Program-made: the position numbers and the translations under genes | Notes under the pieces: model-generated | Databases searched by the model: none | Seen by the model: the letters and a program-made list of their open reading frames with translations, nothing else | What the model was told of the DNA's origin: nothing | Shown: positions 1-64,000 of the stretch, one piece after another | Layout: the number at the start of each line of letters is the position of its first letter | Numbering within the stretch: position 1 is the stretch's first letter | Source of the DNA: Gekko japonicus | Taxonomy: Eukaryota | DNA: 64,000 nucleotides | Assembly (NCBI RefSeq): GCF_001447785.1 | Contig: NW_015175971.1 | Span: 1,795,778 to 1,859,777, forward strand | Reading direction: 5' to 3'

Positions 1-1800
1 TGGCCAGCAGTCTGTAATATGGGAATTATTAGTATTACTAGTCACCATCTGTCTTCTAATGTAATTTAATATGATCTATTGTTTTATCTGGTTATTGTTT
101 TAATACTATGTACATCACCCAGAGCCCTACAATAGTAGGGATGGGATGATTAATAAATTTAATCAATAAATAAAATAAACTTCAAATAGTCAAAACTCCA
201 TTAGTATAAATCTTGTCAGGCTGTAAAAAACCGAAGAAATGGCAACAAACAGAAGCTTGCAGCTTGCGTATAATATCTAGCCTTAACTGACAAAATTCCT
301 AGGTAAATTTTTTCTCGTTTCCATTCTTTGTCAGAGTATGCATATGAACCCAAAAAGCTTAATTCTGGGACCAAATTCCATTATCCATTAGCATTCATAA
401 TCTCAGCCAGTGGAAAAACAAAAGTTTCAAACTCGCTAGGGATAAGATATGGCAGCACTTTTTGCACAGGCACAGTTCTGAAAAGTAAACCTGTTTGACA
501 GACATTTGAGTTGTTCATTGGTGAACAGAAGAGACCTGGTGAATAGCTCATGTCTGATCATCACAGTCAAAAATGGTCAGTTTGACTGTCAAACAGGTTG
601 CATGCCAAATTCATGGAATGCCTAGTAAAATCCAAAACTGGAAATGTAGCTAGCACCACATCAGATTGTGAGTTATTCTATTTGAATGCTCTCCTGTGTT
701 AAAAACCCAAACTCCCTGGAAGGGAGAATTTTAAAAAAATGCACATCAGAGGAAAAAATATTCTAGCCCAGTTTGAATCACTGTTGTTCTAGTTTTCGAA
801 CAGCAGAAAGTTTTTAAACATAGGGGAACATTTTTAAAAAATGTCGTGCTTCCCACCAGCAGTCTCGAGTGATAAAGTCCATTCAGGACACATCTCATGG
901 TTCTATCACGTCATTCTGATGAATTTTAGACCAGACTTAAGCCCTTGGAAGGAGGGATTTTCCTACTGGCCTCTCGGAATGTGAGTCTATCCTTGCCAAA
1001 TGGAAGCTGTATTTACATGAGAGGAACCCTTCTGGATCAGACCAAAGGTCTACCCAGCCCAGGAACAATAAAGAAGTCATGTGCTAACTGTTCATGTTTA
1101 CCAGAGCGATGTTATCACAGGACTCCAAAATATATTTCTTGGGCAAGGGGAGGGGAGGTTGCTAACTCTCAAAACAGAACATTCTCATGCACGAGAGAGA
1201 CCTGAGGGTGGAGCCTTCTGGATGAGAGGTGGAGCCCAATGTGGGTTCAAGGGGTAGAACCAGGGGGCGGAGCCAGTGTGTTCGGTGGCTTTGAGGACAG
1301 AGCCTAATAAAAAGCTGATTGATTTAGTTATTCGTTTTTTCTTTCATTCTTTCAGCCAACCAGCTCATGTTATGCTTCCTGAGGCCAGTTTTACACCACT
1401 TTATATAGTTTTATTTTTATTATTTGTTTGTTTGATTGATTCATCTGTATCCCGCCTTTCTCCTCAGTGGGGATCCAAAGTGGCTTCCATTGTTCTCCTC
1501 TCTTCCACTTCATCTTCACAACAACCTTTGTGGGGCAGGTCAGGCTGAGAGAGAGTGACCAGCCTAAGGTCATCCGGCAAGCTTCCGTGGCACAAGTGAG
1601 GATGCGAACCCAGGTCTTCCAGATATTAGTATATCACTCTTAATCACTGATGCTTTTTACAGGATTCTGTTCTTTATTTTTTTATGCTGCTGTGCTGCTT
1701 TGTGTTTTTTATGCTGTTCAGATTGTCTAATGCTGCGATATCATACAATTTAAAGCTGTCTAAAATTTGTATGCTACATTCTTGTTGGAAATTAGTCCCA

Positions 1801-2320
1801 GGCTGCGGTCACACGGAGCATTAGCCACGCTAGAGCGATGGAAGACAAGCGGAGTTTCCGGGCACGATCTCACCAGCACATCTGGGAAGCGTAGCAGTTC
1901 CGTGACGCAAACGAGGCTTCCCGCCGAAAACACGCAGCAAAAAACTAGTGCCTCGGAGGTACTAGTTTCCGGAAACTGCGGGGCAAGGGCAGGCGTCTGA
2001 TCGCGTTTCCGGAGGCATCCGGCGCCCGCCCATGTCCCCTTGCAAAAAAGGTTGTTTTTTTCCCACGTCTCCGTGGATGTGCACAAGCACCCAACGGAGC
2101 ATGCGCAGTCGCGGTGTACACGGAAAAAAACACATCCAGTTTGCCGCACCGCGTGCTTCATTTTTGCGCGTGGGATTGTCATGCGATCGGCACCTCTCCC
2201 TTCCCATGGAACCTCCACGGTACCTCCACGGGAGGTCTGATCACTTTACCGCACAGTAGTTTGCCCCGGGGCAAACTGCCATGCTTCCCCCCCGCAGTTT
2301 CCTGCCCGTGTGACGGGGCC
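1801..2320. mobile_element. PIF/Harbinger-like MITE
   Basis: Imperfect TIRs GGCTGCGGTCACACGG ... CCGTGTGACGGGGCC; 3-bp TSD CCA at 1798-1800 and 2321-2323; CpG-rich; homologous to 19509-19894. Confidence 0.8.
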
Positions 2321-2931
2321 CCAGTTAAGTTTCTGAAAAGCACAGTGTACAAATATATTTAATAAACAATGAGAGGGGAACAAAACGGTTCGCTCTTCTG
2401 GCAACTGGCTACAAGCAAAAAATGCAAAACATCAACCTAACACCTGGAGGGGGATTAAAAACGCCACCAAACTTAGGACAATGTGACACAGAATATCACA
2501 GCATGACGAATCATTTGCATAATTTGCACAAGCTAATTATACCTTTTGGAGTTGTTGTTTTTCTTTTCTTAAAAAAAACCAAATGCCTTTTATTCTGGAG
2601 GCTGGTTCAGGATGACGCCTTGACAGTATTTTTCCCTTTTGAAAAAGAAACGACAAATCAAGAACGGTGACCAGGAAAAAATGAGCCATTGTTTAACCAA
2701 GAACTATGCACAAAAGCAATGCCTCTTGGATAATTTAAACTACCATTCCCATTCAGTCCAGGTGATTAAAAACCTAGGCAAACCACAACCATTCTACAGG
2801 CGGCTGGGGCAGCTGAACTTGGCTGCTTGCAGAAACAGGAAGTGGCATTTCAAGGGAGCGTTGCTATCGGAAGGCCCAAAGTTCAAGTCATCACTCGCAA
2901 AAGGTCACAATAGAACAATGTGTACAGGGTC

Positions 2932-3219
2932 TGTTGTGTATTGAAAACTATGTTAAGTTTGAGTCTGAACAAGGATTGTAAATAGACCAATCAGAGCTGT
3001 GCAAGGTTCAGGAGGGAAGCACTCTGATTGGACCTTATCTGTAAATAGTTATTGGTTGTTCGCTGACTTGTGGGTGTGGCTACCTAAGCCTGGACTATTT
3101 AAAAGGGAGCCTGTTGCTCTATGTCGTTGTCTCGTTCTTGTCTTGTTCTGATTTCTTCTGACTTCATTAAATAAAGCTGATTCACTGTTCACTAGCTGTG
3201 TTGAGTCTAATACTTAACA
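2932..3219 (+). mobile_element. Solo LTR (288 bp)
   Basis: TGTT...AACA termini; perfect 5-bp TSD GGGTC (2927-2931, 3220-3224); CCAAT/ATTGG boxes, TATTTAAAA, then AATAAA near the 3' end. Confidence 0.88.
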
Positions 3220-3368
3220 GGGTCCTTCACTGTCCAGGGCTAAAGCAGAGGGGGACCGTCCAACAGAATCAAAGAGGTGGCAGATCACGCTCCTAGAGGC
3301 AATAGTATTTCTACTAGACAAGAGGCTATTGTTGTGTGCCTCTAGTTTGAGAAGCACCAGATCCTCTA

Positions 3369-3790
3369 GGGCCATGGTCAGACGTGCCTTTAGATCCGAC
3401 TCAGCTGCGAATGCCTGATGGATCTAAAGGGGACAATCAGAAAGCAACATCTGGGAAAGGTCCCGCAGTCATCAGCAACCCGTGCTGCTCTGCCACAGAA
3501 GTGGAATTAAAAGAAATCGGGGAAAGTCCAGTCCTAATGCTTGCCGACGGGCTATGAATGGACTTTCCCCTGTCTGATCGCTCAAGCACGCTCTCACACC
3601 ATCGGGATGGTCTGCTCATTCCATTCCGACTCAGTGCCATTTTTTCCCCTCGCTTAGCAGTATGCACATAACCGCATACTCCATGGGGAACCCTCAGTGC
3701 GGAAGTGCGATTCCTTGTTTATGCTCATGGGAAACAAAAGGCGGGGGGGGGAACCCACTCGGCTGAACATGCTATCTGATTTGGATCATA
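3369..3790 (-). mobile_element. Degenerate Harbinger-like MITE, inverted homologue of 44110-44656
   Basis: 3541-3640 (GGACTTTCCCCTGTCTGATC...CATCGGGATGGTCTG) matches the reverse complement of ~44390-44483; decayed TIR GGGCCATGGTCAGACG; right boundary approximate. Confidence 0.7.
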
Positions 3791-4414
3791 CCTGTAGAGT
3801 TTTGGTTCGTGCTACAGCTAGTTTTGAGCTCATGCCATCTACTGCATGTTTTCTTTTGGAAACTCTTCTCTGCACCATGAGCCGGTGACCACATAATTCT
3901 GAAGACAGACTTGTACTTTAAAGGAAGAGAGACTTGTACTTTCAAGGACTATTAGGTCACTATTCAACTGGTGCAGGTGTCATTTATGCATGGTGGCAAA
4001 ACCATTTATTATGTGTATCATTTATGTTGTAAGTAGAACTGTATAAGAAGACAGTAGTCTCAAGTGTGATTTGTACAGCATGACAGAGTATTCTGGTTAT
4101 TTGTTTGCACAACTGTATTCACTGTATTTCCATTTTTGTGTGGTTGTTTCTCCAAAATAAGAGGCTGCAAATATAAATACTCCTCAATATTAAAAAAAAA
4201 ATCTCTGCATTAAAGAAAACTCCCTGCACATGTCAAACTAGTATGTCATTGTCAAGTAGAAGAGATTCTAGCCTAGCTGTCTCCCTGACATGCTGGGATC
4301 TACATTTTTACATGGACAAACATTCAAACGTGATCTACATAGTCTGGATGGCTGAGTCCAGGAAAAACTGCACCATGTGATTTTCCTGAACAGATGTTTC
4401 AACTAGGGATGAGC

Positions 4415-4608
4415 TAGGGTTGCCAACCGCCAGGGGATTGCTGGAGGTCTCCTGGGATTACAACTGATCTCCAGGTGACAGAGATCAGTTCACCTGGACT
4501 CTATGGCATTATACCCCATTGAAGTCCCTCCCCTCCCCAAACCCCACCCTCCTCAGGCTCCACCCCCAAAATCTCCATGAATTTCCTAACTCAGAGCTGG
4601 CAACCCTC
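4415..4608. mobile_element. hAT MITE, TAGGGTTGCCA family (Blackjack-like TIR)
   Basis: TIRs TAGGGTTGCCA / TGGCAACCCTC; perfect 8-bp TSD GGATGAGC. Confidence 0.88.
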
Positions 4609-6719
4609 GGATGAGCAGATTACCCTCATTCTGTTCTTTATGTTGTGGGATTCCGCTCCTCTACATTCTGTTCCTCCTCTACTGCATTATAATAAGGAGA
4701 AATTCTAAAATTATTTCCAGAATTGGATCCTGCAGTTTGTCATAACTTTCCATTCCTTCGATCCACTTGCATTCCCCCCCCCAGGCACATGTATATTGAT
4801 AACCCCCCCACAAAATAGCAGTATTAATGGGATTGCCTTAAGATCCTTTTACAAGCACATGCATTCCTGTACATTGGTGAAATACCACACAAAAAGAACC
4901 TTAATCAAACTGAGCATACAAGTTGATGAGAAACTTCCAGTATTATATCAATGTATATGTGGATCTGTAACATATGGGCAGCACGGGGGTGGGTGTGGGT
5001 GGATGCATATGAACTGGAAGTCCTGAAAGGCAGGGCTGGGTACAAAATCTAGAAGTTAAAAAAAAAGGAATATGGAGGATTCCTAATGAACCAATTCCAC
5101 TTTGAACTGGAAGCAAGGACCAGATGGTTTAGAATTCCAGAACGGGGGGGGGGGGGGGGGAGATGGATGAGAATCTTGGAAGTACTCCTAGTTTCACCTC
5201 TTGGGTTGCAGTGGGTCACTGGATGATGACATCATCACTGGGCAGCCATTTTAGGTTAAAGCAGCTGGCAACCAGCAGGGTTTTGTTTTTTCCTTAATTA
5301 AATTGTGTGATTTCTGTGGCTATCCCCGGTCCTGGAAGCTGAGCAAAATCTTACTCGGCCTCTGCTACTACACCCACCCGTCTCGGGTTTCCCATATCCA
5401 CTCTGCTGCTCAGATCTCCTTTGGGGACAAGAATACAACATGTAGCTTTTTCTTCACAGCCAGTCGGACCAAAAAGAGGGGGGGGGGAATCAATGGCCTT
5501 TCCACTAAAGCATTTTATCCCTTTATATATATGGCGCCCCATAAAAAATTTTATACACACCAAAAAAAAAAAAAGTTCAGAAGTGGATGTAAAAAATGTT
5601 GGTGGGGTGGGATGGGGAGGGCTGAGCAAAGATCTATAAGTAAATTACAAACCTGAGGTGGCTTGCGATATATCGGGACAAGCGGTGTGGAGGGGTGAGC
5701 TTTATTGATGAGTTTTTATTGATTTACCATCATTCCCACTGTGGGCATTTTCTGGTCTATTATACCAGAGTCACCGCATATTCCCCTCACAGCACTAAAG
5801 AGGAAATATGGACAACCTGACCTTGGCAATATGGAGATAATGAAATTCTCCTAATGATTCTTCCAAGAGGTTTTTTACAAGCCAACTCTGGATTCCATCT
5901 ATTTCAGGGCTATGCTAATTTGGGAAGGTTCCCCTCCCCCTTTCCCATGTTTTTTTTTTTTTTTGCAAGCTCACCAAAGTTTGCTGATCTCATTACTTCG
6001 TAGGGACCCATTTAACATTACCGTGTACATAGTTCCCACATGGCTGGGATATGAAATGATTCAATCACATCATCTCCGTGTCCAGGGCAGAAAGCACGGG
6101 TCCCGGCTGCAGAATCAGCATCCCTACAGGGGAGGGGGGCTGCCAAATCCATGGCAAAGACCCATGCAAATAAGCCCCCACCCATGTAGGTAAAAGCCGT
6201 TCACAAGCACCTACAATGACGCTTCACATTTACTGCAAATCCTTTGCAGGTTAAAAAGAAACACACAGTAGAAACTTGGTTAGAGGCAACTGGCTTTAAG
6301 AGGCTATGTGTGTCCCCCCACCCCCTCCTTCCCAGAAGACAACAGGGATGAGGAGGGAGCTAGGATCCTGACGTTATGGAGGGATGCAGTACCAGCGCTG
6401 CCTAGAAAGGCAATTTGTGGAGGGAAGAACAACCTTCAGCTAGGGCTGCAGGGTCCGTGGGGAGTGTAGGATGAAGCCCCCCCTCTTAATATCATTCTCT
6501 TTGCTTCTCTTTCAGAACTGTTCAAACCAGAGTAGGCTTTAGGCAAGCTTCAGCGAGCATTCTCATCTGCAATACCTAGATACTGGCCTACCTTCCAGGG
6601 TTGTTTGTAAAAATTACTGGTGTGACAAACCATTTACGCTGTTTTTTAAAAAACCACTGAATGTTATCCACAATTTTTCACAGATGTGTACAAAGCTTGA
6701 TAGACCCCAATAGGATAAT

Positions 6720-6995
6720 AGAATCATAAAGTTGGAAGGGACCTCCGGGGTCATCTAGTCCAACCCCCTGCACAATTCAGGAAATTCACAAATACCTCCT
6801 CCTCCACATCTGCAGTGACCACTGTTCCAAGCCCAGAAGATGACAAAAAACCTCTAGGATCTCCAGCCAAACTGGCCTGGATAAAAATTACTTCCCGACC
6901 CCAAAGTGGTGATCAGCATTTCCCTGGGTGTGTATGAAAGGGCCACAAAGCACTGAAGCAACTCTTCCTGCTCTCCCTCTCATGATCTGCCTAAT
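6720..6995 (-). mobile_element. CR1 LINE 3' fragment
   Basis: GAATCATAAAGTTGGAAGGGACCTCC...TCATCTAGTCCAACCCCCTGC is the reverse complement of a CR1-type 3' end; sense version at 58165-58230. Confidence 0.7.
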
Positions 6996-9529
6996 ATTTC
7001 CAAAAAATATTAAACACACTTCCTCATTATTGGTTTCAGAATTAATAAAATTTGAATAACAGCGTGTTTCAATGACTACAGTGTTGAACTAGCCCTGGGG
7101 AGACCCCAGTTCAGATCCTCGCACTGTAATGAAACTCAGTGAATGATTTTTGCCCTGTCACTCTTTTTTAAGTGTTGGCCTGAGTATAAAGGGGGACAGA
7201 CAGACAGAAGAACAGAGATGTTTGTTTCTTAATTCAGTCAGAATCCTGCTGTGAAGAGCGAGTGGCAGACCGCCCATTGATTCAGAACATCCTGGTGTGA
7301 AAGTGGCAGGATCAGTCTCAACCAGGCCCAATTTTGCACTTTGGAGGAAGGGAAGGGCATAAGGCTTTTTGCTGCATGCAGGAAAAAGAGATGCTGTACC
7401 ACAGGGTGACTCAGGGGACACGTTGAAAAGATTAACTGTGTACACCTGCCTGCCGTTGTACCTAACAGGGGCATAAAATACCCAACTTCTCTCCTTCGCT
7501 TTCTCTCCCCACTCCACGACCCCCGACTATGGTGTCCTCAAGAAAAATGCTGCCTTTTAAAGCCAAAACCCAAATGAGATATGCCCTTCCATCGATTTCT
7601 GTAACTTTACACACACATGCTCTTTACACCCCTCCAAGGCCGCGAATAATCTTTGCTAAAGCCTCCGCCAAATGTTACTTCCAGGCAAATCTTAATTTCC
7701 TAGCATGGAAATAAAAAGGCCTATTTTTCATAGGCACCTTGCAGAAAGATATATATTTCTTCATAATGCAAGGAGGATTGGGGAGGGGTGATCATTGCAG
7801 GCTGAGTAGAGCTGCTTGCTCTCTTTCCAAATGCCATCTCGCTCTATAAATCGTTAACACTACCCAGTATGTACTGCAGCTTAACAGGAAACAGGAGCAC
7901 GGGTGCTGGTCAGACCCAAAACAGATGCAATGGGATGCTACACATAAATCAGAGCAAGAACTGCCACCAACTGTACGGAAAACTGGTCAAGATTTAGGAG
8001 GAGTAGGCACAGGGAGATTTAGGAGGAGTAGGCACAGGGAGCTGTCCACTCCTGAAGATCAACAAGTAGGGATCACAAGGGCTGGGTTACAAAGGTCTTC
8101 CACCAGCTGTGGCAAAATCCAGATTGATACTTTTTTTGTTGTTGCAGGCCCTTTCTGCCCCCATATTTTGCCTCAGTTCCTGTGTGCATCCTATTCTTTC
8201 ATTCTGCATTTCCTCCCGCTTTCATTTCCCATTTGTGTCGGGGCTTTTTCTTGTTTCTGCATTTGTTTTACAGGAATCTGCATTCAGACCGCTTCCAGCA
8301 CACTGTTGGCCCACCATTACCAAAACTCCTTTTGTTGCGATTCTTTGTTCTCATCCACTTTTGAATCGCTAATCCTTTCTAAAGTAGAATTGTTTCTGCG
8401 GGTATTTAAGTGCTGCCCACTGCCCTCCCCCATTTCTCCTTCTCTCTCTTTAAGTTGATGCTCCCTCCCCATTCTGTTTCTTTTCTCTCCTTCTCCAAAG
8501 ACAAAAGAGGACGTGTCCTCCCATTCAGGCAAACTTTTAAAAAGCCAGAGAGATCATAGGAAGGAGTCAGTAAATACAAAGAACTAGGGGGATTCCCTGC
8601 TCCCAAATGTGTCAGTCTTGCATGTGTGGGCCTGGATTTCCCCCTCCCTTCCCTTTCTTTTTGCAGAATCAGGGAGGGAGGGAGGGGTTGGGTCTGCAGT
8701 TAAAAGTTTTGAAAGACATTTGCCTTTCTCTTCACCTTAGACAAAGCAGCCAGTTAGTTCAAAAAATGTGGGGTTTGCTTGTAGTTGCAGAATGCATACA
8801 GAATACACAAATAAATAAACTGGAGGGGGGAAACCAGTGCAGAGGGGAATGTGTGCAAATGTGAAGTCAACCCTTAAGGCTTGACGCCTCAGATCCTCTG
8901 GAGCAAGCAGTCAGTGCAGAAAGGGCCTAAGTCTCACTCTGCCCCTGGCTCTCCCCATTGCAATTTGTGGGGGGGGGGGCTGCTTCTGAAAACACTCAGA
9001 CCTCCTCATTGCTGCAGTGGCTCTTTGAACACCCTTGTATACACTGTTCCCTCATGGCCTCCTCAGCAAAACCTCTCAGTCTTCCTGGAACTGAGAGGGG
9101 TATACTGGAGTCCAGCTCTTGGTGGCTACAGGACCCTGGTAACGGCTGGTGGGGGGTTGGACTGTAAGTTTTTGCAGCAGTGACACCATCTAACATGCCC
9201 AATAGTCAGTGGTTTCTTAAGGATCCCAGTTCCTCCAAGGGTCCACATCCATTTGAAGAAAATATGGATAGAAGTGCATGTAGAAGTTCCATGCACACAT
9301 TGCAGCACATCTGGGTCTCTGCATCAAGCCACAAGTCATGAGCCAGGAACACTGAAGACCATGTGACCATCTCGTAATCACCTATCATCATCATAAGTAT
9401 CTTAAGCTCAGGAGTCAGATGACTCAGAGTAAAATCAGTCTTACTGAACTTCCGGTGTTCTACAGTCTACTTCAGTTTCCTCAGCCTGAGTTTCTCCATC
9501 CGCAAGAGATTTGCTGAACTAGTTTCTGT

Positions 9530-9868
9530 CTACTTTCCACATTTGTCCACAGTGAGGGAACTCGCTGCCACAGGCTATAGTGATAGCCATTAACTTTGAA
9601 TAATTACGACAGATTCATGGATGGCAGGTCCATCAATGGCTGTTAGTTAGGATGGCGAAATGGAACATCCATGTTCAGAGGCAGCGTACCTCTGAAAATT
9701 GACTGCTGGAAACAACAGCAAGAGGCTTTGGGCTTCATCTCCTGCTTGTAAGCCTTCCAGGGGCCTCTGGATGGCCACTACAGAAGCTGGAGAACTATTT
9801 CCACCAAAATACCAAAAGTGAGAAACAAGATGCTGAACTAGATGGACCAGCAAGGCTCTTCTTATATT
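9530..9868 (+). mobile_element. Degenerate CR1 3' fragment
   Basis: AGATTCATGGATGGCAGGTCCATCAATGGCT...CTAGATGGACCAGC...CTCTTCTTAT resembles the reverse complement of the CR1 copy at 29221-29603. Confidence 0.55.
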
Positions 9869-10137
9869 GTTATCTCTTTCTCATTTTGCCCTGTGCTGCC
9901 ACACTCCACCTCACATCTCTGTATTTTGCAGACTGATATGTAGACCTTGCATCCTAACCCCACCAGAAAGTCTTCTTCTACATTTGTTAGGAATTCCCTA
10001 CCATCACTACAAGCTTAATCCTGCAAAGGCCCAAGACACTGAGCAAGAGACTAAGTGCACATTGAATGAGACCTAAGACTAGTAAAGTCTTGGTTTGGGG
10101 AAGGACTATAAGCTCAGTGGCAGAGAATGTACTTTGA

Positions 10138-11029
10138 GGAAGAAGAAGAGATTGGATTTATATCCTGCCCTTCACTACTCGAAGGAGTCTCAGAGCAGCT
10201 TACAATCTCCTTCCCTTCCCCTCCCCACAACAGACACCCTGTGAGGTAGGTGGAGATTTATTTTTTTAATTTATTTAACTTTCGACTTGCTACCCCACTC
10301 AAACCCCCCAACAGGGGGTCTCTGAGCGGCTCTACAGTTAATCGTTATCCCTTACCTAAGGCCACATATATATGCTGGGGTGGGGACTATCCTAGCAGCA
10401 CCCAGTGGAGGGACGTTCTGGATCGGCTTGTCGGTACGGCTTCTTCTGGCTTCTTCCTCTCGGTGGTGGTACAGCGGGCCTCTCTGGCGCTCAGCGCACT
10501 TCCGGTGCAGCTTCTGGTTTCGTCCATTAAGGCTCCACCACGCATGCGCCTTTCACACTCCGGCATCCTCCTGGCTCCACCTTCACTAGCGTCCGGCCCC
10601 TCGAAGATGTTATGCCTCCGTCACCATTTTTCCGCCGCTCGCCATATGCTGCTCGCCGCCTCACCTCGCCTTTCGTCGTCATTGCTCCACAGACCCCCTC
10701 AATGGGGGGAGGGTGCCCCCTACCATCTAAGGTAGGTACCCATTGATCTACTCACACATTAGGTGTTACATCGTGCTTTCGAACCGCTGGGTTGGCGGGA
10801 GCTGGGACAAGGGCCAGGTGCGCACTCTGGCCGCGGTGGGGAATCGAACAGCTGTCGCAGCTGCTTATAGATGTTACCGCTCTTTTGAGAACTGCTCTTG
10901 AGAGAACAGCTCTGAGAGAACTGTGACTGACCCAAGGTCACACCAGCAGCTGCATATGGGGGAGCAGGGAATCAAACCCAGTTCTCCCAGATTAGAGTCC
11001 ATGCTCCTAACCACTACACCAAACTGGCT
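10138..11029 (-). mobile_element. Squam3-like tRNA-derived SINE interrupted by a ~620-bp insertion
   Basis: Tail 10138-10255 and head 10880-11029 match the intact copies at 17081-17350 and 29606-29922. Confidence 0.8.
10256..10879 (-). mobile_element. Chimeric SINE-like element (tRNA/Sauria-like head, CpG-rich body, L2-type tail)
   Basis: Minus-strand B-box GTTCGATTCCC; 10733-10810 resembles the Sauria SINE core at 35140-35200; AT-rich tail with a GTCTCTGAGCGGCTCTACA motif like Squam3/L2 tails. Confidence 0.6.
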
Positions 11030-12349
11030 TTGAATGCAAAATGTCCTTGCCTGGTTCCCCAAAAACCTCACCTTTTTAAAAAAAAAATCTTTGGTATAAT
11101 TGTTTGGAGAGGTTTCTAGCTTAGATTCTGAACAGTTACTCCCCGCCAGAGTACTGTCTGGTTATCCTCTGAAGAAAAAAAGACAATGAATTAGAGGGGC
11201 CCTTGGTTTGATCAAGACTGGGGAGACTCCCATTCAAAGCCCTCCTCAGACAGTTAACCCACTTATTGACTTTGGGTCAGTCACGCCCACATAGCCTAAC
11301 CTAGTACTGTTGGCTGTTGAGAGGATAAAGGGGAGGAAGAGAGGACGAGGCACATTACCTTGTGTTTCTTGGAGAAAGGGCCAGATTAAAACGTGATAGA
11401 CATATCTAGATAAGTCTTTTGCACCTTGTGTATGTAAAGTCCAGAAAGGGGGGGGGGGACCCACATCTAATATAATTCTGTCAAAGAACACAGGCAGGGC
11501 AACATTTTTGTCTGAAGGTACTGGGGTGGGGGAGGGAGAGTGATTAACTTGCTAACAATAGCATTAAATCAGGCCCGGAACCTACAGCTCAAGTCTCAGC
11601 CAAGAGTTGTTAATACCTTTATTATGGGCTAAAATGTATTCATGATATTAAAGACATCACATTTTCTGCCCCGGTGTCACATTTTAGATGTAGCGTAGAT
11701 AAATGATATATCACTGGAAGAGATCTACAAAAACCATTAGTAACCGTGACATTTTGACGTCAGATTTTAAAAAATTCCTAAGTAATCTTTTTGATTTATG
11801 AAATGGTGTCCAGGTTCATCGAGAATGATCTCAGATTCATCACAGCCTGGTTAGAATTATTAATGATTTTCAATTTGTAAATCCAATGCCAGCGTGCCCA
11901 AAGTGCTTGCAGCAAAACCAGAGAGGTAGACGACAACCGGGTGCAGGGTGGCGGGGGTGGGGGAGGCCAATTTGTAACTTGGGAGGGGGGTTCCATCTCA
12001 ACTGTTGGGCAGGCCTTCTTTTTAACTTAACCCAGTCTCACCTCTTCCCCCCTACACACACACAGAGTGAGCAAACTTGTGCACAGAAAGCATTTCTACT
12101 GCTAACCGCAAAGCTGCGCACCTTGGGCATGACAGATTGAAACACTAACAGCGCTACCGTGGAGCATATGCCATCAAAGAGAGGGGGAGATCAAGAGTTT
12201 TAGAGGCTCCTGCTGAAGGGTCTTAAAAGGCTTTAAATTACAACCAAGGAAAGAGCTGAAGTAAGCCAAAAATGAAAAAAAAGGGGGGGGGGTGTATTTC
12301 TTTTTCCTGCCCTGGTTGTAAAGGACAAAACACAAGCAGCAAGTACAAC

Positions 12350-12840
12350 ATATAAAGCTGCCTTCTACCCGGTCAGAACATCAGTGTATCAAGGACAAGG
12401 CTGTCCACCCTGATCGGCAGGTGCTCTCCAAGGCCTCCAGTAAGGATCTTTTGTTTCACCTCCTACCTGATCTTTTAAACTAGAGATGTCAGGCATTGAA
12501 CCTGGGATGCAAAACACATGTTCTAGCACTGAGCCAGATTGTCAGGCAGAGTTCTTTCACATCACTATAACCGGGTCCTTTTAACTGGAGATGCTGTGGA
12601 TTGAACCCAGGACCTTCTGCATGCAAGGCAGATGTGCAGCCACTGAGCCACAGCCCCTGTCTTTAATGAGAACACATGAAGCTGCCTTCTACTGATTCAG
12701 AGCATAGCTCTTTTAAGGCCAGTACTGCCTGGTTTGACTGGCAGCAGCTCTCCGGTGTTTCAGACAGATATTTTTCACAGCACCTGTCACGTGAGATGCT
12801 CTGAATCTGGGACCGAACCTGCTCTACCACTATTCACGAT
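12350..12840 (-). mobile_element. Cluster of three tRNA-derived SINEs with CR1-like tails
   Basis: Repeated AAGCTGCCTTCTAC...GGCAG..CTCTCC...ACTGGAGATG...TTGAACC..GG...CACTGAGCCA; other copies at ~22120-22830, 30970-31290, 44684-44850 (+), 57240-57550 (+), 60150-60290. Confidence 0.65.
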
Positions 12841-13016
12841 TCCTCCTAAAGTGCAGACCTCCATTTGAACTGAGGTGAGTCCCACAATCTGAGGCCTAGG
12901 AATCCGGTGATTCTGGAAGCCGGTCCCCGTACCACTGCCTGTGATACGACTCAAAAGTCCTGCTGTGCTACCTCAACATTGCCGGGGAAGCCACATGGCA
13001 ACCTTTCTCTCCTTCC

Positions 13017-13140
13017 AGAGCCACTTTGCTGTAGTGCTTAAGAGTGGTGGACTCTAATCTAGAGAACCGAGTTCGATTCCCCACTCCTCCACATGAAGCC
13101 AGCTGGGTGACTTTGGGTCAGTCACAGCTCTCAGCCCCAA
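13017..13140 (+). mobile_element. Squam3-like SINE 5' part
   Basis: AGAGCCACTTTGCTGTAGTGCTTAAG...GACTCTAATCT...GTTCGATTCCCCACTCCTCCACATG; A- and B-box-like motifs. Confidence 0.7.
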
Positions 13141-13230
13141 AAATAAACCAAGCTCTTCACAAAAAGAGCTAGAGTTTCAGGCTGCCAGACAATCTTCAGA
13201 TCTCCTGGCTATACCATAGCCACTGCCATA

Positions 13231-13265
13231 NNNNNNNNNNNNNNNNNNNNNNNNNNNNNNNNNNN
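13231..13265. other. Assembly gap (35 N)
   Basis: Run of n characters. Confidence 1.
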
Positions 13266-13476
13266 GTAATTTCCCTGGTCTGCCTTATTACACTACACAA
13301 ATACTAAGGGTTGTTATCACATCACTCTGCAAATGCTAAACTGAGATTCCAGGGTATGTTTGGAAGTGACACACAATGCAGCAAACGTGCAGCAAAGGAA
13401 GTCTGGGGGCCTGGTCAGTCTTCAAAGGAGAGATCACCTGTGTATATCACCTGGAAATCCACATTGGGATATAAAA

Positions 13477-13480
<4 letters not shown>

Positions 13481-13537
<57 letters not shown>
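13481..13537. repeat. (CT)n microsatellite
   Basis: Perfect dinucleotide run. Confidence 0.98.
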
Positions 13538-13541
<4 letters not shown>

Positions 13542-13620
13542 CTCTTCAATCTCCATAGAATCTCACCAGCTCCCAACTGGTGATCCCCCACCAGCTTATA
13601 CTGCAGTTCTACATCAGCAC

Positions 13621-13827
13621 CAGTGCTCCCATTAAGCTGTGGAGTTTTGTGAACAGAAATTCTACTTTGTGAGCTACTGGCATTAAAGTTGTGAGCGAGC
13701 GATTTGGCTACTGCATAAACTAGTTTGCTCTGGAACCATCCTTCCTGAGCTAAGACAAAAATATGTGAGCCGGAGGCTAAAAAAACTGAGAGCTAGCTCA
13801 CACTAACTCAGCTTAGAGGGAACACTG
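13621..13827. mobile_element. hAT MITE, CAGTGTTCCCTCTAAGCTG family
   Basis: TIRs CAGTGCTCCCATTAAGCTG / CAGCTTAGAGGGAACACTG; closely similar to 27555-27758 and 52858-53063. Confidence 0.8.
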
Positions 13828-14734
13828 ATAGAAGGAAAACTAGATTTAAATGCAAGAAATAAAAAAGTTCCATTTGCACACCTGAATGTGCCTCTGGATC
13901 AGGGTGACTTTCCTGGTCAGAGCCAAAGAGAATAACAAGGTCAAAAGGCTGGAAGGGGCAATGGTTGTGGCCAAATTTAATAGGAAAGATGCTCCATCCC
14001 TCCAGCGCTCAAAGGATGCCATGCCTGACAACACCATCGCAGAGAACGCTCCCACCTTTGCAGAGAAAGCCCCTGACCATATTCCTCCCCACACATTTCC
14101 CCTTAATTGAGCAGGTAAGGCCATATAATTAGGGGCCTTAGTGAATGGGTTTTTTCCCTCCACTAATCCATCATATCTGCTCCATTATTCAAACTCTATC
14201 AAATCGGAGCGGACAAGGAGACTCCGGACATCCTTCACAACACTGTCAATATTAACGTCTTTCCAATTACAGAGCGTTATAATGGCAATCTAATGAGGAA
14301 CTATGACATACTGGCTCCCTCTCTTAATTCGTGATTAAGGACTCCTTCAAGGTGGTTCCCCATTAAATTTATGGTCAAAAGAGGCCCATGAAATCCAGAC
14401 AGGGGTATTGAACAAAAATTATCTGCATTGTTTCCGTCTATTAACACCATTCCCAAATGGTGGTCTCTGCCTGTTTATCTGGCAATCAACACTCTGCTAG
14501 TCCTCATGGCACCGAGAAGGAAATTGTGGAGGCAGCACAGATAGCAAAATCCATAAGGAAGGTGTTGGGTGGACAATGTTTTGCTGGTTTCAGCATAAAT
14601 ATTAAAAGGATTCAGCATTTGGTTTTGTTTTTAAACAAGCACTTACCCCCTCAAGGCTGTCATGAGCATGAAAAATAAGACGCTCTCAGAGTATATCTAC
14701 ACTACAAGGCTGTACACCAGAGCAGAACCCACAT

Positions 14735-15240
14735 TTGCTGCTGCAGAAGAAGACCATCAGTGGACAACAGCAGAAGAAGGGGTTACGGAAGCCAGCTTTC
14801 CATAAGGTCTCAATACTGCTGACGGTGAAAGCAGCCCATGTGCATTTTTGTCAAAGGGGGGGGGGGTCAGCATCTCAGGTGGTAACAGGATCAGGATATG
14901 CAAAGATGGGAGAAGGCAGTCCATCAGCCAGGCATGTGCCAGAGGCAAGCAGCATGGTCTAAGACGGACCCAAGATCAGGTTTTTGAAGCAGAGGCTAAA
15001 AGGCAGATGGATCCAAAAGCACAGGAACCATTAGCAGGCAGGTGGTGAGTAGGGCCTCCCTCTTTCCTTTGGGTCAGTTGCTCAAATTGAAGAACAGGCT
15101 CCGGGGCTGACACTTCATACAGCCAAATAGAGCTGTAGCAGTTCCCTTGGGTCACCTGGTCAGATGCTGTTAACTGGTAGGACCTGTAATGTTGTATAGG
15201 TGGCATCTCCAGGGGCCAATCAACGAGCAATGTTGGAGTC
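14735..15240 (-). mobile_element. Possible highly decayed L2 ORF2 fragment
   Basis: Frameshifted peptide scraps (SCAFGSI, AVLRPYGK) weakly recall L2 TCxLDP and AVVRPLLKK motifs. Confidence 0.3.
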
Positions 15241-16731
15241 CCATGGACAGATCCCCTGACACGTCAAAAGCAGCCATGAAGGAGCTGAAGCTGCTATACT
15301 GGGGAAGAAGGCCTTAACACTGCCCCCCCCCCCGAAACTGCCACTCCCTCAGGAAAACGATTGGCACAATACGTGTATTTCCCCCTGCTCCACTTGGGTG
15401 AAAACAGCCCAGGGAGGCAAATTCTGGCCAGGGAAGCAACATGTGAGGAGAGGAAAACTATCCCCCCTTATCCAATGCCACAGTCCAGCCCTATATCTCA
15501 TATCCTTCTCTCTTTCACACACACACATACAAGACAGTGAAAGAGAGAGAGCTTTCTGCAGCTAAATCGCACATCTGGACATATGATATTATCTCACATA
15601 ATATGGCCCTTGGCAACAGCCTGTGGTGCCTTTAACAGATGTGCTTCTTTGCTGGCATAGCAAGGAAAGTGCCAGAGTCTAGTGAAAAAAAAGTTTAACA
15701 TCTTTGCTGGCCCCCTTGAAAATAGATGGGGTGGGGGTCAATCCTGAAACCAAGTATTCTCCCCAAATGCGCACCCCAGTTCTCATTCCACAGTCTCAAT
15801 TTTCAGAGCAGATTAGGCATCGCAAAATATTGTTTTCCTTCTTCCCTTCATCCGCTTGAAAATGGGTGTGGGATTCTTATCCCAAAACATGTGTACCAGA
15901 TTTCATTCCAATGCCTCAGTCTTTCAAGATACTTACGCAACCAAACTTATACTGCTATCCTAAGCGGGTCTACTCAGAAGCTTAATCAGGTCCATTCAAT
16001 GGGTCTTATTTCCAGGTAAGGGTTCTTAGGATTGCACTATTAGAGAGGCAGAGAATGTCAATTTGTCAAGTTAAATGCAAGCACATGTACATCTCCATTA
16101 TTTCCCTGGGTAGGGGGGTTAGAATTCAACTTCCCTTGGCACGGAATTAACGTGGCACCTTCTTTTTCTGTGCTTCTTGACGGATAGAGCATTAAGCCAC
16201 CGGCGTGTGAATCTCCCATATCAACATCCAATAAACCGGCCCCAAAGATACACATATTTCCATCAGCTTCAGTCAGAATGGACAACTACTAGCTTTATGT
16301 AGGCCAGCTGTGCTGCATCTCAAGCTGTCCCTGCATCCAACAAGCACTCAGACTCACTAGTTCCTGTCTCTCAGCAGAAACCATTCATAGTTGATGAGTA
16401 GGCAAATCTTCTGCTCTTTCCTTGACAGTGACTGACAGCTCTATAGTGGCTCAGATGTTGTCAGGATCTTTTCAAGAAGAAGCCTCTTCATGTATCTCTT
16501 AACAAGCCCGACACCCCAGGAAATGAATTTTCAGGAGATTTTTTTTTTAAGCCTTGTTTCATATACAGCAAGCAGATCTCAAGAGTCAAAAGGAGGGGGA
16601 GGAGGGCGCATGCTAAGAAGAAGACAACAGTCCACAGCCAGAAAGACTGAATGGGCTTGACACACCCACATCCGGAGGCTGTGCCTGGATGGAAAGGATA
16701 TATTAAGAAGTCGCAAAATCTCCACTTCATT

Positions 16732-16935
16732 TAGGGCTGCCAGTCTCCAAGTGGGGCTTGGGGAATTACAATTTGGGGAATTACAACTGATCTCCTGGGT
16801 TCAGTGATCAGTTCTTCTGGAGGAAACAGAAGTTTCGGAGTGTTGTTTGTACTGCATCACATCCCTCCTGAGCACTCTCCTCAAGCACCAACCCCAAATA
16901 TCCAGGAATTTCACAAGCCGGAGCTGGCAAACCTA
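16732..16935. mobile_element. hAT MITE, TAGGGTTGCCA family
   Basis: Decayed TIRs; imperfect TSD ACTTCATT/GCTTTATT. Confidence 0.75.
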
Positions 16936-17080
16936 GCTTTATTTCCAAGCTGATTGTAGATATACTACTATATTGGCCTGTCCTGACTCAAAAATTCCTA
17001 TTTTAGTCTTGGGTGGATCAAACTTGTATTTTCACACCATTTTATGATACTCATGTCGATTTTCTCCTCTTAAATTTATG

Positions 17081-17350
17081 AAGAAGAAGAGATTGGATTT
17101 ATACCCTACCCGAAGGAGTCTCACAGTGGCTTACAATCTCCTTTCCCTTCCCCTCCCCACAACAGACACCCTGTGAGGTAGGTGGGGCTGAAAGATCTCT
17201 TTCGAGAACTGCTCGTGAGAGAACAGCTCTGAAAACACTTATAACTGACCCAAAGTCACACCAGCAGCTGCATGTGGAAGAGTGGAGAATCAAACCCAGT
17301 TCTCCAAGATTAGAGTCCATGCTCCTAACCACTACACCAAACTGGCTCTC
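17081..17350 (-). mobile_element. Squam3-like SINE, full length
   Basis: Minus strand begins GAGAGCCAGTTTGGTGTAGTGGTTAG; (TTC)n tail; flanking TTATG duplication. Confidence 0.85.
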
Positions 17351-17417
17351 TTATGCATTTATATATGTGTGTGTGTTATTTCGGAGGATAAATTGCATTT
17401 AAAATGCCTTAAAGGAG

Positions 17418-17732
17418 TAGGGTTGCCAAGTCTCGCCTTGTTCCGGAGCAGGGGACTCCCGGGTCGATCCCGGAGCGCGCGTGCCGCATCCACGTCACCA
17501 GGAAGTGATGTGACAACGCTGGGCATGCTGGGGGCGTGGCAACGACCATCCGAGGGAAAACCATAGAGTTTTCCCTTGGATGACTGTGGCCCCGCCCCCA
17601 GCGTGGTCGCGTCACTTCCTGGTGACGTGCACGTTGGTGTGGAGTTCCCCCCGGGGCCCGATCCGGCGGCGGTGGGGAACGGGCTTCTGGGGCGGGGGGT
17701 TCCCCGCCCCCCGGGGGGATTTGGCAAGCCTA
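17418..17732. mobile_element. Young CpG-rich hAT MITE (TAGGGTTGCCA TIR, palindromic body)
   Basis: Perfect 8-bp TSD TAAAGGAG (17410-17417, 17733-17740); internal inverted repeat CACGTCACCAGGAAGTGA / TCACTTCCTGGTGACGTG. Confidence 0.88.
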
Positions 17733-18009
17733 TAAAGGAGACTAATGAATCTAGAACACCAAGAAGAAAAAGTGGACAAACAGAAAAGGCTCAGAATCAA
17801 CAACACAGGAAAACCCAAAGGGCATGTCTGAACACCCCTTGTTTGTCTGAAGGCCCATCCAGACTAAACAAATCAAAACACCCCAAAGTCCCTTACCATT
17901 AGGGTTGCCACCTCTGAGTTGGCAAATACCTGGATATTTGGGGGGGAGGTGGAGCCTGGGGAGGGAGGGACCTTAGCAGGGTATAATCATCATTTGGCAT
18001 GGGGATAGA

Positions 18010-19008
18010 TATAGATCTGATTGCTCTGGATGGAGTGCCATGGTCAGATTATTTTGTCCTGAAGGCCCAGCTGGGTTCCCCAGTCCCCTCCTGTCCAGGC
18101 GGCAACCTGGTTTATGCTCGCCTGAAGAGCCTAAAGGACCCAATTGGGTTCCAGAATGCTCTGCGGGCTCCGATGCCCCCCTCTCCTGGTATATCCCCAA
18201 AGAGCATTATGCTCAAGGGAGAAGGGCCTGCTGGTGATCCCTGGCCCAAAAAGTATCCAGCTGGCTGCCCTCAACCAGAGCGAGGGCTTCCTTGGCCCTG
18301 GCCCCAACCTGGTGGGACTCTCTGCTGAATGACATCTGTGCCCCGTGGTACCTATTGCAGTTCTGCAGGGCTTGTAAGTCAGAGATGTTCCACCAGGCTT
18401 TTATGGTTGAGGACAGCAATGTTTTTTTTAGCTAGCCTGGTTCCTTCCTTCCTTCTCCCCCATCTGGAAAAGCTACTAAATTGTCTGTTGGTTGGTGCTT
18501 TCTGAAATTGTTATTTGAAACTGTTAGCTGAATGGTTAAGCCTATTTTTTTAATTTAAATTTTTATTATTATTATTTCAGTTATAATAGAATACAATACA
18601 ACAGTGAGCTTCACATAAATAACACAGTGATTTGGTTAACTACATCATAACTATGGCATTAACACTGCAAACAGTTTACAGATACTATTTCGTTGTTCTA
18701 ATCTTAAGAATTTACCTTTGTAACTCAAAAATAGAGTAACTCCTGGTATTGCTTGTTTTTAGGGCTAATTCCTCCCTCTGCAAGGTACTGAACTACTGGG
18801 AACCATATAGCTTGAAATGTTTTGTGATAAGATTTAGCATTCCAGTGCGTTTGTGTTAAGCCTATTTTAATCTCAATTTTTAATCTAATTTAAATTGCTG
18901 TGTATATTTTTGGAAATGTTGTTCCCCACCCTGAGCCCTTCTTTACAGGGGAGGGCGGGTTATAAACAGAAACAACTAAATAAACAATGCTAAATAAATA
19001 AATAAACT
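18010..19008 (+). mobile_element. L2 LINE 3' fragment (ORF2 C-terminus and 3' UTR)
   Basis: Homologous to 50527-51043; ends CCCTGAGCCC...GGGAGGGCGGGTTATAAA...(TAAA)n. Confidence 0.75.
18549..18854 (-). mobile_element. L1-clade LINE 3' fragment nested in L2
   Basis: Flanked by GTTAAGCCTATTTT direct repeats; T-rich left end (poly-A tail); minus strand encodes ...KTFQAIWFPVVQYL...*, resembling the FxxxWxP end of non-mammalian L1 ORF2. Confidence 0.7.
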
Positions 19009-19508
19009 ATGCGCCCTCCAAAGCAGCCATTTTCTCCAGAGGAGCTGATCTGGATCGTCTGGAGATCAGTTCTGATAGTGGGAGATCTCCAGGTGCCACT
19101 TGGAAGCTGGCAGCCCGACCTTACCAAGCCTCGCATGTCTTCTTCACACCGGAATCTCTATGTACTGAATACGAACAGCTTAACTTAAGCTGGATCTTCT
19201 TGTACAGGAGAAGAAGGTGGCAGAGTCCTGGAATTTTAAAAAGGACTATACCACTGCCTGTGAAGGATCCCATTGTTTAATTTTCCTCTGTGTAAAAAAA
19301 GAAGTCTCCCAGGTAGCAGAAAACAAGTACAGCAGAGAGAGAGGTCTGGGCTAAACTCTTTCTCACTGAAGAGCTACTTTTCTACTTGCAAATAAGTTTT
19401 TTTTTTAGGTTGAAACGCATTAAAAATGTTATCCTCCCATGCAGTCTGTATTAGATCGCTTTGTGTTCTCTCTTTCACTATTTGAACTTAAGCAGATATC
19501 ATATCAAA

Positions 19509-19894
19509 GGCCCCGGTCACATGGAGAATTTGCCACGCGAAATGCACAAATGTCAGGCAGATATTCGGGGCACGATCACAACGCAACATCTGGGAAGCGT
19601 AGCGCACCCGTGGCCAACCCATGGAGTCCCACCAAAGATGCAGAGTTAAAAAGTACCAAGGAAAGTACACTAGTATCCGGAAAACGCGCGGCACAGGTGG
19701 GCATCGGATCGTGGGAGCACTAGTATCCCGTGGCATCTGGCACCCGTCCATGTCCTGTCGCAAACCGGATGTTTTTCAGAAGTGATCGCACCGTGCCGCT
19801 TCCCGTGTGATCGGGCGCCCGTGCTTTATTTTGCTCCGGGGCAAACAGCTATGCCTCCCCCACCCCATGTTATCTGGCCCGTGTGACCGGGGCC
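19509..19894. mobile_element. PIF/Harbinger-like MITE
   Basis: TIRs GGCCCCGGTCACATGG / CCGTGTGACCGGGGCC; 3-bp TSD AAA; internally deleted relative of 1801-2320. Confidence 0.85.
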
Positions 19895-20599
19895 AAAGTC
19901 AGTTTCTTAGTTCTGCCACAGTTTCCTGTGACCAAGAAGTGGGCCTAAGCAAATGAAGGGGCAGAGCTGTCATGACAGGGCAGGCAAACTTCTAAATGGC
20001 TACCACAGAACACACCAGTAAGACTGCCAGAGGAAGGGGGAAATCTCTTCCCTTCCTCAACCATCTGGGGCCGGTAATGAAGGGAGGCATGTGTCCCAGA
20101 GAATGCATCCTTACTTTGTCCCATCTGTCATTACCACACCTTGAACTAATACACAGCTACACTTTCCCATGCCTGTTTCAACTGTGCAGCAAAAAACCAC
20201 TCCCCCACACCATATCTTTGGATGCTTTTGGGATTGACTCACACTTCGGAAACAGTTCCGTGCTTGTAGGTAGCCATCAAAATCACTTTGCTACATACTT
20301 CTGCTCTTTGAGACTAGTCACAGCAATAGGATTTTTGCATTTCTCACTTTCACGAGTGGATGGAAGTTCCAAGGCACCTTTACAGTGACGACAGAATCTT
20401 GGAGACGGGGGGGGGGGCGGTGTTTTTGTAACCTGAAACACTTCCAAAATTCCAGGAAATTAATTACAGATAGTCTTGAATTTTGGGAGTGTTTTGAGCC
20501 ACTTCAGATATACCCAAGCTGATCCAACATAACGATTTTGGGGTGTATTTTCAACTTGAGTATACCCTTTTTTGTCAACATACCGCCAATTTATGGTGC

Positions 20600-20710
20600 C
20601 CCTGCAGGTTTTCCAGAGGTGGTTTGCCAATGACTGCCTCTGCATGGTAACCCTAGGCTTCCTTGGTGGTCTCCCATCCAAGGACTGACCAGGGCCGACG
20701 CTGCTTAGCT
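20600..20710 (-). mobile_element. 5S rRNA-derived SINE fragment
   Basis: TTCCTTGGTGGTCTCCCATCCAAG.ACT.ACCAGGGCCG..CTGCTTAGCT is the reverse complement of the 5S internal control region; other copies at 31307-31519, 36373-36500, 59930-60075 (+), 60470-60610. Confidence 0.75.
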
Positions 20711-20719
20711 GGCCAGCGG

Positions 20720-20973
20720 TGAATTGGCACCCCCAAAATTGGGGGAAAAGCCACACCAACTGGGGGGATGGACACCCTAGATGACATCACCCAGAAGGGA
20801 CATCATCTCGCTGCCGACATCACGTGGCAACGCTCTAGTTTTTGGGCAAAACTCTGTAGTTTGAGCTCAAATTTACCACAGAGTTTTGCCCAAAAACTAG
20901 AGTGTCACCATGTAATGGAGGGACCCACAAAAGCAGGGGAAACGCTGCCTGGGCTGGGGGGCTGGCGACCCTA
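20720..20973. mobile_element. Decayed palindromic hAT MITE related to 17418-17732
   Basis: Right TIR CTGGCGACCCTA; central 25-bp perfect inverted repeat; left boundary approximate. Confidence 0.6.
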
Positions 20974-22430
20974 TAGCAAGGTGTGGGATGGTAAACCATC
21001 GTCCTGCTTTAGCCACAGCCATTAGCATATGGAATTACTCAAGTGCTCATTGCTTGGGTTTGATGTCAGACTCCTGGGCCCCTCCTTTCTCCCAGCTATG
21101 AGTTCACAGCCAGGTTCTAACCCATAAACAGAATGTAGTCCTAATTGATGAATTATTGGGGTGAAGGTGGAGGGCATTTCTCCACAGGGATAAAAAGAGA
21201 ATGGGTTAAAAAAGAAAGTAGTTTAAAAGAGAAAGAAAAACGTTTCTTTGTCCCCTGTGAACACTGCAATATGTTAGCAAAAACAGAGAAATGACTCTCA
21301 GATGGATTCGAGTTGCACACACCTGCTAAACATATATTCTAAGAAAGCAGCATGTGAAATCTTCAGGACATTTTGGCTGCTAGTCTTGCCTTCCACAAAC
21401 ATCCCTTTGAACTTTATGCCACATAAAAAAAATGTTTTTCCTTTTTTGATGCCGTTTTTATGTTTTACACTTGTTGATGGCTTGCTATTCTGCCTTGTCA
21501 GCTTGGTTATTCCTTGTCTTAATCATACTATGTGCAACGTTTTCCTCTGTGCCATCGGACACCACCTCAAAACGTTCTGAGCAAGGGCATATAAATAGGT
21601 GCAGTGCAGAAAGAATCAAGACAAATACCCATCCCCCCTTCCCTTCAGTTGTTCTCCCCCCCCCCTTCATGCATACATCTCATAAAAAGCTAAATAATTG
21701 CCCATTTACCATCTCTGTCTCCTGGTGCCACTGCTCCCCAGTTCCTCTCACAAGATTTCCATCTCTGCAAGACCAAGACCGACGGGCCTGTTTCAGAGAC
21801 CCTATTTCGCAAATTGCTGCCACGTTATACATTTCATTTAATGCCTTCTTTCTCAATGGCTTTTTTTTTTTAAGCTTGAGTGTCAGGTACTTAAAAGCAA
21901 GGCAGTCAGTGGAATGAGAGGCAGCATTATGAAGAGAACTCTGGCAGGCAGTGCGGCAGGACTGACTGAGATATCAAGAAAATATAATAATCATAGGAAG
22001 AAAAGAATGTTCCGGCACCCCGACTTATTCACCCGTTACTACCTCACCGTAACCAGCTTTCTTACCCCATGAGTGACATTACTTGTACATTGGGGCAGTT
22101 ATACCAGGCCCTGAATATATATGAACCTATGAAGTTGCCTTATACTCAGGCCCTCACAGAGGTCAAGAGAGGCCCGGGCCACTTCCATTTTTGAGGGGGG
22201 CCCCCAGTAAATTAAATAATGAAGAAGTGCGAAAACAGTGATACAAAACTAATAGTATAATTGTTTACATTTAATACAATAAGAAAAAGAATATTGTAAG
22301 ATTCTGTAATAAATGTTCCCGTTTTTATTTAGCCTGTGATATAATGTCAAAAGTGTAAATTTGAGGGCGCCTGTGAATGTGAGGCCCAGGCCAAATGGCC
22401 CTGCTGGCCCCCCCTCTCAGAGACTCTGCT

Positions 22431-22652
22431 TAGAGTTGCCAGCTCCAGGTTGGGAAATACCTAGAGATTTTGAGGGTCAAGCCTGAGGAGAGCCAAATTT
22501 GGGGAGGGGAGGGATCTCAATGGGGTATAATGCCATAGAGTCTACCCTCCAAAGCAGCCATTTTCTCCAGGTGAACTGATCTCTGTCGCTTGGAGATCAG
22601 TTGTTGTAATCCCAGGAGACCTGCAGCAACCACCTGGAGGTTGGCAACCCTA
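22431..22652. mobile_element. hAT MITE, TAGGGTTGCCA family
   Basis: TAGAGTTGCCA ... TGGCAACCCTA; lies within a tRNA-SINE next to another MITE-like insert (22147-22428). Confidence 0.8.
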
Positions 22653-24027
22653 CTTACACCGTATCAGGCCACTGGCCCATCAGGCCCAGGATTGCTTACA
22701 CTGAGAGGCAATGGCTTTCCAGGGTCTCAAGCAGACACCTGAGTACTTTCAGGACACCTGAGCACTTTCAACTAGACATGCCAAGGAATGAGCCTGGGAC
22801 CTTTTGCCAGCCACTAAGCGATGGTCCCCTCTACTTCCTTGCTGCCGCTCCTTATGCTGTAGGCTTGCTCATTTGCAAAGACACACTCCTATGCAAATAC
22901 GAATAGCCTAAATGTTCTCTCAGATCTCAAGCTGGCAGCAGCATACTCTTGGATCTAGAACTCAGAATTTGTCAGCAGGATCCATCCGGATCATGCCACA
23001 AGGTTCTTGCTTGTAGGATTTTTAGCACTATGACAGCCAATGATTGGCATGTACCAAGGCCAAGAAGCTGCCACATGGGTAGCAGATTGGGCAAAACTGA
23101 TCAGGCCTCCTCAGCCTCCCCGAAAGTCATTGTATCATCACTCTGTACCAAAACCCTGTTTTTGAATATACAGCAGTCTCACCCCACCCCACTTCCCACA
23201 ATTCAGTGGCTTGTATCTTACCACTCCACTCATCCAAGTCTGAAGTCTTCCTTCCTCTGATGGAAGAAGCTCTTCTGTTGGAGGAAGGTGAAAAACCCAG
23301 CATTCCGCAGAACTGCACTGAAGCAGGTTATTCCACAAAGTTATCTTGGGTTATGCATGTCTATTTTAACCAGTGGCGCATCTGATTTGGTTGTTTGTAT
23401 TTGCTTTAAAGTAGGAATCCAAGGTTGTCTCAAATGGAAGAACTGGGACTCTTGCTCTTCTCTCTCTCCCCTCTGCCAGATGCTGAATCTGAAATTCCAC
23501 CATGGTACTTTGGAAATGTTCTTCATTTGAATTTGTCTCTGAATTTTGGCTCTCCCTGACCGTCTTGTTTTAAAAGTGAAGGTAATGGATTAGGAATCCT
23601 CCATTGTTCTAGCATTTTTATTTCCAGACACTTGTACCTTTTCTTCATGTTGCTGATGATTCAATGCACAGTGATAAAAATACTACAAAGCGGTAGTCTC
23701 CAAATGTGACTACGTATAACATTGCATCACAGTTCTTTTGCACCAGCTCACATCAACAACACCCCCCACACAGCAAATCTTGATGCAAACATACACAGGA
23801 CAACACCAAGGTTGAACACATGCTCCTTAGTATCAAAGGAGGGGGAAAAGTTGTAAATAGACAGAAAATTATGACAAAGTGCACACACATCCCAATCCTG
23901 AAATTACTCTTAGAAATTTTCCTAGTTAGCTGGAACAAAGGAGGAGTAAAATGAAACAGAACAAATTTCTGGATCTCAGAAGGAAAGGAAAGATAAAAAT
24001 CCACTTGTTGGGAAATCTGACAAGCTA

Positions 24028-24992
24028 TGTGATGGATTCCACTTTTAAAAGCTTAGTAGTGCCGTACAAACAGGTAAAGAACTGTGAAGAGTTAATTCTT
24101 CACAGAGCCAGAGAGCTTTGAGTGGCAGGCTGTTCCAAGAGATCTGATTGGTTAGCATCAGCTGAGCCGAGAGAGACTTTAGAGCTGAATGCTGAGGAGG
24201 AAAATTCATTTGGAATTCAGCCCTGACTGAGAGCAGTTTAACACAGACAGGAGAACTGGGGAAAGTCAGCAAGGACCAGTGGGTAGTTAGAAAGAGACTC
24301 CCATTCGGGCCAAGGAAAGGGGATAGATCTTCTAGAGAGAGAAGAAAATTCCCTACCCAGTCAAAAAGGGAGTTAGCTTTGAAGAGTACAGAGATCACTG
24401 GTCTGGTGTGGTTAGAAACTTCTTTAAGAGTCATTTAAAAACTCAAGATGAGTACTGGTGCTTCCAGAGAAGGGGGTTGGGTACTGGAAAGAGTCTACCA
24501 GCCTTCAAAGAGTCAGAGAATACTCAAAGAAAGTTCCTGACATTGAGGAAAACACTGGAACAAACGCCTCTCAACATTAAAAATTGTAAGCAATTCTAAA
24601 TAGCATAAGAAACGCTCATTAGCCTGAAACATAAGTGCTAAAGTCTGTGTATGTACTGATTTCACCTCAGAGTTATCTATATTGAGTTACCTCAGAAATT
24701 TTACCCCTAATTGCACCAGACCTTTCCCCTCTATGTGAATAAAATATGTTATTTTTGAATTTCAGAACACCTCAAGTGCCATTTAAGTTGTTTAAATTAA
24801 GCGGGCTCCTAGTCCTTCCCTCAGGTTCCTGGGCTGAGCCAACAGCCAAAATATCGCACTGTTACAGGGAGGGACAGCCAGAGTTCTTCAGCAAAGAAGA
24901 AAACATATCACTAGGGCGGCTCAGTCAGTAAAGGGAAAGAAAAACAGAGAAAATCTTGCCTCTGAGGGAGGGAAGTAGACAGGGCCATCATA
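24028..24992 (+). mobile_element. Probable solo LTR (~965 bp)
   Basis: Terminal inverted TGTGATGG / CCATCATA; purine-rich body with ATTGG box and AATAAA near 24738; only a TA duplication at the flanks, no 4-5 bp TSD. Confidence 0.5.
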
Positions 24993-27554
24993 TAGCCCAT
25001 ACTCACACACTTTCAGCCTTAGAGGCTGGAAAGCTTAGCTTTAAATTAAAGCCAAAATTCTTCACCTACTAAATTCTGCACCCAATGTAAAATTTCTCTG
25101 CTTGCATAATATAATTGTGGAAGTGCAGAACATACAGCCAGGGCCACTGAGGGGTGGGGAACGGGGGATAAAGTTCCGGGGGGGTGTCACCCTGGGGACC
25201 AATGTTACTGGGTGAGTTATATGATGATTTCAGATTATGCTTGGGTTGTGTCTAAGGGAGGGCTGTTGGGTGAAGTCCGAGTGGTACAAGAGGGACAGAG
25301 GATCTTTTGCCTAAGGGTCCGTGGTGGCATACAGCCTTGGCTCCCTGTCAGCCAGTCCTCAGCAATAGCTTGGGAGTACTTTGGGTCAACCAGGTCCTGA
25401 CATTTGGGAAGCCTAGGCTGGATCTACACTCTAATGAGAATGCAATGTTGCATCTAGCTCACACTAACTCAGCTTAGAGGGAACACTGGTTGGATTGTGC
25501 AAGGGCATTGTTCTTGAACACAGACACATGTTTTAAAAAATCGGTGCAAGCACAAAGCAAGCTCAGCAATGAAAGCCATTCTAGCTCAGCCTTCTCTCTG
25601 AAGTGCTAGTTTTCTTCTTGCAAATTACTATTTTTTAACTATGTAGCAGAACATTAAAAAAATGCAACCCTCTACCTGTAGTCTGAGCAGATACAGTCCA
25701 CCATCCCATCTCACTCCTTTGCACATGCAAACAACCTCCTACTTAGGAGCCGGGTAGCAGACTGTACATCTCTGTAGCCCAGTTTCTGGTAAAGAGCCAC
25801 TTATTGCTGCCGCCCCCCTCAAACCAAATGCCACTCCAATTTAGAGCTAACATGACAACCAGCACAGACCGTAATAACCCCCACCCCCCACCTGCGTATG
25901 TGGCTCTCAGACCGTCTACGGACTCCAGATGAAATGAAATTTTGACAGAGGAAAATACATATTGGCAACATCTCTTGATCCCCAATTCAAAGAGAAAATT
26001 GAAACCACGTTTCCATAAGATTCAGACACTGGAAAGAAGTCCATAATAAACACAAAGAGACAGGTCCTGTAATCCCCCCCCCCTTTCCTGGCCCATTACT
26101 GTTAGGCATCTGGAGGGGGACCCCAAATTGAATGTTGCAGTTGAGTCTGTTGAACCAGAGCAACTCACAAGGAAGTTTTTGCAAATGGAGGGCAAGCGAA
26201 TTATGTTTCTGGGACAGGAGAAGCAGTTCACAACAGCAGGAATGAAAACACCTGGAGGGGGTAGTAGCCCTACACTCCACAAATGTTCCAATGTTTTGCT
26301 TTTCTACAAATGAATCTTCCCTCCAGGGAAAGACTCAGAAAATCTCACAATCAAAATTTCATTCAACAACCCACAAAAAACCTAGCTAGATCTGACTAAA
26401 AGAACAGCTCAGAATCATGGAATTATAGGCCCGGTTTGAAAACTTTCCCAGGCTGCAGACCAATCACTGGAGTCCAGAAGAATCTGCCAATCAATTGGAG
26501 TACTGATACTGCATGTCAGCATCATCACAGTCCACCAGGCCTCAAATCTAGAAAATGACCACTCCATAGAAGACACAGAGCAGAGATACACACAGAAACG
26601 TAACAGGTAACCTCATTTGAACATGAGTGATTCTGTTGCATATCTGTGTTGGGAAGACTGACTGAAGGAGTCAATCACATCTGATGCAGAGTAACAGAAT
26701 TTCCATTTTCCAGAAATGGCGGAATGGAAGGAGACCAGTCTAGAGCAGTAAATCACACAGAGACATATTGGGTAACCTCCTCTATAGATAGGTGCTTTGG
26801 GGCTCCATCTGGGAATTATTGTCCCATACAGTTCCTAGGAGGCATTTTGGAGGGGGTGTATAACTAGATGATACACTGAACTATGCACAAGCAAATGTTC
26901 ACTATTTAGTTTCTTTTTATATTTGTTTCTGTTTTTGGCAATGGTTTCAGATCATCACTTTTCACAGCTGTTTTCTGAATCCATCTGTATTATGGATACA
27001 TGTGATTTTTATATGCAATTGGTGTTGTGTTTCTATTACAATGTACATCATTTATACATATAAAATATATATAATGCATAGTGCTGATTTCTCGATGCAC
27101 AAATAATGTTGAAAAATGGATACATTTTACCAGGGAAAAATGGGTGTGAGGAAACAAAATAATGCACGCATAATTATGGATTTGAATTGCACTGGAAAGA
27201 AATTAAATTGAAATGGGGATTTTTAGGTCAAAACAGCAGAGATGAGAAATTTGAAACCATCCCTAATATTAACGGTGTATATAATCCCTCCCCCTCCCCC
27301 CAGATGTGCTTACCCTGTTATCAATCATCCAGGAAAACAGCCTGGGACACATAGATGTATTATGAGCTAGCAGGGCAGGCCTAACCACAGGGCATCTGGA
27401 GCAGCTACCCCGGGATGGGAGGTGGCCAACCTTGAATGGTGCTGCTCCCCCAACTGAGTGGGGAAGAAGAGGGAGAACAGGTTCCTGCTGCTGCTTGTCC
27501 CCTATAAAGCTTCTGCAAGCCAGCTTTGCAGGGGCCACGTGTGCCCATCCCCAT

Positions 27555-27758
27555 CAATGTCCCTTCTAAGCTGTGGAGTCCTGTGAGCAAAAATTCTATT
27601 TTGTGAGCTACTGGCATTAAAGTTGTGAGCGAATTATTCGGCTACTCCATAAATTAGTTTGCTCTGGAGCCATCCTTCCTGAGCTAAGACAGAAATGTGT
27701 GAGCCAGAGGCTAAAAAACTGGGTTAGCTCACAGTAACTCAGCTTAGAGGGAACACTG
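27555..27758. mobile_element. hAT MITE, CAGTGTTCCCTCTAAGCTG family
   Basis: Perfect 8-bp TSD ATCCCCAT (27547-27554, 27759-27766). Confidence 0.88.
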
Positions 27759-27855
27759 ATCCCCATCAAGGCTTGGGCAGCCGACTCGGGGGGGGGGGAT
27801 GGCGGCAATGCCCGCCTGTGCCCTCCAGGGCTCAGGCAAGGTCCTTCATCAGTTG

Positions 27856-28550
27856 TTTATTTATTTTTCAAATTTGTAGTCTGCCCCCCCCCATGAACGG
27901 GCTCAGGGTGGATCACAGCAATGGTTAGGTCATTCGGCAACACATAGTTAATTAAAATATTAAAATGGCATTTAAAAACAATTTGCTGGACCCTAAGCTT
28001 GTCCTCTCCGGGCCACGTGGAGATGGTGTCTTCAGCAGGGGAGGCCGAGAGTGACCGCATGCCACCATTCCCTCTGGGGCTCGGGCAAGCCAGCTGCTTC
28101 GAAGCATCAAGAGATGCAATGGGGACTGCCGGGTACAGGAGGGTCTTAACAATGTTGCCAGTTAGTTATTAAAAGCCCAAACCCCCCCCCCCCCCGGCCA
28201 CAATAAGGTCAGTGTTTCCTGCAAGGAGACTGTAAAGCAACTTGGCTTGTTTGTTTTTGAGTAAAGAAAATAGAAGAAAATTATCAACTTTGGGGTTTTT
28301 TCTAGAAGTAAAAAAGCTTATTTAAAAGGCATTGAGGGGGAAATAGCTGTTAGTTTCTTCCCCTCTGGCCAGAGAAACCAGCAAACAGCTTGTTTGTCTT
28401 TTTCTGGCAGCATAAACTGCCGGAGACCTCTGTGCGAGCTGTTCTGTAAGCCTCTTGCCACCTTGGCTCGACAGCAACCCGCCTTCTTCAGGACAGGGGC
28501 CTTCCCTTCCTTGGCCTCACTGGGGGGCCAATGATTCTGGGGCCCCATCC
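27856..28550 (-). mobile_element. L2 LINE 3' fragment
   Basis: (TTTA)n tail with GGGCTCAGGGTGG; 28380-28550 resembles the reverse complement of the L2 ORF2 end at 50540-50770. Confidence 0.6.
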
Positions 28551-28898
28551 AGGAGTTTTGTCCAGGGTCCTGGAATCACTAAGACTGTCCCCGAGAGTTG
28601 GACTGTGGGGCAAGGCCACCAGTCACTAATGGGACACAGACCAGGCTGGAGGGACCTGTTATTGGACTCTGGGGTGAGTCCACGAGTCGTTAGCTGGAGG
28701 ATTGTTAGTTGGGTCTGTGTGCCACACATCATTAGTTGGCGGTTGTCCACCATAGATCCATTGTGAATTCAGATGGCAAGTCTACCCAGCACTAGTTGGA
28801 GAAAGTCTGGGATGAACAGGCCCATCATGAGTCAAACTGTGCAGTGAGTCCATTTAGCACTGCTGGAAATAGTCTGGGATGAACAAGCCCATTATGAG

Positions 28899-29115
28899 TA
28901 GGGTTGCCAACCTCCAGGTGGTAGCTGGAGATCTCCCGCTATTTTAATTGATCCCCAGCAACAGAGATCAGTTCGCCTGGAGAAAATGGCTGCTTTGGAA
29001 GGTCAACTCTATGGCATTATACCCCACCAAATTCCCTCCTCTCCCCAAACCCTCCCCCCTCAATCTCTACCCCCAAAATCTCCAGGTATTTCTCAACCCA
29101 GAACTGGCAACCCTA
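28899..29115. mobile_element. hAT MITE, TAGGGTTGCCA family
   Basis: Perfect TIRs; decayed TSD ATTATGAG/ATCACAAG. Confidence 0.85.
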
Positions 29116-29220
29116 ATCACAAGTCAGACTAGGCAGAAAGTCCACCCACACTGGCTGGAAACAGTCTGCAATGAAGAGGCCCATTATGAGTCACTCTCTG
29201 AAGGAAGAAGAAGAAGAAGA

Positions 29221-29603
29221 ACATAAGAACATAAGAACATAAGAACATAAGAGATGCCAATGTTGGATCAGGCCAAGGCCCATCCAGTCCAACACTCTGT
29301 ATCACACAGTGGCCAGAAATACCAGTGCCATCAGGAGGTCCACCAGTGGGGCCAGGACATTAGAAGCCATCCCACTGTTGACGCCCCCAAGCACCAAGAT
29401 GACAGAGCATCACTTGCCCCAGAGTCCCTATCTATACCTTGTGGCTAATAGCCACTGATGGACCTCTGCTCCATATGCTTATCTAATTCCCTTTTGAAGC
29501 CGTCCATGCTTGTAGCCACCACCACTTCCTGTGGCAGTGAATTCCAAGTGTTAATCACTCTTTGGGTGAAGAAGTACTTCCTTTTATCCGTTCTAACCCG
29601 ACC
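29221..29603 (-). mobile_element. CR1 LINE 3' fragment with (ACATAAGA)n tail
   Basis: Four copies of the 8-bp tail repeat followed by a CR1-type 3' region; inserted in the (GAA)n tail of the adjacent SINE. Confidence 0.85.
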
Positions 29604-29605
29604 GC

Positions 29606-29922
29606 GAAGAAGAAGAAGGAGGAGGAGGAGGAGGAGGAGGAGGAGGAGATTGGATTTATACCCCGCCCTTCACTACCCAAAGGTGTCTCAGAGCGGCTTA
29701 CAAACTCCTTTCCCTTCCCCTCCCCACAACAGACACCCTGTGAGGTAGGTGGGGCTGAGAGAGCTCTTGACAGAAACTGCTCTTTTTTTCAAGAACAGCT
29801 CTTATCAGAACTACGGCTTGACCAAGGTCATCCAGCCAGATGCAAGTGGAGGAGTGGGGAATCAAACCCGGTTCTCCCAGATTAGAGTCCGCGCACTTAA
29901 CCACTACACCAAACTGGCTCTC
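29606..29922 (-). mobile_element. Squam3-like SINE, full length, with GAA/GGA tail
   Basis: Same family as 17081-17350 and 43540-43826. Confidence 0.85.
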
Positions 29923-31306
29923 CATCTATTGTGACTGGAGATGGTCCGGGATGGACAGGCCTATTACGAGTCACCCTGGGGGGCACTTCCACCCAGCACT
30001 AGTTGGGGATACAGTCCTGGATGGGCAGACCTATTATGAGTCAGACGGTGGGGAGGGAGTCCATCTGTCATAGCCGGGAGTGTCTGGGATCTACTGGCAC
30101 GTTACGAGTGGGACTGGGGCAAGTCCATTAATCACACGGGAGCCATGTCTGTAACACCGAGTGAGCCCTGCAACAAGCCCAGAAGAGCAGCGCCCCCCCA
30201 CCCTTGCAAACACTCCTGCCCCTTGTCAGAACAGCCTCTCAGTAATGGGTTCCCTCACTCGGCACTGCCGTCACTGGGAGTAGGATCTATCGCTTTGCAC
30301 AGGCAGTTTGCTTCATCACAGTAGCATAATAATAATATGCTTGGGAAGAGCTCACAGTTGTGAATTAATGTTTAAAAGCACTCAGTTTTGGGTTGTTGAA
30401 ACCCACGTTAATTTGACAAATGGCCGCCATTGGAACTCAAGCGACATTAACATGGAAATAAGAGTTAACCTCCGGCGGGGCAGAGGGAAGGTGAGAGGCA
30501 GGAGGCGTCGGCAGAAAGCAGCCGTTTTTCACCCTTCTGCGCCTCCTGTAAATACTGCCGGTGTCGTGCCTATTTATAGAATAGTAATTTAGAGGCCAGT
30601 CGGAGGGAAATCTGAATGACATCTTCCTGCGATCACTTCTCTTAGGAGGCCCTCCTCCCCCAACTCTTGAAAAATACTTGCCCGGCCACTAAATCAATTT
30701 GCTTTCCACGTGTCGCTGCATTTGCTGGGCGATTCTTTTGCATTTCTCCATCAGCATCACCTGTTTGCGGGGAGGAAGGACCGCTGCAGCAGGGAACACC
30801 CACCAGTAGGGAAGGGCGACCAGGGTACAGCAATAAAGCTCTCCAAACTTGCTCATCCCGATTTAGGGTTCTCTGGCTGCGATTGAGACAGGCTCAAGGC
30901 AGATGTTTACTTTTTCAGATTTCTGGGGCTGAAACGTCTCCGAGAGAGAGCCCTGCCGTCTACACCATCCCTCATGAAGCTGCCTTATACCAAGTTAGAT
31001 CATAGGGTCCTTTAGCAGCTTTTCAGGGGGAAGGATGGTCTTTTTGAACACTTGAAATCCTGTTAAGGGGAGATGCTGTGATGACCTTCAGCAGAGGTGC
31101 TCTGCCGCAGAGCTGCCAGGCTTCCTTATATGAATATATGAAACTGCCTTCTACCAAATCCACCTGTCCCAGGTTGACTGGCAGTGGAGCTCCAGCATCT
31201 CAAGCAGGAAAAGATCCATCCATACACCAGGAGATTATTTAAGGAGAGGTGCCAGGGTTTGAACCTGGCTGTGCTACTACCGAGCCCTTACCACCTCCTT
31301 ATTTCT

Positions 31307-31519
31307 TTCGGGGGGGGGTTGTGTGTGCTTGGGGGCCTGGAAGTCATGGTGACTTCTGGCGACCCCAAATGGGGCTTGGATGTTCCAGTATTGCCTGCCT
31401 CTACATCCCAGCCCTGGTATTCCTTGGAGGTTGTCCTTCCAAGTCCTTGCCAGGGTCATCCCTGCTTAGGTTCTGAAATCTGATGAGATTGGGCTTGCCT
31501 GGACTACCCAGGTCAGGGC
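31307..31519 (-). mobile_element. 5S rRNA-derived SINE
   Basis: 5S-like head; 20-bp TSD TACCACCTCCTTATTTCTTT (31289-31308, 31520-31539). Confidence 0.8.
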
Positions 31520-31872
31520 TACCACCTCCTTATTTCTTTTTTTTTTAATAAAGGTTTTATTTACTCTCCTGAAAAGGAGAGGTATTTTGCTTAAATAGAA
31601 AAATAGGGAGGGTATATAGTGGGAGAAAGAGAAAGCTGAGTGATATATTAACTTGTAAATTAATCTGTTAGTAATGTCCAAATTATCTTCTTAGGCTTCT
31701 TCTGTGTGCAGTCAAACTTCTTTCTTCAAACCAGTTAAAGGTGTTATCTATGTTAGTGTATTAGTAGTGTTCATTCGATGCTCTGTTAGTTAAAGTTTCC
31801 TCAAGGCGCATTCAGAACCGCTCCTTCGCGTGCTGGCTTCTTTTAAATTCCCGATTTCATGGAGGGGCTTCT

Positions 31873-32582
31873 TGTCACGGCAGGACCAGGGGGCGTGACG
31901 CAAGCAAGCAAAAGTCCAGGAACAGTCCGAGGTCAAGCCGGGCAAATCAGGTAGCAAGGTTCAAGCAGGTTTAAATCACAGTCCAAAAGCAGGGTCAGAC
32001 ATACCAAAGTTTCAAGTCCATAAATCACAACAATACCAGAGGAGTCAGAGATGAACGCAGGGTCAACAAAGCCAAAGGTCAAAAGCCGAGGATCAAGCCG
32101 AGAAGAATTCCACAAGGTCTGGAGCAGAGATGCAAGGATTCAGGTCCTGAACAAACGACGTTGCCAGCACAAATGACTGCTGGCAACAGACTTGCATATA
32201 TACAGTGCTAGCTAATCAACTCATTAGCTAGCCAGGAGTGAGGACAGGATCCTGTCAGTAATCAGGGCTAAGAGATCTTCTGGCACGCATGCGTGCATTC
32301 TGCCTTCGCTCTCTCAGCTGTTGTCTTCTTACATTCCTGAGCCTGGTTACAGGTGGAGGCGAGTCTGATGATGAATTACTGGGCTGCAGCAGAGACTGAT
32401 CCCTTGCAGGTGTTCCCTGGGAGGCTCTATCCTCCTCACCACTTAGATAGCTTTCAGCTACAGGATCCAGTCTTTGCCTTTCTGCTGCAGTACTGTCCTC
32501 AGGAGCCTGTTCAGGGTCCTCAGGAGCCTGTTCAGGGGCATCAGCAAAGGCAGGCATGACATCAGCAGGGGCAGGCATGACA
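31873..32582 (-). mobile_element. Solo LTR, probably Ty3/Gypsy type (710 bp)
   Basis: TGTCA...TGACA termini; TATATA at 32197-32202; pyrimidine-rich R/U5 with recurring CTTGACC/GGACT motifs; no matching TSD. Confidence 0.75.
32255..32578 (-). CDS. Putative LTR U3-encoded 107-aa protein (acidic N-terminus, Arg-rich C-terminus); hypothetical
   Basis: ATG lies 4 nt inside the LTR end (TGTCATG); open to just upstream of the promoter; internal duplications are 21 bp and preserve frame; no expression evidence. Confidence 0.35.
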   Translation of the reverse strand: MPAPADVMPAFADAPEQAPEDPEQAPEDSTAAERQRLDPVAESYLSGEEDRASQGTPARDQSLLQPSNSSSDSPPPVTRLRNVRRQQLRERRQNARMRARRSLSPDY

Positions 32583-35026
32583 ATCGGGAGCTTCAGACCC
32601 TGGTGTCGCGCCAGGCTTCAAGTTGCCAGTTACCCCCTGCTTACACTGCAAGCCTCCCGCTTTCGCGGAAGAACTTGCCTTCTGGATCGTCTCCCGTCCG
32701 TCCATCCACACGTGGCCCTCTTCTCCGTATCAACTCTCCTCCTGTCTTGTTGGCCTTCATCTCCCAGTTTGCCTCAGTCTGGGGGAGAGACAAAGAGTAG
32801 GACTGAAAGGCCCGTCTGAGGCCTCAGGGCCCGTTTCCTCTCAGCCCAGCCCGCTGGGTGACCCTTTCAGCAAGCTGGTATCTTGCAGTGTTTGGTTCCC
32901 CTTTGTTCCCGCCTGTCTAAACTCGAAAAGGAAATGCATGGCAGCTGTTCAACCCTTCTCTATCTTGGCCTTCAGCACTGGCTTTTCCAGGTTTGCATTT
33001 TCCTGCTTCCATGCTGTTACCATACTGAGGCCTGGAAGGAGTACGGGAGAAAGATCAACATTTCAAAAAATCCCTCTGTCAGCCAAGACCGGCCCCTTTG
33101 GGTCTCCGCTCGCGCGGATTCCCTCCTCCACCGCGGGCGGGCGAGACGCCCTCGGGAGCGACCCGAGGATGCGTCCGCCATTCGCAGGAGCCAAACCGGA
33201 AGCCCCACCTCCTTATTTCTAAGGGGACGTGTGATGGAAGGAAGACACTCAACAGATGCCCTGAGGTATTTGTTGCTATTACAGAATACTGATTTGGTAC
33301 CTCCTTGCTCAGCTTCTGGAAGGTCTTGACCTGCTTTAAGAACAGAAGGGCAGCCCTGTTGGATCAGAACCTTGGGCCAGTCACTTTCTCTCTCAGCCTA
33401 ACCTACTTTGCAGGGTTGTTTTTGTACAGATAAAATGGAGGACAATACCACAAGCCATACTGTCCCCCCCCCCAATGGGGTATAAATATCTACATAAATA
33501 TTCTCCTGTTCGTTCCCAGAAAAGCTTTGTTTCACATTGATGCTAAAAGGATGGAGATTAACATCTCCAAAAATCCATGCTATTTTGAGTCAGTGATTCT
33601 TCCCACTTTTCGACATGGGAGATCAATGTGCTGTCTCCGATTAATAAGACAAATTAGAGGAAGGCCATTTCTACAACAATGGGTAGAGGGAAACGCCTCC
33701 TTGAATTCTTTGCTATTTAGGAACACAAAAACAGGAAGGGGCCCCAGAGGTGCAGCAATTTTGTCTACCTCTGAAAACACCTTTTTACGTCAAAGGAGCT
33801 GGTCCTTAAAAGTTTTGCATTTTTAAAAAAGAAATATCTTTTACCCTTCGTCTGGTAACATTATGATTTTCTCACCTAAAGGTCTTCTTGAGAATCATGT
33901 CCAGAGACTGGACCCAAGGTCCCCAATGGAGGCATGAACGGAATTGCCTTTTTTGTGCAAAAACTACTTTACAGAATTTTAGTGAATTCCATAACACACG
34001 ATATGGTAATGGCCATCAATTACATAGCTTTTTAAAAGAACTCTATCGACAAGTACTTGCTCAAATAACTAAATAGAGCCTCCATGTTCAGGGACAGTAT
34101 ACCTGTGGATACCAGATGCTGAAAGAGCTGATTGACTTAAGGGTCTGTTATCAACTTGACCGAGGCATCTTACTGACCGCTGCTGAAAACAGGGTGCAGG
34201 TATTGATGGATCTTCGGTCTGTTCCAGCAGGGCTCTTGTTCTCTTTTAGAAATAGTTCACAGTATAAATTATAAACATGCGTAGCATTTAAACTGGACTT
34301 TTCCTCACTGCTCAAAACATATTAGAGACATTATCTTAGATACATTATCTTGGTTATCCCTACAACAATCGTGCAAGGTAGACCTGTATCACTACTGTAC
34401 TGCAGATCTCAATCTGTTTGCTGGATCACTTAATACAGAATAGTTATGCCTTAAACTATTAAAAGATCGTGCTTTGTAAATTTAAACCACAGGGATTCTA
34501 ATCTTTTTAAGCAGAGCGGGCAAGATTCTAGATGATTCCACTTGTATGAGAAGTTCAGTGCCATTCTAAACAGAGTTATATGTTTCTAAACCCATTGCCC
34601 TCAATGAACGTAGACGGGTGCTTAAGATTGTACTGTTGGGATCCAACTTGGTTGGGAGATCACACACCATCTGGATCTACGGCATGCCAAATGGGACTAT
34701 AACTCATTACCAGGAGGAAAAAAAACATTTACGTAATCAAATTGCCATAGGAGATGCTCATCGTGGGGCCAAGGTGTGAGAGAAACCCAGTTTTCCTCAG
34801 CATCCTCCAGGCCATAAATTGTAATTGTTTCTCCATTAAGGCTGATGATAAGAAATAGACAAACGGAAGGCAAACTGTACTGTGGGCAAGTCTTAGAGGC
34901 GGAAACAGGAAATCCCGTGCAAATACAGAGTATACAGGCCATCCCGGGCATCGACACAGCTGGACAGCTGATATTATTATTAGCGGCAACCATGAAAATA
35001 CTCTGTGTGTATGTGTGTATTCAGGA

Positions 35027-35377
35027 GCTGCGGTGGCTCAAGTGGTTAAGATGCTGAACTGCAGGCTGTGGAAGGTCGGTAGTTCAGCAGTTCGAGACCT
35101 GAGTGTGCCGCATGACGGAGTGAGCTCCTGTCTCTAGTTCCAGCTCCTGCCAACCTAGCTGTTCGAAAGCAAGAAATTGCAAGTAGATAAAGAGGTACCA
35201 CTTCGGTGGGAAGGTAACAGCGTTCCGTGCGCCTCGGTGTTTAGTCATGCCGGCCACATGACCACGGAAACGTCTTCGGACAGCGCTGGCTCTTCGGCTT
35301 TGAAACGGAGATGAGCACCGCAACCCTAGAGTCGGATTTGACTGGCTTTCGAGCAAGGGAACCCTTTACCTTTACCT
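35027..35377 (+). mobile_element. Sauria SINE (Squam1-like), full length
   Basis: tRNA-like head, core GCCAACCTAGCTGTTCGAAAGC, (ACCTTT)n tail; 16-bp TSD ATGTGTGTATTCAGGA. Confidence 0.92.
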
Positions 35378-35986
35378 ATGTGTGTATTCAGGACTATTCA
35401 AAGAGCCAGTGCAATCCAAGTCTCAGGTTAAGACAGGGTGTTCCAGGTTCAAAGCCAGAGTGGATGGACAAAAGGAATTCCGTCTGTACTCAGCGAGTCA
35501 TTAAATGGCGGGGTTCACTGTCAGAGGATGTAGTGAAAGCCACCGGCACAGATGACTTTAGAAAGGGACTAGATAGATTCATGAAGGATAGAAAGGTCCA
35601 TTAGGGGCTACTAGCCATGGTAACTAAAAGGAGGCAACACCAGGGGAAGGCCCTGGTCTCTATGCCATCTAGGGAAATTGGTTGGCCACTGTGTGAAACG
35701 GAATACTAAACTAACAGGCCACTGGTCTGATCCAGCCCCCTGTCAACGGTGAAACTTGGGCCAGTCACACCCACCCACCCACATACACACACAACCCCCC
35801 CCCCGTCCGTTGTACCCCATGAGGGCAAAATGAATGAAAAAAGAGCCATGATTCCTGAGCTGCTTAAGGGTGGGGTGAAAGGTAGTGTGCCATCTAGTTG
35901 CAGTTGCAGCCATCTCCTAGAGACCCCAAGAAGTTCCACCTCATGGGGTTTTGAAGGCATGAGGTGAGCAGATCTGATTTGCCATC

Positions 35987-36372
35987 CAGGGCTCTTTTTG
36001 TAGAAAAAGCCCAGCAGGAACTCATTAGCATAATTGGCCACACCCAACATCAGGAACTCATTAGCGTATTGGGCCACACCCCTGACAGCACAGCTCATTA
36101 GCATATTAGGCCACACCCCCATGTTACCAGAAGTGTGGTTATCCAGCCACACCCACTTTTTGCTTGTTATTCTGTTTACCTTGTTTGTTGTCCAAACCCA
36201 GGGCCTTTTTTGTAGGAGGAACTCCTTTGCATGTTAGGCTACACACCCCTAATGTAGCCAATCCTAATGAGTTTCTGCTGTTGGGTGTGGCCTATTATGT
36301 TAATGAGTTCCTGCTGGGCGTAGCTAATTTGGGAGCCAGCCGGAACTCCGTTCCTGCCCAAAAATAGCCCTG
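35987..36372. mobile_element. hAT-like MITE(s) with CAGGGC-T-run termini and subterminal repeats
   Basis: Left ends CAGGGCTCTTTTTG (35987) and CAGGGCCTTTTTTG (36199); right end AAAAATAGCCCTG; repeated CTCATTAGCATATTAGGCCACACCC-like motif. Confidence 0.6.
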
Positions 36373-37757
36373 GCCATTACCTTCCTCTGCATAGCAACCC
36401 TAGTCTTCCTTGGTGGTCTCCCATCCAAGTACTGACCACTGTCAACCCCGTTCAGCAGCCCAGCTCTAGGCAAGACTGAGCTAGTCTGGGCTATTGGGCT
36501 GCTACAGAGGTGGGATTAAATGTTATATAGATTGCCAGCACCAGTTGTTGCAAGTAAAATAGTTCATGGGCTTCCTGGAGACATCTGGTTGGACGCTAGA
36601 GGAAATAAAATGATGGACTAGCAGCCCCCCCCCCCCGACCCAGCAGGATGCTTCTTATGTTCTTAAAAATGATTCAGATGTTGACAACCCTGATCCTCAT
36701 ATCCTCCCATCTGTCTTATTTAAGGTCAAGTGCACATGACATGAATATTAGTTGCAAAACAATACAGTCGTGGTGTGGGCTGGGGATGGATCGGAGCAGC
36801 AGAGCTGGGGAAGTGGAATTATATTCCTCAATTCCAATCCTCCCTCAATCCTGGAGCTCACTGGGGTCCATTTCCCCCATTTTTGGTTAACGTTTAATCC
36901 ATTAACCTATGAAAAACTCCCCCAGGAAATGAGGGCTGGTGTGGATTCCTAGCAGGAAAGGACATAGCCTTGTTTTGGGCTTGTTGCTAAGGCAACCTCT
37001 TCCGTATTTCTTACTTGTACCAGCCTTAGCTTTACTCTGAGGACTAATGGTTTGAACTTTCTGCCCTGTTGACCCATGAGGACTGGTTCCTTGGCTACAA
37101 TTATTTCTGTTTAGGCTTAGCATGCCATAAAAAATACTCCAGGAGACATATCCACTCAGCGCATAGATGGAAAAGATATAATAGCAGACAACAGCAGCTC
37201 CAAGCAGTCAAACCAAGTCTGTTTTAAATATCACTACAAGCAGGATTTGGCACAAAATACATATTGACTTCCACACACACATGTCTGCGGTCCACTGCAA
37301 AAGGAGACGATCCGCTTCACCCCTAGATTTGCTTTCTGATTGAAAAACCAAATTGAAGACTGTTAAAAGTTCTCCAGACTGCAAACCCCATAGACCACAG
37401 CAAACAAATCGTCAATGGGGCACTAGTCATTGCCAATCCAAAATTAATCGAGAGAATGTTGAATATTTGGAGGGATACTGTCAACCGTATCAGAATAGGG
37501 AAAATGAACAAATCCTCATTCAGTAGAATGTGTTGTTGTTGTTGTTTCTAATGTGGATTAGTTTCCAATTTTGCTATTTTGAGGAGATTTTATAATACTT
37601 CTTATTGTGTGGGAAATCAGAATAGTGCTTAACCAAAGACTAGTTGGTACAATTGTTTGCTGGTGAAATCAAACAACACTCATATCATATTGAACCTTGG
37701 CTTTTAGCCATAGATCCTCCTGAGTCCTTTACTGAAAAGCACAGCAACTGACTACTC

Positions 37758-39362
37758 AACAAGGTTGCACTTACCTATAACTGTTGTTCATCTAGTGTCT
37801 TCAGTGCAGGCACACATAGGATTGCGCACACGCATGGGACTGCGCACATGCAGGGCCAGCTGCGAAGACTATTTTAGCCAACTTCCAGTATTTCTAGATG
37901 TTTTGGAGCACTCCCCTTTCCCTCTGCCTGAGCCAAGAGTGGGGAATTTCCCTACCCAAACTGTCACATGTGGGGAGAGCACTCCTCCCTCAGTTCTCTC
38001 TTCACTGCCGTAGAACTATGGACCCTGGACTATAACCACAGCCCACAGTGGAGAAGGAGGGAGGGATGTGTGCCTGCACTGAAGACACTAGATGAACAAC
38101 AGTTACATGTAGGTGCAACCTTGTTTTCATCATTGTGTCTTGTCTTCAGGGCAGTCCCACTTGGGGGAGTAGCAAGCTACTGGCTCTGTGGGTGGAAAGG
38201 TGGCTGCCATGGTACTTGCTGTTGGCTTGGATCCCATTACCAGGTCAGAAGGAACATCTAGGGAAAGCAGCCCTATGGAGTTTGAGAGAAGCCTGGTGGG
38301 ATGGGTGGAGCACCATAGTAGGGCTGGTCAGGAAGAGCACCATGACCTCGTTGTTCAGAGGCTGAAGACACTGGGGCTGGGACTTCCACTACACTGGGAG
38401 TCTGCAAGGCCCAAAGAAGGAGAGGGTGTCCTTGGGAACTCCTGGCAGTCCCTGGCTTCAGTGGGCGAAGCTTGACATCGACTTGGACTATGACGCTGAG
38501 GAGATTGAGATTGACATGGAGGAGAAGGAAGAGCCAGGGTCGGAGAATGACCTTGAGGTGACCGACTGTGATGCCCAGCATCAAGGTGGAATTACTTTCT
38601 GGATCCCAGCTGATATAGATCCTCAAGGTCAAAAAGAGCCCGAGCTCCGGCGCAGAGGCGACATGGATGATCAATGATAAGGTGGTGAGGATGGCGATGA
38701 CAATTGGCATCAAGGTGAGGGTGCCTGATCTGGAGACTTTGAAGCTTGGTGTCGGGATGACTGAAATATTTCTGGGGACTTAGAGGCTGTGTGCCTCAAC
38801 TTTTTCTTGGCCTTTTTGGCTGGAGGCTCTGAGGCAGCCCTCTGAAGCATCAGAGCCTGCTCAGTGGGTTTGGGCTGCGTTGCGGGGACTGAGGCCACCA
38901 AAGGTGCAAGGGCCCACTTAGATGATTTCTCAATGGGTTTATCAGTTGCAGTAATGGATTTGTCCCATAAAAATGCCTTAAGCCTCAAAGCCCTGTCTTG
39001 TCTTGTCTCGCCTTAGGTGAAAGGAGACGGCATGCGGAGCAGTTGTTGTTGTTACGGCCCTCGCCCAAGCGCAAAAGGCAATTCTCATGTTCATCATTTG
39101 GGGCCATTTTAAGCTGCATTGACAGCATTTTTAAACAATGCCATTTTCCCTTCCTTCTGCTGGGCAAAAGGAGAACTGAGGGAGGAGCGCTCTTCCCACC
39201 TCCCTCATGTGACCGTTTGGGTGGGAAAATTCCCCAGTCTTGGCTGAGGTGGAGCGCTCCAAAATGTCTAGAAATGCTGGAAGCTTGCAAAAATAGTCTC
39301 CACAGCTGGCCCTGGGCTTGCACGGGCCCATGCGTGCCTGCACTGAAGACACGACGATGAAC
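37758..39362 (-). mobile_element. Internally deleted DIRS1-like (tyrosine-recombinase) retrotransposon
   Basis: ~200-bp inverted terminal repeats (37785-37998, 39170-39362); internal complementary region 38066-38160 reproducing the end-start junction; ORF1 remnant. Confidence 0.85.
38400..39144 (-). pseudogene. DIRS ORF1 (gag-like) N-terminal remnant
   Basis: Frameshifted MALFK-CCQCS-KMAPNDEHENCLLRLGEG...CSACRLLSPKARQD-RLKAFLW fits the Cys/His motif at the start of vertebrate DIRS1 ORF1, followed by a K/R/S-rich region. Confidence 0.75.
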
Positions 39363-41755
39363 CAAAAGCAAAACACAGCCTGCGGAATCGTACTGCTGCA
39401 AAACTGAAGTACCATATGGAAACATGCAGCGAGACAACACTGCGAAGCAGCTTGAGGGACAAAAGCAGCATAACCATCTAAGAAACTTGCATCCTCACTG
39501 CTTGCTGTTTGGAGCCCTGGGTTCAGCTTTGATTCATGAAGGTGGAATGAAGGAAAACTGAGGGTGCTGAGTCTATGCGGCAAGCTACATCATGAAAAGG
39601 AGTCACCCTGCTATATTTGGCCAGTTAAAAAAGATTAATGAGGAGGCCATGCTGAGATTATTTAATTAATTTATTTTTATCTGTCAGGAAAAGGAAGAAG
39701 AGCCATTGTTCACAGCCTCCCCTGAGAATATGCCAAGGTGCCATAAGTTCAAAATTAAAGACAGACCAATTTTTGGCATTAACCCCCCCCCCATTTCTTT
39801 GTTTCAGGACAAATCCAAGGCACCAAGACAATTAATTCCCCCAAACCAACGAGACTTTGAACTTCGCTTCCCCCATACCACATGGCAAACAGATTTTGGA
39901 ACCGGGGAGAAAGTGGAAAGGAGTTTGTGATAAGTCTTGAGAGGACGGGAGGATGTGCCGTTGAAGAAATGCAAAATTCCACTCAGTGTCAGAAAGCTCC
40001 CACACTCTTCTGGAAGACCCAGGACAATACTTATGCTGATGCACTCGAACAGCAAAACTCTTATCATATTCCAGCTTGTTTCTGAAATATCAGCTTCCCC
40101 TGGCTGGCCACCCCACATGACAAACTGATTTGGAAACTTAGGGGAGGATAGAAAACAGCTTATGAGCAGCCTGGGAAGATGAAGCTGTGGGCCTGCCCTT
40201 CTATTAAACCAAATCCAGAATTCCAGCCGTCATTAGGAAAGCTTATTTATTCATTTGGAAATCTTTATACCCTACAATCTTGGCCTTGCTCCTGACCGTG
40301 GCATCCGTAGCCACCTAGGCAATCCAAAATGGCTAATGATAAACATGGTCTAATGTTGCAGGCAGAGTCAAAAAGCAACCATGAACATCAGACCCCAAAG
40401 TATCAACAGTCAAACAACTTGTAAATGCAGTGAATAATGTCTATTTGAAGGGCATACAAAATACAGTTTCAATATGTCATAAAGAGAATCCTATTCTTTT
40501 TTTATGCAATGAATAATATCTGTTTGGAATGTATCCAATAACAATTATACAAAATACAGTTCCGATAAATCATAAGAAAATCCTATTCAGCGTTGTTTCT
40601 GGATTGTTTTCAACATTTCAAATGGAATCTTTCCTCAGGAAACATCCTATACAGAGCACTAACCTTCAAGCTCTTATGATTACTTCTGTTTTCAGCAAGA
40701 GTAATAACCAATCGGCTGGGCGCAGATGTCTACCATTTTTAAATGTCTAAAATGTTCTTTTACCCCCTCATAAAAAAAATAATCAAGATTACCTTGCAAA
40801 CCTGGGGTACGTCGATTTACATCAAGGTTTACATCAATATCTCCCTTGTCTGTCCTTGGCCTCATGGTGTGGAGTTTTTGATCTGTATTCTGGGTCCAGA
40901 TTTGGAATTAGATATATAGCTTGTTGTAAAAGGCTGGCAGCCTGGCCTAAACCCATTGAAGTGGGTTCCGACATCTATACATAGTTCTAGGTTGGCTGAG
41001 TCTCTGCTTCAGATCATGAGATTCTCAGGTGGGCCGTGTTCCCTCGTGGTACCATCCCAAGCAACTCTGATCAAACAACTGCTTGTTCTAAATTCATTCC
41101 AGAGCGAGTCCTCGACTGAGGCCTTTGCCATTCTGACCTGTCAGGATTCTCAATCTGGCAAAGCCCATTCCTTGCAGCAATTGCTTCACCCCTCACTCTG
41201 TGCATCTCAGCAAAAATTCCAGGACAATCTCCGGCAGCAAGCTGTCGATTTTCCAAGTGGATGCACTGCAATCATCCATTCCCATTAATTAGAATAATGC
41301 TAATTGTAATCATGAGGAGGATAACAGTTATATACTCTAGTGCATATTTACAGAGCGTGGGTGTATTTAACACAAAGGTTGCAGTGGGATTGTGGAGGGG
41401 AGAGAATGGGAGGAATACCTCCCCAATTTCTCATGACCAATTTCCAGTGGCAATCCAGTTAAATAAAGGAAATGGTAATTTGGCCCACATTAATGGCTAA
41501 GTGCTCCAAAAGAAGAGAGAGTAAGACAGTTCCTGCAGAGGCATTGAATGGAATACCCTAGGTTATTATTTATCTTTGGGACATTTATATGTTGCCCAAA
41601 TACCTATGCTCTGCAAAGCCCACACTTCTATGAGTCACATCTACTTCATTACAGTGAGTCTGGTCACATGTGAAGGGTCGGGGTTCTGCGACATGGTATA
41701 ATTCCGGTCCCAGATCATGTTGCTAGCAAATTGAGGGGCTCCAAGAACACAGATG

Positions 41756-42114
41756 GCTCTGTGTTGCGGTGGCTCAAGTGGTTAAGACGCTGAACTGCAG
41801 GCTGTGGAAGGTCGGTAGTTCAGCCGTTCGAGACCCGAGTGTGCCGCATGAAGGAGTGAGCTCCCGTCTCTAGTTCCAGCTCCTGCCAACCTAGCAGTTC
41901 GAAAGCAAGACATTGCAAGTAGATAAATAGGCACCACTTCAGTGGGAAGGTAACAGCGTTCCGCGCGCCTTGGTGTTTAGTCATGCTGGCCACATGACCA
42001 TGGAAATGTCTTCGGACAGTGCTGGCTCTTCGGCTTTGAAACGGCGATGAGCACCGCAACCCTAGAGTCGGATTCGACTCGCTTTCGAGCAAGGGAACCT
42101 TTACCTTTACCTTT
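41756..42114 (+). mobile_element. Sauria SINE, full length
   Basis: Closely similar to 35027-35377; 13-bp TSD AAGAACACAGATG. Confidence 0.92.
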
Positions 42115-43539
42115 AAGAACACAGATGCTGCTGGCAACCCTTTGTCCATATGCACACATCGAGGTTCTTGCTCACCAAAGGAACGTGAGAATGCCAAAGG
42201 AGTGCTAGACTCCAGGCAATAACATGGCATCATTCAGAGATCCACTCAACAGGACAGGTTAAGGTGGAACTTTGACTAACCAAGGTAGCATGCTGAGTTA
42301 GGTGAGGAGTGACCTGCTACCTGGTAATTCACCATCCAGATAACCTCATAGCAGGATCTGAAATTGACTGCAGTCCTAAGTGGAGTTTACATCCTTCTAA
42401 GCCAATTGACTTCAACGGACTTAGAAGGGTACGACTCCGGTTATCATTTCACTGTGAGGCTCAAATCTGCAAGCCCTGCGTTCTCTCCACAGTAGAATTT
42501 TGGCATGCCAGGCTGGCTCCCTGCTTCTGAACTCCTGGAAAGTTTTACTTTGAATGTTCCTACTCTGCCATCTTGCAATCCACACACAACAACACTCCCT
42601 CTCCCTTGTGACCTTCACGCCGTTCTCTCTTGCACCCTAAGCCTGCTTTAATTCAGGAGGCGACGCCTGCAGTATTGATGGTGTCTAAGATCAGGTATTC
42701 ACAGATGAAAAGTTAGTTTATTAATCCACCGGGAGAGTGTATGAAAAACAAATTCAGTTAAGCAACATATATTTTCTGATCTTCACCCCACCACCACCCG
42801 CCCCTTCCCAAACTGTAAACCCCAGACAGTGTTCTTTGCATTTCACTTTGATGTATTTCCAATGCCGGGTGATATTATACTCTTCCCAAAAGAGAAATTG
42901 CTTTCTTGTAAAAAAAGACACAACTAAAAAAAACACCCAGCATCACACATCTTCCAAAACAGAGAGAAATCTAATTAAATTTTCTGCCCATATATGCAGA
43001 ATCTCATCCCCTCACATGTTATGAATGTTCTTGGAAAGTTACTAAAACATGTGCTTAGATGTGTTGGAAAGAAATTTCCTTTAGAGAGGGCTTCAGATTC
43101 CGATGCTGAATCATTTTCATCTTTGGTTTCCGACAGCTTGTAACTGATACCCTTGCCTTGTTGCTGAATTCTCTGTTCTATTTCAGAATTACCACTAACC
43201 AGGCCAGAATAATAAAAAAGTGGCTTTCCCTGGTGGATTATTAAACCTTGCTCAGTTATTCTGAGCCAGTGTGCGGTAGGTGTTAGTGTTAAAGTAGGCC
43301 TGGGAGTCCCAGGTTCACAACCTCTCTCAGCCATGAAGGTGGCTGGGCACCCTTGGCTCAGTCACTCCTTTGGCCTAACGGACTTCACAGGAGTTAAGGA
43401 AGGTCCTTCTCTGCTTGAGAGTCAGATTCAGACTATCTCTGCCAGTCAGACTAGACTGCTCTGATTGAGAGGAACGAGAGATGCTGTGTCCCCAGCATCC
43501 CAAATCCTGCGACTCTTCGACTGGGTGCTGGTGATGTTT

Positions 43540-43826
43540 GAGAGCCAGTGTGGTGTGATGGTTAGGGGCGCGGACTCTAATCTGGGAGAACCGGGTTTGA
43601 TTTCCCCACTCCTCCACATGCAGCTGCTGGTGTGACCTTGGGTCAGTCACAAGTTCTCTCAGAGCTGTTCTCTCAGGGGCAGTTCTCCAGAGAGCTCTCT
43701 CAGCTCCACCTACCTCACAGGGTGTCTGTTGTGGAAAGAGGAAGGGAAAGGAGATTGTAAGATGCTCTGAGACTCCTCTGGGTAGTGAAGGGTGGGGTAT
43801 AAATCCAATCCCTCCTCCTCCTCCTT
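43540..43826 (+). mobile_element. Squam3-like SINE, full length
   Basis: GAGAGCCAGTGTGGTGTGATGGTTAG head; (CCT)n tail. Confidence 0.85.
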
Positions 43827-44109
43827 CATGTCATGAGTCCAGACCTGAAGATAGATTGGACTGGGGACTAAGGATGTTACGTTGTATAGCTGTACTAATG
43901 ATGGGATTTCCACATACCACTAGAAATTGTGTCACAGTCACAATCAGGGGGATTTGAAGAGAAGGCCTATTCACTGCACACCAAAAAATGTCTAATGACA
44001 TGGATATGAACTACGGCTAAATGTATCGCAAAGTTTATCTATCAGAGCTGAGCTGTGAGTGCCAGTTCCTTTCCTCCCATCTCAAATTTACTACAGGCAG
44101 GCAAACTTA

Positions 44110-44656
44110 GGTCGCGGTCACACGTGGGAGATAAAGCGGGAGGGGGGAGCGAGGCTATTTCCTCCGGAGGAATTTGACCCACAGTTGTACAATCACACAG
44201 TCCTTGGAAGCTGCAGCCACAGCCCGCCACTGCATGATCAGACGCAACTGTGGGTGAGTCAGGTTCTTCTTTTCCCCCCGTTTGTTTCCAATGGGCTTCA
44301 AGGAGGAATCGATGAATCGCATCTCCTCACTGAGGGCTCCCTATGGAGTTTGCGATGATGCGCATACCGAGAAGGAGGGGGGGACCGGCACGGAGTCGGG
44401 ATGGCCTGATCAGACCATCCCGATGCCATGAGAGCGCGCTGGAGTGATCAGACAGGGGAAAGTCCGTCCGTGGCCTGTCGCAACCCGTTTATTACCAGAT
44501 TTTCCCCAGTGTCTTTTTACTCCGCTTCTGCGGAGGAGCAAAACGGGTTACCAACAGGTGCAGGGCACTTCCCAGATGTTCGTGTCTGATCGCGCCCTTT
44601 AAATCTGCCCGGCATTCGCGCCTATGGCGGGGCTAATTGTGCGTGTGATCACGCCC
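44110..44656. mobile_element. PIF/Harbinger-like MITE
   Basis: TIRs GGTCGCGGTCACACG / CGTGTGATCACGCCC; canonical 3-bp TSD TTA. Confidence 0.85.
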
Positions 44657-45619
44657 TTAGAAGTCTGAGTTAGTGTTGGGGGGGGGGAATAGCTCAGTGT
44701 CAGAGCATCTGCTTGGCATACAGAAGGTCCCAGGTCCAGTCCTTGGCATCTCTTGATGTCAAAAGGAACAGGTAGTAAGGCTGCCTGGGCTGCCTGTCAG
44801 AGCAGACAATACTGACCCTCATAGACCAATGGTCTGACTCATTGAGGAAGTCATCAAGTATGTGGGCTAGCTGACAAAGCTGAGAGTTCAACTTCCTGCC
44901 CCGAGGCCTCCACCAAAACAAACCTCAAAATCAAGACTGACACCTGGCAACTCTAAGATGCAGCTTCATGTGCTCTATACATATATGCACCTGTGCGGCA
45001 TCCAGGAGGCCCATGGTTCAACCACTGGCATCTCCACACAAAAGATCTCGGACAGCAGGCCTTCAGAGAGACGTTTTCCGCCTAAGACCAGGAGAGCTGT
45101 TTGCCAGTAAGTGCAGATGTTGCTGCACTAGATGGACCGATTTTCTGATCCCAGATAATGCAACTATATTATTTTCATGTGTTCTATTTCATCTTTAATA
45201 TTCTACTCTTATTTTGATTCTCTGGGGCAAGACCACATAACCAGGGTGGCCATTGGCAGGGGATGGGGGCAAAGGGTTGTCAGATCCAGGTTGGGAGACT
45301 CCTGGAGATTTGGAGGTGGAGCCTGGGAAATATAGGTGACCTCAGTGAAGTACAATGCCATAGAGTCCACCCTCCAAAGCATCCATTTTCTCCAGGGGAA
45401 CTGATCTCTGCAGTCTGGAGATGAGCTCCCAGATTAGAGTCCGCGCACTTAACCACTACACCAAACTGGCTCTCACTACGCCAAACAGACGACTGCTTCT
45501 TAAATGGACAGTTCTATGTGGCCTGCTCCAGAGTGAACTCATCAAGCAGCCTGGTGATCCTAGCACCTGAGGGCAGAACCACCAATGTGGTCTAGAGAGA
45601 GGTGCTTCAGTACAGAAAA

Positions 45620-45768
45620 AAAAGGACGTATGTCCTTCATTTCTTACATTACGATCTTCTCCGTTAGAATTCCTACAACAAATCTCACATTTCAAATTTC
45701 ACATCATCAGTATTATAACTGGATTTACGGAACTTAAATACCATAGCGAAGCACGGGTAGCAGGCTAG
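45620..45768 (+). mobile_element. Helitron 3' terminal fragment
   Basis: Subterminal hairpin TACCATAGCGAAGCACGGGTA followed by CTAG|T; 5' boundary uncertain. Confidence 0.6.
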
Positions 45769-46383
45769 TGTGTATATATAAAGATAGATATATATCTTTA
45801 AAGAGCAAAAAACCTGCTTGTCTTCACCATCATGGGGAGAAGGATTCTAGTATGTATACATTTCTAACCTCCCAGCAAAGCAAGCCATGGAATGGAGAAG
45901 CTATACGAGAGTAATGAGAAACGGTTGAATTGTCCCTGGCTTTTGTAAATGGCGCTGATTTGAGCCACAGAAAGAGGTAATAACTGAGGGAACCTGGGAT
46001 CATTTTGGCTTCATTGCTTTGCGCAAGGAAATATTTTCAGCCTCATTTAGAATGTCAGACTTTATAAAGGGGATCCCTATCTTAAGAGGGCAAGTGCTTA
46101 TGCAGGTAAGCCCTGCGGCGGGGGATGCCATTTTCTCACCCTCTCCAGGGGTCATTATTTACGGGGAGAGTCCCAGTTTCCCAGGTATCATTTATACCTC
46201 AGCTTCCTGTCGCTAAACCACCCAAACGGTTTTCTGGCCACTGAAACATGTGCAATTTATTTTATTTTATTTTTAAAAGCACACAATAAAAATACAAAAC
46301 AAACACAAGCACAGTCAAGTGTGCAACAATAACATTTGATTCTAATACCACATCATCTTGTCAGAAGAGTTATTAAGCCACTA

Positions 46384-46819
46384 TAGGGTTGCCAAACCCC
46401 CCGTTTGCCAGGGGTCCCCCGTTTGGGGGGGTTCTACCCGCCCCCAACACCCACAGCCACCCCTCTCCCTTCTCTCTTGAGAGGGAGGAGTGGCTGCCTT
46501 TAAGTTCATGGAACCCGCGTTTCCTCCCAAGCCCGATCTCCACTTGAGATCAGGCTTGCAGGGAAATGCCAGATCCATGCACTTAAAAGAGAAACGCTGG
46601 CTCTTTGCTCTTAAAAGGGGAAACACCGGCTCCGTGTACTTAAAAGGGAAACACCGGCTCCTTTAAGCGCAGGAAACTGGCGTTTCTAGAGATCGGGCGG
46701 GCGGGCGGGCGGCGGCGGACATCCCCAACGTGCCTTCATCACATTGGGGATGCCCCGCCCTCTCCAGGAACACCCTCAAAGTCCCCCGCTGGGGGCGGAA
46801 GATGGACTTGGCAACCCTA
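46384..46819. mobile_element. CpG-rich hAT MITE (TAGGGTTGCCA TIR, distinct body)
   Basis: Perfect TIRs; 8-bp TSD AGCCACTA; three internal TTAAAAG-GAAAC-GGCTC repeats. Confidence 0.88.
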
Positions 46820-47141
46820 AGCCACTACGAGTCATAAAACCCAGAAAGAGCAGCAAGAAGATCTTAAAATGGAATCCATACCAACCACAGGTACAAAAAA
46901 GAATGGCAGAGAAATAAAACAAAATACGCAGCAAAATCGGCACAGTCAATAACTCACCACCAAGGCCTCCTCTCAAAACAAGGCAGTTTTCATGTTTCAT
47001 TAGGTCAGGAAGGGAGGAATCAGGCAGACTTCTAGCAGCAACGAATTCCATAATGTGGGAGCCAACCCCAAAAAGGCCTGTCTGTAGAGCACATGCTTAT
47101 AAATGCATGCATACGAACACAACAGTGCCATGTTGCACACA

Positions 47142-47351
47142 TAAGGTTGCCAGCTCTGAGTTGGGAAGTACCTGGAGGTTTTTGGGGTGGATGCCTGGAG
47201 AGAGTGAGGTTTGGAGAGGGGAGGGGAGGGACCTCAGGAGGATGTAATACCACAGAGTCCACCCTCCAAAGCAGCCATTTTCTCCAAGGGAACTGATCCT
47301 TGTCATCTGGAAATCAATTGTAGTAGTGCCATCTCGAGGGTGGCAACCATA
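47142..47351. mobile_element. hAT MITE, TAGGGTTGCCA family
   Basis: TSD TGCACACA/CGCACACA. Confidence 0.82.
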
Positions 47352-47430
47352 CGCACACAGATGTACAAGTTGCAAAGATACCCCATGTCAGATTCTGTCT
47401 TCTGCATTTCTGCACTGAGCTTTGGGTAGA

Positions 47431-48226
47431 TGTCAGATTTTTTTGTTTGTGTGGGGGGGTTCTGCCTTACCCTGGGCCGTCTCTGCCCTGCCTCACATCT
47501 CTGCCCAAGCTGTGTGGGAGAGGTCTGGCTTTTCCTCCCTGGCCCTCCCTGAGCTGGCCTATAAAAGGACAGCCTGAGGGCAGAGCAACTCTGGGCTCCT
47601 GTGTCCACTTGTGCTGGGGTCAAACTTTGGGGCATGACAGGAGCCACAACTATGGGCTCACTTGCTTGTCCCTCCCCTGGGATGTCAAAGGGCCTGTGAC
47701 CAGCATGGTCCTAAGGAGGCCAGGTGGCCACCATTAGCCTTGTCTGGGGGCCGTTCAATCAGTGTGGCTTGCCTGCTAGGCCCCTTCCTCTTCATGAAGG
47801 ACTGCCTGGTTCCAAGACTGGGCCCGCCATGTCTTCTCTCGTAGGGTTGCCAACCTCCAGGTGTTGACTGGAGATCCCCTACTAAACTGACCTCCAGGTG
47901 ACAGAGATCAGTCCATCTGGAGAAAATAGCTGCTTTGGAAGTGGGGCACTATGGGATTATGCCCCAAACCCCACCCTCCTCAGCCTCCACCCCACCCACC
48001 CCCAAATCTCCAGGTATTTCCCAAACCAGAGCTGGCAACCCTACTTCTCTGGCAACATTTTCAGCTCTGCTTCCCTGCCGGCTGGCTGGGGCCCGGCTTC
48101 TGGCGGCCCCTTGCTCCTGGCACTCCCCATCCCCTGCCCCAGAGGTTCCTCTGGAGCCAGTAAGTGTAGGGGCAGGGGGGCGGGCTGGCCCTGGGCTCCT
48201 CAGGCGAAGGGCAGCAGAAGGTGACA
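47431..48226 (+). mobile_element. Possible solo LTR interrupted by a hAT MITE (47842-48043)
   Basis: TGTCA...TGACA termini; TATAAAA near 47559; TSD only approximate (GTAGA/GGTGA). Confidence 0.4.
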
Positions 48227-48649
48227 GGTGATAGGACGTCCATGCACCTCCACTTGTGGAGAAAGACTGTGGAACAACAGAGAAAGGGGCTGGATTTGGG
48301 CCAGGTCGCCACATCCCGTGCAAGGGAATGCAGCTACTAACAATTACGTTAAAGCCCATTAAACTTTGCCTTAGGCTGGCTGTTCAGGTGGCATGCTGTG
48401 AGGGTTTTTTCTGTTTAGGTTTCTGAAATGTTTTATCGCCATCTTTTTGTTGCTTATTGTTTTTGAAGTACTGTATCATATCTGGTACTAGATTCATAGC
48501 AGTGAATGGGATATATAAATGTTAAAATAAATACACTTTTTAAAAAAATACTGTTTCTTCTCCACCATGACACATTCAATGTGAAGTCACCTCTCTGTAT
48601 CATGCCCCCCTCCCCACCTCTTTCAGCACCTGTCAGGGTTGTGGGTAGG

Positions 48650-48969
48650 TGTTATGTATTCAGTTATTATGTGAAGTCGGGAACTGGGCTTACAGCTCCA
48701 TAGAAGCCCTAGTATCCTGGGATGCGAGACCGGATTGGACAATGCTGCAAATAGGCCAATCCAAAGAGACATTGACTTTCGGCGGGAACCAAATCCATTG
48801 GTCCTAAGCAATGCATTTTCATTGGTTATTATCTGTTCTAGAGGTGTGGCTTTGTCAGTTCAAATAGTATAAAAGTTAGAAGGTTTTGTTGAATGTTGTC
48901 CTGTGTTAAGCTATGAGCTGAATAAAGAAATCACTTGTTTAAGAGCTGCCTCGATCTCAGTTCATAATA
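48650..48969 (+). mobile_element. Solo LTR (320 bp)
   Basis: TGTTATG...CATAATA termini; 5-bp TSD GTAGG; multiple CCAAT/ATTGG, TATAAAA, AATAAA; same layout as 2932-3219. Confidence 0.85.
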
Positions 48970-48970
48970 G

Positions 48971-49198
48971 TAGGGTTGTCAACCCCCAGGTGGCACCTGG
49001 AGATCTCCTGCTATTACAGCTGATCTCCAGACGATCAAGATCAAGAGAAAATGGCTGCTTTGGAGGGTGGACTTTATGGCATTATGCACAGCTGAGGCCC
49101 CTCCCCTCCCCAAACCCCTCCCCAAACCCCTCCCTCCCCAGTCTCCCCCCCACCCCCCAAATCTCCAGATATTTCCCAGCTCAGAGCTGGAAATCTTA
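48971..49198. mobile_element. hAT MITE whose left end was hit by the solo LTR
   Basis: 8-bp TSD GTTGTGGG at 48638-48645 and 49199-49206 brackets both the LTR and the MITE. Confidence 0.82.
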
Positions 49199-49406
49199 GT
49201 TGTGGGCTGAGGAAATGCATTTCATGGTGTTGGGACCTTGTTAATTTGTCCTAAATGTTACTGAGCAGGACAACAGAAAGAACAAAATTCTGCCTCTGCT
49301 TCTCTCACTGATCCACTGTCTTTCTTGAAGCATATCTGACAGTATCCAGCCTTTCTTGCCTCAAGTAAACTAAACAATAACCTTCTGTTCTGCAGGAAAT
49401 ATACTA

Positions 49407-49410
<4 letters not shown>

Positions 49411-49458
<48 letters not shown>
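49411..49458. repeat. (GT)n microsatellite
   Basis: Perfect dinucleotide run. Confidence 0.98.
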
Positions 49459-49460
<2 letters not shown>

Positions 49461-49580
49461 AAAACCATATTCACTGAATTATTCACCTTCCTAGAAGTCA
49501 ATGTCTGGTCTGTGCTTGCAAGCTAGGCCCAGCTCACAATCTTGCCTCAGTGCATCTCTCATCACGGCCCAGAGACCCAC

Positions 49581-49866
49581 TAAGGTAAAGGTTTCCCTTG
49601 CTCGAAAGCCAGTCGAATCCAACTCTAGGGGTTTCCATGGTCATGTGACCGGCATGACTAGACGCCGAGGCACACGGAACGCGGCTACCTTCCCACCAAA
49701 GCGGTACCTATTTATCTACTTGCAATTCCTTGCTTTCGAACTAGGTTGGCAGGAGTTGGGGCCAGAGATGGGAGCTCACTCCATCATGCGGCACTCAGGT
49801 CTCGAACTGCTGAACTACTGACCTTCCAGCCTGCAGTTCAGCATCTTAACCACTGAGCCACCGCAG
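49581..49866 (-). mobile_element. Sauria SINE with internal deletion
   Basis: Reverse complement of the 35027 copy, lacking ~50 bp before the tail. Confidence 0.85.
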
Positions 49867-49940
49867 GGGCGGCCTATTCTGAGACAAGCCCCACCCCCAA
49901 GCACTGGCACTGCTACCGGCCTTTCGCTTCCCCTCAGCCA

Positions 49941-50157
49941 TAGGGCTGGCACCTCCTGCTTGGGAAATACCTGGAGATTTGGGAGTGGTACCTGTAGAGA
50001 GTGGGTTTGGGAAGGGGGGAGACCTCAGCAGGGTATAGTGGCACAGAGCCCGTCCTCCAAATTAGCCATTTTTAACAGGGAAACTGATCTCTGACATCTG
50101 GAGATCAGTTGTAATTCTGGGAGATCTCCAACTCCCACCTAGAGGTTGGCAAATCTG
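49941..50157. mobile_element. hAT MITE, TAGGGTTGCCA family
   Basis: Decayed TIRs; body matches 22431-22652. Confidence 0.75.
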
Positions 50158-50526
50158 TTAGCCAATACAAGGGGGTGTACAGCTGCCCTTTGGCACCATC
50201 TCCCGGACTTGCGCCGCCACTAGCCAGGTCCAAGCCAAACGCCTACAGTGCTTTCAGTTCCAAGCTAGAACTCCTGTGCCACTTTTCACTGTCCAATGGC
50301 CACACGATTTCCATAGGCCACAGTTTAAGAAACTATAATATCAAGCACACTGGACCAATATATGCAATCACTACAGGTAAAGATAGAGGATAATTGGGGG
50401 GGGGCATAATGCCCAGCAGTAATATTTATAATTATCAGATTTTAATTCCATTAGATTTTATGATTTTGTATTGGAAACCGCCTAGAGTGAAGTCTTGGGA
50501 AAGTTGTGGAATATAAATATTTTAAC

Positions 50527-51043
50527 ATATCTGAGGGACCGCCTCTTCCCGTATATGCCCTGAAGAGCACTACGCTCTACGGATCAACACCTCCTGGTAG
50601 TCCCTGGCCTGAAAGATGTCCATCTTGCCTTGACCAGGGCCAGGGCCTTTTCCACCCGGGCCCCTGCCTCATGGAACATGCTCCCCATTGAGACCAGGGC
50701 CCTGCGGGATCTTCTTCAATTCCGCAGGGCCTGCAAGAGGGCGCTGTTCCGCCGGGCCTTTGGCTGAGGCAGTGGACATCCATGTATGGCCTCCCTGAGG
50801 TTTCTGTCATTCTGGTATTCTCTCATCTATGTAACAACTACTGGCTATGGCCAGGAACTTCCCACAATTTCTTTGCTATCAGCTGTGACCACCATTTTAA
50901 TATTTATAATGATGTTTTAAATTTTAATTTTTTACTGTATTAACTAATATATTTTGTATAAATGAAAGTTTGTTACCCGCCCTGAGCCCGCTCGTGGGAA
51001 GGGTGGGCTATAAATGTGAATTAAATAAATAAATAAATAAATA
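50527..51043 (+). mobile_element. L2 LINE 3' fragment
   Basis: Encodes decayed YLRDRLFPY..RALRS..HLLVVP..TRARAFS..WNMLP..FRRACKRALFRRAFG* (L2 ORF2 end); (TAAA)n tail. Confidence 0.85.
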
Positions 51044-52519
51044 AGGGCCATAAAGCCCCTGATTTTCTCCATGAAATGTTGAAGGATATCTGTTCTCACC
51101 CAGTTCTTTGCAAAGAGTGAATCAGAACCCAACCATTGGGAACAATAGAGGATGCCTCACTGATCAAGAATATGTTTTTTTTTTTAAATCCAAAGTAGGC
51201 ATAATATAAAAACGCAAACATACAAAAGTCATATTATGCCGGCACGGTGACTGATTTCCCCTCCCAGCATTAGTTATTGCTTCTGTCTCCTCTTTACCTG
51301 AAATTATTCATTTAGAATCTACACCTTTTTATACAGGGAAGAGTGGGGGATTTTTTAAAAAAAAATCATTGCACCAGCGGAATTATAAAAATTTAATATG
51401 CTCCCGGTAAAATGAAAAACGAGCGCTTACGATATTGTCTAACACTTTCAAATGTGTTTATTAATTCATGTTTTAAATCATAAGTTTCTCTCTGCAACAG
51501 GAGCCAGCAATAAGCAAGTTTTAAAATATTAATGAATAAACAATAATTTCTCTATTGAAATATATAACATGCTTCTTTGAACAATGCAACACCAAGTAAT
51601 AAATCAACAGCGGCAGAAAATTGCATTTCACATTTAATACAACTTGAACTCTGCCTCTTTTTTATATATAAAATGATCTCTTTCTCTCTCTCTCTTGTTT
51701 AATTGGCGTCAGCTCAGATCTAGGAGATTGCTAATAAAATTCTGGATTTCCATATTTAATGATGCGTGTTCCCGTGATACTGGGTTTTTCCAGAGGGAAG
51801 GAATTTTTTTTTTTTAGCTTTTTAGTATCTTAATAGCATTAATGGATGATCTTCCACCAAAGGAAACTTGGCCTGAATCCTTGAATTCTAGAAAAGGAGG
51901 TGATCTAGAGCACAACACATTTTTTCCCAAACTTTCTAAACTTATGCTAGATTTACAAATGTCGTTTTATAATAGAGACAACTGCGGGGGGGGGGAGAGA
52001 TAACAGAGGTCTATAAAATAATGCCACAATACAGACAAAGCTGATAGAACAAAGCTGATGCTAGACTTCAGCAGCCCCATAGACAGGAATTTTTTCAGGG
52101 GGGCGCTGCTAATTAAATTAAATTTAAAATTAATTTGATTTAACGAAGCAGGGGAGGGAGGGGGAGGAGGGGAAGGGAGAAGAGGGGCAGCGCTGCGCGA
52201 CTTAAGCTCAAGCTCTTCTTCCCCTCCACTGCCTGAGGACACATGTTCAGGGAGGAAGGAAGTGGCAGATTCAGCAGGCCCAGCCACCAGAAGCCAGAAA
52301 GGAAAGGAAAGAGCTCTGCCGACGCTGAGGATGTGCGGAAGGAAGGACAATGAAGCTGCCAGGCAGCCTGGCGGAGGGAGAGCTGGGACTCCTCGGGGCC
52401 GCCGATGCTACCACAGCAATCCGGGAGCCAGACGAGAGGCCCCAGGCCGGCGTGGGTTCGATAGGGGGCGCAGTTCCCAGTGCCTCACCACTGGCTCTGG
52501 CCCTGGACTTCAGGTGCCT

Positions 52520-52800
52520 AACAAAGTGGATGTGCACCAGTTGCAAGATGGGCAAAAGGATACACATTTTGAGACACTGCAAAATTAACTGGTGGAACTC
52601 GCTGCCACAAGGTGGCCACTAACTTAGCTTTAAAAGAGGATTAGCCAGATGCATGGAGGATAAGTCCATCAATGGCTGTTAGTCGTGATTGCTGAATAGC
52701 ACTTCCATGTGTGGAGACAGGTCTGGGAACACTTGTGGCTGGGGACAATAACAGGGGAGGTGCTGGCCTCAAAGCCCTGCTTATGGTCTTCTTTGGCTGG
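52520..52800 (+). mobile_element. CR1 3' fragment
   Basis: GTGGAACTCGCTGCCACA...CTTTAAAAGAGGATTAG..ATGGAGGATAAGTCCATCAATGGCT; similar fragment at 35480-35730. Confidence 0.65.
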
Positions 52801-52857
52801 CGGCTCTGGAGCACAGGGGCAAGTGGGCACAAAAAGCAAAGGATAGGGCAAGTGTTG

Positions 52858-53063
52858 CAATGCTCCCTCTAAGCTCTGGAGTCTTGTGAGCAAAAACTCT
52901 ATTTTGTGAGTTACTGGCATTAAAGTTGTGAGCGAACAATTTGGCTGCTGCATAAATTAATTAGCTCTGGAGCCATCCATCCTGAGCTGAGACAAAAACG
53001 TGTGAGCCAGAGGCTAAAAAGCTGTGAGCTAGCTCACACTAACTCAGCTTAGATGGAACACTG
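52858..53063. mobile_element. hAT MITE, CAGTGTTCCCTCTAAGCTG family
   Basis: TIRs present; imperfect TSD AAGTGTTG/GGGTGTTG. Confidence 0.8.
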
Positions 53064-53568
53064 GGGTGTTGGTGAGCATTTTAGCCCTGCATTCTCACGA
53101 AAAAAAGTTAATCCTTAAATATTTGGTGTAGGCCTAATAGAAGCCAAAAATACTCAGGCCTGTTTGGTGAAACAGAACACAGGACAGGTTTGGAGGTAGA
53201 GTTGTCTGCAGGTGAGCCTTGGAGAGGAGCAATTTTTGGCAAATTTGGGAGATGGAGCAATTAGTCCTATATTTAACGAGTTCTGAGCCTGCCCCCTCTG
53301 TGGATTGATAAGTCCAGAGAATGGGACCAGGTTCAGATAGGGGGTGTCATTCTGCAGAAAAATGTGACCACCCTCCCCAGTGGAAGGGGATTTAATTATC
53401 CCTGAAACTCTTGGAGTAGGGGAGTCACTGCTTGAGTCAGATAGGCAGAGATGCTGCTGCAGACAAGTGAGGGATGGCAGAGCATGACCCCCCCCCCAGC
53501 CGCTTTTCCCGTCAGAGTGGTGTGGAGAGGAGGGCAAATGGATGGGCTGGGCAGCAGAGGGGCAGCAT

Positions 53569-55176
53569 TGTGATTGGGCTTGATGAGGACACCCTAGAGA
53601 ACAAACTCATTGCAGACCCTGAAATGCAGGTGCTCTTAGACAGCCCCCCCCCCAAGGGGCTTTCAGAGAACTTGTAGCCAGCGGTGGCTACTGGACCAGA
53701 AGCCCAGGAGGTTGTGTGAACCAACACCAGAACTTGAGAGTGCTGAAGGACCCATGAAGGAAAGTGGCCAATTGCTAAAGTCCCCACGGTTGCCCCCAGG
53801 ACCCTGAGAGCAGGGAAGACAGGAAGCCCGGGCGGAGGCACAGCTGAGACAGTGGAGTGCACAACTAGTTGCCTGAGACGCCTCTCTCTCTCTCTGCTGA
53901 CAATGAGGCATCTGGAGTCCTAGAGCCACCATAAAGCGTTGCAGGATTCTGGACAAGGTCCAGCGGGGAGTGCCTGTAGACTCCAGGCCACTGCTACAGC
54001 TGCAGGCACTCCGTTCTACAAATGGCCTCAGTTCAGCTCAGTTCAGTTGTGTCATCAACAGCTCCTCTGATAGCGCTTGGCTGGCCTGCGTGTGAACCAG
54101 GTGGCCAGGCTGGGGAGGGGAATAGATGGGGGAAACACAGAGCAAGGAGGGGAGGGGGAGGAAGATTCCAAAGAGGAATGTCTTGCGGTGTGTGGGGGGA
54201 AGCGGAGTGGCTGAGCCGGTTTCTGCGCAGGCACCTGGCTCCTTTCTGCCGCACACCCAGGTGGAGCATGTTATGGCCCGCTGGGGTTCCAGTCCAGGAG
54301 GCAGCGGCCGAGGAGGGGATCCAGCACCCCCCCCCCGCTCCGCACCCCAGATGGCTCTGCTGGGGAGGATTGACTGGCAAGTAAGTTTGCTCGGGCCGGT
54401 GCGGAGGAGACATGGAAGCAGTCGGGAAGGCGGGGAGGATCGGGGCCCGCCAGAGCCGAAGGTTTGGCTCAAGCCTCCCGGCGCGATCCTCCTGGGCTGA
54501 AGTCTGTCCAGTGAGTTGCGAGCGGATCCTGGCTTCCATCCCCCGATGCAGTCTCTCTCTCCAGGAGTTACCCTGCTCGTGTGGCGACTTGGGTGGGGAC
54601 TTCTCCCGCCAGCCCTTCGGGGCACATGGGAGCGAGGCTCGTGTGTGTTTGGAGCCCGACCCGATCCCTTCCAAGGCACCCACCTCCGAGCAGGACGGCA
54701 TCCCTCCTCCGATACACCCTTCCTTGGCAGGAGAAGTCCTCCTCTCCAAGAAGTGCCTCGCCTCGAAGCCAATCACCAGTGTCTCGTCGCTAAGAAAGGC
54801 TTGTTCTGTCCCTGGCCATCGGCGCGGGGAGGCTTTGGGGGGGGGGGGGGGATCTTAGAATTCTAAAGAGTGACCCAAGAGAAGAGGCAGAACCCAGGAA
54901 GCACCTTAAAGGCTGACAAAAACATGTGGCAGGGCAAAGAACCAAGCCGGAGTCCAGCAGGGCACCTTGAAGACCAACCAAGTCGAATTCCGGGTGCCTG
55001 CTTTCGCGGACGAGCACACTTCAGGATCTGGAGAGAAGGGAGCCAGTGACTCACGGAAACGCCTACCCTGCCACAAATGTTGTTAGTCTTTACAGTGCTC
55101 CTGGACTCTGGCTCTTTGCTGCTGCTACAGACAGACTGACACGGCTGCCCGTCTGGATCTGACGAGTGACGTGACA
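53569..55176 (+). mobile_element. Nested LTR-like region (older U3-ORF-type LTR plus CpG-rich LTR-like insert)
   Basis: TGTGA start at 53569, decayed acidic/Arg-rich frame, CAAT- and TATA-like motifs at 53900-53935; segment 54048-55176 is TG...CA flanked by TCAGT repeats; boundaries ambiguous. Confidence 0.45.
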
Positions 55177-55293
55177 TCAGTCGCTGCTGCTGCCCCAGCA
55201 AGGGAGATGGGGGAGCGGTGGTCACCCTAGGGGCGCCAGAATGGATCCTCGCCTAGGGTGCAAAATAAGCTGGGGTTGGCCCTGGAGCTAGAA

Positions 55294-55507
55294 TAGGGTT
55301 GCCAGCCTCCAGGTGGGGCCTGGGGATCTCTTGCTTTTACAACTGATCCCCAGCTGACAGAGATCAGCTCCCCTGGAGAAATTGGCTGCTTTGAAGGGTG
55401 GACTGTATGGCACTGTACCATGCTGAGGCCCCTCCCCAAGCCCCGTCCTCTCCCGGATCCACCCCCAAAGTCTCTAGGTATTTTCCAACCCAGACCTGGC
55501 AACCCTA
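55294..55507. mobile_element. hAT MITE, TAGGGTTGCCA family
   Basis: Perfect TIRs; TSD AGCTAGAA/AGCAAGAA. Confidence 0.85.
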
Positions 55508-58164
55508 AGCAAGAACCTGGCCTGTCACTGCCACACCAAGTGGGCCATGAGGCTGAGCCAGCGAAAGGGGAGAAAGATGGGATTCCCCCCCCCCCAGACC
55601 ACACGGGTCCTCACTTGTTAAAAACTATTTTGTGGGTTGAAGCCAAGCAAGGGTTGGTCAAGTTAGTGCACAGATGAGAGACCTCCTGCAAGCTCCTCTA
55701 TGTACAACATCGTTGGCAGAAGAAAGGCAAGACAAATGTGTAATCAAATAAATAACGGCTTTGCCCGTTGTCAGAGAAAATTAGATAGCCAGGGCGTTTT
55801 CAAAATGGTTGGTTTGCAACCTCAGCTTGAAAAGGTTCTGTACATATAAAGCACAAAAAACCTGCAAATCCTGTTTAGCCAGAAGCAATCATGGGTTGCA
55901 TATTTACTACAGGGGGGAAAAAACCCCTGATATCTTCAGCTCTCTGAAGCAACCCCCCCCCCTCTTTCTGCAACCTGCATGTGCCATCAACTCTGCATTC
56001 TGTAAGAAGGGTTTTGAATGTCTCGTCCTTGCAGTTTTGACTCCATTTTTATTTCACTCCTCCATTGTGCAAACAGAACAAGTAATTATTTTCACATCTT
56101 ACTTCCTCCCATAAAACATACATAATTTTCAGCATTACTTGTGCACCATGAAGTCAGCATGGGGAATATATCAGATGTACAAATAACATACAGTATAAGG
56201 ACTGATACCGTACAAATCACATATAAAAACCATACAATGTGAACATGCAACACAAAAGAATTGACAGACCAATCATGAAAAGTGGAGGACTGAAGCTGTT
56301 GACGTACAAATTAATCTTTAAAAAACAACAACAGAGAGACAAGAAAGGAACCGTTTGCACGTCCCTTGAGCCTGCCTTAAGCACGGGGTGAGGATGTTTA
56401 TACAAAGGAGAAGCCACAAACATACACATCACACCGCACACATGTGTTTATGCCCTAAGCCAGCACCAACCAACGCCTGAAATTAATTGGTTTTAATTGC
56501 CCACGTAAAGCACACACTTGTTGCCACGGGAGGTTTTGCCAGCCTCAGATAAATTAATCCTTTTTATTATGGTACCGTCAGGCCGATGATCAAATAGGCT
56601 TTGATACAGATTTTGGGGATTTATCACCTAGGAGTAAGTTGATAAGCTTGAACTCCAAAGGTTGTTCCCCCCCCCTCACTCCTCTTGGTTCTGCTGCTGC
56701 AGGCAAGAAAGCCGGCTGGCTGCAAATGGCGCTCGCTTTAGAACCTTCTCAGAAGTAGAGCTGGGAATTGAACATGGAGACAAAAGGAAGGGACTTTGGA
56801 AGACAAGTTGCACTTTGGAACTTGTTGCCCAAACTCCAGAATGCAAAAAAGGGGGGGGGAGAAAGACACACGGGGGCGAAGAGCACAGAACACTGGGCCT
56901 CTTTGCTCAGCTGGGTCTCCTAATAGGCCCCTTGCTCTTGAGGAGACAGTCTGTGACAGTGAACTCTCTGGCATCCCAGCATCACCACCATCAAACAGCG
57001 ATGAACCATCTCAATTGTTGATGAGCTCACAGAACAAGACTAGGAGTGTCTTGCAGAGTCATCCATGACCAGGTGCTGGGGTGGGGTGGGGTGGGGTGGG
57101 GCTCAATAGTAGCTTTGCATGCGGCAGGGCCCGAGCCCGGGTCCAGTCCTTTGCATCTCCAGCTAAAGGAGTTAGCAAGACGGGGGGGGGGGTTGTTTGC
57201 CTACAACGCTGGACAGAAGGTGGCCGTCAGGAGGACAGAGAGCACTGGGCTTGGTAGAGCACCTGATACACATGAAGAAGATCCCAGACTGGAACCTCAG
57301 CAGCCTCCAGGAGCAGGTGTTGGGAACAGCTCCTGCAAATTGCAAGTAAAATGTCAAGGTCAGGGGAGGAGCTACTGGTAGAACAGTGTGTGCAGAGTGC
57401 CCTGGGTTCAATCCTTGGTATCTCCACTTGAAGCATCTCAGGTAGCAGGAGGCAGGAAAGGCCATTCTCTTCCCAAAACCCTGGAGAGCTCCAGCCAGTC
57501 AGAGGAGACAGTACTCAGCTAGATGAACCAATGGGCTAACTAGACAGATGCCTCACTTGGAAGTTCCCCCAGGCTACCACCTTGCCTGTTTTCCAGGGGA
57601 TGAAAAGAACATTTTAATGCTATTTAAAGGTATGGTGCAGTGTTCTGATAGTTGGTTTCATTGGTTTTGTGATTTTGATGTGTATGAAATTTAACTTTAT
57701 TTTTGTTTGTAACACTGTAAATCACCACCATGTTGAAAAGACAACCAAGAACGACAGTGCAGAAACACACTCCAGGATTCCTGGCACAGACCTTTCAGAC
57801 CTTTCTAATTTTAATTTTACTTATTTTATTCCCTTCTTCCTTGTGTGACTCAAGCCCATGATTCTTTGTTTTCACACCATTTTGTTTCCTTGCACCAAAT
57901 ATTTCCCCACAAAATAGATGCATTTTTCCAATGGGCTTGTGCGTCATTTAATCAGCATTACGCATATATGATGCATATACATTGTGCATCATATGCATAA
58001 ACTTCGTGGGAAGACCACACAACATGCCCACACGATACAACACAAAACCAAAAGTGAAAAGTGTAGAACTGCAACACCTGACAAAAAATATTAGCAATAC
58101 AAAAAGAAACAAAATAAGGACCGTGTGGGCTTCCCAAGCTAGGTTGTTTGCGGAGGCTCACAGC

Positions 58165-58230
58165 CCTGTGTGGTGCAGGAGGTTGGACTAGATGACCCTG
58201 GAGGTCCCTTCCAACTCTATGATTCTATGA
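58165..58230 (+). mobile_element. CR1 extreme 3' end
   Basis: GGTTGGACTAGATGACCCTGGAGGTCCCTTCCAACTCTATGATTCTATGA. Confidence 0.8.
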
Positions 58231-61200
58231 GTCTAACTTGATGAATCATGCCACCAATCAAGGAGTCTCTTGGCCCATCACATTCTGACCAGGAGATGGA
58301 AGATGCAACACGGCAAGGATCTGTGGAGCAGGCTCCACACTGGGAGGGTCCATGACCACCTGTGGCCCCACCTCCAAACAAGAGAGGAGGAATACGAGGC
58401 GTGTGCTCCTGCCACTAGTTGTGCATGTCCAATCTGGGGCTTGGGCAGCAGGCTTGTAGCGGCAGCTGCTTGCGTCTGCCCTATCTGGGGCTCAGGCTGC
58501 TGGCTTCCAGCTGCAGATCCCTCCCCCCCCCCAACATGGGGTGTGAGGGTCATCCCATGCTTGGCACTGGTGAGGAGACCAGTGACGGGGTGGCAGTGAT
58601 TCTGGGGCTCCATTCTGGACTTTTGGTCAGGGTTCCAGAATCACTAAGACTAACCCTGTTCATGCTCTTCCAAAAAAAATGTTTGGCAACTTTTGGTCTG
58701 ATTCCTCCCACTTCTTCTCAGTTGCCCTTTTCCTTCCTCTGTGTCCTCACTGTCCTCTCCTTGGCTTCATTTACTCACAGTGCCCTTTCATCTGATTGGC
58801 TGTGGCAAAAAGTGATCATGTTTACCAGCATCAGGGATGTCACCCCATCAGCGACAGAACTGGGGCACCAGTGACCAAACCACATGGGTCACTGCAGGCA
58901 ACAGGACTGAATGACAGTGTGAGCAAAGGATGCTGAGGATGGTGAGGATGAAGGAAGACTGGCACACACCTGTTTACAAATGCTCTGAAGTGCCAAGAAC
59001 AGGAGAAAACTGTTCCAACACTCATGAACTGAAGAAGGGGGAAAGTAGTAGTGGCACTTCTGCCATAATCCAAAGCCACGCTGCTTCTTCTGCAGGGCCA
59101 GCTTCCTTTTGTGTGCAGAGTCCCTGTTCAGAGCATTAATTCTCAGGGATTATCATCATAATAAATTCTATTGCCCCATTGCGATAGACTAAGAAAACAG
59201 TGACACGACAAGGAACAGGGAGCAGATCACAACTCCTTCGTGGCTAATACAATGCCACACGCTGCACATCACTTGCCGGGTTTATCCTTCACAATTGCAT
59301 CAGAGCTCTTTGTGGCATGGAGATAGATCAAGCCCTTCAGAACTAATGGCTTCCTTTCCTTCACAGTCCATGGAACAGAGACATTAAAGCTAATGAAATA
59401 AAATAAAATAGGCAGATCTTTGAAGGATTCTGTTCTCTCTCTCTCTCTCTTTTTTAAAAAATGTGATTTTGTTTAAATTAACAAAACCCTGGAAAATCCT
59501 TTGGTTATTTAGGGCTAAAAAGAAGCTAGCCATGGAATGCATAAAACCCAGAGCACTAAACATGTAAACAGCATAAGGGACGTGCAACTACATCAGCAAT
59601 ACAGTTGTACTTCATGTGAAGATGCAAAGCAGCCGCTCACCACAGGCGAGTGGGAATTTCTTCCAGGTGACAAGACATGGAGGTTTCTGTAAAATGGAAG
59701 GTTGGTTCTTTTTTCTTGTTTCAGAGCAGCAACTGTGCCACACAATTAACTACCCTACATGGGCAAATGGACTAGGAACTTGTCTAGATTTATTTACAAA
59801 ACTGCCAGCTATCAGAGCAGGAATGGTTATGGAGTATTCATCCTTTGGAAAGGAAGGCAGCACAGTTATCAGCCAGTCTCCAAAATTAAGCCAGTCTCCA
59901 AAATTGGCTCAATTTTCCTTACATAAGCCAATCTCCAAAAGTAAGCAGGGTCAGTACTTGGATGGGAGACCACCAAGGAAGACTGTGTAGTGGAAGGCAG
60001 TGGCAAAACACCTCTGCTTCTCACTTGCCTTGAAAGCACTTTGCTGGGCATGCTGTCAGTCAGTTGCAACTTGATGCCAATTTGGGAAGGGCTGAGATCG
60101 AAAGAAACTTAAAATAACAGTACTTCACCCCTGTAAATCAGACTGTGATCTATCTCACTCCTTACTGTCTACACTGGCAGTGGTTCTCAATGGTCTCCTG
60201 CAGAGAAAGGTCTTTCTCAGTACCTGCTTCTTGTGGTCCTTCAGCTGAAGATTTCACAGACTGAATCAGGAACATTCTGCATGCTGTGCACACACACATA
60301 CACACACCGCGTTCTAATACGGTATCTGCCTTAAAGCATTATCTACTCTGACTGATAGTGAATAGAAGACTATTTTCCAACACACGCCAAAGATTGAGCA
60401 TGGAACCATTTCTGTGCTCCAAGCTATGATTTCCAAGCTTCCACCTTATCCTGACTGTGGAAGAAGAAGAATGTGCCGACAAGTCACAACTGACTCATGG
60501 CGACCCCCAACCATGGGGGTGTTTGAGAACTCAGGAGATGAGCCAAGGTGGTTCTGCCATTGGCTTCCTCCACGTAGCAACCCCAGTTTTCCTTGATGGT
60601 ATCTCCTTAAGGGCATGGATAAGATCTGCTAGTAATGCCAGATAGCACCCTTGCTTTCCGCCAGAGGCCAAGGCCTTACATAAGCCAATGCTGCTCAATT
60701 AGGGTGCACCCATCGCTGGCAGAGTGTAGCTGGCAGCTAAAACAAGCAAGGCCATCAGAAAGGCTTACTTTAAACACTGGCGCCTACAGTAAACCTTTCT
60801 GATGTGCGACTAAGCCTCAAGGACACCCACTTTTAAATCATTTGCCAGGGAAGCTGAAGCCTAGAAGGGAAAAAGCAGGACTTCGACAAACTCCGAAGTA
60901 GGCCCCCACCCCCTTAATGTCATAAGGAAGCCCCTTAATTATGCCTACTGGGCTGAGGGGGCCCACCAAGGGCTGCCCGAAAGGTGGTTGATGGCCCTTC
61001 CGTGAACCTCATCAGCCTGTGACAGGGTTTTGCCTGTGGCCAGTCGAGCCGTGATCAAGATGAGGGACGTCTTTTGTGCTCGTTCAATTATGCCGCCCTC
61101 ACTTCCCGCTGACACACTTTACATTGGAAACACGATTTCTACAGAATTATAGTATTAAGCTAGGCATGCGTACGGAGGCCAATAGATCCATGGGTTGTCT

Positions 61201-63399
61201 TGCTGCATTTCTCCGGCACACACAGGGACTCTTCCGAGGCCCGTGGTTTCCCCCTTCGGCTTTGGGTTTTATTTATTCATTGGCATGGAGAGCTTTGCAG
61301 TGGGGGGGGGGGTGGATAAGGAAAAAAGAGAAAGCATCAACCTTTGCATCACAGAAGGAAACAGAGCCTGCCCTCCTTTCTAACACTGACGGGAGAGAGG
61401 GTGCAAGCAGTTCCCTGTGTGATAAAAGATTGTCGTGATGAATGTGCGTGTGCCTTTTGGACATTGAAGAAGATGAATTGTGCTTATTTGGTGTTTGGGG
61501 TGTTGGTTTCTTTTGGCCTTTAAGGGAGAAAAAAGTCACTTTACAAAATAACTTAGCACAAGGATCGTTGATAAGGAAAACTGACCCACAAGCTAATTGA
61601 ATCATGCAAATAATCAGTTACCTAAAACACCTCTGAGCCTATGCAGCCAACCACAACATGAATACAATTGTCTCGCTGCTCCCCTAACAAGGCCTCGGGT
61701 GAATGGGGCCGTGCTGTTTCTCCTTCTTTTTTCTTTTTTTAGAGCCTATGTTGTTTTCTCATGGAAAAATAGTATAGGATTTATATGTTTATCAAAAGGC
61801 TGTTGGCTGCATGTGATGCAGGGTAACTCGATTTCCTGGAAGACTGTTTCCTGAAGATACACCAAATAGGCTATTACCTGGCCCTGACCTTTGGGTTTTA
61901 TAATAAGCATTTAAAAATTAGCGGTGTATGAAGATAGAAAGAAGAGGTCCTTTTAAGCAATAGCTTCTGTAAGAAGAACTTTAATGCTGTTTGGCCAGGC
62001 AGCATATTTCAAAACTTATCAAGCGACAGCAAGAACGCAGCAAGGAAGAATGGATAGTGGGGGTTGTTTTTTTTTAAGTGGGCTATTTTAAAAAACAACA
62101 ACAGTGTTCCAGGTGTAAAGCATTTTATTTGGCGTGATGGGATGGCCCAGGCTACACTGGGTCTATATTGACCCCTTTCTCAGGCCCAAGCAACAGAAGG
62201 GGGGCAGAGTCCCAACAAGCAAATTACTCAGCAAAGTACTTTGCAACTAGCTATGTCCAGCATTCGGCACCCTGTGTACACACCCCAAATGCTATCTTTC
62301 TGCTTTTCCAGTAGTGTTGCAAAAGCTGGCATAAGCATATGGACCAAGGGAATGAGCCATGATCTGGGAAATAACAGGTCTTAGGCAGGCCTCTCTCTCT
62401 CTCTCTCTCCCAGTCTTCCATCAGTAATGTGAGAATACCGGCCTACCCTACAAGGCTCTTGTATGGGTTGCAGCAAAAGGATACATGTGAACAAATCCTT
62501 TGAACACTAGACAGTGCTACACCAAAGCTCAGGGAGCTGCCAGCTTGAAGGTGCTTTGTGGTCTGATACACTACAGGAAAGGGGTATTAGCTACACCTTT
62601 CTCCATTGCAATGGTACCACTGGGGTGGGGGAAAGGGTTGAAAAGCTGGTTATCATGACATTGACATACACCTGCAGGAGTTCGTAATCATGTCAGCACA
62701 AGGAGCAACCTCACCATCTCAGCTCCCCCCCACGGCAAATCTAGTAGAAGAGGATGTGAGGCTGCCACTGTGCCCCAGTAACAATAAAAACTTACCCGAC
62801 TGAGCAATTCTTTGCTTAATGCTCAGGATGCGATATATCAGTATGGCAGTGGAATCAACACGAGTTCCTTTTCCTTCAAAAAACGTTAACGAAGCAAGAG
62901 TGCACAACGAACGATTTTAAATTCCAAGGGGAGGAACTATAGATTGGTGTGTTGTTCTGCGGTTTTGAAACCAAATTCAGGGGCAGAGTACAGGGCTGCA
63001 ATTCAATGGGACAGACCAGAGAAGACTATTTTAACTTCCCCCTTGCAGCAGAAACTTCTGCCACCACCCTCGGCTGTGTTACCTGCAATGGGGGAAAAGT
63101 ACCAGTAAATTTTCACCAACAAAGGGGTAAAAAAAAGGCAGCCTGTGGGTGGTGACTTTCAGTAGGAAAATGGCCGGAGGGAAAAAGAAATAAATCGCCC
63201 CATTCCCAGCCCTGCTTTGTCTCTTTCAACAGTAGCCCTTGTTGCCACATTCTTTTGAACAGAACTAAAACACTGTGGTTTGGAGAACATCATTATGCAA
63301 CAGAACACAATGCCGAGCAAGGCCATCAGCTCTAGCCTCTTGGACTACTGCCGGCCTCTCTCCTTCTTTCTCTCTCAGCACAGGAAGAAATTACGTCAA

Positions 63400-64000
63400 C
63401 ATTTTGGGTCATGAAAGCAAAAAGTTTATTCATGGTTCAAAACTACATAGAACTACCACGAGGAAGACTCTTCAAATTCAGGGTGTAATCCAGTTAGAAA
63501 GTAACACGAAACGGTTTAATACATTAGAATCACTGCCACAAATTATTATTATTTTTTCTCATTGAGTCAATCAGTTTCAGAATCGCATACAATACAAAAG
63601 AGGAGAAAAATAAAAACAGAAAGGAAAAAAAAAAGGGCGCCCCGGCCCCCCCAACCCCCGCCCCCAATTATACAGGGTGAAAGATACAGTGCTGAATACC
63701 AAGACCTGTATGCTTTACAATTCATTGTTGGTTGTATTTTTTTTCTCTTTTTTGTGTGAATTAGTATAATAACAAGAATGAACAACATTCAAAATGTTTT
63801 TCTGTATTTACAACAGTTTCACTGTTTTCGAGTTGAACCTAAAGACCCAAATGTTTCCACTTCAAAGCGTCTTTTTTTTTTAAATTATTTTTGAAAGTTG
63901 CCAGTGCAACCCAGATTTTTAAAAACTTTTATTTAAAAGATTACAATGTACATTACATTTCATGAAGGGAACCAAAGAGTTAATTACAAGATGCCCAAAA
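63400..64000 (-). other. Probable distal 3' UTR and poly(A) region of an unidentified minus-strand gene
   Basis: TE-free, U-rich on the minus strand; AATAAA at 63425-63430 and 63928-63933; Pumilio-type TGTAAATA at 63805-63812; TTGCACT seed match at 63903-63909. Confidence 0.55.

Follow-up and report, generated by a model that had tools for sequence, protein, structure and literature searches.

Coding sequence overlaps the U3 of an LTR in MMTV (sag) and HIV (nef), which carry it as separate ORFs on spliced RNAs of env-bearing retroviruses. The gecko element described here shares that overlap, but its U3 frame is continuous with pol and no splice is seen in 3,655 RNA reads. Closer in organization are the Tf1/Sushi (V-clade) chromoviruses, with which it shares gag and an overlapping pol, the order PR-RT-RH-IN-chromodomain, att ends, a 5-bp TSD and a self-priming PBS, the latter a feature of this group (PMC6317226). 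The pol of these relatives mostly stops before the polypurine tract (PPT) or shortly after the chromodomain, whereas the gecko lineage adds 90-110 selected codons encoded in U3.

In plant elements of CRM group A the polyprotein likewise reaches the 3' LTR, which encodes what is described as a putative targeting domain (PMC3059260, PMC3605345); in these elements the CR motif takes the place of the chromodomain (PMC6317226). The gecko element differs from CRM-A in that its chromodomain, with the three aromatic positions, stays upstream of the PPT while the LTR adds a second, low-complexity module. This chromodomain is canonical and the tail has no Pfam match, so that, compared at the level of domains, the CR motif does not replace the chromodomain here. 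Since gecko and CRM-A are separate lineages, the two tails presumably have independent origins. Ty1 integrase, of the Copia superfamily, also has a long disordered tail, at the end of which a short functional segment combines an NLS and a targeting domain (PMC8487063); its tail lies within pol before RT and not in the LTR, and the likeness is one of layout. HMGN proteins bind the nucleosome acidic patch through RRSARLSA, whose core is RRSARL (PMC12487698), and foamy virus Gag provides an acidic-patch tether in integration (PMC6282019). The lizard tails share with HMGN/Dsup and foamy Gag a short Arg-rich motif in a disordered context, PRRSARLKA in Podarcis compared to RRSARLSA in HMGN, but the gecko version is without the Ser and sits in a predicted helix.

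The sequence-only reading knew of no precedent in Gypsy-type LTRs. Passage of pol into the 3' LTR is already known from plant chromoviruses, as CRM group A demonstrates (PMC3059260); what may be new is a selected LTR-encoded tail in a vertebrate lineage. A search of an open-access library, PMC2832683 included, gives no account of a pol-into-LTR tail or of the Arg-rich block in vertebrate gypsy elements; Repbase, subscription papers and supplements lie outside this scope and may mention them.

The LTR of the window and its full-length relatives

The window, a stretch of 64,000 nucleotides of Gekko japonicus, carries on its minus strand a 710-bp LTR (31873..32582) of a Tf1/Sushi chromovirus of the Ty3/gypsy type. 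Its ends, TGTCATG...CGTGACA, fit the Sushi att motifs TGTYANR / CNTNACA given in Table 3 of PMC3601003, and the ATG therefore belongs to the attachment site. The window LTR departs from the Sushi LTR model of the same paper (PMC3601003) in having neither AATAAA nor ATTAAA as poly(A) signal within its 710 bp.

The U3 reading frame has 107 codons followed by TGA (32255..32578, minus strand) and corresponds to the C-terminal tail of Pol/integrase. Its start codon, at 32578, is built into the TGTC-ATG terminus as the sequence-only reading described; of the interval 32255-32582 assigned to the frame, the end at 32255 stands, while 32582 is the start of the LTR, and translating from there gives the wrong frame. 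Codons 1-70 (32369..32578, minus strand) form an acidic, Pro-rich linker of variable length, under relaxed selection but kept in frame. In the window copy this linker has 15 D/E and contains the two 21-bp tandem duplications reported earlier (32495-32582, minus strand). Codons 71-107 (32258..32368, minus strand) form a conserved Arg-rich block, with 11 Arg and no Lys, which is a predicted helix with the consensus SPPP.V.RLR..RR.EL..RR..ARMR.RR..SP[DE][YF]; the acidic-to-Arg-rich course of the frame is thereby borne out. The TGA lies 52 nt ahead of the TATA-like box TATATAT (32196..32202, minus strand), in agreement with the ~50 nt first estimated. The ORF was overstated as the entire U3: it takes ~324 of ~412 nt, when the U3/R boundary is placed at the self-priming site GTGCTGGCAA (32161..32170, minus strand), 10 nt complementary to the PBS of full-length copies. 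As this site would mark the U3/R boundary, transcription would start near 32170, 32 nt past the TATA box. The LTR ATG is ~408 nt upstream of that position and would thus, in a 5' or solo LTR, be off the element's own transcript; in these LTRs, among which the window copy may be, the frame would merely be carried along, silent, ahead of the promoter.

A DNA search of the gecko's own genome with the LTR gave 1,252 candidates, and all 40 that were scored are ~100% identical over 710 bp; a Gekko japonicus protein shows 99% identity across the portion it covers, in keeping with that gecko as host. LTR pairs spaced 5,124 bp delimit full-length elements of 5,834 bp. One of these holds gag as a frame of 340 aa and, overlapping it, pol as a frame of 1,304 aa. 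Pfam identifies in the latter RVT_1, RT_RNaseH, Integrase_H2C2, rve, SH3_Tf2-1 and Chromo (residues 1129-1176), and the order is PR-RT-RH-IN-chromodomain with the RT-RH-IN and C-terminal chromodomain of Tf1/Sushi elements. Gag has a weak Pfam match to a CCHC knuckle, and neither the frames nor Pfam reveal an env in the full-length element. The gag/pol overlap is of ~135 nt with pol in the -1 frame (positions 4423-4558 in copy L032), and G GTA AAA within it may serve as slippery site. Ten nucleotides of the PBS are complementary to the self-priming site at LTR nt 413 in the four full-length or 5'-LTR copies tested, which represent subfamilies A1, A3, B and F. Three full-length copies are identical over 5,834 bp, an identity that may reflect homogenisation during assembly; copy counts are not independent because young copies look homogenised in this way.

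The LTR is inserted in a poly(A)-tailed non-LTR element (31538..33204, minus strand) that is bounded by a 16-bp TSD (33205-33220 and 31522-31537) and lacks its middle. This host element, of ~1.05-1.35 kb, has a high copy number (2,058 candidates) and a CpG-rich 5' end, and we take it to be probably a non-autonomous element of L1/Tx1 type. The sequence of its 16-bp TSD recurs near 31300. The middle measures 631-926 nt in three intact copies and is replaced at the window locus by the 514-bp left flank of the LTR (32583..33096, minus strand), which is common to many LTR copies. Seven of 30 LTR loci carry this flank at 100% identity; their right flanks differ, and several of these loci adjoin N gaps. 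In reads and contigs from other samples, both the host element and the flank have other continuations. The left junction of the window is found at 39 places in the assembly and the matching right junction at none. The flank is likely an assembly artefact, probably from gap filling, although a real rearrangement at the window locus alone is conceivable. We rejected the possibility that LTR and flank form a composite mobile unit: no right junction matches, several copies either adjoin N gaps or have another LTR within 4-5 kb, and in an independent contig the flank passes into sequence that is not LTR. Another shared flank, with GGGTAG at its end, stands before 4 of the 30 loci. Among the 30, six other copies are true solo LTRs with a 5-bp TSD. 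The window LTR has no TSD (CCGAT vs AGAAG) and its flank is the one repeated 39 times, so that the solo LTR of the sequence-only reading is not established; because the left flank is likely an artefact, the window copy may be either solo or a 3' LTR. More generally, with one left flank on many copies, flanks and solo or full-length calls are unreliable for this LTR family in the assembly.

The U3 frame as the end of pol

In full-length elements, pol stays open past the chromodomain, across the PPT and into the 3' LTR (…YPDKPGPFDEGGPEGGDSV|MPAPADV…SPDY stop). The PPT is crossed in frame (…PDKPGPFDEGGPEGGDSV|MPAP…), the stop codon of pol lies inside U3 of the 3' LTR, and a single 1304-aa frame spans from the protease to this stop. 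Chromodomain and tail form one unbroken frame, at 98-100% identity, in 34 places, and 26 of these fall within the 1304-aa frame. Distinct pol/LTR junctions are in frame in 39 cases out of 54, the remaining 15 being out of frame through changes in the length of a G run. Such variation at the PPT uncouples the tail from pol, and either RT slippage or sequencing error may be its source. Loci recovered with a fish chromodomain-only query, which is blind to the tail, are in frame in 21 of 30 cases. This continuity with pol distinguishes the frame from U3 accessory genes of the sag or nef type, which are separate ORFs. We are highly confident that the U3 frame represents the last 107 codons of the integrase, kept by purifying selection on the final 37.

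Selection and distribution of the tail

Selection was assessed by pairwise comparison of real copies: 58 distinct LTRs of subfamilies A1, A2, A3, B, C, D and E (96 extracted, 4 removed as duplicate or miscalled, identical copies merged), and 19 LTRs of family F obtained by DNA search, with one duplicate and three partial loci excluded. Net dN/dS is the between-subfamily value minus the mean within-subfamily value. For the last 37 codons it amounts to 0.04-0.31 in seven subfamily pairs, with upper bootstrap bounds of 0.10-0.78; three other pairs, which involve family F, are saturated at synonymous sites, with values of 1.7-2.2 at third and 0.16-0.26 at second positions. The other two forward frames of the same segment give 0.71-9.9, and the reverse frame sharing third positions mirrors the signal (0.20-0.75), as expected. 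Past the stop, the LTR gives 0.41-1.36 over all six frames. The chromodomain, used as control, has a dN/dS of 0.05-0.18 in six pairs, similar to the last 37 codons; the IN-core control was discarded for L035 (misaligned) and is saturated for L150. The acidic part has a net dN/dS of 0.35-1.30, with intervals that include 1 in 9 of 10 pairs. The last 37 codons are therefore under purifying selection in the pol frame only, while the acidic part need only stay in frame. The sequence-only reading was right in proposing a coding U3 with its frame kept and dN/dS below 1 between subfamilies. It also correctly singled out the Arg-rich end, which is the conserved block beside a relaxed acidic part, as the functional portion, the function itself being putative.

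The bias of indel lengths that had been suggested as a check is equally found: when single intact copies, one from each subfamily, are compared, 11 of 15 gaps within the frame have a length divisible by 3, against 6 of 53 elsewhere in the LTR (p = 7e-6). The commonest length of the frame is divisible by 3 in every subfamily (270-324 nt). Gathering subfamilies A-E by protein search and using intact copies in the gap test both favour open frames; in family F, collected by DNA search, 12 of 19 copies are in frame and 4 of 19 fully open. Of the 25 premature stops overall, 21 are at arginine codons that contain a CpG, a pattern of decay after insertion.

A homologous block is present in a lacertid. 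Pol of Podarcis muralis, 60% identical to the gecko protein in the integrase, ends …GGPGRGDGV|M, followed by an acidic Pro-rich stretch and SPDLQRLRAERRRELVAPRRSARLKAR. Its tail aligns without gaps to the gecko block over 27 residues and scores 19.6-20.9 bits on a profile built from gecko blocks only, a score matched by none of 2000 local shuffles; the peptide suggests that this tail, too, is encoded in the LTR. It contains PRRSARLKA, and RRSARL plus A occurs in five Podarcis proteins of one cluster. An integrase tree of 41 rows groups the tail-bearing gecko families in one clade (100/99), sister to the Podarcis family (98/91). A second Podarcis family (P0104) and the Logan protein P0043 have tails that are likewise acidic and then Arg-rich, possibly independent extensions into the LTR. 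We do not claim homology for them because 426 and 279 of 2000 shuffles, respectively, score as high, nor for the cobra model, which has no score on the gecko block profile.

The second chromovirus lineage of the gecko (L133-L146; 40-47% aa identity, LTRs of ~390-470 bp starting TGTCAG) has its pol stop 25-65 nt ahead of the LTR at the 7 of 7 loci whose LTR start can be placed, and none of its 14 loci has a tail of this kind. This lineage amplifies without the tail, which is therefore not needed by the whole clade. Among 135 chromodomain-bearing relatives that were fetched, 79 end within 30 aa of the chromodomain; 39 have at least 80 residues after it and are mostly, by eye, chimeric frog gene models. 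Most fish and fungal relatives are without the tail. Searched alone, the tail finds no Pfam family, no Atlas match and nothing in the PDB better than E 0.66. A profile search for it among longer proteins, a weak search, came back empty, and a search of representative proteins retrieved solely five gene models of Gekko kuhli. These models (P0028-P0032), annotated as 'hypothetical', begin in the U3 frame, from which a single site in U3 is spliced to gag, to a host phosphodiesterase model or to unrelated sequence; they are probably prediction artefacts.

Possible roles of the tail

We favour the hypothesis that the frame is a selected integrase tail whose basic, Arg-rich end serves, next to the chromodomain, to tether it to chromatin, which as a whole is probably the best explanation; taken separately, tethering is a putative job for the tail that we hold somewhat short of an even chance. 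The tail would be made only within Gag-Pol, which would arise by a -1 frameshift, from genomic RNA carrying U3 at its 3' end. The integrase would then end with the chromodomain, an acidic spacer of 50-70 residues and the Arg-rich helix. While the chromodomain reads methylated H3, the acidic segment would serve as a flexible spacer that lets the helix reach the nucleosome surface, either its acidic patch or DNA. Tethering is favoured because the block adjoins a chromatin reader, because the lacertid copy carries RRSARL and because foamy virus Gag and CRM-A offer precedents. A single-sequence AlphaFold model of chromodomain plus tail predicts coil followed by a helix at 162-188 (pLDDT 72-93), the only confident part of a model whose mean pLDDT is 56.6 and whose chromodomain is misfolded. 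The complex predicted for the 42-aa block and gecko H2A-H2B scores 0.02, in a run whose controls were not folded, and so weighs neither for nor against tethering. Gecko versions of the block read RRQNARMR, RRKAARMR and RRKEARMR. As they are without the Ser of the HMGN motif and are predicted to be helical, the likeness to HMGN rests on the lacertid copy. We advance only tentatively the broader idea that a lizard lineage of chromoviruses gained through its own LTR a second chromatin-targeting module, so that chromodomain, flexible acidic linker and an HMGN-like acidic-patch anchor follow one another.

The same residues could instead form the nuclear (or nucleolar) import signal of the pre-integration complex, as in Ty1 integrase, which we find rather unlikely. 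Tat and Rev carry import signals rich in Arg, and the block has 11 Arg in 37 residues. Classical importin-alpha signals need Lys, however, which the window copy lacks, and the spaced hydrophobics V..L....L/M......M/L, kept over 27 ungapped residues between gecko and lacertid, are more than such a signal usually needs. Its location, at the very end of integrase and preceded by a disordered segment, does match Ty1 (PMC8487063), whose integrase end is also needed for reverse transcription (PMC8487063). This last property, together with the Arg-rich predicted helix, would suit a tail that binds RNA or cDNA in the particle as reverse-transcription chaperone or in packaging, possibly after release by the element's protease at a cleavage site that the flexible acidic linker could hold. 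We regard such a role as improbable: gag already has its putative CCHC knuckle (weak Pfam match), the tail-less sister lineage has the same replication parts, and no cleavage site was identified.

The sequence-only reading saw in the frame an accessory, transactivator-like protein, and had itself set against this proposal the result now obtained, an integrase C-terminus running into the 3' LTR. Such a protein, which in the manner of MMTV sag or nef would start at the TGTC-ATG of a spliced RNA or of one initiated internally, has become very improbable. The position of the ATG is indeed constant in all gecko subfamilies and in the lacertid and cobra proteins, selection on the block is silent on which mRNA makes it, and the five G. 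kuhli models do start in the U3 frame. The ATG is, however, part of the att motif TGTYANR (PMC3601003) and far upstream of the inferred transcription start, no stop separates pol from the U3 frame, the element is without env, and the 'hypothetical' G. kuhli models splice into unrelated sequence. Over the whole element, 3,655 RNA reads (three unstranded runs of one study, tissue not given, 3-12% of each run read) contain no splice joint; in the deepest run the depth is ~25-46 in U3, 12-80 internally and 115-145 at the U5 end, so that U3 does not exceed the internal part. At either terminus of the LTR there are loose read ends, which point to host transcripts reading through, and the index lists no RNA run as holder of the sequence. 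These reads are weak evidence against a subgenomic RNA. A neutral run-through, in which pol lost its stop and U3 is open by chance or through a DNA-level constraint such as an enhancer, is scarcely credible: the net dN/dS of the acidic half is compatible with it, but not the third-position excess and low dN/dS that the last 37 codons show in no frame but that of pol, nor the gap lengths in multiples of 3, nor the homologous lacertid block. Provided that the alignments are correct, these comparisons refute it for the Arg-rich block.

What appeared as an accessory gene thus becomes an integrase module open to testing. The chromodomain is usually regarded as the end of the integrase in vertebrate chromoviruses; this lizard lineage has an extra selected segment encoded in the LTR, which gene finders and LTR annotation treat as non-coding. 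ORFs in solo LTRs accordingly need checking against pol, and LTR flanks in the short-read gecko assembly are partly artefactual. Lineages with and without the tail coexist in one genome, so that their insertion-site patterns are directly comparable. If the broader idea of a second module is right, one stretch of DNA is both promoter-proximal U3 and selected coding sequence, and G-run slippage at the PPT would disconnect the tail in roughly one copy in four. The second targeting module would then be a vertebrate parallel of the plant CR motif, making of a retrotransposon integrase a bivalent nucleosome reader.
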